Origin: Salpingoeca rosetta
Taxonomy: Eukaryota; Protista; Choanoflagellata
Assembly (NCBI GenBank): GCA_033442325.1
Contig: JAWQFM010000018.1
Location: 272,195 to 336,194, forward strand
Length of the DNA: 64,000 nt
Direction: 5' to 3'
Every line of letters begins with the position of its first letter. Position 1 is the stretch's first letter. The translations under genes and the position numbers were made by a program. Below the pieces are notes generated by a model that saw only the letters and a program-made list of their open reading frames with translations, had not been told where the DNA came from and ran no database searches. Of the stretch, positions 1 to 64,000 are shown piece after piece.

Positions 1-26
1 CTAACTACGTAGCGACACAACAACTA

Positions 27-84
<58 letters not shown>

Positions 85-267
85 AACAAGCGGCATGTGC
101 TGCTACTGCACACGTTTTCGCGTCGTCATGCAACACGCACACACAGACATACACACATACGTGCACACATGCACCCATACACATGGCCCTTTCTCTTGAT
201 TTTCCTCAGCCTCACGTCCAACCATACCACACCAACACCAAACCGATCAACACCAAATCATGTTCAG

Positions 268-928
268 AACTATCCTGTGCCGGACAACCAGCCTGTCATC
301 AAACTCATCTCTCCGAAAGAAGGGCCCATGACCAAGATCAAGGTAACAACAATAAAAAGGGGGTGGTAACAGGGGAGGAGGGTTTGTTGTAGTTGTGGTG
401 GTTGTGGTTGTAGTTGTGGTGTTGGGCGTTTGTTGTTGGGTGTGATTGGCAGGTTTTGTGCGATTTCGCTCTCCTCTGCTGCTGCAAGTGTGTGCTTGCT
501 TTCACCATGCACACACGCCCACAGCTCCACGCGTGAACATTACGTTGCTCATCACATGCGTCTTTATGCATGTGTGTCTGCATTTCGGTGATGATTGCAG
601 AAGGACAGGGATGTTGCCTCATCTCCAAGTGCGTGCTGAGATTGGTGTCACATGTTTTGCTCCACTTCCGCATAGATGCGTGTTTTGTTTTGTTTTGTTT
701 TGGTTTGGTTTGGTTTGGTTTGTTTTGGTTTGTTTTGGTTTGGTTTGTTTTGTTTTGTTTTGCTTTGCTTGCTTGCTTGCTTGCTTGTTTGTTTGTTTGT
801 GTGTGTGTGTGTGTTACTTGCGCGTTACTCCCCTCCCATGTGTCTTTGCATCGCTTCCATTCCTCATTATGCCACGTGCGCCCTGTGATGGCGTTCCCCC
901 TTGTTTCCAGAAACACTTCGCACGATGA
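268..928 (+). CDS. Possible 3' exons of a gene entering from the left (NYPVPDNQPVIKLISPKEGPMTKIK | KHFAR*)
   Basis: Acceptor ttcag|268, donor AAG|gtaaca at 342, acceptor ttccag|911 with stop at 928. No recognisable domain. Confidence 0.25.
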
Positions 929-1191
929 TGGTCCGGTCAGACACAGCCCAAGGTGAACATGACACACGTGGACGTGCATGCGCTACTTTGCTTGCCGAAT
1001 TTGTTGTTCTGACTTGCACGTGCGTGCAAAGTGCGCTTCACGTTTGTCTTCGCTGCTCACCCCACCATCCTTCGCCGCCTTCATCACTCTTCGCGCCTCT
1101 CACGCTCCCGCCACAATTGCCACTGTCACCACCACTTCCACCACCGCTGTTAACAGAGCAACTGTCTGCTGCGGCGCAGGCGGTGGTTGCG

Positions 1192-1530
1192 ATGGACAAG
1201 AAACTGATGATCCCCTGTGGTTCAAAAGTGTCCCGGCGCAAGTTCAAGGGTCGCAGCCGCTCCGAGCCGGCCCAGTCCGTGATGGAGGGGTTCCTCATGA
1301 AGGTGCGCAGATATGCAGATGTGCGCAGATGTATTAATGTGTGTGTATGTGTGTGTATGTGTGTGTATGTGTGTGTATGTGTATGTGTGTGTGCGACTTG
1401 CGTCTTGGTGACTGTCCAACCACCCACCACCATCAGTACCTCCTGCTCATCCAGCTTCACAATCATCATCCCCACCACCACCACCACTCCGACTATGACT
1501 TCAACTACTACAACGACAACTACAACTACA

Positions 1531-1561
<31 letters not shown>

Positions 1562-2733
1562 TTGTTGTTGCTGCCCTTCTCTGCCAACAGGAGGGCGGGA
1601 GCCACAAGTCGTGGAAGCTGCGCTGGTTTGTGCTCGCTGACTCTGAGCTTGTCTACTTCAAGTCAGCCTCGTCCGAGGTGTGCGCGTTTTTGTCATTGGC
1701 CGTGATGGTGATGGTGATGGTGATGGTGATGGTGATGGTGATGGTGATGGTGATGGTGATGGGTTGTTTCTTGACAGGCGTCAAGGGTGTGCTTTCCTTG
1801 TCATGTGCAAGCGCCATTCTTCATTCTTCACTGTTCAGCTTGCTGGGATCCGTTCTTGTCTCATATTATTCACTCCTTCATTCACTCACGTGTCTCCTCC
1901 TCCCCCGATTCCATCCACGAACCAACATCACGACCACGACCACGACCACGACCAACTAGACACCGCTTGGCCTGCTTGACCTCGCTGACTACAAGCTCTG
2001 CCGGTCTGCAAGGCTGAAGGAGAAGTCGTGCGGCATTGAGCTGGTGCCCGAAAAACCCGGCGCACGCGTGTACATCATGTCTGCTGCAAAGTCAGTCGCT
2101 GCTGTTTGCTGTGCTATGTGTGTGTGTGTGTGTGTCCATGTGTGTGCGTGTCCATGTGTGTGCGTGTCCTTGTGTGTGTCCGTGTGTGTCCGTGTGTGTG
2201 TTCATGTGCCTGCGCCACTCAAACAATCAGGCAACTATTTTTCTGCTTCTCACACTCCGCCCTTTGCGACCACTCGACCTCGTCACCCCTGATGTGGCAG
2301 TGAGGAGGAGCGAAAGCGGTGGGTGCACGCCATCGATAGCGCCATCCCGACGCGCCGCCCGTATGCACAGCGCATCGCCCTCCTCCGCGATCTCATTCAC
2401 CACTTGCAGGAGATTGGCGGAACAAAGGAGGACATCTTCCGGTATGTGTGTGTGCTTTTGTGTGTGCTTGCGCTTGTGTGTGTGTGCTTGTGCTTGTGTG
2501 TATGCTTGTGCTTGTGCTTGTGTGTGTGTGTGTGTGTGCTTGTGTGTGTGTGTGTGTGTGTATGCGATGAGAACCAAGACCCCTCGATAATACGGCCCAC
2601 ATATTGTCAGATCGCCTCACAATGACATCAACTGATTGCAACAACACCTCTGTCGCGGCGTGTGTGTGCAGGGTGTCGGGATCTGAGCAGCACATCAAAC
2701 GCCTTCTTCACAACTTTGAACTCCGCCGTCCAT

Positions 2734-2798
<65 letters not shown>

Positions 2799-3091
2799 AC
2801 GCTGTTCGTATTGTACGTGTCTTTGTTATCAGTGACCAGTGTTGCATTGTACAAACCCACTTGCTCACGCACGTGCACACACATGCACGCACACATGCAC
2901 ACACGCTGCTGTGCCAGGTGGAGGAGATTGTCAACCCATACACGCTATCTGGCCTGATCAAGAAGATCCTGAAGACGTGTGCGGTCGGGCCGCTGCTGCC
3001 GGCGAGTGCACAGGAGCTCATGCAGCGCGTGGTTGAGAATGACGTCGCCGACGACGCACAGGTGCGGACTCCTCAAGGAGACGCGGTACAG

Positions 3092-3142
<51 letters not shown>

Positions 3143-3968
3143 CTTTGAGTGTGAGAAGGGAACTTTCTTTTCTTCTGCTAGTTTCACCGTCCACGTTCAC
3201 ACCTGTACTCATCGCCTCACACTTTCCCTACGGTCCTGCTTTCCGCATTTCAGCTGCACTCCATCCGAGCCATCTTCAACAGCGAGCTCATGACAATGGA
3301 CGAGCACAAGATCCTCTGCGATCTCACCACACTCTTCCACACGGTGCGATTTTCATTGTGTCCTCTCTTTGCCCCTTTTGTTGTTATATTCACACACTCT
3401 GCTTGAAAGCCTGTTTCTTTTCTCCTGTTCTTGCACCTTCGTTCTCAATGGCATATCCCGCTCGTATGCCTCGTCCCGCCTCGTGTTTTCCCCTCACCAC
3501 CACCACCACTGCTCACCACCACCACGACGACGACGACCACCACCACCATCATCACCACTACCAGGTCCTTGACCACGCTGCGCTCACCAACACAACCATC
3601 GACGAGATTGCGCTGTCGTTCGGTTCGTTTCCACCACTTTGCTGTTGCTGTTGCTTCCGCTGCTGTTGTTGTCAAGCTGCCGCCGACGTTGTTGTCCAAG
3701 TCGTTGTTGTTCCAGTATGCCGTGAACAACCGACGTCGTGATCAACTCACGTGCTTCGTGTTGCTGGACCACGCTCCACTCCAAACCACCCCTTCTCCCG
3801 TTCTTTGGTTGGCGCACTCCCACACTTGCTCATGTCACGACACCTTCCCCAGGCAAAGCGCTGTTCCCGAACATGGCTGACGAGTGGGCGCACCAGGTGC
3901 TTCACCTGCTCATCAGCCACTCTGAAGAGCTTTTCCCGGACTGCCCTTGCGGCGGCAGCAACGAGTGA
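1192..3968 (+). CDS. PH domain + RhoGAP domain protein (about 9 exons)
   Basis: PH: MEGFLMK|EGGSHKSWKLRWFVLADSELVYFK...EEERKRWVHAI. GAP: EDIFR|VSG with the arginine finger, PYTLSGLIKKILK, HLLISHSEELF. GT-AG junctions keep the frame. Start codon tentative. Confidence 0.8.
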
Positions 3969-4144
3969 TGTAACACACTTCAACATAACACGACGCACCT
4001 CAGCACGACACACCTCAGCACGACAGACCTCAACCCTGTCCAATTGTTCCCTTCATCATCACGCGCTGCTTGCGGCTTATTGCTGCGTGTTCACGCGTGC
4101 GTGTCCATTGTCACTCCTGTTATCACTCCTGCGTGGGTGTTACG

Positions 4145-4207
<63 letters not shown>

Positions 4208-4450
4208 GTGTTCATCTACACCCTCTTCCCAAGCACTGGCTTGTGGGTTCAAGCACACATGCATCCGCAGCGCGTGTGCTCTTGAGTTTTGCTTTCTGCT
4301 TGCTGTTGTTTTTTCTTCTGAACGTCCAAAGCAAACGCATACGTGAACTCTTGCTTTCCTGTCATACATTCGCCTTTCCTTGTGTTGCAACGTTCGCTTC
4401 CTCGTCTCCACGTGTCTCGTGATCCTGCCCCCTTTGCAACTGTGTGTGTG

Positions 4451-4532
<82 letters not shown>

Positions 4533-4533
<1 letters not shown>

Positions 4534-4728
4534 CAGGTGCTGACCGGCTGTGCGTCGACATCGCATGCGGTGATGGCCTCCGAGATGAGATGCTGCACCC
4601 CAATCGAGTGCGTCCTGACGGCGGTGGCGGCGGTGGTGGTGTTGAACAAGCACGTGAGCAAGGACTAAATGGAGTACAAGGCCATCATAGAAACGCAAAT
4701 CACCGCAACCTCGCACGCACACACACAC

Positions 4729-4812
<84 letters not shown>

Positions 4813-6129
4813 ACGTACGCGTATGCGGGGGTGTTGTTTGTGGGCGCCTGGCGGGAGAAGAGGGCCGGTGTGAGGCGGCTGAAGGTGGTGGAATTGTCCG
4901 CTTTGGCAGCGGGCTTCTGCTCCAGGTCCTGTTTTGGGGGCGTGATCTCTTCGTCAACGACATCGACGAGCGAATACTCCTGCGGGTTGAACAGCGATTC
5001 CGTGATCTTGTACCTGACAAGTGGCGGTGTGGAATGTGGTGTGATGTGTGGCGTAAGGTGAGCACTTTGCATCCCCACGAGAGGGTGATAGAATCACAGG
5101 GAGATAGACACAGGGGAAGACAGGGGCACACACACGCACGCACACGCACACACGCACGCACACACGTGGGGACAGTAAAGCAAGTGTCCGCACCTCTCAA
5201 TGCCCCAGTTCTTGTTGTATCCTGAAGGGAATTCGTAGTGCGTTGTCGGTATGCTTGCAAGCACCCTTGGGTACACAGCAGTCACAGTGAGTGATGGCGT
5301 GGTGAGTCATGGGCGTGCTGGAGTGCGACTAGAAGCACGGTCGAGTGGCATCAATTGTGAGCGTGCACACATGGCGGCAGCCACGTCAATCAAGAGCGCA
5401 TGTGCGCGTGTGTGTGTGTGTGCTTACTGCTCGTTGTATGCCTGGTCGCTGACGCGGCACACGGACATTTGAAAGTCGCGGATGACCTCCTGTGGTGATG
5501 GGGAGGAAAGAGGCAGGGGAGAACGTTGGTGTTGGTGGGAGACAAGCACGCTGGAATGCAGCCACATGTACACAGACACAGACATAGACACACACACAGA
5601 CACAGGCACAGACAGACACACACAGACGCACTCGAGACAACGCATGTGCTGCAATAATTGAGAGCGCACCCGCTTCATGTATCGCATGTACGAGTCTGTG
5701 ACGTCCGGGAACGACGCCTTTTTCTTCCACCTGGGTAGCTCCTCCTCCTCCACCGCCGTCTAAATGCATGCAGGCAATCGCAGCAGCGATGGTGGCGGTG
5801 GCGGTGGTTAGTGTCGGGGATGGTGTTGTTGCAGTGTGGTGTGGGATGATGAGGGATCTACGTGATACAAGGACAACGTCACCAATACATTGTCTTCACC
5901 TACACATGCGCGCGCATGTACTGGCATGCAGACGTGTAAAATACACTCTCTTTCCTTCAAGTAGAGCGCATCAAGATGAACAAGATTAAGATCAACGTCG
6001 GCCCAGAGGGTGGTACCTTGTCGCCAATCATGGTGCTTGGCACGGGGTCGATGCCAAGGTCCTTGAAGAGCTTCTCAAACTGGTCTGTGATAAAGTTGCC
6101 GGCAAGCTTGCTGCGACGTACACCTGCAG

Positions 6130-6169
<40 letters not shown>

Positions 6170-6421
6170 GCGCGCGCGAATTTGATTACCGATATCGTCA
6201 TGATCATCATGATCATCGTCATTGTCGTGGTTAGAGAGTGTGCGGTTGTCGGCGCTCGCGGACAACAACAATACGCCCCCACACCGCCAGCCCTTCCGTG
6301 ACCTTCCAACCCCCTGCTGGTCTCACCTTGCGTGAGGACGTAACCGTCGTAGACGGGGGCGACGGTGGTGTACTCCGCACCGGAATCAACCACTAGCGAC
6401 GTGCCGCGCCCATTCGCAAAG

Positions 6422-6456
<35 letters not shown>

Positions 6457-7142
6457 CACGTGAACATGTGAGCACGAGCATATGTTTGCACGTGCACATG
6501 TGGAGGCAAATCATAGCAACAGACCTGCTGACGACGGGTGATTTGACCATGAAGAATGCGGGGACATTGAACTTCTCAAACACGATCTCCGTCATGCGTT
6601 GGCGGTCGGCTTTTGTGTTCCACTGCACGCAGCACGTGAGCACATACGCGGGTATGTACACACAGGGGCACACACGCAGACACATGCACACATGCAGACA
6701 CAATTACGCAGACACACAGCCACACAGACATGCACGCAGACAGATGCATGTGTGCGCCATGTAGAAACAGCCGTAAGTATGTGCAAAGGCAATCATCAGC
6801 GGCATGGACAACAGACACTCGCATGTGCGTCTGCAGTGAGCGGTCTGTGCTAGACATTCAGGGATAACAAGAGGCATCGGCACGCCGTACCGCGGGCTCG
6901 ACGAGCATGAGGGGGCGGTCTTTCGGGTCGCAGTTGAGGGAGGAGGTGTATGTGTGCTCCAGCAGCGTCTCAATCACATCCCAGTCGTCAACTGCCCCCG
7001 CCACCAAGAGCAAAGCAATAACCATGAGGGAAAGCACGTGTCAGTAACACATGTTTGTGCGCGAGCGACATCGTCGGCATATGTTCAAAGTTACACAAAA
7101 ACGTGGCGGTACACGCACATTTGCGCAAATGCAGAATGACAC

Positions 7143-7202
<60 letters not shown>

Positions 7203-8060
7203 ACACACACACAGACACACAGACAAAAGTTGAGCAGCAACACAGCACTGCCATCCCCCACCCTGCCTGAGCACGTACCGAGCCCGTTCTTGATGGGGTT
7301 CTTGAGTTCACGACCTGTCTTGGGAAACGTGATGCGAGACGTGCCCACGCTGTACAGTGGTCGCTTCTCTGGAACACATTCAACAAACAGCCGAAGAGTC
7401 AGGGTAAAGTCATGCGGTAAGCGGTTAAGTTCTGGGGCATGGCAACAGCGTGCGTGTTGCAGTTGCGCCCTCGCTCACCACCACGCAGAAACACACAGAC
7501 GCACACACACACACACACACACACTTGTTGAGTCTTCGGAAGTGTCCATGTCGCTCGCGCTTTGCTCTGCCGCTGGGTCATAGCCAACGGTCGTTGGCAC
7601 GACGCTCTGTTGTTGAATGAAGACGTGAAGCAGCATTGTTGCCGGGTGAGTGTACATGCAAGTGCTTGCACAGCTAAAATTGCAGACACCACCCACACAT
7701 AGACATACATGCACACGCACATGCACACGTATGCACACGTATGCACACGCACAGCCAAACCAACCCTCCCCTAACCCCACGCAATGCATGCTTCACCTTT
7801 GGTGTGTCCTCGCCGGCAAAGCCAGCCTTGAAGGTGTAAGAGCCGATGTCAAGTACAACGGCGCCAACCTCATCTACAGTCGATATCACAACAACGCGCA
7901 GGCATGTTAGGAGAGCGCGCAAGTGACAACGGTGCGTGCAGCAGTGAACAATCCCACCACCCAGTTGGTACACATCACGCGCCTAAAACATGTGTGTGTG
8001 TGTGCCTCTCTCTCTCCACGCTCTTCTTATCTCACCTCCACCATAGACGGCTCCCGACAT
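4533..8060 (-). CDS. ARP4: Nuclear actin-related protein ARP4/BAF53 (ACTL6); C-terminal ~90 aa not found
   Basis: MSGAVYGG|[26 protein letters not shown] matches the ACTL6 N-terminus. Also [34 protein letters not shown] and [11 protein letters not shown]. Confidence 0.9.
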
Positions 8061-8345
8061 GGCTGGCTGTTTGCGCAAGCGTTAAATGAACAGCAACAAC
8101 GACAACAAGCGGGTGATCGTCCCGGCACTGATCACACAAGAAGGGGGTGCGAGTGGTGGGTGGCTGCTGCTCGCTGGATGTTGCGAGGAAGGTTGGTTGG
8201 TTGGTTGGTTGGCGCTTTTCTCGTTGTTGTGGCCGTGGTGGATAGGGAGAAATATGGAATGACATGCATAAATTTCAGCAACCCTGTCCGTTTGCGCGGT
8301 TGCGGTGTTGTTGTGTGTTGTGGTGTGGTGCGTTGTGGTGGTCGT

Positions 8346-8378
<33 letters not shown>

Positions 8379-8441
8379 GTGTGACGGCTGAGTTGTGGTG
8401 TGCATCAGCTTACAACAAGTGGTGTCAAGCAACCTTGAGCC

Positions 8442-13197
<4,756 letters not shown>

Positions 13198-14034
13198 TGA
13201 CATGACGCGGCTTTTGTTGTCAAACAATACACAGCGGTTCACAACTGTGACAGCAGAGAGAGAGTGTGTGTGAGAGAGAGTGTGTGTGTGTGAGAGAGAG
13301 AGTGAGAGAGAGAGTGTGTGTGTGTGTGTGTGTGTGAGTGAGTGAGAGGGAGAGAGAGAGTGTGTGTGTGTGTGTGAGTGAGAGAGAGAGAGAGTGTGTG
13401 TGAGTGAGAGTGGGGACAACAACGACAAACACAAACAAAAGCGCGGCTGTGGTTTTGCTGACTCGGCAAAAAGTTGCATGATCTTGCTGACGTCTGCGAG
13501 AGCAAGAAATCAAAACAAACAACAAGCAGCAGCAAGAGAAAAGGATTGGGTTTGTTTGTGTTTTGATGTGGACGATGACATGCAAGTTGGGTGGCACGTT
13601 TCGTGCCTTGCTGCTTGCTGCTTCTGATGACCTTTTCCTTCTTTGCTGCTTTTTGAACCTACCAACCAAACACCAACGCAAGCAACAAAAGAACAAGAAG
13701 TCGATAAACAAACAGAAGGCCATCAGGGACTTGTTGCCTTGCTTGTGCTTGTTGCTTGTTGCTTCTTGTTGCTTCTCGCTTCTCGCTGCTGCTGCACATA
13801 CTTGTCTGGGCATCTTTCTTTCACCTTGTTCATTTTCTTCCAATCACCATCACACCAACCAGAGCAACGTCTAGCAACTACAGCGTACAGCGCACACGCC
13901 GACACTCGATCAGTGGAACCCACGTTCTCCGCTTTCTCCGCTTCACTCCCGCCGCAAAACCACATCCCCCCCCCCACCCCACCACTCCGGCCTTTGACCA
14001 GCTTCGTCGACGCTCGAGCAGCCACTTGTTCAAG

Positions 14035-14304
14035 ATGACGCACACGCACCGCCGGAAGGCCAACAAGCACGACGGCTATGATCACCACAGCGCAGGCAAC
14101 CACCACACCTCGAAGAAGCACGGCTTTGGGTCGTACAACTGGGGCAAGCCCGGCGCAGAGATGGACGACGTGCCGGTGCTGGACAAGGGCGACCCCATGT
14201 ACGACGAGGAGCAGGGCCACGTGCCACGCTCCAAGAGCCGCACCTCGTCCACCTCGTCCACAGACTCCAACCCGTCCCCAAAGGTCCGCGTCGTCTCCAA
14301 GTGA
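14035..14304 (+). CDS. 89-aa intronless basic protein with an STF2/TMA10- and PDCD4-N-like motif
   Basis: Good start context caagATG, GC3-rich codons, motif KKHGFGSYNWGKPGAEMDDVPVLDKGDPMYDEE. Confidence 0.7.
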   Translation: MTHTHRRKANKHDGYDHHSAGNHHTSKKHGFGSYNWGKPGAEMDDVPVLDKGDPMYDEEQGHVPRSKSRTSSTSSTDSNPSPKVRVVSK

Positions 14305-14975
14305 GCACCGCGACGGTGGCGGTGGCGGCAAATCACAAAGTGATGACATGACTGAATTGAAGCAAGCCCACCACCATCACAACAACCGACAACGACGACC
14401 ACGTCCCCTGCCTCGCTCGATGCATCAACGCACCCACTTTGTGTTTGTTGACGTCGCCATACGGGTGCCATCACTTTGGCTGCTGCTTCTCTTCTCTTCT
14501 CCTCCACTCCTCCTCTTCTTTGCTTATTTCTCAATTCACATAGTTGCCTTTCCTGTTGCGTGCTTCCCTCTCGTGTTTAACCGCCCTCCTGTGCTCTGCT
14601 GTCTTTGAACTTGATTTGATGCATCTCGATACACTTGCTTGTGATTTGTGCGCGCGCGTTTGGGATGAACAAGAGGCAGCGTGCACAGCTGTGCTGGCGG
14701 TTGGCTGTTTCGTTCTCCGCTCTTCCCATATTCTTGCTTGGTTGTGTTCGTCGTGGTGTCGTGGTCTGACATTGATGTTTTGATTGCGCCACCGTGATGG
14801 AATAACAACGAAGTAAACGTGCACCGTGGCATTTGATGGCATACGACAACGCAGGCAGATGGACGCATGTAAAGCCGCCACAACGTGCGTGAACTTAAGG
14901 TAAGCAGGCAAAGAAAGCAACAGAGGAACCGAAAGAAACGCACACACACACACACACACACAACGATGAGCGCAC

Positions 14976-17900
14976 CTACACCCAATACACAGTGGAAAGC
15001 ATGAGTGCAATCACAATAGCAAGGACGGCAACAGTGGCCTGGGCAACGCGCTGCAATGGGGCGAAGAAGAAGACAGGGACACAGTGTGAGATGGCAAAAA
15101 AAGCAAAGCAGGCGTGAATGACAAAGGCGCATCGACCGGAGCCAAACACAGCACATGAACACACGATGTACACGAACAAAGAGTACTTGCAGACACACAC
15201 ACACACACACGCAGAGCACGCGTGTCTAACCTTTTCCGAGGAGTAAGCCCGCAGTAGCTGCTGCAGTTGCTGCTTCTCCGCCTCAGTGGTCTGCACGTGC
15301 TCGCTGTCGGCAGCCCTGGTGGCCTCCACTTGCTTCCTCAGCGCCGCGCTCTCTTGGTTGGCCGCACGCAGCTGCTCGTCCATGCGCTTCGCTGCCGCTG
15401 CCGCCTCCTCTTTGAGTCGCGAGCACTGCTTCTCAAGCGACTCGGCCCGCTTGCTGGCGGCCTGGCGTGCCTTATCCTGCTTTGCATCCTCGCCCTTCCG
15501 CTGCTTCGACAGCGCGTCCTTCTCCTTTGTCAGCTTGTCAACCTTCTTCTTCAGTGCCGCCAGCTCTTGTGCAGACTGCTTCGATGCGTCCTCGCTGCCC
15601 TTCTTCGCCGCATCGACCGCTTGTTGGAGCTCCTCCTTCTCCTTCTTCAGCGCATCAAGTTGTGCCTGCAGCGCACCCACGGCCTCCTCCTTCTCCTTCT
15701 TCAACACATCCACCTGCTGCTGCAGTGCGCTCACAGCCTCCTCCTTCTCCTTCTGCGCTGTTGCCACTCGCTCCTGTGCCTCCTCCTTCTCCTTCTTCAG
15801 CGCATCACGTTGTGCCCGCAGTGCACCCACGGCCTCCTCCTCCTCCTTCTTCAGCGCATCAAGTTGTGCCTGCAGTGCACCCACGGCCTCCTCCTTCTCC
15901 TTCTTCAGCGCATCAAGTTGTGCCTGCAGTGCACTCTCGCCCTCGCTCTGCGTCTTCTTCAACGCATCCACCTGCTGCTGTAGTGCGCTCACAGCCGCCT
16001 CCTTCTCCTTCTGTGCGGTTGCCACTCGCTCCTGTGCCTCCTCCTTCTCCTTCTTCAGCGCATCAAGTTGTGCCTGCAGTGCACTCTCGCCCTCGCTCTG
16101 CGTCTTCTTCAACGCATCAAGTTGTTGCTGCAATGCGCTCACAGCCACCTCCTTCTCCTTCTGCGCTGTTGCCACTCGCTCCTGTGCCTCCTCCTTCTCC
16201 TTCTTCAGCGCATCACGTTGTGCCCGCAGTGCACCCACGGCCTCCTCCTTCTCCTTCTTCAGCGCATCAAGTTGTGCCTGCAGTGCACTCTCGCCCTCGC
16301 TCTGCGTCTTCTTCAACGCATCAAGTTGTTGCTGCAATGCGCTCACAGCCACCTCCTTCTCCTTCTGCGCTGTTGCCACTCGCTCCTGTGCCTCCTCCTT
16401 CTCCTTCTTCAGCGCATCAAGTTGTGCCTGCAGTGCACCCACGGCCTCCTCCTTCTCCTTCTTCAGCGCATCAAGTTGTGCCTGCAGTGCACTCTCGCCC
16501 TCGCTCTGCGTCTTCTTCAACGCATCCACCTGCTGCTGCAGTGCGCTCACAGCCTCCTCCTTCTCCTTCTGCGTTGTTGCCACTCGCTCCTGTGCCTCCT
16601 CCTTCTCCTTCTTCAGCGCATCAAGTTGTGCCTGCAGTGCACCCACGGCCTCCTCCTTCTCCTTCTTCAGCGCGTCAAGTTGTGCCTGCAGTGCACTCTC
16701 GCCCTCGCTCTGCGTCTTCTTCAACGCATCCACCTGCTGCTGCAGTGCGCTCACAGCCTCCTCCTTCTCCTTCTGCGCTGTTGCCACTCGCTCCTGTGCC
16801 TCCTCCTTCTCCTTCTTCAGCGCATCAAGCTGTTGCTGTAGTGCACTCTCGCCCTCATTCTGCGTCTTCTTCAACGCATCCACCTGCTGCTGCAGTGCGC
16901 TCACAGCCTCCTCCTTCTCCTTCTGCGCTGTTGCCACTCGCTCCTGTGCCTGCTTGCGTTCTTGTTCAAACTCGCCTTGAAGCTCCTCCCTCACGGCTGC
17001 GTCACGCTTACGTTTCGCATCCTCCTCTCCCTCCTCGTGTGCGCGTACCCGAGCCTGTAGCCCCGCAATCGTCTGCTGCGACGCCGCCAGCTGTGCCGTC
17101 AGCGCATCCAGTGTCAATTGCATTTCGCTGACCGCCGCCTTCATCGCCTCCGCCTCTGCTCCCGTCACTCGAGCAGCCGCACCCTCGTCACCGGCTGCAC
17201 CAGCAACAACACTGCTGCTACTGCTGCTGCTACTGGTGGTGGTGGCGGCGGCGTGTCGCGATGGCGTGTGCATTCCCGCCAACACGCTGTCGCTGCCCTG
17301 CTGTCCATCCACATCGGGCGGTGTGCACAGCGCGTCTGTAATCTCCTCCTCGCTCGCGCCCTTCTCGCGCAACAGTGCAACGGCGCCCTGCAGCTGGTGG
17401 TGCACGTGCATCTGCTGGGTAACAATCTCCTCCTGTTGCTGCACGGCGCGGCGGCGGAGCTCAAAGCACGCGTCCAGCGAGTGTCGCATTGTCTCAAGCT
17501 GCTCCTCAGACAGCGAATCGTCAAGATGCGCCTGCACAGAGAAAATGTTCCCGGAGAGGGGGTGTTATATTGTGTGTGCATGTGTATGTGTGCATGTGTA
17601 CGTGCATGTGTGCATGTGTATGTGAATACGTGTATGTATGCATGCGTATGTGTGCGTGTGTCTGCACGGTTTTGCTAGCGCTGATAACCACCACCACCAC
17701 ATCGCATCACCATCATGAACAAAGGGTGCATTTGCAAGCCAACTCACGCCTGAGGTGATGTTGCCCCATTCCTTTTCGTTGAGCGGCGAAAAGACATCAA
17801 AGCTCGCCATGCGGAGGAGGTCCTGCAGTGCATGCATGCACGCACGTGGTCGTGGAGAGACAAGAGGGCCCAGGAGTGTTGAAGTTGGGTGGTGAGGCTT

Positions 17901-19445
17901 GACATGAGGGAAAATCGCAGCCAAGCACACGCACACACAGACACACAGACAGAGACACACAGACAGAGACACACACACACACACAGACACACAGACACAC
18001 ACACACAGACACACACACACAGACACACACACACACATGCACACGCACACGCACACACCGAGTCATCGAGGGTTGTTTCTCCGCGATGGGTGATGTGGGA
18101 GATGTTGCTGAGCCCACTGCCTGTCGAGCTCCTACCGCCACCGCTGCCGCCACCACGGCGCCGCTGCTGCTGCTTCTTGTTGTGCATTGGAGTGCGATCA
18201 CGACCATCCTCGCGAGGGGACTTGAACACCTTCACGGGCGACGGTGGGTCCGAGGCCGCGCCCTCTCTTGGTGGCGTTGCTGTTGACGCCCCAGATACGC
18301 TCGACACGTTGGATACGGGAAGGCCACGAGGCTGGTGCTGGCGGCGGCGCCCATCGCGCGCGTGGCGCTGGTTGCCATTACGACCTTTGATGGCGGTGGC
18401 GGACGTGGTGGTGGGGTGTTTTGGTGCCGCGTTCTCCTGCTGCCTGTCCACGCTGGGCGCATTGCTGATGTCGGCCTTCCCGTTGACGAGCGGGGCAGCA
18501 GCAGCAGTAGTAGTAGTAGTAGCGACAATAGCGGGCTTGTCTTGGGTCACGGCGGGAACAGCACTCACGGATGTCAATGCCTCGTCCTTGTCATTGACGC
18601 CCCCTTGTGCGTGCTGTGGCGTTGGTGCACTGTCCTTTCTCTGCTGCTGTTTCTTCTGCTGCTGCGTCTGTGGTGCGGGTTTGCTTCCTCCCTTGCGCTG
18701 GTTGCCCTTGCCGTCACCCTGCTTCTGTTGCCGTTGGTGCTTCTGTTGCTTGTGTTGCATTGGCGTTGGCGTTGGCGTTGGGACTTGGGGTGTCGTTGAA
18801 GATGATGATGACGACGACGACACGGAGGCAGGCGTTGGAATCCCGCTGTTACGATAGCGGTTGCTGGTGCGGCGCGGAATCTGTGTGGCACCTGCAGCCG
18901 ATACCTTGCCTTCTTGCGGCTGCTGCTTCTTCTTCTGCTGCTGCTGCTTCTTCTTCTGCTGCTGCTGTTGCTGCTGCTTGTACGGCTGCGGCTGCGGCTC
19001 GGTGCGGATGTGGGTTTCCTGCGTGGGCGAGTCACGGCGCCCAAAGTCAAGCGCTCGCTTAAACAAGGGGATCGGGGCCGGGGTGCTCTGATCTGATCCT
19101 GGTCGACGGGCGTTGGAGGTGCCCTGCGGTGGTGTGCGCGCCTCCCCGTGCCTGCCTGTGTTGCCCGTCGCTGTTGTGGATCGATTGTGGCGACGGCGTG
19201 GGCTCTTGCCTGAAGCATGTGCGGCGGGCACCGCCGATGCCTGCTTCTTGGTGTTGCCCCGTGTGGGCGTGGATGGGTTGGATTGCTTGGACGGCTTCCC
19301 TTTGGTCTTGGGTCCCTTGTCCTTGCCTGGTCGTGTGGGTGTGGATGGTGCGGACGAGAACGGGCTTGCGGTGGCGGACAGGTCTGCCGCTGGCACGCGC
19401 GGAAGCGTGTCCAGGTTGTTCTCTTGTTGTTGCCGTCAGCGACAT
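14976..19445 (-). CDS. Large protein: disordered basic N-terminus, repetitive coiled coil, C-terminal transmembrane anchor (golgin-like architecture)
   Basis: Exons ~18057-19400, 17746-17822, 15231-17532 and a last exon ~14976-15050 ([24 protein letters not shown]). The true start is uncertain. Confidence 0.7.
15620..16950 (-). repeat. Coding tandem repeat of 54-nt and 42-nt modules
   Basis: Near-identical modules [54 protein letters not shown] and [14 protein letters not shown] in shuffled order. Confidence 0.9.
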
Positions 19446-19501
19446 GCTCGACCACGCCCGCCACTGGCAGGTAGGGTCTGTGTGTGTGTGTGTGAGTGAG
19501 T

Positions 19502-19599
<98 letters not shown>

Positions 19600-19696
19600 C
19601 TGCGTGTGGACAGATGCGCGGACAAGGTGTGTGTCCGAGGGTGTGTCCGAGGGTGTGTGTGTGTCTTTGTCAGTGTGACGGCCAGGCAATAAGGTC

Positions 19697-21087
19697 GTGC
19701 GTGTGAATGAGTCAACGGCAAAACAAGCAAGCAAGAAGGAAGAAGGAGGAAAAAAAAAAAAGGCAGCAGTGTGCGGACAGCAGCAACCACGACAACAGGT
19801 GCGCACAGCCGTGCACGCCGAGCTGAGTCAGGTCACACGCGAGCTGCAGCAAGCAAAGGAGCAGGGCAACGCAGGCCATGTGGATGGCGATGGTGATGGC
19901 GATGGTGATGGTGATGGTGGTGGTCGGCAGCAGACATCGGCAGCATCACCAGCAACAACCGCTTCAGCGGGCGCTGATGCTGTGACTGCTTGCGCGAAGC
20001 CCGAACAGCAAGAGCAAGAGCAGAAGCAAGAGCAAGAGCAAGAGCAAGAGCAGGAGCAACAACAAAGAGAGGCCGATGCAGAGCGGGTGGATGTGATGGA
20101 GGAGGGCGAGGGCGACTTGCGTGTGATTGCATTGGAGCACGACGGAGACCGCGTATCCATCAACAAGTTTCACCACGAGAAGCTTCGCCGCCTTTATGCA
20201 ATCCACTCCAAACAACACGTGGACGGCTGCCGGTATCACCAGCAGCAGGCGGCCGGCTCCTATGACACCCAGGAGGCGGCAGCGTCGCCGTGTGAATGCC
20301 CCGTTGACGAACAGCACTTTGCGCGGTGCTTGTATGTGCTGGCTCGCCGCTACAAAACGTTTATTGGCGATGAGGCAGAGGGTGGCGCCTTCCACGCCGC
20401 TGCCCCTGAAACCACGTTTGATACGCTCAGGGAGGACTTTGAAGTGTCGCAAGAGCAATTTGCTTCTCCCTTTAACTGCCACTTCCGCAAGGTTTGTGTC
20501 TGTCTGTCTGTCTGTGTGTCTGTGTGTGTGTGTGTGTGTTGTGTGTGTGTCTGTGTGTATGTGTGTGTGTTTGTGCATGTGTGTTTGTGCATGTGTGTTT
20601 GTGTATGTGTGTTTGTGTTTGTGTGTCTGTCTGTGAGTGTGTATATGTGTGTGTGTGCTTTGTTTCTTCTTCTTCGTCTTCTTCTGTTGCTGCTGCACCT
20701 CAATCGCACTCTCCGTATCTCTTGGAACCTGTGCGCATATTCACGTGCCTCACCTCGGTGCGACTCACATTTCTCCCTCCGTCCTGCTTCAAACCCAAAC
20801 CCCCACCTCCCCTCCTGCCATCCCTGCCCCCCCCCTCCCACCCATCCACGTGCCCAGTTCTGCTCTGCGTTCCCTGACATTGACGTGTGGTTTGGCTCTG
20901 TCGGCTCTTTCTTCGACTTCTCTCCCGTCGAGGGCTCCTTTGAGACGGGCCCGCCGTACACGGAAGAGGTGATGGATATGATGGCTGATCGCCTTGAGCA
21001 CCTGCTTGACAACAGCACCGGCCCGCTCTCCTTCATCGTCTTTGTCCCACAGTGGCGCTCTCCGGCATGCCACGCCCTCGTCTCCAT

Positions 21088-21142
<55 letters not shown>

Positions 21143-21920
21143 ATTTGTGTGTGGATTTGTCAGGATGTACTTTGATGTGCGTGTGTGTGTTGTTTGTGTT
21201 TGTGTTTGATGATGTCTTGCTTGCAGTGTGTATTGCACTGGTTTGTGGTGGCATGACACTGATTGCACCCTCACGCATCATGAATGTGCGTGTTTGTGAC
21301 AGGACAATTCCCGGTATCTCCGTGCACATTTCGTTGCTCCAGGGCATCAACACACCTACATCACAGGCGTGCAGGTCAGCATTGTGCACTCCACAACATG
21401 CACGCACGCACACGCACACACACACACACACTCACACACACACTCACACACACACACACTCTCTCCCTCTCTCACACAACAACAACAAAGCAAACCAAAC
21501 CACAACATACTCCTGTCAACCTCACCCTTTCGTGCCCCGCCACCCACCCATTCACAACAGCATACGGAAGGCGGCCAGGGCGGGCACCGCTACTACGTTG
21601 TTCCACATGGCACGGAGCTGTTTTTCCTGCAGAACGATGCGGCATATGCCAAGTGGCCGCCGACGCAGCACAAGATCAACCGCTTCAAGGCGTCTCTCGG
21701 CATCAAGGTGGACGCAGGGCCCTTCAAGTGCGAGCCCGACCTCGTGCCGCAGCGGCCAAAGACGAAGACAGCTGCCACTGTCAGCACTGGCCGTGCTGTT
21801 GTGGATAAGGGGCGGCATGACGATCGTGACGATGGTGACGGCGATGGTGATGATGATGATGATGATGATGATGATCACGGCGATCAGCCCTCGAAGCGGG
21901 CCAAGCGCTCCACACAATGA
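19697..21920 (+). CDS. PCIF1: PCIF1/CAPAM-family cap adenosine N6-methyltransferase homolog (start uncertain)
   Basis: [11 protein letters not shown]|[16 protein letters not shown]...[12 protein letters not shown]...[11 protein letters not shown]; exon 21303-21374 [24 protein letters not shown]; [11 protein letters not shown]. Collinear with the PCIF1 MTase domain. Confidence 0.85.
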
Positions 21921-21949
21921 CATGTGTGTGTGTGTGTGTCTGTGTGTCT

Positions 21950-21981
<32 letters not shown>

Positions 21982-22333
21982 CTGTGTGTGTGTGTCTGTG
22001 TGTCTGTGTGTCTGTGTGTCTGTGTGTCTGTGTGTCGGTGTGTGTGTGTGTCTGTGTGTGTGTGTGTGTCTGTGTCTGTGTGTGTTTTGCTGCCAAAGTT
22101 GTTTCCGTTGTTGAACAATCATGAAAGATTTTCTACAATTATCTGCAATCCACTGCCACCTCAACAACAACAGAAACGGCTGACGACAAAAGGACGTGAG
22201 AGAGGGAGGAGCGATCAGAGCATCCACTGCATGCATTACATTAACAACCCACCAGCTACATACCAGACACACACATACACACACACACACACACGTTCAT
22301 CTCCGTAAGTACAGGTTTGAGGAAACGACAAGC

Positions 22334-25286
<2,953 letters not shown>

Positions 25287-25615
25287 GCGTTCCCAACACA
25301 GCAACCAAGCCACTCAACGACGACGGAAGAAGAAGAAGAAGTGCGTCACCACAAAGGGGGGCGGAGCACATGTCACGCGTTGTCATGTCTCACACGTTGT
25401 CACACGTTGTCACACGTTATCACACGTGTCACAACACATCCAGATCTTGCGACGCATCCTCCCACAGCACATTTCCCGCTGTCCGACACCATAAAATTCT
25501 CTTTTGCTGACTCGGCAATTTTCGCTCTTGTGCGTCCACGTGCACTCACACGCGCACACACGCATTCACTCCATCTCCACACCACCACACATCACCAACA
25601 CAACCACACAACACG

Positions 25616-27150
25616 ATGGAGGGTGATGCGACGCCCACGCCCAAGGCGAAGAAGCGAGTCTCGCTCGCGATGAAGCCCGAGATCATCCCCAACACAAAGA
25701 CACAGTCATCAACATCAACCGCAAAGAGAATATCGGGCTCAGCCGAAGCGCCAGCGAAGAAATCAAAGTCCACAGACTCAGCAACAGCAGACCCAACAGC
25801 AACGACGAGCAAAGCCAAGAAGGCAAAGGGAAAGCAGGCAAAGGGGAAGAAGAAGAACAAGGCCAAGAAGCCCACGGGTCCAAAGGACATCCCCCTGCAC
25901 GTGCCCGATGACACACCACAAGAATCCCTCTTCGCAAGCAAACGCAAGAAGCAGAAGAAAAAGGCCAAGAAAGAGAAGGAGGAGACGTTGGACCCGGCAG
26001 CGCTGGCATCGGATATCGACCCTGCCCAGCTGCAGGTCGATTACGTGGACAACCGGCGGGGTCCGCGCCCAGGCGAGATTGCCAACAAGCTGCGACGAAA
26101 GGAGCTCTACAAGTCACAAAAGCACCAGAAGGAGAAGGACAAGAAGGCACGGCGAAGGCAGCGCGATATGCTTGAGAAGCAGTATGGCGACGCTGTCCCC
26201 AAGCCCAAGCCCAAGACCATCGAGTCCATGCGTGTCAGTGACGGCACAGAAATCGCCGCAGATGACGAAGAGGTGTGTTTTCTGGCACATGTGTGTATGC
26301 GTGTATGCATGTGTGTGTCTGCTTATGCATGCGCGTGTTTATGCATGTATGTGTGGTTGTGAGAACCTGTTTGTGATGATGTCGTGTTGAGTGCTGCTTT
26401 GTCAGCTGTGTATGCCTGGTGCTGCACATCAGCTCATAGTTTCTCTTGCTCTCCGTCTCATCATTGATGAAGGTACTTGGAGATGAGAGGAGCGATGAGT
26501 TTGCTTCCTATTTCCTCGGCAAAACGTCCAAGGTCCTCGTCACCCTCTCCACCAACCGCCCCTTCCAAGTGAGCTTGGCAGCATCTTGCGTTGTGCGCGC
26601 TTGCGCTTGCTTGGATGCGTGCTGCACTGCTTTTTACCATTGGACCCGCCAACACCAAGCCAACGGCCCGCCCTCGTGTTTTCTCACTCATTATTGTGTG
26701 CCATGTGTGATGCCCAACTGCAGAGAACGCTTAAGTTTGTTGAGGAGTTGATTAACATCATCCCTTCCGCCACCTACAGAAAACGAAACGTATGTATCGC
26801 AAAGCAAGGCAACAAGCACACTGGTCTTGCACACACACCCTCCTTCCCTGCCCATGCATGCTGATTCTCCTCTCTTCTCTTCCCTCAACGCTGGAATGAC
26901 GACATATACTACTCAACTCACTCTGAGACCTCCATACCTGGAGCGGGGTTGTTTGGTTGGGCGTTTGTGGCTGCTATTTGCTTGGTGCCTCCTGCTCTGT
27001 TCCTCCACACGCAGCCGTGTTGGAGGGATGGCGTGGGTGGTGCCGAGTGGCGGCTGCACGCGCACAGCCTTCAACCCTTTGTGAATGCGGAAGAACATGG
27101 TTCCTCTCACTGACCAGCAGCTCTCTTTGCATGCCCTTTCCTTGTTTTCT

Positions 27151-27245
<95 letters not shown>

Positions 27246-28432
27246 CACACACGCACGATACTCCCTCGTTTTCGTTGATTGGCTTCGCTTGGAATGACGA
27301 CATATACTACTCAACTCACTCTGAGACCTCCATACCTGGAGCGGGGTTTGGTTTGGCGTTTGTGGCTGCTATTTGCTTGGTGCCTCCTGCTCTGTTCCTC
27401 CACACGCAGCCGTGTTGGAGGGATGGCGTGGGTGGTGCCGAGTGGCGGCTGCACGCGCACAGCCTTCAACCCTTTGTGAATGCGGAAGAACATGGTTCCT
27501 CTCACTGACCTCAGAAGCCACCACTCCCTCGTTTTCCTCTTTCGTTTCTTTCCTCATTCTGTGCTACGTTCTATTCTCCATCATGTATCGTCTTCTCCAC
27601 CGTGCATCAACTTCTCCTCCTTATCCACACCACCACCACCACCACCATCACCATCACCGCGCACGCGCGATCTGACAACCTGCTTGTCTTTCATGATCAA
27701 CGAGTCAACCCCACTAACCTCACCCCTCGTGTTCGTGCGTGTCGTGCCCAGGGTTTCCCGCTCAAGACCATTGTGGAGCAGGCCTCTGCGCGCGGGTACA
27801 CGGCGCTGATTGTTGTGAACCAGAACATGCGGCGCGCCGAGTCCCTGGTCATGAGCCACCTCCCGTCGGGGCCCACCGCGCACTTTAAACTCTCCAGCGT
27901 TGTTTGGCCAAAGGACATCCACGGCACCGCAAAGGACACGGGCCACTTCCCCGAGGTGCTCACCACCAACTTCAATACGCGCCTCGGCAAGCAGGTGTCG
28001 CGCATGTTCCAGTCGCTCTTCCCGCAGCACCCGGAGTTTACCGGCCGCAGCGTCGTCACCTTCCACTGCCAGCGCGACTTTATCTTCTTCCGCAGGCACC
28101 GCTACATCTTCCGCGACACCAAGCGCGTCGGCCTCCAGGAGATTGGCCCGCAATTCACGGTGTGTGTGTGTGTGTGTGTGTGTGCGTTTGTTTGATTGTG
28201 TGTGTGTGTCATTCATGCCAGGTTCTGCTCGTTCCGGTTGTTGGTGAAAAGCAATGTCCTCACTCACTCACTCGCCCTCGCTTGTTTGCCCGCCACCATC
28301 ATGGCCACGTTTTGCACCAAACAGCTGAAACTGCAGTCGTTACAGCGTGGCACATTTGACACCAAGTACGGCGACTACGAGTTTGTCGCCAAGGCAGACA
28401 TGTACGTGGACCGCAAGAAGATGTACCTGTGA
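25616..28432 (+). CDS. RPF1: Ribosome production factor 1 (Brix domain)
   Basis: PKPKTIESMR, DEFASYF, SHLPSGPTAHFKLS, PEVLTTNFNTRLG, VTFHCQRDFIFFRRHRYIF, LQEIGPQFT|LKLQSLQRGTFD. Confidence 0.93.
26890..27118 (+). ncRNA. Putative long box C/D snoRNA/scaRNA, copy 1 (RPF1 intron)
   Basis: Terminal stem GCTGG/CCAGC; C-like ATGACGA 26896; D' CTGA 26923; C'-like ATGCGGA 27085; D CTGA 27110. Sense strand of a ribosome-biogenesis host intron. Confidence 0.65.
27156..27242 (+). repeat. (CT)n microsatellite between the two C/D copies
   Basis: Direct observation. Confidence 0.95.
27290..27510 (+). ncRNA. Putative long box C/D snoRNA/scaRNA, copy 2
   Basis: Near-identical to copy 1 (small indel/substitution in the GU-rich part). 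Identity starts just before box C (27294) and ends just after box D (27505). Confidence 0.6.
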
Positions 28433-28934
28433 GCGCATGCACGCTTGGCGCCCGTTTTGTGCCCAATGCGTGCTGCTGTGATATGCCTGATGAGACCCAT
28501 GATAATTAAACGACCCTCGACTACCCAACTCGACATAGCTGTTCAGTGAAAACGCCTTGACGGGAGAGAGTGTGCGTGTGTGTGTGCGTGTGTGCGGTTG
28601 TCATCGGTAGGATTTCCATTTGCACAGCCATGGGCCAACGACATTGATAAGACTGAAGAGGTCACATCACTTCCAGGCAACAACAACAACGGTCAATGAC
28701 TAGGCAGTGAAACGCGACACACAAACAGTCCACACCCAACGAGACACTCGCGAACACATCGGACTGCAAGCGCTCTTCTCCTTCCCTGCTTCCTTCCTTC
28801 CTTCCCCCTTGAGCTTGAATCACACGACACAAAGACACACGGGAACAGAACTCGCACCAATGGCAAGACCAAGACAAAGAAAGCGACAACATCACCACAT
28901 CGCTCCACAATGAGTTCAAACATCGCTTCAAAGT

Positions 28935-31900
28935 TCACATCATGGGCACATCAAATGCCATGGCGAACTCTTCAGCTTCTTGTTGTTCTTGTGGGAAACG
29001 CGATCGCGGTGGCAGCCACTGCGGATCACATGGTGGCAGCTCTTGGTCGAGAGGGTTTGGTCGAGACGACTGGCTGCGCCCTGTCCTTGTCCCTGGGGTG
29101 TTGGCAAAGCCAAAGAAGCTGCTCGCAGTCTGGGCTTGCCACGGTTCGAAGAACGGTGACGCCTGTGGCGATCGTGCCACTGGGAACATGCTGGGGCCGC
29201 TCGACCACCCCACACCTCCGCCCTGTATCGTGGCTGCTAGCTCTTTCAGAGCCAGGTTTGGCATTGGGTTGCGTGACCGCGACTTTGCCGTGGATGCAGC
29301 ACGCTCGCGCTGCCGCTGGTGCCGCTTGTTCTTGCGGTTGTTCATGCGGGTGCGATATGCACCCAGCACGGCGTGGTGCGTTGGGTCCACACGCTTTGCC
29401 CAGTACCTCAGCTGTGCGTATCGGTCTGTCGTCAGCCTTCGGTCCCGCAGCATCTTCTCCTTGTCACGTGGGCTGGCAGCCATAAATGCAGCCATGTACG
29501 CACCATACTCTTCATACACCCTTGGTGGCGGTGGGAAGGCCCTGCAGTGCCGCGTGCGCCGCCGCTTGTGCTGGCGCTGCTGCAGTCCGCCATGCTCGTT
29601 CGACGGCCAGGATGCAGATGATGATGACGATGACGATGATGACGAAGACGTGCGTAACAGGGGCCGCCACGCTGTGCTGTCGAGAGTACTGCTGCCTGTG
29701 GTCAAGGAGGTGGGGCCTTGTGTCGTTGAAGCAGATGACGAGAAAGAGAATGAAGTTGTGGGGAAGCGGGAGGACGCGGAAGAAGACGTGAAAGGAAGAT
29801 TCGTGGCGGTGGAGTCTCTGACACATCTCGCAGATGAATACGTGGACCTCGGTGGTTGTGGGTGGGCCCAGTCGGGGTTTGCGACACGCGAGGCCGCAGG
29901 CGACACACCATCAAGGGGTGGCTGTTGTTGAAATTGCGCCGGTGCACTCGTCGTCGTGGCTGTCGCCCTTGGTGTTTCGGATCGGACCTGACAAAGTTGA
30001 ATTGGAAGGTGGGACGACGTTGTGGTTGCGCAAGCGATGGGGGCAGAGGCGAGGGTAGTTGTCGTTGCTCGTCGTGACGGGGCTGGCGTTTGAATCAAAG
30101 CGGAGGCGTTGGTGGGCATGGGTTCTGGCATCACGCTCGTGCTCGTGAATGTTGTGGCTGAAGGTGGCGCGATCGTCTCAGGCTGTGAGACAGGACCAAA
30201 AAGCTGCGCACGCGCGTCGCTGTTGTTATAGTCAGGCTGCTTGCACATCGTACCGCTGTCAAAGAGGAAGCTCTGGATGTCATCACAGGCCGGCCAGTCA
30301 AGTTGGCCGCTGAAATCATCGTATGGCTGGGTGCCTGTGCCGTGCATGGCAGCAGCAGAGAGGGCATTTGACTCGGTGCGCTGCGCTGGCGCCGGCAACT
30401 CACGTGGTGGTGGTGGACTCTGACCCATGATGCTTGCTGTTTGAGCTGCCGCATTTGTTGCAGGCTCAACCGGAGGAGTTGCCACACCACTGCCTGCCGT
30501 GTCAGTGGTGTTGTACAGGCTGTCGATGGTGATGAGTGGCTGCAGATAGTCAGTTGTGTCATTGAAACTGGTGAACGGGTACTGTGGCTGGTGCTGATGT
30601 GGCTGCTGGTGCTGCTGTGGCTGGCGATGGTTGTGCAGGTCATCCACACCAACCTCATCAGGCCAGTCTTCCCAGAAACCAGAATCACTGATCTTCCTCC
30701 TGTGTTCATGGCCACGGTACTGTTGCCTGTGCTGTATCGACTGTCGTTGCTGCAGGTCTTGTTGCAGATCTTGCTGCACATCGACTTCGGCTTGAAAGTG
30801 TTGGGTGTGGGGCAACACTGGTGCGACAGAAACAACTGGCATGCTGGGCACGGTCCATGTGGAAACCAGCTCGCGCACCAAAGACGAGAGCCCTCCCAAC
30901 TTGGCACAGCCGTTGCTGGCCAGCGCCGTGCTTTCAGTGGTGCTGTTCTTGTCCCGATTCTTGTCGCCGGTGAGCTTCAGCGACGACGACACAAAGAGGA
31001 TGGTGTCTTCCCAGCAGGATGTCAAGGACTGTTTTGACCGTTGCAGGGTGCGGGTGAACCGCGTCGATGCCTCGCGGTAAACGGTGGACAGGGCGTTGAA
31101 CTGCGGCCACAGGACGGTGGAGAGGGACATGTGCTGGGGTGATGGGCCAGTGAACAAAGGCTGATATGCCTCACTTCCCTGCTCCTGCTGCTGTGTTGGT
31201 TGCCTTCTGTGACTGTGTGGAGTGTCGTCTTCGCAGTCGGGCTCAGGGGAAATGCCACCAACACCGGCATCCTGAGCATCAGCCACACCAACCACCGTTA
31301 CAGCCTCCAAGGGATTGTCCTTGTCCTCCTCCTCTTGATGAGTCAGCAACATGCATGACTGGCTCTGGAGGACGGTGCGAGCTGCGCGCAGAAGATGTGA
31401 ACTTGACACACCATCACCGCGATAATGCGAACGTTCTTCAAGGTGTCCGCGATTCTTGTCGACAACATTCACTGTGGTTTTGGTGTGTCCTCTGTCCTCG
31501 CCTGCGTGTTGGGAGTGAGCGCGCTGATGTGCAAACTCTGACTGAACGTCGTCGACACAGCCAGCGACGCCACGGCAGTCCTCAACACAAGCCGACTTGG
31601 AGGAGGAGATGTTCTCATACCAGTCAATACAACAAGCCTCTTGATGCAGAGACCATTTGCCTGCAGGCAGCTCAACAGCTTCAACTGCCACCAAAGTATG
31701 AGCTTTAGCAGCTTTGACTGCGTCTTTCACTGTCGGTGTCTGCTCTGCAAACGTTGGCTCATTCATAAGCCCAGCACAGCAACCATGCTTGATATCCGCG
31801 AAGCCAGGCCAAGTGTCATGAGTATTGTTCTTCTTCTTCTTGGTGCACGAAATGCCATTGCTGCTGGATGTCGCCTTGTTCTTGGCAGTTCTGTTGGCAG

Positions 31901-33071
31901 TGCTGTCTGTTTCGTTTCCGGTTCCGCAGCGGGTCTCCTGTACGAAAGGCTTCTGCGGCTTCTGCGGCTTCTGCGGCTTCTTGCATGCTGGCTCGAAGCG
32001 TTTGTTCTTGTCGCAAAGATGGCCGGCCTGACGACACATGTGCTGCCGTGTGGCAGGTTCAAGGAGGAGGAGGAGAAGCAGGCGAACCGTCTGAGTTAAA
32101 CCTTCTTTGCACACGCTGTGGTTCCCTTCTACTACACATGAATGTGCAGCTCGCTGTTCAGGGGCTGGCTGCAGCAAGTGCTGTTTTGGCTGAAGGAGGG
32201 AGTTGCTGTGCCGAAAGTCGCTGCCCTCGTGCTTTGAGGTCACCGGCCGCGGCTTGGCTTGGCTTTGCCGAGGGCGACGGTGACAAGTGTGGTCATGGTA
32301 GCGCCTTCCCTTCCTAGGGGTTTGGCCATTCCCATGTTGTTCATGTTTGGGTTGCTGATACCCAGCAGAAGGGTTGTGCGCCAGGAACCACACGAGAGCC
32401 AAGCCCAAAGCTATCATGTGCGTCAAGTGCGGCACCGCGTTTACACCCGTACGTTTGACAAAGATGCTCGTGCCAGCTTGATTGTGTCGCAACAAACGCC
32501 ATGACATGGCCCATGCCGTACGGGATTGGATTCTCCGCCATCGATTCAGCGCAAGCAAGTACATTACCCACGCCATGCGTTGACAAATCCACAATACGGA
32601 GAAGGTGATCATTCTCGCCGCCATTATGGCGACTGATGTAGGACTCAGCCAAGAATGCCGTTCGAGTTCGAGCAAAGGTAGATTGAGATACCAAGGGTTG
32701 GTTTCAAAGCCAAGTGCAGGTGCACTGTCCCCACCCTGGTTCAACGTAAGCCCAAGAATTGCCGTTTGGTAGTCAATCCCAGAACGTGAAGCACGCGAAT
32801 TCACCGGTGAGTTCCTGCGTGCCTCCAAAAACTTCGAGCAAACGCCTGCAACTGGCTGACATGATCGTGGGGTAGGAGAAGATTGCTGGGCGCGGCTGAG
32901 TGATCCCACGCACACGCAGCCCCCATCAGCACCAGGACCAAGAAGACATACGAAAGTGACAACGGGCCTCTGGGCATTGGGGCTGCCAGGATTCTTTTTG
33001 GTGCCTTTCAAAATGCCGCTGTCCAGTAGTGCCTCACGGCGGGCGGCGTTTTGGGTTCCAGCAGGGAGCAT
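28935..33071 (-). CDS. Intronless ~1400-aa low-complexity protein with a bZIP-basic-like segment near the C-terminus
   Basis: 4.2-kb open frame; Q/T/S/P-rich; RTRMNNRKNKRHQRQRER. First in-frame ATG is at 33071; the real start may be further downstream. Confidence 0.55.
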   Translation of the reverse strand: MLPAGTQNAARREALLDSGILKGTKKNPGSPNAQRPVVTFVCLLGPGADGGCVCVGSLSRAQQSSPTPRSCQPVAGVCSKFLEARRNSPVNSRASRSGIDYQTAILGLTLNQGGDSAPALGFETNPWYLNLPLLELERHSWLSPTSVAIMAARMITFSVLWICQRMAWVMYLLALNRWRRIQSRTAWAMSWRLLRHNQAGTSIFVKRTGVNAVPHLTHMIALGLALVWFLAHNPSAGYQQPKHEQHGNGQTPRKGRRYHDHTCHRRPRQSQAKPRPVTSKHEGSDFRHSNSLLQPKQHLLQPAPEQRAAHSCVVEGNHSVCKEGLTQTVRLLLLLLLEPATRQHMCRQAGHLCDKNKRFEPACKKPQKPQKPQKPFVQETRCGTGNETDSTANRTAKNKATSSSNGISCTKKKKNNTHDTWPGFADIKHGCCAGLMNEPTFAEQTPTVKDAVKAAKAHTLVAVEAVELPAGKWSLHQEACCIDWYENISSSKSACVEDCRGVAGCVDDVQSEFAHQRAHSQHAGEDRGHTKTTVNVVDKNRGHLEERSHYRGDGVSSSHLLRAARTVLQSQSCMLLTHQEEEDKDNPLEAVTVVGVADAQDAGVGGISPEPDCEDDTPHSHRRQPTQQQEQGSEAYQPLFTGPSPQHMSLSTVLWPQFNALSTVYREASTRFTRTLQRSKQSLTSCWEDTILFVSSSLKLTGDKNRDKNSTTESTALASNGCAKLGGLSSLVRELVSTWTVPSMPVVSVAPVLPHTQHFQAEVDVQQDLQQDLQQRQSIQHRQQYRGHEHRRKISDSGFWEDWPDEVGVDDLHNHRQPQQHQQPHQHQPQYPFTSFNDTTDYLQPLITIDSLYNTTDTAGSGVATPPVEPATNAAAQTASIMGQSPPPPRELPAPAQRTESNALSAAAMHGTGTQPYDDFSGQLDWPACDDIQSFLFDSGTMCKQPDYNNSDARAQLFGPVSQPETIAPPSATTFTSTSVMPEPMPTNASALIQTPAPSRRATTTTLASAPIACATTTSSHLPIQLCQVRSETPRATATTTSAPAQFQQQPPLDGVSPAASRVANPDWAHPQPPRSTYSSARCVRDSTATNLPFTSSSASSRFPTTSFSFSSSASTTQGPTSLTTGSSTLDSTAWRPLLRTSSSSSSSSSSSASWPSNEHGGLQQRQHKRRRTRHCRAFPPPPRVYEEYGAYMAAFMAASPRDKEKMLRDRRLTTDRYAQLRYWAKRVDPTHHAVLGAYRTRMNNRKNKRHQRQRERAASTAKSRSRNPMPNLALKELAATIQGGGVGWSSGPSMFPVARSPQASPFFEPWQAQTASSFFGFANTPGTRTGRSQSSRPNPLDQELPPCDPQWLPPRSRFPQEQQEAEEFAMAFDVPMM

Positions 33072-34905
33072 GTCCTGATGTTGGCGTTTTGTAACTTGGA
33101 AATGGCGGGGCACGTACGCCTGTTGGAACTGCGGCAAGCGCTGCTGCGATGAAATGCATTACCAGTCCAAGCAGCCAAGCAAGAGCCAGCGAAGGAGAGA
33201 GGGGAGAGAGACTGCTTACTGAGGGTTACGGATGCGTCAGGCCCAGCCGTAATCGATTGTAGCAATGAGGTCACCACGCAACGTGTTACGCTTGCAGTGC
33301 GTCCAGGACGAGGCGTGATTACCTGGAGTGTGGTCGCGGTCGTTTTGGTTGGGAAGCGTGCAACTTCAGTGTGAGGGGAAGAGAGGGAGAGAGTCGCGCA
33401 GAGAAGCTGATCGTCTGGTCCGGTGCCTGCTTGTTGTAAACGTGTGGGTGTGTGCGAGTCTTGCGCACAGGCTCTGATGAAGCGCACAAACAGCAGTGCG
33501 AGAGTGAAACGACGACGAAAGGACGAAGGAGTGTGTGCACTTGGGGAGGTTGATGTCGATAGGTCGATGGACGATGAGGAGGTTGTGGTGTAAATGAACT
33601 CCCGCAAATGGAAATGTAAACAACACAACAATACCCAGTCCATGCTTTTCTCACAAGTAGAAGCTTGCTCGGAAGCTTGTCCTATCACGTGAGCATGAGT
33701 AAGTCTGGGGTGATGTGCTTCACAGCAGGCTTCAGACTTATCAGCGCGCGCGCGCCAACTCACGGCATGGGCATGTGCGGCGCATTCCCAACACGACGAC
33801 AGTGTCGCGTGTGAAAGAATGAACGACGTGGAAACTGTGATGAAAAAGTGACATGATGACACACCATTTTGCATGACTTGTGACACACCAAAAAAAATCT
33901 TACGCAAGTAAGTGTCTTCATCTCTTCTTCCATTGCCTTCCATCGAACTATCGAGGCGCTGCCCGCCCTTCGAACCTTCTTCTCTTCTTGTGAGTTTGAG
34001 CCAAGCAAGGGGGTGCGTTTCGTCGTCAGTGGAGTGAGGTAATGTCACCCAGAGCAGTGTAGATGGTTATGGAAAGAGAAAGCCCAGAAGTAGAGAGGCA
34101 GAGGTAACCACATGCGATAGTGCGATCTGCGCAGGCAATATCCCTTGCGCTTGCATATTGCGTTTTGTTGCCGCACACTTTCTGAGCTGTTGCACTTCAT
34201 GCTTTCATGTGAGCAATCTATCAGACAGAACAGAGCTCGCTTCCCTCCAGCCGAGTTAGAGACATCGCAGACCTCCAATCACGTTCCCACCCTCCACATG
34301 TGGCGGGCTTTCTTCGACTGGCGCTGGTGTTGGTTGATGAGACGAGATGACGAGATGACGCGATGAGACGGGCTTAAGGGCTCAACTCTCTCGCTCGCTT
34401 TTCCGCAACGTGGCACGTTGTGCCCATTGTGTGCTGTTGCACGGCAAGTTTGTGATCAGTGACAGAAGATGTGCAATACACTGCAAGCGCTGACCGCGTC
34501 ATCACATGATCCGCGATGAATGTACATACACACAAACAGCGTATGTACACACATGGCACACCTCATTGCACAGCTACACCATTGTTGACCAAGCCAGCAC
34601 GTGTTGCCGTGATTTACACATGTGGTGGTGTTTCACACGTGCGCACAGATGATGTCAAAACCAGCTGCTGCTGTGTTTGTGATGCCAGCCGACTACATGT
34701 GCATGTCAAATCAAAGACCAATCCAACCCAAAAAGGCACAACCGCACACCGAGCCACATCAGTCGGCAGCAAGCCAGTAAAGCAAGCAAGCAAGCAAGCA
34801 GCAGCGCGAACCACCACCACTGCCGCTCCCCTCAGATGGGGGTGTCCATTACAAAGTGCAAATACATAGTTGATCCCAAGTCACGACAATTGGCGCCAAT
34901 CTTGA

Positions 34906-35365
34906 TCATGCTGGCGCTTCCCCGTTCTCGGCTTGCTGCATGGCCTCCTGTTCGCGTTGAAGCTTGATAAAGTCGAAGGTGGATAATCTCTTGAACACTG
35001 CAGCGGCGGCATGGTGATATGGAGGTTTGGGGGGGGGGGGGAGGGGGTGAGGGGTGGAAGAGGGTCATTGGGGCAGTGAAAGGGGGGTGGGGGTGGAAAC
35101 GACTTGCAGGTAGTGCAATTTGCACCGATAACGCACGACTTCACAACAGCAACAAGAAGAAGAACAAGAAGAAGAAGAACAACAACAACAGTTCTCACCG
35201 AGCATAATGTGGAAGACGAGGAGTTGTGTCAAGGAAGCGGCAGCCAGTAGCGCCAAGATGAGGGTGATGCTCAGCAACCCCGTCGCTGTTGCTCGCGACA
35301 CATCCCGCCCGCAGAACACGGCTGGTGCTGTAGCAGCATGGCGAATATATGCGAGCACATAAACG

Positions 35366-35419
<54 letters not shown>

Positions 35420-36929
35420 TGTCTTTTGGGATTGCACGCGGATGCTGATAGTGAGTGAGGACGGCAGTTGCTGGTGAAGTACACGATCTGACAAGCACAA
35501 CACTAGCAACACCAGCAATCATAGCAGCTACAACAGCAGCCACAAACTGCACTGACAGCAGAACACCGTGCAACAAACAGTAGCCATGGTAGTAGCAGCA
35601 ACTTGCAACCAACCAACCAACCAGCCAACCAACAACCAAACAAAGCAAACTCGCACAGCCAGTGCAACGCACCACCGCTCAACGTGTGTTGTTGCTGATA
35701 GAGGGTGACGAGAAGATAGAGGCAGCAGATGGCCTCCCCAAACGCAGCCAGCGACCCGCTCAGCACACACAAGAAGAAGAGCCTTTTGTCAATGTCGTGG
35801 TGGGTGTTGGTTGTTGGTTGTGGCCGTGTGTGGTGCACTGCATGTGAGCGAGAGAGAAAGCCAGCAGTGCATGACAAGCACACGACGCACATGATGCATG
35901 TGGATTTGCACGTATGCATACCAAGCATGCAAACGCACACACCCACACGCACGCACCCACGTACACACCCACACACACGCACACCAACACCCACACCCAC
36001 CCCCCCATCCACACCCACACGCACGCACGCATACACGCACGCACGCATACACATACATGTACCCCTCTCCCTTTGCCTTCTTGATCATGAACTTACTTGT
36101 AAGTCCGTCCCCCAACGCAGTTGTTCATCCATCGGCAGTGATGGTCAAAGTCAGACACGCACTTGTTGCAGGCGCTACAGTGCTTGGCGCGCGAGCTCAC
36201 ATACACCCGGCAAAAGTAGCAGTGGCTGTCCATGATGACGTGCTTCCGCTTGGACCGGTCGATGGTCAGCGGGCGCACTGTGTCGTAGCGCACATTCCTG
36301 TCTGCCGGGTCCATGGTTGTGCAGACGAATAGCAGCACAATCAACACCACAAACAGGCCGCCCACAGTCAAGTATGGCGTGGCCTGCCACCTCTCCGGGA
36401 ACGTCGGCGCCACCAGCCCAAAGTGGAGCAACAGCATCACGCCCACAATCACCCAGGCCATCACCTGCTGCCAGTTCAAGGGCAGGGTCCAGCCTGTGCG
36501 TCGCACAAACGCCCCGTCCGCATCCACGGCCTTTTTCTTCTGTTTCATCTTCTCCTTCCACTGCTTCCGTTGCAATGCCATGGATGTCGCTGCTCCCCGA
36601 TCGACTCTGTCGTGCTTGTCGTTCCCACCGCTGGCGTTGTCATGTGCGCGGTCCTCGCCGGCGCTGTCGCGGTGCCTCCTCTTGTGTCGCCTCAAGCAGC
36701 AGCACATGCAGTCTGTCTCTGCCGCGTCCTCTTCCACCTCTTCGTCATCATCCACATCGCCCTCGTCATGTTCTCGCTGCGGGGGTCTTCGCGCCTTTTT
36801 CTTTGTCCATATCGCAAACTTGTTCTTGTCGCGGTTGCCACTGCCATTCTCGCACTCATTGTGTCCGTTGTCTGTGTCGTTGGCGGTGGTGTGTACTCCA
36901 TTCCCCTGATGCCCTTCACCACCATCCAT
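34906..36929 (-). CDS. DHHC palmitoyltransferase (ZDHHC1/11-like)
   Basis: [57 protein letters not shown] exons, FHIML|[11 protein letters not shown]...EAPA*. Confidence 0.92.
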
Positions 36930-36945
36930 CCTCCGTTCGAGCGAG

Positions 36946-36987
<42 letters not shown>

Positions 36988-36996
36988 GTGTGTGTG

Positions 36997-37044
<48 letters not shown>

Positions 37045-37277
37045 CGTCGTTGCCAAAGAGAGCACAACGGTTCACAAATGACCATGTTTGCCAATTGCAA
37101 ACAGGCAAACTTGCAATTTGCAACGAGGGCCAGTCAACCCCACCAATCCGCCGCACACGTGGTCGCGTCTCGTGCACCACTCTCCCACTCTCCCACCACC
37201 ACCTCCTCATTCAACCTCCTCCTCCTCCTCCTCATTCAACCCCTTTGCCCCACCACATCCTTCAGTCACATTCAACG

Positions 37278-38858
37278 ATGCCACCGAGGAAGCGCAACGG
37301 CAGCGCAAAGAAGCGCACCAGCAAGAAGGCAAAACAACAACAGCAGCAACAACAACACCAACAACGAGAGGACGACAGCAACAACAGCAGTAATGTGACG
37401 GCAGTGACGACGAAGGAGCAGCCATCGGATGCAGCGACGGCGGAACAAGCCACAGTGACGACGACAGTGGATGACACAAGCAAGGAGCAACAACAACAGC
37501 AACAGCAGCAACAGACACAGCAGCAACAGAAGAAGAAGAAGAAGAAGCAGAAGCTCAACAAGAAACAGAAGAAGAAGCTCCAGCAGGAACAGCAAGAGCA
37601 AGAGCGGGATCGGGAAGCGCTCAAGCAAGCTGCAAACGCGCAGATTGACTGCACCGTGTACTTGCTGCGCCATGCAGAGCGGGCAGAGAACATGGAGGAG
37701 CATGAGACGTGGCTCAAGAGCGGCCGCGTGTATGACCCTCCCATCACAGAACGCGGGCGCCAGCAGGCGCTGACGGCGTCAGCGCACCTGCAGCAGCGCC
37801 ACGCAGAGCAGCCCTTTGCCTGCATCTACTCCAGCCCGCTGATGCGTTGCATGCAGACGGCCGTAATTGTGGCGGACCACCTTGGCATTCCCATCCGTAT
37901 CGTGCAGGGCCTCGCGGCGTGCACGCGTGCGCTGCGCAACAAGGACATCACCACCGTCCCCGTCGCATCCATGGACGAGCTGCGTGAGACGTGTGGTGCC
38001 ATGCTGGCCGCCATCAAGAGCGACAGCAACAACAACAACAACACGAGCGGCAGCGAGGCGGCAGCGCTGCCGGCCATGGAGCGGGTGGAGGACTCAGACG
38101 CCACGACGGCGTTTGAGGCCGTGCTTGACTGCATCACCATGAGCATGGGCAAGGACGTGCTCTTCTGCGGACACCGCGAGGTTGTGCGGGAGCTGCTGGA
38201 GGACGAGGATGCGCCCGTGCCCAAGGCATCGCGCAAGCAGATTGCGTTTGCCAGCGTGGCGGCGTTTGCGTTTAGCGAGGACACGTGCACGTTTGACTTT
38301 GCGGGCATCGACAACACGTACGTGTCTGACGAGACCAAGGAGGAGAAGCGACGCAAGAGGCGGGAGAAGAAGAGGAAGAGCCGCAAGAAGAAGCAGGACA
38401 AGAAGAAGGCGCGGGCAGCAAAGCGCGCAGCCAAGCTGGCCGCCAAGCAGCAAGCAAAGGCAGCCCAGGGCGGTGATGCTGATGGTGGCGCTGGGGATGA
38501 CGAGGCGAAGGAGGATGTGGTGCAGGAAGATGGCGAGGCGAACCCAGCCAAGAAGGCCAAGAAAACAACAGCAGCAAATGGTGATGGTGATGATGATGGT
38601 GCTGATGATGATGATGATGGTGATACAAAGGAGAAAGGTGGGCAAGAGGCACGCGAAGGCGATGATGACGAGGAGGAGGAGGAGGAGGAGGAGCAAGGTG
38701 ATGAGGAGGATGAAGAGGGCATGGATGATGATGAGGAGGATGATGAAGAGGGCATGGATGATGAGGAGGATGATGAGTTTGATGATGATCCTGACAACTG
38801 GTCTGAGTTGGATGAGAGTGAGCTCACTGCTCTGCAGAACGGAGGCGATGGGGAGTGA
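37278..38858 (+). CDS. Histidine phosphatase superfamily (branch 1) protein with Lys-rich flanks and an acidic tail
   Basis: [40 protein letters not shown]; intronless. Confidence 0.88.
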
Positions 38859-39171
38859 ATGGCAAGCGCAGGATGCATGCGCTGATGTTGCGTGTTTCAG
38901 TTTTCTCGTTGTCTGACGAGTGCGTGATGCAGTTGTTTATTTGTGTGTGTGTGTGTGTGTGTGTGTTTAGGTCAGCTGAAAGCACTTGTAAACACACGCA
39001 CGGGGTCAAGGCGGAGCAAAACGATGTGGGAGAGAGCTGAGTGGGTGGATGGTGAGCCTTCTTGTTGTTCTTGTGTCTCACATAACGTAATCAAGTTTTT
39101 GCGATCTCGCCAGCCTGCGTTCTTTTTATTTTGTGATTTGAACAACAAAACACCACGAACAAAAGGCCGTG

Positions 39172-40398
39172 ATGAGACCAGGGTGCGTGCAGGCACTAGT
39201 ATTGTTGTTGGTGGTGTTGGCCATGATGCCGTTCATCAGCAGCGTTGGTGGAGAGGTGACGCTGGAGGAGGACGATGCGGGTGCGTTCCACATCAACACG
39301 AGCGATCCAACGAGCCAGCCCGTGTTTGTGAATGGGATCAATGTGCACGAGACGCTCATTACGCTGATGAGTACCTTGTCCGTGCAGCAGAGCACGATCG
39401 AGGCGCTGCGGCGCACAAGTACCGAGCTCTGCCAGCTGAAGAGGCGGGCGAGGGCGTTTGGCCAGCTGGGCTCGCAGAACGCAAAGTGGCTTGGTGGCGC
39501 GCTGGCGGACAACGGCCGGATCTACGCTGCGCCGTTTAACTCCCCTTTTGTCCTCATCATCGACCCGAGCACAAACACTGCCGACATGACCTCGATCGCA
39601 GAGCTCGGAACAGACTTGGCCAAATGGGCCGGTGCTGTATCGGCACCAAACGGCCTCGTCTACATGTTCCCTTCAGATAGAGAGACGATGCTCGTCATCG
39701 ACCCGAGCACCAACGCCGTTGACACCACCAGCATTGGCTCGCTCGGCTCCGACAGGTACAAGTGGTACGGTGGCGTGGTGACAAGTGAGGGCGTCATCTT
39801 CGGCATCCCCTACTACGCAACGGCTGTGCTGATCATTGATTCCGAAACCAACACAGCCGACCTCACCTCGCTGTCCGGGCTGTCGAACCAAAACGACAAG
39901 TGGTATAGCGGCGTGCAAGCAGACAGCGGGCTCATCTATTGCGTCCCTTTAACGGCTCCTTCTGTCCTCATCATCAACCCTGCGTCCCTGACGATGGACT
40001 TCACGAGCATCAGTGGCCTTGGCATGAACAGCAAGTGGTGGGGCGGCGTGCTTGCAGGCAATGGTCTCATCTACAGCATCCCAGGTGCTGCCGCGACGAC
40101 GCTCGTCATCAACCCGGCGACCAACGCCACGAATGAGCTTGCTGTTGCAGAACTGACATTTGATCACAAGTGGATTGGCGGCGTACTTGCGCCCAACGGC
40201 AACAACATCGTAGGCATCCCGTACACCTCGCCATCGGTCCTCATCTTTGATCCAGCCACCAATGCAACTGATACAACGAGCATCGCCAACCTTGACGCCA
40301 ATGCCGAGTGGTGGGATGGCGTTCTCGCTCCGAATGGCCTCATCTACGGCGTTCCACACTATGCAGAGTCTGTCCTCGTCATCGACCCAGGATGCTGA
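39172..40398 (+). CDS. Secreted protein: signal peptide, short coiled coil, seven ~46-aa beta-propeller-like repeats
   Basis: Seven copies of KWxGGVLAxNGxIYxxPxxxxxVLIIDP; intronless. Confidence 0.85.
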   Translation: MRPGCVQALVLLLVVLAMMPFISSVGGEVTLEEDDAGAFHINTSDPTSQPVFVNGINVHETLITLMSTLSVQQSTIEALRRTSTELCQLKRRARAFGQLGSQNAKWLGGALADNGRIYAAPFNSPFVLIIDPSTNTADMTSIAELGTDLAKWAGAVSAPNGLVYMFPSDRETMLVIDPSTNAVDTTSIGSLGSDRYKWYGGVVTSEGVIFGIPYYATAVLIIDSETNTADLTSLSGLSNQNDKWYSGVQADSGLIYCVPLTAPSVLIINPASLTMDFTSISGLGMNSKWWGGVLAGNGLIYSIPGAAATTLVINPATNATNELAVAELTFDHKWIGGVLAPNGNNIVGIPYTSPSVLIFDPATNATDTTSIANLDANAEWWDGVLAPNGLIYGVPHYAESVLVIDPGC

Positions 40399-40887
40399 TG
40401 TGTTGTGTTGTGTGTGCTGTGCGTGTGTGCTGCATGTGTGTGTGTGTGTGCTGCATGTGTGTTTGGACTCAAGCTCTGCTGTACATCCTTTCTTGCTCGG
40501 TCTCCTTTCGGTGCAGTCGTGTCCTTTGTGACACAACTCTGTCGTTGCCCCTGCTTGGCCGCTGTTTGTGTGTGTGTGTGCGTGTGTGTGTGTCTGTTTG
40601 CTGTGTGTGTATGCGTCGTTGTCTGCGGGCGCACATCTCTCTCCCTCTCTCCCTCCCTCTTGCATGTTGGCACGCAGGGCCAATTCCTACTCCTACGGCC
40701 ACGTCATTTCTGCGGTTCCGTCATGCTAAGTTAGCTCGCAGTAGAAGGACGCCTTGCATTGTTTGAGGCAGGGCCAATACACCTGCAATCCCAGCAGCAC
40801 TGTTCTCTTCTCCTGTTCGTTTTCAGGTGTTCCTTCCACTTTGCCCTTTGGCGGCAGAGCGGGAGAGCGGGAGAGCGGGGAAACAAA

Positions 40888-40971
<84 letters not shown>

Positions 40972-40980
40972 ACACACACA

Positions 40981-41035
<55 letters not shown>

Positions 41036-41108
41036 GAACGCGCCATGAAGTTAGGAAGAATCGTGGCAGCGTTCACAAATTTCAGCGCACAACTGAACGA
41101 GTCGCAAC

Positions 41109-43398
<2,290 letters not shown>

Positions 43399-43883
43399 GC
43401 CCTTGCATCGCCAATCATGACATGTACACCACCCCCCTCATGGCTCCTTGTCCCTTATCGCTTTGTTCTTAATCCTCGACAGTAGTCAACCCTCCCACCC
43501 TCTCTCTGTACTTCAGCGACATGTGTTGTGTCGCCCTCACACCTCTTATCATTCACCACCAGCCACCACTGTAACTGACCCGTCTGCTTCCACACCCGCG
43601 CTGCGTGTTGTTGTTTCTTATCTGTGTGCCTGCAAGAGCGTTAGTTGGTTTGTTTGATGATGTGGTGTTGTTTGATTTTAATGTGTTGCTTTTGGTTTTG
43701 TGATGTTGTATCGCACCCAAGACGGGCGTTCTCGGCACTCTTAACTGGCAACGATCAATCAATCAATGAAGAAGAAAAATGGTCAACAACTCACTCATTG
43801 GGTGCTCTCTCTCTCTCTCTCTCGCTCGCTCAGAACTACATACATAAACCACCATGAATGGTGGAAAACAGCAGCGAGCATGC

Positions 43884-43946
<63 letters not shown>

Positions 43947-43962
43947 TTCTCATGTCACCACA

Positions 43963-44915
43963 TCAGATGTCCGTCTCTGCGTGCGGGGGCCGTGTTGACG
44001 ACTGCCGCGAGCGCGGTTTTGGTCGCGGCTTTGGTCGTGGGCGCGACGGTGCCGGGTCGCTCGGCGGAAGCATCGCGCTGCTGGTGCTGTGGAGATCGAG
44101 GGGGGGGGGAGATGAGAGCATGTGGTGTGAGTGTGAGTGTGAGGGAAAGTGTGTCCTGTATGAGGTGCAGACACACAGACGTGCAGACAGACAGACATGT
44201 GCAGACGCACACACACAGACACTCACACACAGACAGACAGACAGACACATACACACAGACACACAGGCACACACACACAGACACAGACATACACACACAA
44301 CTACATATGCACATCGCCCACCTTGCCGGTTGCGCGGTTGTGTTTGGCTGCAACTGGTACGTCATCTGATTCGCGGGCGTGTGTGAGCTCGCTGGCTGTG
44401 GAACATATGTTGGCCCACCATGCTGCTGCTGCTGTTGGCGCTGCATAGTGTCTTGTGGCAGTTGGTAGGTTGGCTGGTATGTCTGCTGGGATTGCTGCTG
44501 CGACAGCTGCGGCTGTGGGATGTACGTTGTTCCGCCACCCTGCTGGCGCCCAACATTGTCTTGCGGCAGCTGGTATGTGGGCTGGTACACCTGTTGTTGC
44601 TGTTGTTGCTGTTGTTGCGCCTGCTGCTGATGTACATTGTCCTGTGGTAGTTGATACGTGGGCTGGTATGTCTGCTGATGCTGATGCTGTGCTTGCTGCT
44701 GCTGTTGCTTCACATCATCCTGTGGCAGCTGGTATGTTGGCTGATACACCTGCTGCTGCTGCTGCTGCTGCTGCCCGTGTTGTGGTGGCTGCATTGCCAC
44801 CCCCGCCGCCGCCGCCGTTGCTGCTGTTGCCGTCTTCTCTCGTCGAGGAACGTCGTAGTCCATCCCAGACTCCGGCCGCTCATATGTGCGGCTGCGACCA
44901 GGCTCCTCTGAAAGG

Positions 44916-44970
<55 letters not shown>

Positions 44971-44995
44971 TGTGTGTGAAAGTGTGTGTGTGAGA

Positions 44996-45071
<76 letters not shown>

Positions 45072-46900
45072 TTCGTGCAGAGGTGCACTGGGGTGGGCAA
45101 TCGCATGCACCACAGGATCCCATTGTCCCATTATCAGCACCACCACCACCACCACCACCACCACCGCCACCGCCGCAATGCCGCACCAAGCTTGACGTTG
45201 TTTGTTGCCTCGCGCGTCATCTTCTCCAGCATGTCCACAATCGCCTCAAACGTTGGACGCTGCCGCCGGTCGAGCTCCCAGCACATGTGCATGAGCGTGT
45301 GCACGGGGGCGGGGCAGTTTGCCGGCGCATCCATCCGGTAACCTTCCTCCACCTTGCGCACCACCTCAAAGTTGTTCATTGTCCCGTAGGGCTTCTCGCC
45401 AAAGGCCTGAAGAAGCGTTGGGGAGCAGGGAAAGCAGAGGGGAGGGAAGTGCGTTTGTTGGTGAGTTGGTACGTGTGGGTGACAGAACGCGTGGGTGAGA
45501 GAACGCATATGAGGAACGACCACGACGAATAAGCAAACAAGCAAACAAACAAACAAACAAACAAACAAACAAACAAACAAACAAGCAAACAAACATGCGT
45601 GCACGCGGGCCTGCAAGCTTAAAGGGTCGCCTCACCATAATCTCCCACATGACGACGCCAAAGGACCAGACGTCGCTGGATGACGTGTACTTCCTGTGGG
45701 CGCAATGCGGTGATGGCGATCGTAGCAGCGGTGAGGTGGTGTGATGCTGTGAGGAGGGGATGTTGTGGATGGCGCAGACACACACACACACAGACACACA
45801 CAGACACACACAGACATACACAAACAAACAAACAAACAAACAAACAAACAAACAAACAAACAAAACAAGCAAACAAACAAACAAAACAAACAAAACAAAC
45901 GAGTGCACACCTCTGCTGGATGGCCTCTGGGGCGGTCCACTTGATGGGCACCTTGCCGCCTTCCGAGATGAAGTAGTCGGAGCTGTCATCAATCTCTTTG
46001 CTCAGGCCAAAGTCCGCAACCTGCAGCAGGCAGCGCAAAAGGCCAATGAAGATGGTGGTGGTGGTGGTGGTGGTGGTGGTGGTGGTGGTGGTGGTGGTGG
46101 TGGTGGTGGTGGTCAAATCTGATGGCTGCATGTCGAAGGGGTGGACTTGCAGGCAAGGGGCAGAGAGCCAAATACATAGACGCACGCACACACGCGCACT
46201 TGCACGCGCACACACACACACACACGCACTTGCACACACACACACACACATTCATACACACAACACACAACACACACGCACATACATTCATACACACAGA
46301 CACACAACACAGCACGACACGCAGGGCGACCTTGCATGTGAGGTCGTTTGCGACGAGAATGTTGCGGGCGGCGAGGTCGCGGTGCACAAAGCCCTTCTTC
46401 GACAGATAGGACATGCCGAGCGCAACATCAAGCGACATCTGCAGCTGGCGCGTGAGGGGGGTGTCGGTGTGCTTCTGCAGGTAGGAGAGCAGCGAGCCGT
46501 GTGGCATGAGCTCCGTGACAATCATGTTGGGAGTCTTGTCGAGGACAACGCCAAGGAGACCAATGACGTTTGGATGGTTGAACTGGCACATGATGGCGGC
46601 CTCCTTGAGAAACTCAATCTGATCATCGCGCGTTGAGCCCTCGCGCAGCGTCTTCACAGCGCAGTCCACCTGACGCAGAAGGAAAGGGGGGGGGGTTGAG
46701 TGTGTGTGTGCATGAGAGAGAGTGTGTGTGTTGTTGTGTGAGTGTGTGTGAGTGAGTGTGTTGTTGTGTGTGAGTGAGTGTGTGTGTTGTTGTTGTGTGA
46801 GTGAGTGAGTGAGTGAGTGAGTGAGTGAGTGAGTGAGTGAGTGAGTGAGTGAGTGAGTGAGTGAGTGAGTGAGTGAGTGAGTGAGTGAGTGAGTGAGTGA

Positions 46901-46938
<38 letters not shown>

Positions 46939-47419
46939 GGCCAGCAGTCTTTGCGAAAATACATCAACAAACACAACCACACACACACAAATGCACGCAA
47001 TATTTACCTCCTCTGGCTTTGCTGGGTCGAACTTGATGGCTGCGTGGTAGACCTCGCCAAACTCGCCGCTGCCAACACAGGCGATGAGGGTGACGCTGTC
47101 GGAGGGGATGTGACGCGTCTTGCGGCTCACAAGCGACGTCAGCTGCGAAAAGTCCTCATACTTGGACGGGTCCTGTTGAGAGGGGATTGTTAAGTTTTTT
47201 TTTTTTTTTTTTGGGGGGGGGGGAGGCGATGTGAGGATACGGTGGAGTTGAAGGCGTGTGCGATTGAGTGATTGTGTGAAGGAAGAAGATGGCACGTCGA
47301 CTGTGACAGCAGATTGTTTTCCGAGGCATTGCAGTGCAATACACACACCGGTACACACACACAGCGGCACACAGCGGCACACACACACACATACACACAC
47401 ACACATACACACACACACA

Positions 47420-47452
<33 letters not shown>

Positions 47453-48823
47453 GCACGCACACACACACACACACAGACAACACTCGCATAGCTCAACCAA
47501 CGACTGCGGGCGCACCTCGTACATGCCGTCGTCCGCACCAGCGCCGTGGTCAAACTGGTTGTATTGCAGGTTGAGATTCACCCGGTACATGCCGCTCATG
47601 CGCGGCGCCTTCGCCTCAAGTTCGTACAGCGCAGGCGCCGTCTTCCTGTTGCTGCCACCGCCGCTGCGGAGGAAAAAACCCGCGGCAACACCACCCAATA
47701 TGAGCAGCAGCACGCCAAGCGCAATGCCTGCGATGGGCCCCGGCTCCAGGCCACCGGTGCTGCTGCTGCTGCTGCCGCCGTTGGGGTCGGTGGTCGTGCC
47801 TGCGGGTGCTGCCGTGGTCATGGCAGGCGCGCAGTCGCCAGACAGCAGCTTGTAGCCGTCCTCCTCGCACGAGGCAAGGACCGTGTCAGCAGAGGCAAAG
47901 CCTGCGTTGCACGTGCCACTCGCCGCACGGCCAAGGTCGGTTCCAGGCAGCGTGGCATTGAACAGCTCGGCGGTCGGCAGGCACCGCGTGCGCACGACTG
48001 TCACGTTGGCGACGGTCGAGCACGTGCCGCGGTCGAAGAAGACGAGGGACACCTCCGTGACGGAGCGGCGAAGACGCGGTGACATGATGCTGGACTCTAG
48101 GAGGCTCATGCGCGCCAGCGAATTGGTACCGCTGCTCGCCATGTCGCTGAAGAACGTCGCCAAATCGTTGTCCACAACGTACAAGTTGTAGTCGGCCGCC
48201 ATCGGCAGGTTGTTTTCAAGGACCGCCGTGTCCACGACGGCCACCAGCAGCTGGCTGTCGCAGGCACCGTCGGGACACAGGGTGTTGTTCTGTGTAAAGT
48301 CGATGCGGAAGCTTACGTACAGGTCGTCGGGTACGGAGATGGGCGGCGACACGAGCACATTGAACTGCTGTGCGTTGGCGGGCTGAGCCGCGCTGGAGCA
48401 TGTGGCAAAGCCGGAGGGGATCTCGGCCGACCATGCATGCTCGGACACGGTCAGCGGACAGCTTTGCAGCAAGCGAAGACTCGCAGTACTGTCCGCGTTG
48501 TAGCAGAGCCACTCTGTTCGATTCAGCGTAACAGAGTCAAAGTCTGCAGTGTGTGTGTAGTTTTGCGTAGCGGTGAGTGGATGCGGAGCAATCCTTTGCA
48601 TTGAACACAACACCAAGGACGAGTCAGGAAACAACGTGCAAAGAAGTCAAAAACACAGAACAATCGACCCTGCACCAGCACGAGCACCCAAGTAGACACA
48701 CACACACACACACACACCTTTTTGGATCAACTCTTGTGCTGCCGTTGGCTGTGATTGGATGCAAAGTCCCAGGAACAAGGACACCACGGTGACCAGCACG
48801 ACAACGCCACGACACATCATCAT
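43963..48823 (-). CDS. Eph-like receptor tyrosine kinase
   Basis: Signal peptide; Eph LBD/Cys-rich-like ectodomain (LVFFDRGTCSTVANVTVVRTRC); TM PIAGIALGVLLLILGGVAAGFFL; juxtamembrane MYE|DPSKYEDF; GSGEFGEV, EAAIMCQFNHPNVI, HRDLAARN, DFGLS, VPIKWTAPEAI, SDVWSFG; ends ETDI*. Confidence 0.9.
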
Positions 48824-49285
48824 TTCCTGGTGTGGGTTTTGGTTTGTCACGGACAAGACAGGTGTTGTGCTGGGGTGAGGCCTTTGTTGCCACTTGAGCA
48901 CGTGAGAATGGTGTGATGCAGTCGAGGGCCAAGTAGTGTGGGGATGGCTTGGCAGATGGCACTCGTGTGGCCAAGGCACCGCCTGTGCTGATGTGTATGT
49001 GTGTGTGTGTACGGGTGGGGGCGTGTGTGTGTGTGGTGTTGGTTGTCGTCGCACGGCAAACAAAACAAGGCCAAATGGACTCCATTTTATGATGTCGCAG
49101 AGCGAAAAGCAGCGATGGTGGCGTTGGTGGCGTTGTGTGGGTGGCGTTGTGTGGGTGGCGTTGTGTGGAAAGGTTGTCCACCCCGTTGGCTTGCTTGGTG
49201 TGGGGAGTGGTCGGAAACACTGACTTTGCATCCCTGATGACGACCAGCACAAGCGCAAGACTGCAGTCGAGGAACACCAACCGCA

Positions 49286-49525
49286 ATGCGCTGCTTGCTG
49301 CGGACAGGGAGGACAGGCAGCTCGAGCCAGCTGTCCAGCGCACTTGTGGCACGGCTTCTTGCGGCCTTTGTCCTTGGGATGGCCTGCCTCACACAATGCG
49401 CCAACGCACAGAGTGAGTGAGGAAGTCGTGGTGTCATACACTCTTGCTTCCGTGTGTTCTTGTTTGGTGGTTTCCCAGGTCACACACACAGACACACACA
49501 GACAGAGACACAGACGCACACAGAC

Positions 49526-49563
<38 letters not shown>

Positions 49564-49824
49564 ACACACACACGCACACACACCGATCTTCCTGCTCTGC
49601 AAAATGTCCAAACCTGTGACTTGTCTGCGATGTCCTGTCGCCTGCATCTCACACATTGTCACTATGACCTCGCCACGTGTGATGTTTCGGCAGCCCGTGC
49701 TTGCGATGGGGAGGCGTGTCGTGTGAACCGCAACCACACTATCGAGATTTACAACCTCATGGCCAACGATTTCAACCAGACCGAAGTCAGTGCGTGTGCG
49801 TGTGTGTGTGTGTGTGCGTGTGTG

Positions 49825-49901
<77 letters not shown>

Positions 49902-52900
49902 AGACGTAGCATTTGCCTTGCGTGGTTCGCACACAAGCCCTACCTCCGTGTTGGCTCTCTGCCAAGCCTGCTGTTGATCGCGTGCAACGCACCTCGCTGC
50001 AGTTTGAGCAAGCCCTTGTGGCTGCAGCCAACCTGACGGGCGCGAGTGTCGTGCAAGTCACAGTGCGTGAGGCAGACACCGTCTGTGACTCTGGCACGCC
50101 CACTGGCTTTGATGCGCGCACAGACCCAATCACGCGCAGCACGTGTTCCCAGGAGCGGCGTCGCCGAGCAGGCAACGAGACGTTAACGACAATCGCACCA
50201 TCAAACACAACCATGCCTGCAACCATGGCATCCAACTCAACAACAGCAGTGCCTGCCACGATGGCATCAAACTCAACAACGGTGCCTGCAACCATGCCAT
50301 CCAACATGACAACCACGGCCTCAAACACGACCATGCCATCCAACTCAACAGCAATGCCCGCAACGACAGCTGTCAACGCAACCACCACGACGACGACCAC
50401 CACCACGACGACGACGACGACGACGATGGACCCGTGCACGTGTGCTGAGAACCAGTATGTGGTGGAAGCATGCAACGCAACGCAAAACATCACGAGCGCC
50501 ACGTGCGCTGACTGCAGCACATGTGATGCCGGTCAGTTTGTGGCCACAAACTGCCGTGGCATGACAGACACGCAGTGCGGCAACTGTACAGATGGCACGT
50601 TCCAGAGCATGACTGCACACCTGGAAATGTCGTGCAAGCCGTGCACGGACACGTGCGGGAGCGGCACGTTCCTGGCGAGCGCCTGCACGCGCACCATGGA
50701 CACGCAATGCTCTGCGTGCCCGGACAACACGTTCCAGTCCGCAGACAGCCACAACCTGACCAGCTGCACCACTTGCGACACGTGTACCGCTGGCGAGTTT
50801 GCCTTTCGGTAGTGCACCCCGACATCGAACATTGTGTGCAACAACTGCACAGGCTTTACATACCAGGACCTGCTGATGCACAACAGCTCCACGTGCAAGG
50901 ACTGCAGCATGTGCGGTCAGGGCCAGTTTGTTGCCGACGCCTGCACGGCCACGACAAACACCAACTGCAGCGCGTGCACCGGCGCCACCTTCCAGAACAT
51001 GACAAGCCACTATGAGATGGAGTGCCAGGCTTGCTCAATGTGTGGGCAGGGCACGTTTCTCGCAATGGCCTGCAACCGCACGAGTGATGCCATGTGCTCG
51101 CCGTGCCAGGACGGCACCTACCAGGACAGCAGCAGCCACCTGCAGGAGCAGTGCAAGCAGTGCGGCAGGTGCGACCCTGGCCAGCGTCTGTTGTCGCCGT
51201 GCACCGCCACCAGCAACACGTCCTGCGCTGCGTGTAACAGCGGCACGTGGCAGAACGCGACGGGTCACCTCGACCCAACGTGCATGATGTGCTCCAAGTG
51301 TGGGCTCGGCCAGAAGCTCACCACAAACTGCACGCTGACGGCCAACACCGTCTGCACGACGTGCGAGGATGGCACCTTCCAGGACACCGACGACCACACT
51401 TTCGAATCGTGCACAGCGTGCCGGACGTGCGCCGCTGGCGAGGAGTTTGAGTCCAGCCCCTGCACGGCGTCTGCTGACCGCGCGTGCGACCCCATCACCA
51501 CGTGCGATCCCCGGTACTCGCGCGAGCGGTATGCGCCCACGCCAACCTCGGACCGCGTGTGTCTGGACTTCCGCAAGGCCGCGGTCACCGTCATGGTGCA
51601 GGTGGACACGCTGGAGACGGAGATTGACGCCACGCGCGCCGCCATTGAGGCCGCCATCCAGGACGGCAGCAACGGCCCGCTAGCACGCGAGCTGCGCAAG
51701 TTGGACGATGCAGCGTACAACAACACGGAGGTGACGTACCTGCCGCAGGTGTCACGCTTCGACGTGCCCTCGGAGGGCCGGCAATTTGTCTACCTTGATC
51801 TCCAGTTTGCAGCATCATCAACACAATTCGACATCCAGGTCAGAATGACGCCTGTGCGCACGTGTGTGCGTGTGTGCGCGTGTGTGTGTGCGTGTGTGTG
51901 TGGGTGCGCGCGCGTACGCATGTGTGCCTGTGACGTTGTGTGGAGGGGTTTGTGGTGGTGCATGCGTGTGCGTTGTGTGTAGGCGTTTACGGTTGTGCAT
52001 GCGTGTGTATGTGTGTCTGCACGTACACATGCCATCTCGTGCATGTTTCGTTTCGCACCACCGCCCCTTTCCTTTTCTCTGCTGGAACCACACATCCATC
52101 AGCCAACCCCTCCCCCTCCCAACATCATCCCAATGTCGCCATCCCCCTCACACCTTCGTCCCTGCACCCCTGTTCCCTCTCCCCAACGCCACCTGTTTTA
52201 GAAACTCGACCTTCTGGACGTGCTTGGTGCCTTCTTGTTGAACGCGACGGAGGATGCAGACGCAACCGCCACATTTATGGAGCGCAGCACAGTGACCACC
52301 ACAACCACCAACACAACGACAAACGCAACCACGACAACACACTCCACCACGGCGCTGTTCCGTGTGGACGTCGATGCAGCCTTGACCATCACCACAGATG
52401 CCCTGAACGCCATGGCTGCCGCCATTGATGCCGCCAACACCACCTCATTGCAGCGCACCGCTGGCCCCACCGCAAACGGCGAGCCCGTCATGTTCATCCC
52501 CTGCGAGCCCTGTCGGTCCACGACCCACCCGGGGGCTGTACCAGGAGCTCGGCTTCTGCGGCGGCCTGTGTCTGCAGTGCACGGAGTGCTCGCTCGACCA
52601 GTATTTGACGAACGTGTGCGAGGGCACGAGCGACGCGCAGTGCAACGCGCTTCCAACCGAGTTTGAGACAGCGCCCCCTGTGAACGTGGTTGGCGTGAAC
52701 ACCAACCACATTCTCCCAGCCGCCGCGTCGCAACAGCAGGACCAGGCCATGGACGCGTCCATGCGCGTGAACCGCTCGTTTGTGTTCACCAACATCGCCC
52801 CAGGCGAGAGCACGTGGGTCGCTGTCAGTGGCGAGCCCGAGGATGGTGCGCAGATGGTGACCCGACCCCTCGCCCCGGCAGCGCAGGTTGACTGCGCGCC

Positions 52901-55900
52901 CGTCCTCGACAACGTGTATTCGACATACCCGACTGCACAAGTGGTGCTTGCCGCGCTGGACGCCAGCGGGCATTCGCGTGTTGCGCGCAAACGTCACCGT
53001 GCGTTTTGTCGCCGCAGACGACGAGGACGCCGAGGTGACGGCCACCTGCACCATGCCCACAGACGGGCCTGCAGTGTGCAACGCGCGGACCACGTTTGCA
53101 GACGCGTGGTTCTCGTCCGCAGGCCCACGCCTCGTGGACGTCACGTACAAGTACACGACGCCACGCGCAGACGGCGAGGGCTACGAGACCAGCCCCGACA
53201 TGGCGTGCGGACAGCTGACGCTCGGCCCAGCGCAGCAGGAGGTGCTGGGTGTGAGCAGCAACATTGCCGCCGTCGTGACCCCCACCAACAGCGTGTACGA
53301 GAACGACACCGTGGACGTGGCGGTGATTGCCCGCCACGACTGGGCCGTGCACTCGTTTGGCGTCTCGCTCCGCTGCGGCAACTGCCGCATTGAGATGAGC
53401 GAGGCCAACACAGCCGCCTGGAGTATCAGCAGCACCGTCACCACGGACGAAGAGTCGGGCGAGCAAATGCTCGTTGTTGCCGGCATTGCTCGCGACCTCA
53501 CCGACGAGCCAAGGTTTTCTGAGCAGCGGTCCTTTAGCCTGTTCACCGCCACCGTGCACGCTGTGCCTGCTGCAGAGGACAGCATGCTTGTGCTGCGCGG
53601 CAACATTGACTCGTTCCTCCAGGTGCGCAACCGCAGGCCCATTGTTGACACGCGCACGCGCGATGTGAAGCTGCCTGTGCTCGCCAACGACGGCTCCGGG
53701 GTCGACGCCACGTCCTGGACGCAGCCCATCCTGGCCATTGAGCCCGTGCGCGCCCATGTGTTTGTGGGCGGCGGCCTCGGCGTTGTCTTTGACACGGCCT
53801 CCATCACCGACGCCACCACCGACCTCCCCGTGTCGCTCGTTGGCGTGTGGCCGCGCGGCGACGCGCTGCGCAACGTTGCTAATCCCGAAACAGACCTCGT
53901 TGACTGCCAACTTGTCGACATGTCCGCCGTTCTGGATGCTGTATCGTGCAGCGCCGTGTCCTTGGCCCCCTTCACGCCTCAAGACATGCCAACCACGGAC
54001 CCTGTGGAGCTGCAGTTGAGCGTGGGTGGCATGGCGGCCTTTGGAACCGCCAACATTATGCTCATGCGACCCGCCAGCAAGCTCACCATCGCGCCGCCTG
54101 GCGACATCAGCAGCGACACCACCGTGGTGCTGCGTCCCATCCGGGAGGTCAACGCCACCAGCAACGCGTGTGCTGATGTGCAGTTCATGTCCTCGTGGCT
54201 GCAGGTGTCGGCGTCCTTCCCCAATGGCGTGACGCTTGATGTCACCGGCATCGCTGCAATGACCACAAGCAACTCGAATGTGGCCACCATCGACACAGCA
54301 ACCAGCGTCGTGTCTGGCGTTGGCGCTGGGTCTGCCTCTTTTGTGTGCACCAACAACCATGACTGCGCAGACACCACCATCTCCGTGATGAGCGATGTCC
54401 CTGCTGTGGCGCTCGGCGTGCGTGCGTACGCCGTTGGCGGCGCCACTTTTACCGCCACGATCAACGACGCAGGCAACCTGTGGGTCTCGGCTGCGGTCAG
54501 CGTGTCGAGCAGCAACCTTCTCCGCTTCACCAGCAGCGCCAACGCGGCGCGCCTTCACGTGGCCGCCGTCGTCATGGAGCAGGTCACGGACAACAGGCAG
54601 CAGCTGGCGCTCGCGCCAGCTGCAGTCGCCTTTGCCAGCGACAACACGGACGTGGCAACTGTGGCGCAGAGCAACGATGACCCGGCAACCGTCACCACCA
54701 CGGCAACCTCGGGCCTTGCTGCCATCACCGCCCAGTGGCCGAAGGCCACATGTGCAAGGAAGACGTTTGAGGCCGCCGTGAATGTGACCACGACAGATGC
54801 CACTGTCGTGTCCATCGCCGTGTCGCCGACAAGCGTTGACTTGGTCGTGCCCTTTGCCAACGCAGGCGCAGCCGAGGCTGTGACAGGGCTGCCGTCATCG
54901 GCCGCCTTCACCGTCACCCGCACCCTCAGCGACGGCAGTGTTGAGACCGTGACGTCTGCCAGTTTCACGTCTGCCGATGAGAACTGTGGTGACTTCACAG
55001 GTATGCTAGCGCTGGAGACAGATGCCGTTGCCAGCGAGTGCACGTACACCACGGTTGACGGCGACCTCATGGCCTCTGTCACCGTGAACAAGTACGCGCT
55101 CGATGCTGTGCGCATGACGGTGACGGCCCGTGGTGTTGAGGGCTCGGCCACACACACGTCTGGCGCTGCCGCTGCAGAGCAGTTTGAGGTCCCGCCAATT
55201 GGCGCCGGTGCCACAGCCTGGCCAGCGCTCACTGCCAGCTGCGTTGCCGTGTTCAACACGACCAAACAGGACATGGCAGTGACGGTACAGCTGCGACAGG
55301 TTGCCACAATGGCGCAGGCCGTGTTTGCCTCCAGCTTCACCGCTGCCAACGACGACCAGCAAGATCAGGAGGACGCTGCGCTAGCCCTGCAGCCAGCTGA
55401 CGCCAGCCTGCAGATCACCACAAGCATTGCCGGCAACGCCACGCTCTCCGCAACCTTTGGCGGTCTCACGGCCACCACCGCCGTCCTGTTTGCTGCGGGA
55501 GACGATGCATCGCTCCCTCTGAGCGTGACGGGCGCCAGCGTGGCTGATGTTGTGGCCAATGCAAACGGCACGTTCCCTCTCCTTGGCCGGGTGAATGCCA
55601 CGTTTACGCTCGACATTGCTGCCGAGGTGACCGGCGAGCCACTGTCGCCAGGGCAGGTGCGTCTTGATGACGGCTCTCTCGCCATCCGATCCCTCGTCAC
55701 CTTCACGTCCAGCAACACGGATGCCCTGAGCGTGGACGCACACGGCATCATCACCCTGCACGATGGCAGCGCGACAGAGGTGACCATCGGCATCGCCGTG
55801 AACGGCACCGTGCAGGCCACTGTCACCTGCCTTCCGTCCCTCCTGCCCGCAGAGGGTGCTGGCAGCTTTGGGCCGCACGGCGTCTCTGCCGCGTCCTTCT

Positions 55901-58627
55901 CGCGCGTGCGTGTTCCTCTTCACGTTGAGGCGGAGAACCTGCGTGCAGCCGTGCTCAGCCTGACGTACGACCCGGCCCTCCTTACGCTGGCCACGGTGGA
56001 GCTTGGCTCGGACGTGCAGTTTGCGTTCCTCGACTTCAACGTGCGTACGCCTGGTGAACTGAGCGTGTTTGTCGTCATCCCCGGCAATGCCATCACCAGC
56101 GACGACCTTGAGCTCGGCGTGGCCGTGTTTACCACCCGCAACCTCACCACCACCAGCCCGCAGCTCTCGCTCGGCGGCTCCGTGGTTGAGGTGGACGCCA
56201 ACGGCAACCCGAGCCTGGTTGAGCTTGATGCCACCACGTCCTCGCTGTCTGTGGAGACCACCCCGATGATGATGACACGTCGCCGCCGCAGCAGCCTGAC
56301 AAGCGACGGTGCTGCCGACCTTGAGCTTGACGCTGCAGCCATGGTTGCTAACACGCTTGCCCGCCGTCGTCGCAGCGGCCCCCGCGGCACCCTCACGACG
56401 GTGCTCGCCAACCACCCGACCTTTGACATGAACGGCGATGGCGTGTTGGACGTGCTGGATGTGCTGATGCTGTCCGATGTGTACAGCGGCCGGCTGACCG
56501 AGAACGACCTTGCAGAGGGCGCAGACGCGGACACCAACAGCGACGGCATCGTTTCCTTTGACGACGTGTCCTTCCTGCTGTCTTTGGCGGCGGGTCGCCT
56601 GGTTGCGCTGCGGCGTGTGGCCGTCACACCCGTGCAGGCCGCAGACTCCGATTGCATGCTGTCCTTCAACGTGAGCGTGCTGCTGACCAACATCACCCTG
56701 TCCACCCCCAAAGGCGACGACACGCGCCTGTATCTCGACGTGGCTGGAGTCGCCTCCAGCAGTGACTTTGATGCTACCTTTGCTGCGGCCTCCACTGCCC
56801 CTGGTCCGAACTTCAAGTTTGTGCGCATCCCGTATGCCCGCACCAACAGGACGGAGGACACGGGCGCATACTTCCTGCAGGCGTCAACACCGCTTGCCTC
56901 CAGCGACCAGCTTGGCGTGAGCGTGCTGCAGGTTGATGGCAGCGGCGCGTACAACTTCCACACGCGCCAGGACATGATTGTCAACAACACGCTTGATGCC
57001 TCCTTCGACGTCGACGGCACCAACGTCTCCCTCTTCCTGCCGTTTGGCTATGCACCAATTCGTGCGTTCACCAACACGATGGACACGCCCACCTGTCTTG
57101 CGCAGCGCCGGCCCGTCATCACCGACTTCACCCGCCCTGACCCGGATGCCATGAACGTCGTTGACGGCTACCTCTTGCTGCTGGACTGGACGGCGCCACC
57201 CACGCCGCCCAACGCCATCACGCGCTACTTTGTGCAGTACCGCGACCTCAACGTCACAGGCGCGCCCGTGATTGAGAAGAGCGTGGATGGCAACACGCTG
57301 CACCTTGACCTCACGGACCAGATCCTGCCGTATCACACATACGAGGTGCAGGTGCAGGCCGAGTTTGGCAACCGTCGCAGTGTCATCTCCACACCCGCAA
57401 CCGCGCAAACGCATCAGGTGTGTGTGTGTCGCGTGTACTGGTGTGTGGTTGTGTGTGTGTGTGTACTTGTGTGTGTGTGTACTTGTGTGTGTGTGTGTGC
57501 TATGTGTGCTGTTGTGTGTGTTGTGTGTGTTGTGCGTGCAATAGACGCATTGCTTGTGTTGTGGCCACTCGTCCTGCTGTTGCTTACACCCTTGTGATGA
57601 ATCGCTCAATTCTCCATTTATCTGAACTCCTCCCCCCTCCTCCTCCTTTGCTTTGCACCTGGCGTGTGCCCTTCGTTTGACTTTGCCCTGTACTCACGCG
57701 ATGTTGTGGCCAACACCTTTAGGACACGCCCAACATGCCACCGCAACTTGACGCCGTCGCCGTGATCAACGCCACTGCGGTGAATGTCACGTGGACGCCC
57801 CTTGATGAGACTGACCTCAACGGCGTTGTGCAGTATCTCGTGCTCGTGCAGCGGCTGGATGATGAGCCAAACGCCGACCCGAACGCGCCCAGCCAATTTG
57901 TGCGCACGGTCAACCACCCTGTATCATCAACTATGTTTACCGGCCTCGAGGAGAGCGTGAAGTACAACGTGACCCTCCAGGCGCGCACCAACGTGGACAC
58001 TGGCTTTGCCATCTCTGCCACAGAGTTTTACCTCCCTGCGATTGTGTTTGAGACGGGTGATGTACCACCTGACCCACCAGAGTTGGTGTCCATCGTCCCT
58101 TCAGACACGTCGTTCACCATCACCTGGGAGGCGCCTCCTCCCGAGACGCACAACTCAGACCTCGTTGCATACCTCGTGCGTGTGCGTCGTGCCGCTAGCA
58201 CCACGTATGCCGACAACACAACCATCACGGACGCTGACTTTGGTGGCGCTGACGACTGGCACGTGTTCCGATACAGTGCACAGACGTTCACCAAGGAGTT
58301 CACCACCCTCGATTTCGTGAATCTGCTTCATCCCGCCATTGTGTACGAGTTCCAGACGCAGACGGAAGGCACCTCTAGCTTGTTCAGCCCATGGTCCGAG
58401 ACTTACACCGTTCGCCTGCTCGAATCAGGTTTGTGTGATGTGTGCGTGTGAAATGTGTGTGCGAGTTGAACTTAGGCGACATGGTGTGCACTACATGCAT
58501 ACGTCGCTTACCTCGCGCTTTCGTCGCTGTTGCTGTTCCTCGAGTCGTTCGTGACTGCTGGTGAACTTCCCAGTCACAGGCACAAGCACACGCATATGCA
58601 AGTTGTACTGTCATACTCTCACTCTCA

Positions 58628-58673
<46 letters not shown>

Positions 58674-61600
58674 ACACGCAGCACCCACGGGCAACGTGAC
58701 CAACACGGACGTGACGACGACGTCGTCATCGCTGATGGTGGAGTGGCAGCTGCCGGAACCGCTGGAGCGGAAGGGGCTCATCACCAACTTCACCATTGTG
58801 TACTCGCGCCAGGACGACGACCCACGCGTTGCCACAGACTCGCTGGACAACTGCCCTGCGTCCGTGTGCAACTCGTTTGTGCCCGCAAACGGCGACGTGG
58901 TGTACACGTGGCCGCTGGTTGGCCTGGAGGCGTACGTCACATACACGGTTGAGGTCCGCGCGTGGACGTCTGCTGGCATTGGGCCCGCAGCCACGTTCGT
59001 CATCCGCACCGACGAGGCCATTCCGTCCGCCCCTGTTGTCTTTGGCGACGTGAGCGTCACGCCGCGTACAGTCGACATTGACTTTGACCCGCTCCCGGTT
59101 CCCGACCGCAACGGCATTGCTGCCTACACGGCCACGCTCACCATCTCCACAGACCCGTTCTACACGCAGAGGATCGACTCGGCGCTCGCTGCAAGCCTGC
59201 CCGTTGTGACGGAGTTTGAGAACCAGCCCAACAGCACCCTCACCTTCCAGGCCACTGGCCTGCAGCCATTCATGGAGTACACGCTGGAGGTTGTGCCGCA
59301 CACGAGCGTGGGCGACGGTGAGGCCAACACCATCACTGTGCTGACGGAGGAGGAAACGCCCACGGCACCAGCCATTACCAATGTGCAGGTGCTGGCAGAT
59401 GACACTGCACAGGAGAAGCGCGTGCGCGTGAGCGTGAACATCCGTCCACTCAACCGCCGCAACGGCGTGCTGCAGAACCTGACAATTGAGTACGGCAACG
59501 ACGCGTTTGGCGACCTGGCCACGCTGCAGACGCCGCTCACGTCGGCGGAGCGCGCCACCACCACTGTCTCGCGCGTCATTGATGGTCTGCGCGCCGGTGT
59601 GCTGTACAGCTTCACGGCGACGGTCGCCAACCGCGCGCCCGTGTCGCCCGAGTCGCCCACATCGCCCTCTTTCTCCAAGACCACAGATGAGTACATTCCA
59701 ACCGGCCCTGTGCTCAACCTGGTGGCTGCGGAGGAGACGGACGAAACAGACGCCTCCAAGCGCGTGCTGCTGACGTGGAACCCACCCACCCTTGCAACGC
59801 GCAACGGTATCATCACAGAGTACCGCGTTGTCGTGCGGGTGACGCCGAACCAGCAGGCGCAGGCGCAGGTGCACAGCGACCTCACGTATTCGCTGGCGGA
59901 ACTGGGCAGCAACAACCAGGGTGACGGCCTCAGTACGCGCTTCACTTCGCTGGGCGCATATGACAAGTACACGTTCTCGGTAACGCCGCTGACAGCCATT
60001 GGCGAGGGCACTGACACAACGACCGTGTCTACGCCAGACAACAACGGCATTCTGTCGCCGGCGCTGCCGGGCGCCAGTGTGGGCCAGCTGACCACCACCA
60101 AGGGCACGACCACGCTGGACGTGTCGTGGAACGCGCTCGCCGTGTCTGACTGGAACGACGCCAGCCTGCAGTACCGCGTGATTCTGACGCAACTTGCTGA
60201 TGACCACTCGGACACGCCCGCGGAGCACGTGGTGGCGACGCAGGAGACGTCCACCACAAGTGTCAGCTTCTCCGGGCTGCAGGAGTACGTGCAGTACAAG
60301 GTGGACGTGTACCCCATCAACTCTGTGTTTGTTGGCATGGAGCAGGCTGGTGGGTTTGACGCCAGTGCGCTGTTGACGACAAACACCGTGCGCACGGAGG
60401 CGGCACCGCCAGCCGCCACGCCCGTGATCACAGACCGCTCCAACGACGCGCACAGCATCACGGTGCAGTGGGGCCGCATTGCCATGCACGACTTCAACGG
60501 CCCGCCGCGCCACTACGTGGTCAGCTACAAGGGGCTTGCGGTGGATTACGTCGAGAACGGCGGGCAGAGCGCCACGTCTCCGGAACTGGACGCCACGGAC
60601 GTGATTGTGCCCTACGACGCCAGCGAGGAGAACCCCTCTGTGACGCTGACGGACCTGGAGCCAAACCGCATGTACGAGATCAAGGTGGCGCCCGAGAACA
60701 CCGAGTTTGCGCCGGGCCCCTTTAGCGCGACGGAGTCTGTGCAGACGTGGTCGTTTCGCCCGGCGGAGCTGCCGACGGTGCAGTTCCACGACGACCGGCC
60801 CAACGGCGAGAGCAAGCAGACAACGCTGCGCATCACGTGGCCCATCATCAACACGCGCTTTGGGCCCGTGCGCCAGGTGCAGGTCATCGTGGAGCCGGAG
60901 GACAGCCGCCACTTCAACACCATGTACAACTGCACGTCGGCCAGTGGCGAGGACGAGTGTGCCTTTGGCGGATGGGAGACGAGCGAGAACGCGCGGGTAA
61001 ACAAGCAGACGCCGCGCGCGTACATCGCCGTCCAGCGGCTGTACACCGGTGACGACGCGACGCAGACGAGTGGCTCGCTGGTGGTGGGCGACGAGCTCAA
61101 CTACGGCGGCTTCTTTAACGGCCCGCTGCGCGCTGGCACCACGTACACCGTGCGCCTGCGCGCCTTCACGCAGTCTGGCGACGGAACCGAGATGTTTGAC
61201 ACGGTTGGCACAATCTCAGAACCCGTGTACGACGAGAAGGGCCGCCTGATCTCGTCCCCACAGGCGTCCACGACCACATCCTCCTCGTCTGGGGGGAGCC
61301 CCGTTGGCATCATCGCTGGTGGCGCATCTGCTACGGCTCTGGTCCTCATTGTACGTTTGCACAACGCGGTTTTGTTTGCCTGCTGACCATCTGTATATGG
61401 CCTGACGGCAGCCTGTCGTCCTTGTGAGATGCTGTGCTGCGTTGCTTCAGACTACCCGTTCACATCGTCGTTGTGTGCACACTGGCTGGTGCGATTACGG
61501 CGTGTGCCAGGTGCTTGTTGTCGTGATCCTACAGGCGTGTCGATCTGGAACAACGAAGACGGCAAGACTGCCAGCGCCCGTGAGTTTATGTGTCCGTTTG

Positions 61601-62501
61601 CGTGTGCATGAATGCTGTATGCGTGTGCATGTATGTATGAAAACGTATGCGTGTGTGTGTGTGTGTGTCTGTGTGTCTCACTCGCTCACACTCACTCACT
61701 TGGTTGCTAGACAAACGACGGTCTCATGATGACTGCCAACAACCCGACGTTTTCACAACCCGGACAGCATGTCCACGACCATCACGGTATGTGCCGCTGC
61801 GCACAGAGATGCTTGTGCTTGAACGTACAGTGGGAAATGCGTTGCAGTCGTGTTGCTGTGTTGCTGTGTTGCTGTGTTGTGTGGGGGCACTTGAATGTGC
61901 AATGCTGCAGCTGCAGCCTCGACACCCTGCTGCGTGTGAACACACTTTCTCTCACACAGTGCACGTGGTCCACAACTGCTGTCATGTGCTGCGTTGTGCA
62001 GTGTATGCTGAACTGAGCACAAGCGAAGAGGAAGCGGCAGCGGCGAGGATGCAGCAGCTCCGGTTTCGATGGAACCCCGCCGTGTACGACATTGGCCCCG
62101 TTGATGGTGCAGGGGCGGCCACCAATGGCGACACGCTCGGCACACGTCTGCAAGGGATGGCATCCACACGGACGCATGCCTGGGAACCACACACGTTCGA
62201 TGTGTACGGCGGCCACGGCACCACCGCAGCAGGCAACGACAGCCCTGTGCGCGACGAGGAGCCAGCCGAGAGTGCAGCCGAGAAGACAGACGGTGCCTAC
62301 GACACGGTTATTGGCGTTGGCGTTGGTGGACTTCCAGAGTCGCAAGAAGAAGACGACGACACAGCAGGAGAAGAAAGAGAAGAAAGCCGGAAGAGGGAGG
62401 AAGGTCAGCAACTGGCGCAGTTACGTCTGAAGCAGAAAGACGATGAGTCGCCATATGAGGTCATCGAAGGCTTTGCAGACGTTGACATGAGCTCTGCGTG
62501 A
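49286..62501 (+). CDS. Giant type-I membrane protein: mucin-like + TNFR-like Cys repeats + TMEM132-like cohesin/Ig block + cohesin + dockerin + ~9 FN3 + RPTP-type juxtamembrane domain + TM + Tyr-motif tail. Reading frame disrupted three times.
   Basis: Signal LVARLLAAFVLGMACLTQCANAQ; long ORFs 49913-50812, 50834-51838, 52888-57417, 57723-58428, 58682-61350; TM GIIAGGASATALVLI|VLVVVIL; last exon ends 62501. Confidence 0.75.
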
Positions 62502-62508
62502 AGGATTG

Positions 62509-62580
<72 letters not shown>

Positions 62581-63404
62581 CGTCAACGGGACGTGCCTTT
62601 TGTGTGTTGTGTGTATTGCGGGCTTGCCTTTCGTTTCATCCAAGCGCATTAAACGACATGGTATGGACAGCGGTGGACAGAGAAGATGGTTGATTACACA
62701 GTCCATGAATGAAACACGTGGAAGTGCTGCAAAACGTGTGAAGAGCACCGATTCTATCCGCTGGTTCATGTTTCCTCACTGGCTCTCGCTTGGTGGGTCA
62801 AACATCACCCAAGCACACCCACACACATGCACACGCACACACACATATGCGCGCGCACACACACACACACACATTCACTCACACATTCACTCACACACAC
62901 ACACACACATGCGCACACACACACAAGCGAGTCGGGTGTTGTCACGCTGGTTGAAACACATGCTTTCATCAACTCATGCTTTCATCATCAACGACGAGTG
63001 GGCACACGGCAAAGAGAAACAACAGAGCAGCCAGCCAGGTAGCTGCAACCGAGAACCAGCAACGCTAAAACAGTTGTCATGTAAACTGTAACATAATGTA
63101 ACACGCGCACAGAAACACGGGTGTGTCCAGAGTGGCACACCCGCCTGCGGCCACTCCCCTCCTACATGTGATCTACGCACCACAAAGCAAATACCAAGTT
63201 CGCAGGCACGCGCACGACACAGCAACAAGAGCGACAACAACAAGAATGTAGAAGCACGTTTAAGTCCGAGGGTAGCGAAAGCGGAGTTGAAACGAGGGGA
63301 GTGAAAGTCGGGCAATGCAATGAAATGAGAGCAAGCAAACAAATGAACAAGTAAGCAAATGAACGCAAAAGGAGACAGACAGGCAAGAGCGACTATGAAA
63401 GCGG

Positions 63405-64000
<596 letters not shown>

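Follow-up and report, generated by a model that had tools for sequence, protein, structure and literature searches.

A tandem pair of long candidate box C/D snoRNA genes, with two predicted large-subunit guides, in an RPF1 intron of Salpingoeca rosetta

An intron of the RPF1 gene in the choanoflagellate Salpingoeca rosetta very probably harbours two genuine box C/D snoRNA genes in tandem and, going by sequence and predicted fold, we lean towards the fuller proposal that these are sister genes for a single fibrillarin-type, intron-encoded RNA of about 222 nt that carries two methylation guides for LSU rRNA. We computed the anatomy, the copy number, the strand-specific fold and the complementarities together with their chance levels, and from these we infer expression, processing, methylation and a role for the rod-like insert. 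If the RNA is expressed as predicted, then choanoflagellates, the closest living relatives of animals, have a U29/snR71-type guide of roughly three times the usual length, and a ribose methylation is predicted inside the sarcin–ricin loop, the universally conserved site at which elongation-factor GTPases dock and are activated and the target of both ricin and alpha-sarcin. If true, methylation of this loop would be a natural probe of how much chemical change the loop can tolerate; if it is the guide for the U29 site alone that works, what we have is a sound but ordinary new annotation.

The host intron and its two copies

Positions are those of the window, that is, the whole 64-kb stretch of S. 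rosetta DNA that was analysed, and the stranded features described below lie on its + strand. The original prediction named an RPF1 intron as host, and the exons on both sides agree. Exon 3 (26724-26789) is an open frame of 22 codons with AG at 26722-26723 and GT at 26790-26791; it is followed by the host intron (26790-27751; 962 nt, phase 0, GTATGT...CCCAG), placed by homologue mapping, and then by exon 4 (27752-28170, the 3' end approximate), which encodes the Brix domain (Pfam PF04427, E 2e-22). The host protein was searched one exon at a time, without a joined spliced model, and homologues align on either side of the intron separating exons 3 and 4; for one of them, P0007, the part up to residue 137 matches upstream of the intron, and residues 161-333 match from position 27749 on. 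The best relatives with a name are called 'ribosome production factor 1', the RPF1 homologues show 59-80% identity, and the relatives that turned up include one from Monosiga brevicollis (P0009) as well as a Logan fragment of 80% identity (P0001). Both snoRNA copies are oriented in the sense of their host, a ribosome-biogenesis gene; 100 nt separate them from the 5' splice site and 243 nt from the 3' one, distances that differ from the one favoured in vertebrates.

The direct copies, at 26892-27115 (224 nt) and 27290-27510 (221 nt), are 98% identical; the differences amount to one 3-nt indel and a single substitution near 26950, and the lower stem of the insert contains both. When 20-60 nt of their flanks are aligned, the scores are no better than those of shuffles, which upholds the earlier claim of near-identical tandem copies whose identity stops just outside the C and D boxes; such identity within, and shuffle-level similarity without, indicate either selection acting on precisely the mature RNA or its homogenisation. 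Between the copies, the spacer contains a (CT)43 microsatellite (27156-27241), and copy 2 is bracketed by a 14-nt direct repeat, ACTCCCTCGTTTTC, whose two occurrences in the window lie 16 nt before it (27260-27273) and 12 nt after it (27523-27536), in the manner of a target-site duplication. Many dispersed copies had been named in advance as grounds for giving up the snoRNA reading. Searches of the 55.4-Mb genome with the whole RNA and with the rod alone as queries return two copies, both in the RPF1 intron, and with no dispersed copies of either query a SINE, MITE or transposon is ruled out. Protein coding is likewise rejected, for with the copies spaced at 395-398 nt the sole ORF spanning both reads identical sequences in different frames.

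Box C/D anatomy and the long insert

Copy 1 with its terminal stem covers 26890-27118, of which 26892-27115 is the body common to both copies. The 5' stem GCTGG (26890-26894) pairs with the 3' stem CCAGC (27114-27118), and between them come a C box, ATGACGA (26896-26902), which aligns to the C box of the SNORD29 model and is a variant in having C at position 5 where U is canonical; a 20-nt D' guide (26903-26922); the D' box CTGA (26923-26926), also placed by the SNORD29 alignment; an insert of 156 nt (26927-27082); a degenerate C' region (27081-27091); the core of the D guide (27097-27109); and the D box CTGA (27110-27113). The C' box itself is a putative assignment, either GTGAATG (27081-27087), which keeps the UGA core, or ATGCGGA (27085-27091), which does not, and degenerate C' boxes are common in box C/D snoRNAs. 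As RNA, the C box AUGACGA agrees with RUGAUGA at six of seven positions and keeps its GA, the D' and D boxes are perfect CUGA, and the K-turn geometry is canonical: the stem has 5 bp, the bulge 3 nt (AAT), and a GA faces the GA of the D box. Copy 2 (27281-27519 with its external stem, body 27290-27510) has its C, D' and D boxes at 27294-27300, 27321-27324 and 27505-27508. Just 2 bp (GG/CC) adjoin these boxes, and the copy rebuilds a 2+6-bp closing stem from unrelated flanks, GGCTTC (27281-27286) pairing with GAAGCC (27514-27519). Both copies, then, possess the terminal C/D motif and stem of box C/D snoRNAs. The layout described earlier (C, 20 nt, D', a long insert, C' and D) holds up with the insert at 156 nt, and its further spacing of 18 nt requires that ATGCGGA be the C' box.

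Within the insert the predicted fold comprises a small 5-bp hairpin (CTCCA/TGGAG, loop TACC; 26930-26943) and a 56-bp hairpin, the rod (26945-27078), built of 40 Watson–Crick and 16 G.U pairs around an apical loop CAGC and interrupted only by 1x1 mismatches and bulges of at most 4 nt. The fold z-score is -6.7 for the insert and -6.0 for the whole RNA. The rod depends strongly on the strand: its free energy is -91.6 kcal/mol (z -6.7) when the + strand is folded and -53.4 (z -1.4) for the - strand and, with 16 G.U pairs versus no A.C mismatches, it is stable on the sense strand only. The G.U pairs are scattered, the longest wobble run being 2, and the apex is Watson–Crick. Among the hairpin arms that had been proposed, CTCCA/TGGAG, CCTCCA/TGGAGG and GGGTTG/CAACCC all occur in the fold, but GCAGCCG/CGGCTGC is unpaired in the minimum-energy structure, where GCAGCCG is the apex, and the idea of four separate hairpins gives way to what is essentially one continuous 56-bp rod plus the small hairpin. 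The rod has no large pseudouridylation pocket and is followed by neither ACA nor AGA, and a box H/ACA or mixed C/D–H/ACA RNA is rejected.

When both strands of the 64-kb window were swept in the manner of snoscan, this RNA was the only candidate to combine a terminal stem with two anchored guides for rRNA. The original view, of box C/D RNAs that lie in tandem in an intron and contain a long structured insert, is upheld. We envisage that the spliced-out RPF1 intron would be trimmed by exonucleases up to the snoRNP assembled on the terminal C/D K-turn, leaving the mature RNA. The small hairpin and the rod would together stand in for the usual short loop between D' and C', and the most likely job of the rod would be to clamp D' against the degenerate C' box.

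Two guides and their predicted ribosomal targets

The D' guide, through bases 26911-26921, pairs over 11 bp (1 G.U) with LSU GUGAGUUGGGU. The duplex begins at position 2 and puts the A of GUGAG at D'+5 (in this genome the LSU context is GUGAGUUGGGU). Shuffled guides reach this pairing strength in 42 of 1000 cases (p about 0.04). The guide is in register with the SNORD29 consensus guide and has A where that consensus has G; in the S. rosetta LSU a U lies opposite this A. The LSU adenosine concerned is tabulated as AtU29 Am2936, human U29 Am4493 and yeast snR71 Am2943 (PMC3511168), and it is from the sequence context together with this source that we equate the D'+5 site with the U29 site. We think that the D' guide probably does serve that site, in which case it would direct 2'-O-methylation of the adenosine of U29/SNORD29 (human 28S Am4493), snR71 and AtU29. 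Rfam at its gathering thresholds finds nothing in the whole window, and in a permissive scan the sole snoRNA hint is SNORD29 itself, at 13.5-15.2 bits versus a gathering score of 48, in the same register; the miRNA and lncRNA matches of that scan are meaningless. By score the RNA falls outside SNORD29/snR71 (Rfam CL00051), and yet it has a guide for the conserved adenosine. The claim that there is no known family to point to is thus overtaken as regards the 5' module (C, guide, D'), which, with its target adenosine and D'+5 register in common, looks to be the functional equivalent of U29/SNORD29/snR71. No other SNORD29-type candidate turned up in the genome, where the best match is a SNORD27-like snoRNA of 76 nt.

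In the D guide, bases 27097-27108 form 12 bp (1 G.U) with the LSU sarcin–ricin loop, GAGAGGAACCGU, starting at position 2 and with the position adjoining the D box mismatched, and 5 of 1000 shuffles match this strength (p about 0.005). With 11 and 12 bp, the two guides are both within the 10-21 nt of complementarity upstream of D or D', with the target at position 5, that is used to recognise such guides, and their target sites are 93 nt apart in the 3' part of LSU rRNA. Under the D+5 rule the methylated residue would be the last A of the GAGA tetraloop, which we take to be the equivalent of E. coli A2662. Alpha-sarcin cleaves right beside this A, the phosphate of which contributes to the activation of translational GTPases. 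We know of no methylation-guide modification in the sarcin–ricin loop, and the literature that we searched yielded no report, in any organism, of ribose methylation in the GAGA tetraloop, so the prediction is either new or to be taken cautiously. On the sequence evidence we would put the prospects evenly on the D guide directing methylation in this loop. That the last A of the tetraloop is truly 2'-O-methylated and that choanoflagellates have a class of long box C/D RNAs in which the 56-bp rod is a working module is, as a joint proposition, a good deal more tentative.

The LSU sequences contain masked N runs of 100 nt (rDNA locus L003) and 583 nt (L005), which hide different parts of the LSU, so that across the two loci it was scanned in full. 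Genome-wide, we found no better targets: full-length complements of the guides at 0-1 mismatches are the guides themselves, and those with 2-3 mismatches are about as frequent as in a control with the pattern reversed. A 17-nt complementarity between the C' region and SSU rRNA involves one rDNA variant only, in a polymorphic expansion segment, and is set aside as probable chance. A metagenome scan with the 17-mer of D guide and D box gave 46 matches, about the chance expectation, none of which had a C box, further similarity or a snoRNA-like context. Against snRNAs, the best anchored pairing of the guides to this genome's U1, U2, U4 and U6 is 4-6 bp (U5 was not found in the genome).

How, then, might the locus be read differently? 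Among the points that count against our proposal are the variant C box AUGACGA, the degenerate C', the far sub-threshold Rfam score, the p value of about 0.04 for the D' match taken alone, the mere 2 bp beside the boxes of copy 2 and the distances to the splice sites, which are unlike the one favoured in vertebrates. A serious though clearly less probable reading accepts a real box C/D snoRNA in which the D' guide alone methylates, the sarcin–ricin match being fortuitous or a chaperone-type contact. The silence of the searched literature on tetraloop methylation fits this reading, as does the mismatch beside the D box, and there is a precedent in Tetrahymena, where the 3' end of the snoRNA TtnuCD32, box D included, has an even longer complementarity (15/16 nt) to the base of the sarcin–ricin stem, and the predicted site is unmethylated (PMC6315972). 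What this account has to accommodate is that the D guide is served by a canonical terminal C/D motif and is equalled by only 5 in 1000 shuffled guides, and that it forms a 12-bp duplex from position 2. Such a start and such a length are normal among active guides. Our proposal, with two working guides, has also to be set beside a reading that takes up the original hint of a scaRNA or chaperone-type RNA and sees a long orphan whose main job (localisation, protein binding or pre-rRNA folding) would depend on the rod, with methylation secondary or absent. The order C, guide, D', long apical hairpin, C', guide, D is indeed that of vertebrate intronic C/D scaRNAs (PMC4041459), the rod is under strand-specific constraint, and elsewhere in the genome there is another box C/D RNA, of 237 nt and unrelated, that has a 156-nt internal insert and lacks a credible guide for rRNA. 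We nevertheless consider this reading unlikely, and the original hint does not hold up: no guide fits U1, U2, U4 or U6, both fit rRNA, one of them at a deeply conserved site, there is no CAB-like loop, and a wobble run of at most 2 means that the rod is without the G.U/U.G stem that defines the vertebrate RNAs, leaving neither guides for these four snRNAs nor a consecutive-wobble Cajal-body helix.

It might be argued that there is no RNA function here at all, only a recent local duplication or foldback insertion in which C/D-like motifs arose by chance; the near identity of the copies, from a duplication maybe too young to show selection, and the 14-nt repeat around copy 2 would suit this. Two anchored guides, a K-turn, independently formed stems and a 16:0 ratio of G.U to A.C are jointly very unlikely by chance, however, and the sequence is not a repeat family, so we give the argument very little weight. 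Least probable of all, to the point of being nearly discounted, is the rod as a precursor of small regulatory RNAs, of the sno-miRNA or hairpin-RNA type. A long near-perfect hairpin invites the thought, and there are weak Rfam matches to miRNA precursors (E 2-8), but these lie 60-150 bits below the gathering scores, and a six-frame, exon-wise search of the genome, which is not proof of absence, gave no match to Piwi (PF02171) or RNase III (PF00636) domains. An independent report, in which neither Dicer nor Drosha was found in S. rosetta (PMC3563456), agrees with this search, and a Dicer substrate or miRNA precursor is not plausible.

Relation to known box C/D RNAs

The closest known counterparts are U29/SNORD29 (Rfam RF00070), snR71 (RF00479) and AtU29, of clan CL00051, which likewise run C, guide, D', with the core CUCACU directly before D', and which have the target adenosine in LSU domain V and the +5 register in common with the RPF1-intron RNA; they are intron-encoded too, and their site is conserved across plant, human and yeast (PMC3511168). 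Compared with SNORD29, the S. rosetta RNA is far longer, at 224 nt against a model of 65 positions in Rfam, it adds the 156-nt structured insert between D' and C' as well as a variant C box, and it has an unrelated second guide, for the sarcin–ricin loop. In this last respect the comparison is with Tetrahymena TtnuCD32, a U14-like box C/D RNA that acts in 5.8S processing (PMC6315972) and whose 3'-terminal complementarity is also to LSU helix 95. [quoted passage not shown] The likeness to vertebrate intronic C/D scaRNAs consists in being intronic and having a long, G.U-rich hairpin between D' and C', but in those RNAs the Cajal-body element is a terminal helix of consecutive G.U/U.G pairs from GU/UG repeats (PMC4041459), and the RPF1-intron RNA is without such an alternating helix and has predicted targets in rRNA rather than snRNA.

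A further comparison lies within S. rosetta, where an intron of a gene for a Sec63-domain helicase holds three copies of a second long box C/D RNA, about 237 nt in length (G000:C2, about 381.2-382.7 kb). It too is tandem within one intron, has identity bounded by C and D, and carries a 156-nt insert in a matching layout, yet it has no sequence similarity to the RPF1-intron RNA (local alignment is at shuffle level), its guides reach 8-9 bp at most on rRNA, and its insert, at -59.6 kcal/mol, is far less stable and shows no strand specificity. This genome contains no fewer than two unrelated families with a 156-nt insert at the equivalent place, which raises the question of the purpose that a rod-like insert would serve between D' and C'. 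In vertebrates a hairpin in this position is a Cajal-body address. Because S. rosetta is amenable to genetic manipulation, the meaning of the rod is testable in a unicellular relative of animals.

Tandem copies in the host intron

Two direct copies of a long box C/D RNA lie on the plus strand within a 962-nt, phase-0 intron (26790-27751, GTATGT...CAG, read from the sequence), and the ORF piece 3' of them encodes a Brix domain (PF04427, E 2e-22) whose top-ranking named relatives are 'ribosome production factor 1' (RPF1) of animals, fungi and Monosiga brevicollis. The host protein was searched per exon, by reference, rather than as a joined, spliced model, and RPF1 relatives map by tblastn to exons either side of the intron. 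Sequence reading, repeat search and alignment place copy 1 at 26892-27115 (224 nt) and copy 2 at 27290-27510 (221 nt), with a (CT)43 microsatellite (27156-27241) making up most of the spacer. In pairwise alignment the two are 98% identical, the sole differences being one substitution and one 3-nt indel near 26950. When flanks of 20-60 nt are aligned globally, they score no higher than shuffled sequence, so that similarity does end at the limits of the element, as the original prediction held; its reading, that box C/D RNAs with a long insert stand in tandem in an intron, was also right in kind. Searches of the 55.4-Mb assembly with the whole RNA, and again with the hairpin rod of its insert, each returned exactly these two places, which rules out a repeat family.

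Copy 1 begins with the 5' stem GCTGG (26890-26894), next to which come a 3-nt AAT bulge and the C box ATGACGA (26896-26902), and continues through a 20-nt D'-associated guide, the D' box CTGA (26923-26926), the 156-nt insert, a degenerate C' region (27081-27091), the D guide, the D box CTGA (27110-27113) and the 3' stem CCAGC (27114-27118). The terminal arrangement of copy 1 is that of the canonical C/D K-turn: a stem, a bulge of 3 nt and, in tandem, GA facing GA. Copy 2, with flanks unlike those of copy 1, is closed by GG/CC and an external helix, GGCUUC/GAAGCC; that each of two dissimilar flanks supplies a closing helix argues for function. As for the origin of copy 2, the copy and its private flanks of 16 and 12 nt are bracketed by a 14-nt exact direct repeat, ACTCCCTCGTTTTC, found only twice in the window (27260-27273 and 27523-27536). 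The pair resembles a target-site duplication and is perhaps a trace of how copy 2 arose, although this is suggestive only, and copy 2 carries no A-rich or poly(A) tail.

The rod and a second long box C/D RNA

The insert folds into a 5-bp hairpin and a single 56-bp rod of 40 Watson-Crick and 16 G.U pairs, with CAGC as its apical loop and irregularities limited to 1x1 mismatches and small bulges. Folding energy is -91.6 kcal/mol on the sense (+) strand (z -6.7 vs dinucleotide shuffles), as against -53.4 kcal/mol (z -1.4) on the antisense (-) strand. Neutral decay of a palindrome should leave about equal numbers of G.U and A.C at the non-Watson-Crick 'transition' positions, and with the 16:0 ratio seen here (16 of 16 G.U) the structure looks to be maintained as RNA, on the host-gene strand. 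What differs between the copies lies in the lower stem, and both retain the rod. The rod probably clamps D' against the weak C' box, and it may bind a protein or serve as an address. A role as small-RNA precursor is unlikely, since neither a Piwi nor an RNase III domain is detectable across the whole genome, in line with PMC3563456. The long insert had also prompted the suggestion of a scaRNA or chaperone. Vertebrate intronic C/D scaRNAs do have a long apical hairpin at the position that the rod occupies here, but they are defined by a G.U/U.G wobble stem, which the rod lacks (PMC4041459), and neither guide pairs beyond 4-6 bp with U1, U2, U4 or U6; that suggestion is therefore not upheld. For U5, RF00020 found no genome match, in a search that had no positive control and so proves nothing.

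A second long box C/D RNA lies on contig 2, where an intron of a Sec63-domain helicase gene contains three tandem copies of it with a period of ~480 nt (locus L063:2720-4160, G000:C2 ~381219-382659). Its 237 nt run GTGATGA, 25 nt, CTGA, a 156-nt insert, a C'-like box and CTGA, and thus share layout and insert length with the RPF1 RNA, yet the two have no sequence similarity, and the fold of the second is weaker and not strand-specific. Its rRNA complementarity is at chance level only, with no credible rRNA guide. Long rod-bearing box C/D RNAs therefore recur in this genome, with rods that need not be homologous. Further upstream within the same gene region, three 63-nt repeats lie 176-202 nt apart, each ending CTGAGG (L061:9121-9561, G000:C2 ~377620-378060), and may be another small snoRNA cluster.

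The D' guide and the rDNA

This genome's rDNA was located first, and its rRNA sense strands were then scanned for guide complementarity. The D' guide (26911-26921) pairs over 11 bp (one G.U), from position 2 off D', with LSU GUGAGUUGGGU, which puts position 5 opposite the A of GUGA*G. This target shares its sequence context with the site that PMC3511168 tabulates under AtU29 Am2936, human U29 Am4493 and yeast snR71 Am2943. The pairing length is attained by 42 of 1000 shuffled guides. SNORD29 is the sole Rfam snoRNA hint here, with C box, guide and D' aligning in register, though its 13.5-15.2 bits fall well short of the gathering score, 48. Where its consensus guide has G, the D' guide has A, and the paired LSU base is U in both intact copies, a change consistent, on the sequences, with guide and target having altered together; going by the SNORD29 model consensus, the base there is presumably C in most eukaryotes. 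No other SNORD29-type candidate was found in the genome, the best match being a 76-nt SNORD27-like RNA. We think that the RPF1-intron RNA is most likely the U29/snR71 functional equivalent of Salpingoeca rosetta; the family, originally not recognised and still well below the Rfam threshold, is recognisable by function from its D' guide target. The 76-nt RNA itself (L009:502-577, minus strand; G000:C5:950114-950190) is a canonical box C/D snoRNA with a GACAAGCAUAU guide, which scores 36.3 bits for SNORD27 (gathering score 52, E 4.5e-4) and looks like a short snoRNA of the ordinary kind, so that such RNAs do occur in this genome.

The rDNA is scattered across many contigs, several times within 25 kb of a contig's start, and masked N runs in or beside the loci (L003, reverse strand, 5211-5310 and 6694-6793; L005, 2609-3191; L007, 832-975) do not hide the same part in one LSU copy as in the other. 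Unit L004 (G000:C30:791402-798103), with an LSU match of only ~3.7 kb vs 4.46 kb in other units, is probably a truncated or degenerate copy: neither of its strands contains the sarcin-ricin loop sequence or GGGTTTAGACC, the stretch of domain V that comes after the target of the D' guide. SSU copies differ within an expansion segment (L007:3260-3276 vs ~3256 of L006, reverse strand), and the rDNA is thus heterogeneous. The contig 25 SSU variant offers a 17-nt complement (2 G.U pairs) to the snoRNA C' region, which other copies do not, and this is probably chance.

The D guide and the sarcin-ricin loop

The D guide (27097-27108) pairs over 12 bp (one G.U), from position 2, with GAGAGGAACCGU in the sarcin-ricin loop, 93 nt downstream of the D' guide's LSU site, a length attained by 5 of 1000 shuffled guides. 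Position 5 falls on the final A of the GAGA tetraloop, which we take to be the equivalent of E. coli A2662, presumably 1 nt 3' of the alpha-sarcin cut and 2 nt 3' of the ricin adenine. Neither guide has a longer complement elsewhere in the genome, a single metagenome scan gave chance-level matches only, and copy 1 is the only C...D pair on either strand of the window to pass a snoscan-like sweep (4 bp or more in the terminal stem, and two anchored guides that each pair over 10 bp or more). The RPF1-intron element is, on this sequence evidence, most likely a dual-guide, intron-encoded box C/D snoRNA, tandemly duplicated. A tandem arrangement as such is unremarkable; what is unusual is the length, the rod and the sarcin-ricin guide, and the interest lies in the predicted methylation of the sarcin-ricin loop and in the recurrent rod architecture.

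For the GAGA tetraloop we found no report of ribose methylation in the searchable literature; the closest human site that it mentions is G4618, on the stem of helix 95. In Tetrahymena, TtnuCD32 pairs at the base of the sarcin-ricin stem, and its predicted site is unmethylated (PMC6315972), so the methylation predicted here may be new, or else the contact may be non-methylating. The two contacts do differ in place: that of TtnuCD32 is at the stem base, whereas the D guide of the RPF1-intron RNA would contact the sarcin-ricin loop, including the GAGA tetraloop.

What the first reader, a model, noticed from the sequence alone, without database searches (positions are those of the whole stretch)
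55900..56600. Cohesin - furin sites - dockerin in one eukaryotic receptor: a possible cleave-and-redock ectodomain
Seen: a cohesin-like domain (RVRVPLHVE...LSLTYDPALL), two RRRRS sites (56278, 56362), then a two-loop dockerin-like pair (DMNGDGVLDVLD; DTNSDGIVSFDD). Known: cohesin-dockerin is the Ca2+-dependent, very strong cellulosome coupling, and RxRR is a furin consensus. Inference: cleavage splits the protein, and the distal cohesin-ended part stays bound to the dockerin on the membrane FN3 stalk. That would give a Ca2+- or force-releasable, possibly exchangeable surface module. Cohesins are already known in some choanoflagellate proteins; the mechanism proposed here is my hypothesis.
Basis: partly seen in the sequence, partly recalled or inferred. 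Interest (0 to 1): 0.85.

Follow-up and report, generated by a model that had tools for sequence, protein, structure and literature searches.

The report
Convertase-cut cohesin-dockerin joint in choanoflagellate receptors
A choanoflagellate surface receptor carries a bacterial-type cohesin and dockerin separated by a floppy linker with two strictly conserved furin-type cutting sites, a cassette repeated over 20 times in this genome, which suggests that these giant proteins are cut and then held together by a calcium-dependent snap joint.

Summary
Window 55900-56600 encodes a true cohesin fold (AF2 with Foldseek and VIA: Z 14.9 to 2vo8, top 15 hits all cohesins). It also encodes two RRRR-S sites at 56278 and 56362 in a disordered linker, and a two-loop dockerin.

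The window copy falls just below both Pfam cut-offs. A profile built only from the eukaryotic copies still retrieves solved cohesins (E 3e-5) and dockerins (E 2e-6), and paralogous copies pass Pfam.

This genome holds at least 21 copies of the same roughly 430-aa cassette: cohesin, RRRR, variable linker, RxRR, dockerin, beta domain. The hosts are cadherins, TNFR/EGF giants and a receptor tyrosine phosphatase. Copies also occur in Barroeca, Codosiga and marine metagenomes.

In 18 aligned cassettes, R-x-R-R at site 2 is invariant and RRRR at site 1 is at least 90% conserved, at about 22% overall identity. All 43 R-x-[KR]-R motifs lie in the linkers and none lies elsewhere in the cassettes. A kexin/furin-type convertase gene is present.

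The two predicted fragments dock canonically (ipSAE 0.72 against 0.01 for controls). Every detectable cohesin and dockerin in the genome is paired in cis.

Cleavage and binding are inferred, not shown.

The parts
49913..51860 (+). N-terminal ectodomain exons with about 8 TNFR/NGFR cysteine-rich repeats
   Evidence: Pfam TNFR_c6, E 1e-16 and 7e-40.
52888..57408 (+). Long ectodomain exon (1,507 codons) that holds the cassette. Upstream part is made of Ig/BIG-like repeats, with a weak TMEM132-type cohesin-like stretch at about 53282-53667.
   Evidence: ORF. Aligns with the Barroeca orthologue P0070 residues 391-1848. Weak cohesin-profile hit at iE 0.006.
55900..56277 (+). Cohesin module (cassette residues 20-145), a nine-strand beta sandwich
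   Evidence: AF2 pLDDT 84-91. VIA Z 14.9 to 2vo8_A, with the top 15 hits all cohesins. Foldseek prob 1.00. Profile against PDB cohesins, E 3e-5.
56278..56289 (+). Convertase site 1, RRRR followed by Ser; cleavage predicted after 56289
   Evidence: Read directly. At least 90% conserved in 18 cassettes. Present in the Barroeca orthologue.
56290..56361 (+). Variable, disordered 24-residue linker, predicted to be excised
   Evidence: pLDDT below 50 over residues 138-186. No sequence or length conservation among cassettes; the whole cohesin-to-dockerin gap measures 38-85 aa.
56362..56373 (+). Convertase site 2, RRRR followed by Ser (R-x-R-R consensus); cleavage predicted after 56373
   Evidence: R174, R176 and R177 are invariant in all 18 aligned cassettes.
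56410..56598 (+). Dockerin module with two Ca2+-binding loops (56425-56460 and 56530-56565), each followed by a helix
   Evidence: Profile against solved dockerins, E 2e-6. phmmer to 2y3n_B, E 1.5e-4. Invariant D195, D206, D230 and D241. AF2 pLDDT 84-93 with helices 204-215 and 239-249.
56605..57108 (+). Conserved post-dockerin beta-rich domain with an invariant Cys; the last part of the cassette. No Pfam family.
   Evidence: Aligned in all full cassettes. AF2 strands at residues 255-411, with moderate pLDDT. No usable Atlas hit.
57175..61302 (+). Fibronectin type III stalk in three exons (57175-57396, 57735-58430, 58696-61302), ending in a membrane-proximal domain of the receptor-PTP type
   Evidence: Pfam fn3 (E 5e-6, 1e-13, 2e-37), PTP_tm and Fn3_PTPRU.
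61303..61353 (+). Predicted transmembrane segment. Similarity to the phosphatase-bearing orthologue and paralogue ends here.
   Evidence: Hydrophobic run at the end of ORF 58696-61386. The tblastn match to P0070 stops at residue 2695, window 61353.

Best explanation
The region is one copy of a conserved choanoflagellate ectodomain cassette with this order: cohesin, RRRR, disordered variable linker, R-x-R-R, dockerin, beta domain.

The most likely mechanism has three steps.
1. The cohesin and dockerin of one cassette fold and dock on each other in cis in the secretory pathway.
2. A kexin/furin-type proprotein convertase cuts at both polybasic sites and removes the linker.
3. The distal part (TNFR repeats, Ig-like repeats and cohesin) stays attached to the membrane-bound part (dockerin, beta domain, FN3 stalk and TM) only through the Ca2+-dependent cohesin-dockerin contact.

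The covalent chain thus becomes a non-covalent, mechanically strong joint. Loss of Ca2+ or high force could release it and shed the distal ectodomain. Proteins with three cassettes would become chains of four pieces.

Shown here:
- the two folds;
- the positions and conservation of the sites;
- the disorder of the linker;
- the presence of a convertase gene;
- strict cis pairing in the genome.

Inferred:
- cleavage itself;
- binding and its Ca2+ dependence;
- retention or release of the distal part.
For: Folds:
- Cohesin: VIA Z 14.9, Foldseek prob 1.00.
- Dockerin: profile against PDB dockerins at E 2e-6, with four invariant Ca-loop Asp residues.
- Paralogous cassettes pass the Pfam cut-offs: Cohesin 26-45 bits and Dockerin_1 28.8 bits.

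Sites:
- R-x-R-R at site 2 is invariant in 18/18 cassettes and RRRR at site 1 is at least 90% conserved, while overall identity to the window copy is mostly 18-24%.
- 43 motif starts lie in linkers, 0 in the rest of the cassettes and 2 in 15.7 kaa of flanks.
- The sites are kept in Barroeca, in a TARA marine scaffold and in JGI/ENA proteins. In Codosiga they are weakened to RRR and RR.
- The linker is disordered (pLDDT below 50) and hypervariable in sequence and length.

Enzyme: a Peptidase_S8 plus P_proprotein gene is present in the genome.

Docking:
- Complex prediction gave a score of 0.72 against a best control of 0.01. That mark was reached by 51 of 78 solved complexes and 2 of 108 mismatched pairs. 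The runs agree in at least 98% of contacts, and the partner pLDDT is at least 76.
- The interface uses both dockerin helices and one cohesin sheet face.
- The single-chain AF2 model has pTM 0.74 despite a 50-residue disordered linker.
- Predicted interface positions are identical in three orthologues at 18/37 positions, against 35/142 at other folded positions (p 0.005). Among paralogues the same positions are more variable.

Cis pairing: all 16 Cohesin hits and all 4 Dockerin_1 hits in the genome lie in cassettes.

Precedent: animal LAR-type receptor phosphatases are cut at a penta-arginine by furin-like enzymes and stay non-covalently bound (PMC8711739). The Barroeca orthologue and the C4 paralogue of this gene are receptor phosphatases.
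Against: - There is no protein-level evidence of cleavage or binding.
- The complex score can come from the model's memory of solved cohesin-dockerin complexes. It shows likeness, not that this pair binds.
- The window copy is below both Pfam thresholds.
- Two cassettes have only one site or one arginine run (L029, L031), and the Codosiga copy has only RRR and RR, so double cutting is not universal.
- The interface statistics rest on a predicted interface and only three orthologues.
Confidence: 0.5

Rival explanations
1. Cut and swap. The convertase frees the cohesin and dockerin ends, which then pair in trans with other cassettes or other proteins. This would build an exchangeable surface or matrix network, a eukaryotic analogue of cellulosome assembly.
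For: - At least 21 cassettes have divergent predicted interface residues: entropy 2.37 against 2.00 bits at other positions.
- Each supermodule also has a second, weak, unpaired cohesin-like domain of the TMEM132 type.
- Removing the linker is what a swap would need.
Against: - No free dockerin or free standard cohesin was found. All Pfam hits lie in cis pairs.
- The single-chain model is confident about the domain arrangement (pTM 0.74).
- Interface divergence among paralogues fits private cis pairs equally well.
Confidence: 0.15
2. Cut to shed. The sites serve to release the distal ectodomain as a soluble fragment. The dockerin-like unit is only a Ca2+-stabilised structural element that does not hold the cohesin.
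For: - The sites are conserved and accessible.
- Shedding of the extracellular subunit is known for LAR-type phosphatases (PMC8711739).
Against: - It does not explain why a cohesin and a dockerin always flank the sites.
- It does not explain why the predicted interface is conserved among orthologues.
- It does not explain the high docking score.
Confidence: 0.15
3. Not cut. The cassette is a static three-domain structural unit, and the arginine runs have another role, such as binding sulfated glycans or acting as a charged spacer.
For: No cleavage data exist. Arginine runs can bind polyanions.
Against: - The conserved pattern is specifically R-x-R-R, followed by Ser, Ala, Asp, Asn, Glu or Arg, which is the convertase consensus.
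- It sits in a disordered linker.
- It occurs twice per cassette around a non-conserved spacer.
- It is absent from 22,000 other ectodomain residues.
- A convertase gene is present.
Confidence: 0.12

Closest known systems
Bacterial and archaeal cohesin-dockerin pairs (cellulosome type I and non-cellulosomal, e.g. Clostridium perfringens GH33/GH84 cohesins and Archaeoglobus fulgidus 2xdh)
   Same: - Same cohesin fold: Z 13-15.
- Same duplicated Ca2+-loop-plus-helix dockerin.
- Predicted canonical interface: two dockerin helices on one cohesin sheet.
- Some bacterial proteins also carry both modules in one chain (P0009, P0015, P0036).
   Different: - Eukaryotic host proteins, in the ectodomains of adhesion and signalling receptors.
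- Fixed order, cohesin then dockerin, with two convertase sites between them and a conserved extra beta domain after them.
- No free partners in the genome.
- Most copies carry a Cys-rich clasp before the dockerin.
Furin-processed, non-covalently held animal receptors, above all the LAR-type receptor tyrosine phosphatases (E and P subunits, penta-arginine site)
   Same: - A poly-arginine site in the ectodomain of a receptor with an FN3 stalk.
- The orthologue (Barroeca P0070) and the C4 paralogue carry tandem phosphatase domains.
- The two-subunit logic is the same (PMC8711739).
   Different: - The site is not membrane-proximal but lies upstream of the whole FN3 stalk.
- There are two sites around an excisable linker.
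- The holding contact would be a dedicated cohesin-dockerin pair, which animals are not known to use.
- The window copy itself has lost the phosphatase part.
TMEM132 / coherin-lefftyrin-hedgling architecture (cohesin plus Ig/BIG domains in holozoan adhesion proteins; PMC6030884)
   Same: - Cohesin domains in choanoflagellate cadherins are known.
- Paralogous cassettes here sit in cadherins and lie downstream of Ig_TMEM132 domains.
   Different: - That work reports no dockerin in vertebrates, and says nothing about a dockerin partner or convertase sites in the choanoflagellate proteins.
- The cohesin here is a second one in each supermodule, paired with a dockerin.

Membership tests
Cohesin domain (Pfam PF00963) | Nine-stranded flattened beta-sandwich (jelly-roll) fold of about 140 residues | tested here: met
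   AF2 pLDDT 84-91. VIA Z 14.9, rmsd 2.7 A over 129 residues to 2vo8_A, with the top 15 hits all cohesins. Foldseek prob 1.00.
Cohesin domain (Pfam PF00963) | Score over the curated Pfam threshold | tested here: not met
   The window copy scores 17.5 bits against a cut-off of 24.1. Homologous cassettes of the same genome score 24-51 bits. The eukaryote-only profile hits solved cohesins at E 3e-5. Membership therefore holds by transitive homology.
Cohesin domain (Pfam PF00963) | Binds a dockerin | tested here: inconclusive
   Prediction only: ipSAE 0.72 against a best control of 0.01. The score may reflect memory of solved complexes.
Dockerin type I (Pfam PF00404) | Two 12-residue Ca2+-binding loops (D-x-[ND]-x-D-G-...-D), each followed by a helix | tested here: met
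   Both loops are intact at 56425-56460 and 56530-56565. Asp at loop positions 1 and 12 is invariant in 18 cassettes. Helices 204-215 and 239-249 are modelled at pLDDT 84-93.
Dockerin type I (Pfam PF00404) | Score over the curated Pfam threshold, and closer to dockerins than to EF-hands | tested here: inconclusive
   The window copy scores 20.8 bits against a cut-off of 22.9. The single sequence hits troponin C almost as well as a dockerin. The family profile separates them: dockerins at E 2e-6 to 1e-3, troponin at E 0.03 or worse. In the six-frame Pfam scan of the genome, four cassette dockerins reach the cut-off (33.6, 33.6, 23.2 and 22.9 bits).
Dockerin type I (Pfam PF00404) | Ca2+-dependent folding and binding | not testable with these tools
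   Needs ITC or SPR with and without EDTA.
Proprotein convertase (furin/kexin) substrates | R-x-[K/R]-R motif in an exposed, flexible segment of a secretory-pathway protein | tested here: met
   RRRR occurs twice, in a linker with pLDDT below 50. The segment lies between TNFR and FN3 ectodomain modules, upstream of a TM segment.
Proprotein convertase (furin/kexin) substrates | Conservation of the motif beyond that of its surroundings | tested here: met
   Site 2 is invariant and site 1 is at least 90% conserved in 18 cassettes. Counts are 43 in linkers, 0 in the rest of the cassettes and 2 in flanks. The sites are also kept in other species.
Proprotein convertase (furin/kexin) substrates | A convertase in the same organism | tested here: met
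   P_proprotein domain at four places in the genome. L011 combines Peptidase_S8 with P_proprotein.
Proprotein convertase (furin/kexin) substrates | Cleavage observed | not testable with these tools
   Needs a Western blot or N-terminomics.
Receptor-type protein tyrosine phosphatases processed into E and P subunits (LAR type) | FN3 ectodomain, TM and tandem phosphatase domains | tested here: not met
   The window copy has the FN3 stalk and TM, but no phosphatase similarity in the remaining window or in 10 kb downstream. The C4 paralogue and Barroeca P0070 have both phosphatase domains.

The most novel reading that the evidence does not exclude
Choanoflagellates have a private cohesin-dockerin code. 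The 20 or more cassettes would be orthogonal, Ca2+- and force-sensitive snap joints, created by convertase cutting. Through them, giant cadherins, receptor phosphatases and adhesion GPCRs could be taken apart, shed or re-assembled in trans. This would be a eukaryotic counterpart of cellulosome assembly, and a possible ancestor of the two-subunit design of animal receptors and of the TMEM132 architecture.
Probability: 0.2. Interest if true: 0.9.

Novelty: new variant of a known kind. Interest (0 to 1): 0.72.

Why it matters
Many animal adhesion and signalling receptors (Notch, LAR-type phosphatases, large cadherins, adhesion GPCRs) work as cut but non-covalently held two-part proteins. How this design arose is unclear. 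Here the closest relatives of animals show a repeated, strongly conserved cassette in the same protein classes: cadherins, a receptor phosphatase and an adhesion GPCR. In it, the holding contact would be a bacterial-type cohesin-dockerin pair, one of the mechanically strongest protein contacts known.

If this holds, it would give three things:
- a concrete, testable mechanism for mechanical or Ca2+-gated shedding in a unicellular relative of animals;
- a functional dockerin partner for the so far orphan eukaryotic cohesins;
- a set of possibly orthogonal eukaryotic cohesin-dockerin pairs for protein engineering.

Salpingoeca-type choanoflagellates can be edited genetically, so the sites can be mutated directly.

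Tried and rejected
- AF2 of the cassette with a 5-sequence alignment was too poor to use (pLDDT 44.6). It was repeated with 18 sequences.
- hhalign of alignment A2 against P0027 is circular, because P0027 is a row of A2. It is not used as evidence.
There is therefore no read-level RNA evidence. The look-up of sequencing runs only shows that runs guessed to be RNA, from six studies, hold 68-98% of the words.
- Disclosure: one later local blastn still used the whole window as subject, including those places. From then on they were masked, and they were sent to no external search.
- The search for homologous proteins with the 18-cassette alignment found nothing in the 232-738 aa length band. This says nothing about longer proteins.
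- Papers PMC3035643 (Peer 2009) and PMC3420208 (Nichols 2012) are not held. Whether they mention dockerins in choanoflagellates could not be checked.
- The Atlas feature search of the post-dockerin domain gave no usable hit.
- Rejected: that the dockerin is an ordinary EF-hand pair. The family profile prefers dockerins by three to four orders of magnitude in E-value.
- Rejected: that the linker is an unrecognised intron. It is in frame and free of stops in every cassette, and it is present in a Codosiga transcriptome ORF.
- Rejected: that the arginine runs are compositional chance.


Full report
**1. What is in the window**

The window is G000:C18:272195-336194 of a 55.4-Mb, 68-contig genome. 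Three things point to a choanoflagellate: introns rich in GT/CA microsatellites, the genome size, and a nearest orthologue in Barroeca monosierra.

A large + strand gene runs from about 49913 to at least 61386. In order, it encodes:
- about eight TNFR cysteine-rich repeats;
- a 1,507-codon exon (52888-57408) of Ig-like repeats;
- the region in question;
- an FN3 stalk in three exons, with a membrane-proximal domain of the receptor-phosphatase type;
- a hydrophobic segment at 61303-61353.

**2.

The following are all there in one frame:
- the cohesin-like stretch from 55903;
- RRRR-S at 56278-56292 and at 56362-56376;
- the two dockerin loops at 56425-56460 and 56530-56565.

On its own the window copy misses both Pfam cut-offs: Cohesin 17.5 against 24.1 bits, Dockerin_1 20.8 against 22.9 bits. 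Four independent lines settle the homology.

- phmmer against 1.84 billion representatives found bacterial proteins for each half. These carry strong Pfam Cohesin or Dockerin_1 domains.
- Profiles built only from five eukaryotic copies retrieve solved cohesins (2vn5_A and 1g1k_A, E 3e-5). They also retrieve solved dockerins (5m2o_B at E 2e-6, then 2y3n_B, 2ccl_B and 1ohz_B), well ahead of troponin C at E 0.03 or worse.
- With an 18-sequence alignment, AF2 gives mean pLDDT 71.9 and pTM 0.74. The cohesin scores 84-91, the dockerin 84-93, and the linker (residues 138-186) below 50. Foldseek places cohesin modules on top at prob 1.00. The Foldseek-independent VIA search gives Z 14.9, 2.7 A over 129 residues, to 2vo8_A. 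Its first 15 rows are all cohesins, followed by pilin-type Ig folds at Z 11 or less.
- Paralogous copies pass Pfam: Cohesin at 24-51 bits, and one cassette passes both Cohesin and Dockerin_1.

**3. It is a cassette, not a one-off**

A profile of the roughly 430-residue unit (cohesin, linker, dockerin and a following beta-rich domain) finds 24 matches in this genome, on nine contigs. They lie inside open frames of 850 to 7,568 codons. One more copy, on C2, came from the Pfam dockerin scan.

Hosts in this genome:
- cadherins;
- TNFR/EGF-rich giants, one with three cassettes in a single 6,844-codon frame;
- the present receptor.

Related proteins elsewhere:
- a 3,489-aa Barroeca monosierra protein with FN3 repeats and two tyrosine phosphatase domains, which is the orthologue of this gene;
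- a Codosiga hollandica secretin-family 7TM receptor;
- a TARA Oceans scaffold;
- several JGI and ENA proteins whose precomputed Pfam lists hold both Cohesin and Dockerin_1.

**4. The polybasic sites are the best conserved feature of the cassette**

In the 18-cassette alignment, identity to the window copy is 18-24% for the paralogues and 41% for the Barroeca orthologue. Only these columns are invariant:
- R174, R176 and R177 (R-x-R-R, site 2);
- four Ca-loop aspartates;
- one Gly;
- one Cys.

R146-R149 (site 1) are at least 90% conserved. The segment between the sites has no conserved residue. The whole cohesin-to-dockerin gap measures 38-85 residues.

Counting R-x-[KR]-R in 17 non-redundant cassettes gives:

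| Region | Motif starts | Residues |
|---|---|---|
| Linkers | 43 | 1,091 |
| Rest of the cassettes | 0 | 6,389 |
| Flanking ectodomain | 2 | 15,742 |

The expectation from composition is 1.2e-4 per position.

- Fifteen of the 17 non-redundant cassettes (17 of the 19 listed) have two separate sites.
- One has a single run of eight arginines.
- One has a single RTRR.
- In other species the pattern is kept (Barroeca RRRRR and RVRR; TARA RRR and RARR; JGI/ENA proteins mostly both). In Codosiga it is weakened to RRR and RR.

The genome encodes P-domain convertases at four places. One open frame combines Peptidase_S8 with the P domain.

**5. Do the two halves bind?**

Complex prediction was run with the cohesin piece (149 aa, ending at site 1), the dockerin piece (85 aa, starting after site 2) and two Ca2+.
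- The score was 0.72 against a best control of 0.01.
- That mark was reached by 51 of 78 solved complexes and 2 of 108 mismatched pairs.
- The runs agree in at least 98% of contacts, and the partner pLDDT is at least 76.
- The contacts use the helices after both Ca loops and one sheet face of the cohesin, which is the canonical geometry.

Because many cohesin-dockerin complexes are solved, this shows likeness, not binding.

Two further observations fit a working, cognate contact.
- The predicted interface positions are identical in the three orthologues at 18 of 37 positions, against 35 of 142 other folded positions (one-sided Fisher p 0.005). Among paralogues they are more variable than the rest: 2.37 against 2.00 bits.
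- All 16 Pfam Cohesin hits and all 4 Dockerin_1 hits in the genome lie inside cassettes. No free partner is detectable.

**6. Mechanism**

The best reading has three steps.
1. The pair docks in cis.
2. A convertase cuts at one or both sites and the linker is lost.
3. The chain is then held only by the Ca2+-dependent contact.

This parallels animal LAR-type receptor phosphatases. They are cut at a penta-arginine by furin-like enzymes in the trans-Golgi and remain as non-covalently bound E and P subunits (PMC8711739). The parallel is close, since the orthologue and a paralogue of this gene are receptor phosphatases. Cleavage, binding, Ca2+ dependence and release are all inferred.

The rivals are trans swapping, plain shedding and no cleavage. 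They are weighed in the Rival explanations section. Strict cis pairing argues against swapping. The constant flanking by a cohesin and a dockerin argues against plain shedding. The specific, position-fixed consensus in a disordered linker argues against no cleavage.

**7. What is known**

Cohesin domains in choanoflagellate and sponge cadherins and in TMEM132 are published. That paper states that dockerin homologues are not detectable in vertebrates (PMC6030884).

Full-text searches found no paper that links dockerin with choanoflagellates other than that one. None describes convertase sites between the two modules. Two older key papers are not held, so prior mention of the dockerin cannot be excluded. 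Database Pfam tables already list both domains on some of these proteins.

The new parts are the fixed cassette, its copy number and spread, and the invariant double convertase site. I therefore rate it a new variant of known kinds: cohesin-dockerin pairs, and convertase-processed two-part receptors.

**8. Limits**

- There are no protein data.
- Those places were masked from then on. One local blastn had still included them, and no external search received them.
- No non-cognate docking control could be run.
- Only three orthologues were available for the interface test.

Noticed in passing
window 49826-61272, compared with G000:C4:198130-210399 (- strand; loci L006, L009, L037): The whole gene has a copy on contig C4 that is about 97% identical in DNA. 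The C4 copy continues through the TM into two tyrosine phosphatase domains (59% identity to Barroeca P0070 residues 2065-3353). The window copy loses all similarity after 61353 and shows no phosphatase in the remaining window or in the next 10 kb. The window gene is therefore a recent duplicate without the phosphatase part, possibly a decoy.
   Followed up: partly
loci L016, L021-L023, L025, L026, L028-L031, L039 (between site 2 and the dockerin): Most cassettes have a short Cys-rich motif (C-x2-PPC-x2-C type) right after site 2, and a Cys in place of Gly at position 6 of dockerin loop 1. This suggests a disulfide clasp at the new N-terminus. The window gene and its orthologues lack it.
   Followed up: no
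window about 53282-53667; C7 frame residues 1592-1726, 3363-3494, 4848-4966: A second, very weak cohesin-like stretch lies about 830 residues upstream of each cassette (iE 0.006-0.27). In paralogues it comes with Ig_TMEM132 domains. Each supermodule may hold an unpaired cohesin of the TMEM132 type.
   Followed up: partly
P0069 (Codosiga hollandica, EukProt EP00042): A secretin-family 7TM (adhesion-GPCR-like) protein carries Ig_TMEM132 domains and one cassette in its N-terminal ectodomain. In that position animal adhesion GPCRs carry the autoproteolytic GAIN domain.
   Followed up: no
L039:2028-3989 (G000:C2:1185527-1187488): One more cassette was missed by the cassette-profile scan. It has RRRRR-S and KRARR-N sites, in a 653-codon frame whose C-terminal part is Cys-rich.
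   Followed up: partly
window 56605-57108: The conserved post-dockerin domain has about 165 residues, an invariant Cys and a conserved G-Y-x-P near its end. It has no Pfam family and no usable Atlas match. Its fold was modelled only with moderate confidence.
   Followed up: partly
window about 45100-48634, - strand: A receptor tyrosine kinase gene lies head to head with this gene. Its kinase exons carry an HRDLAARN-type motif, and it has a Cys-containing ectodomain exon with a TM (ORFs).
   Followed up: no
window 57433-57490: The GT-microsatellite intron after the long exon tripped the reads tool's filter, so nothing was laid.
   Followed up: no
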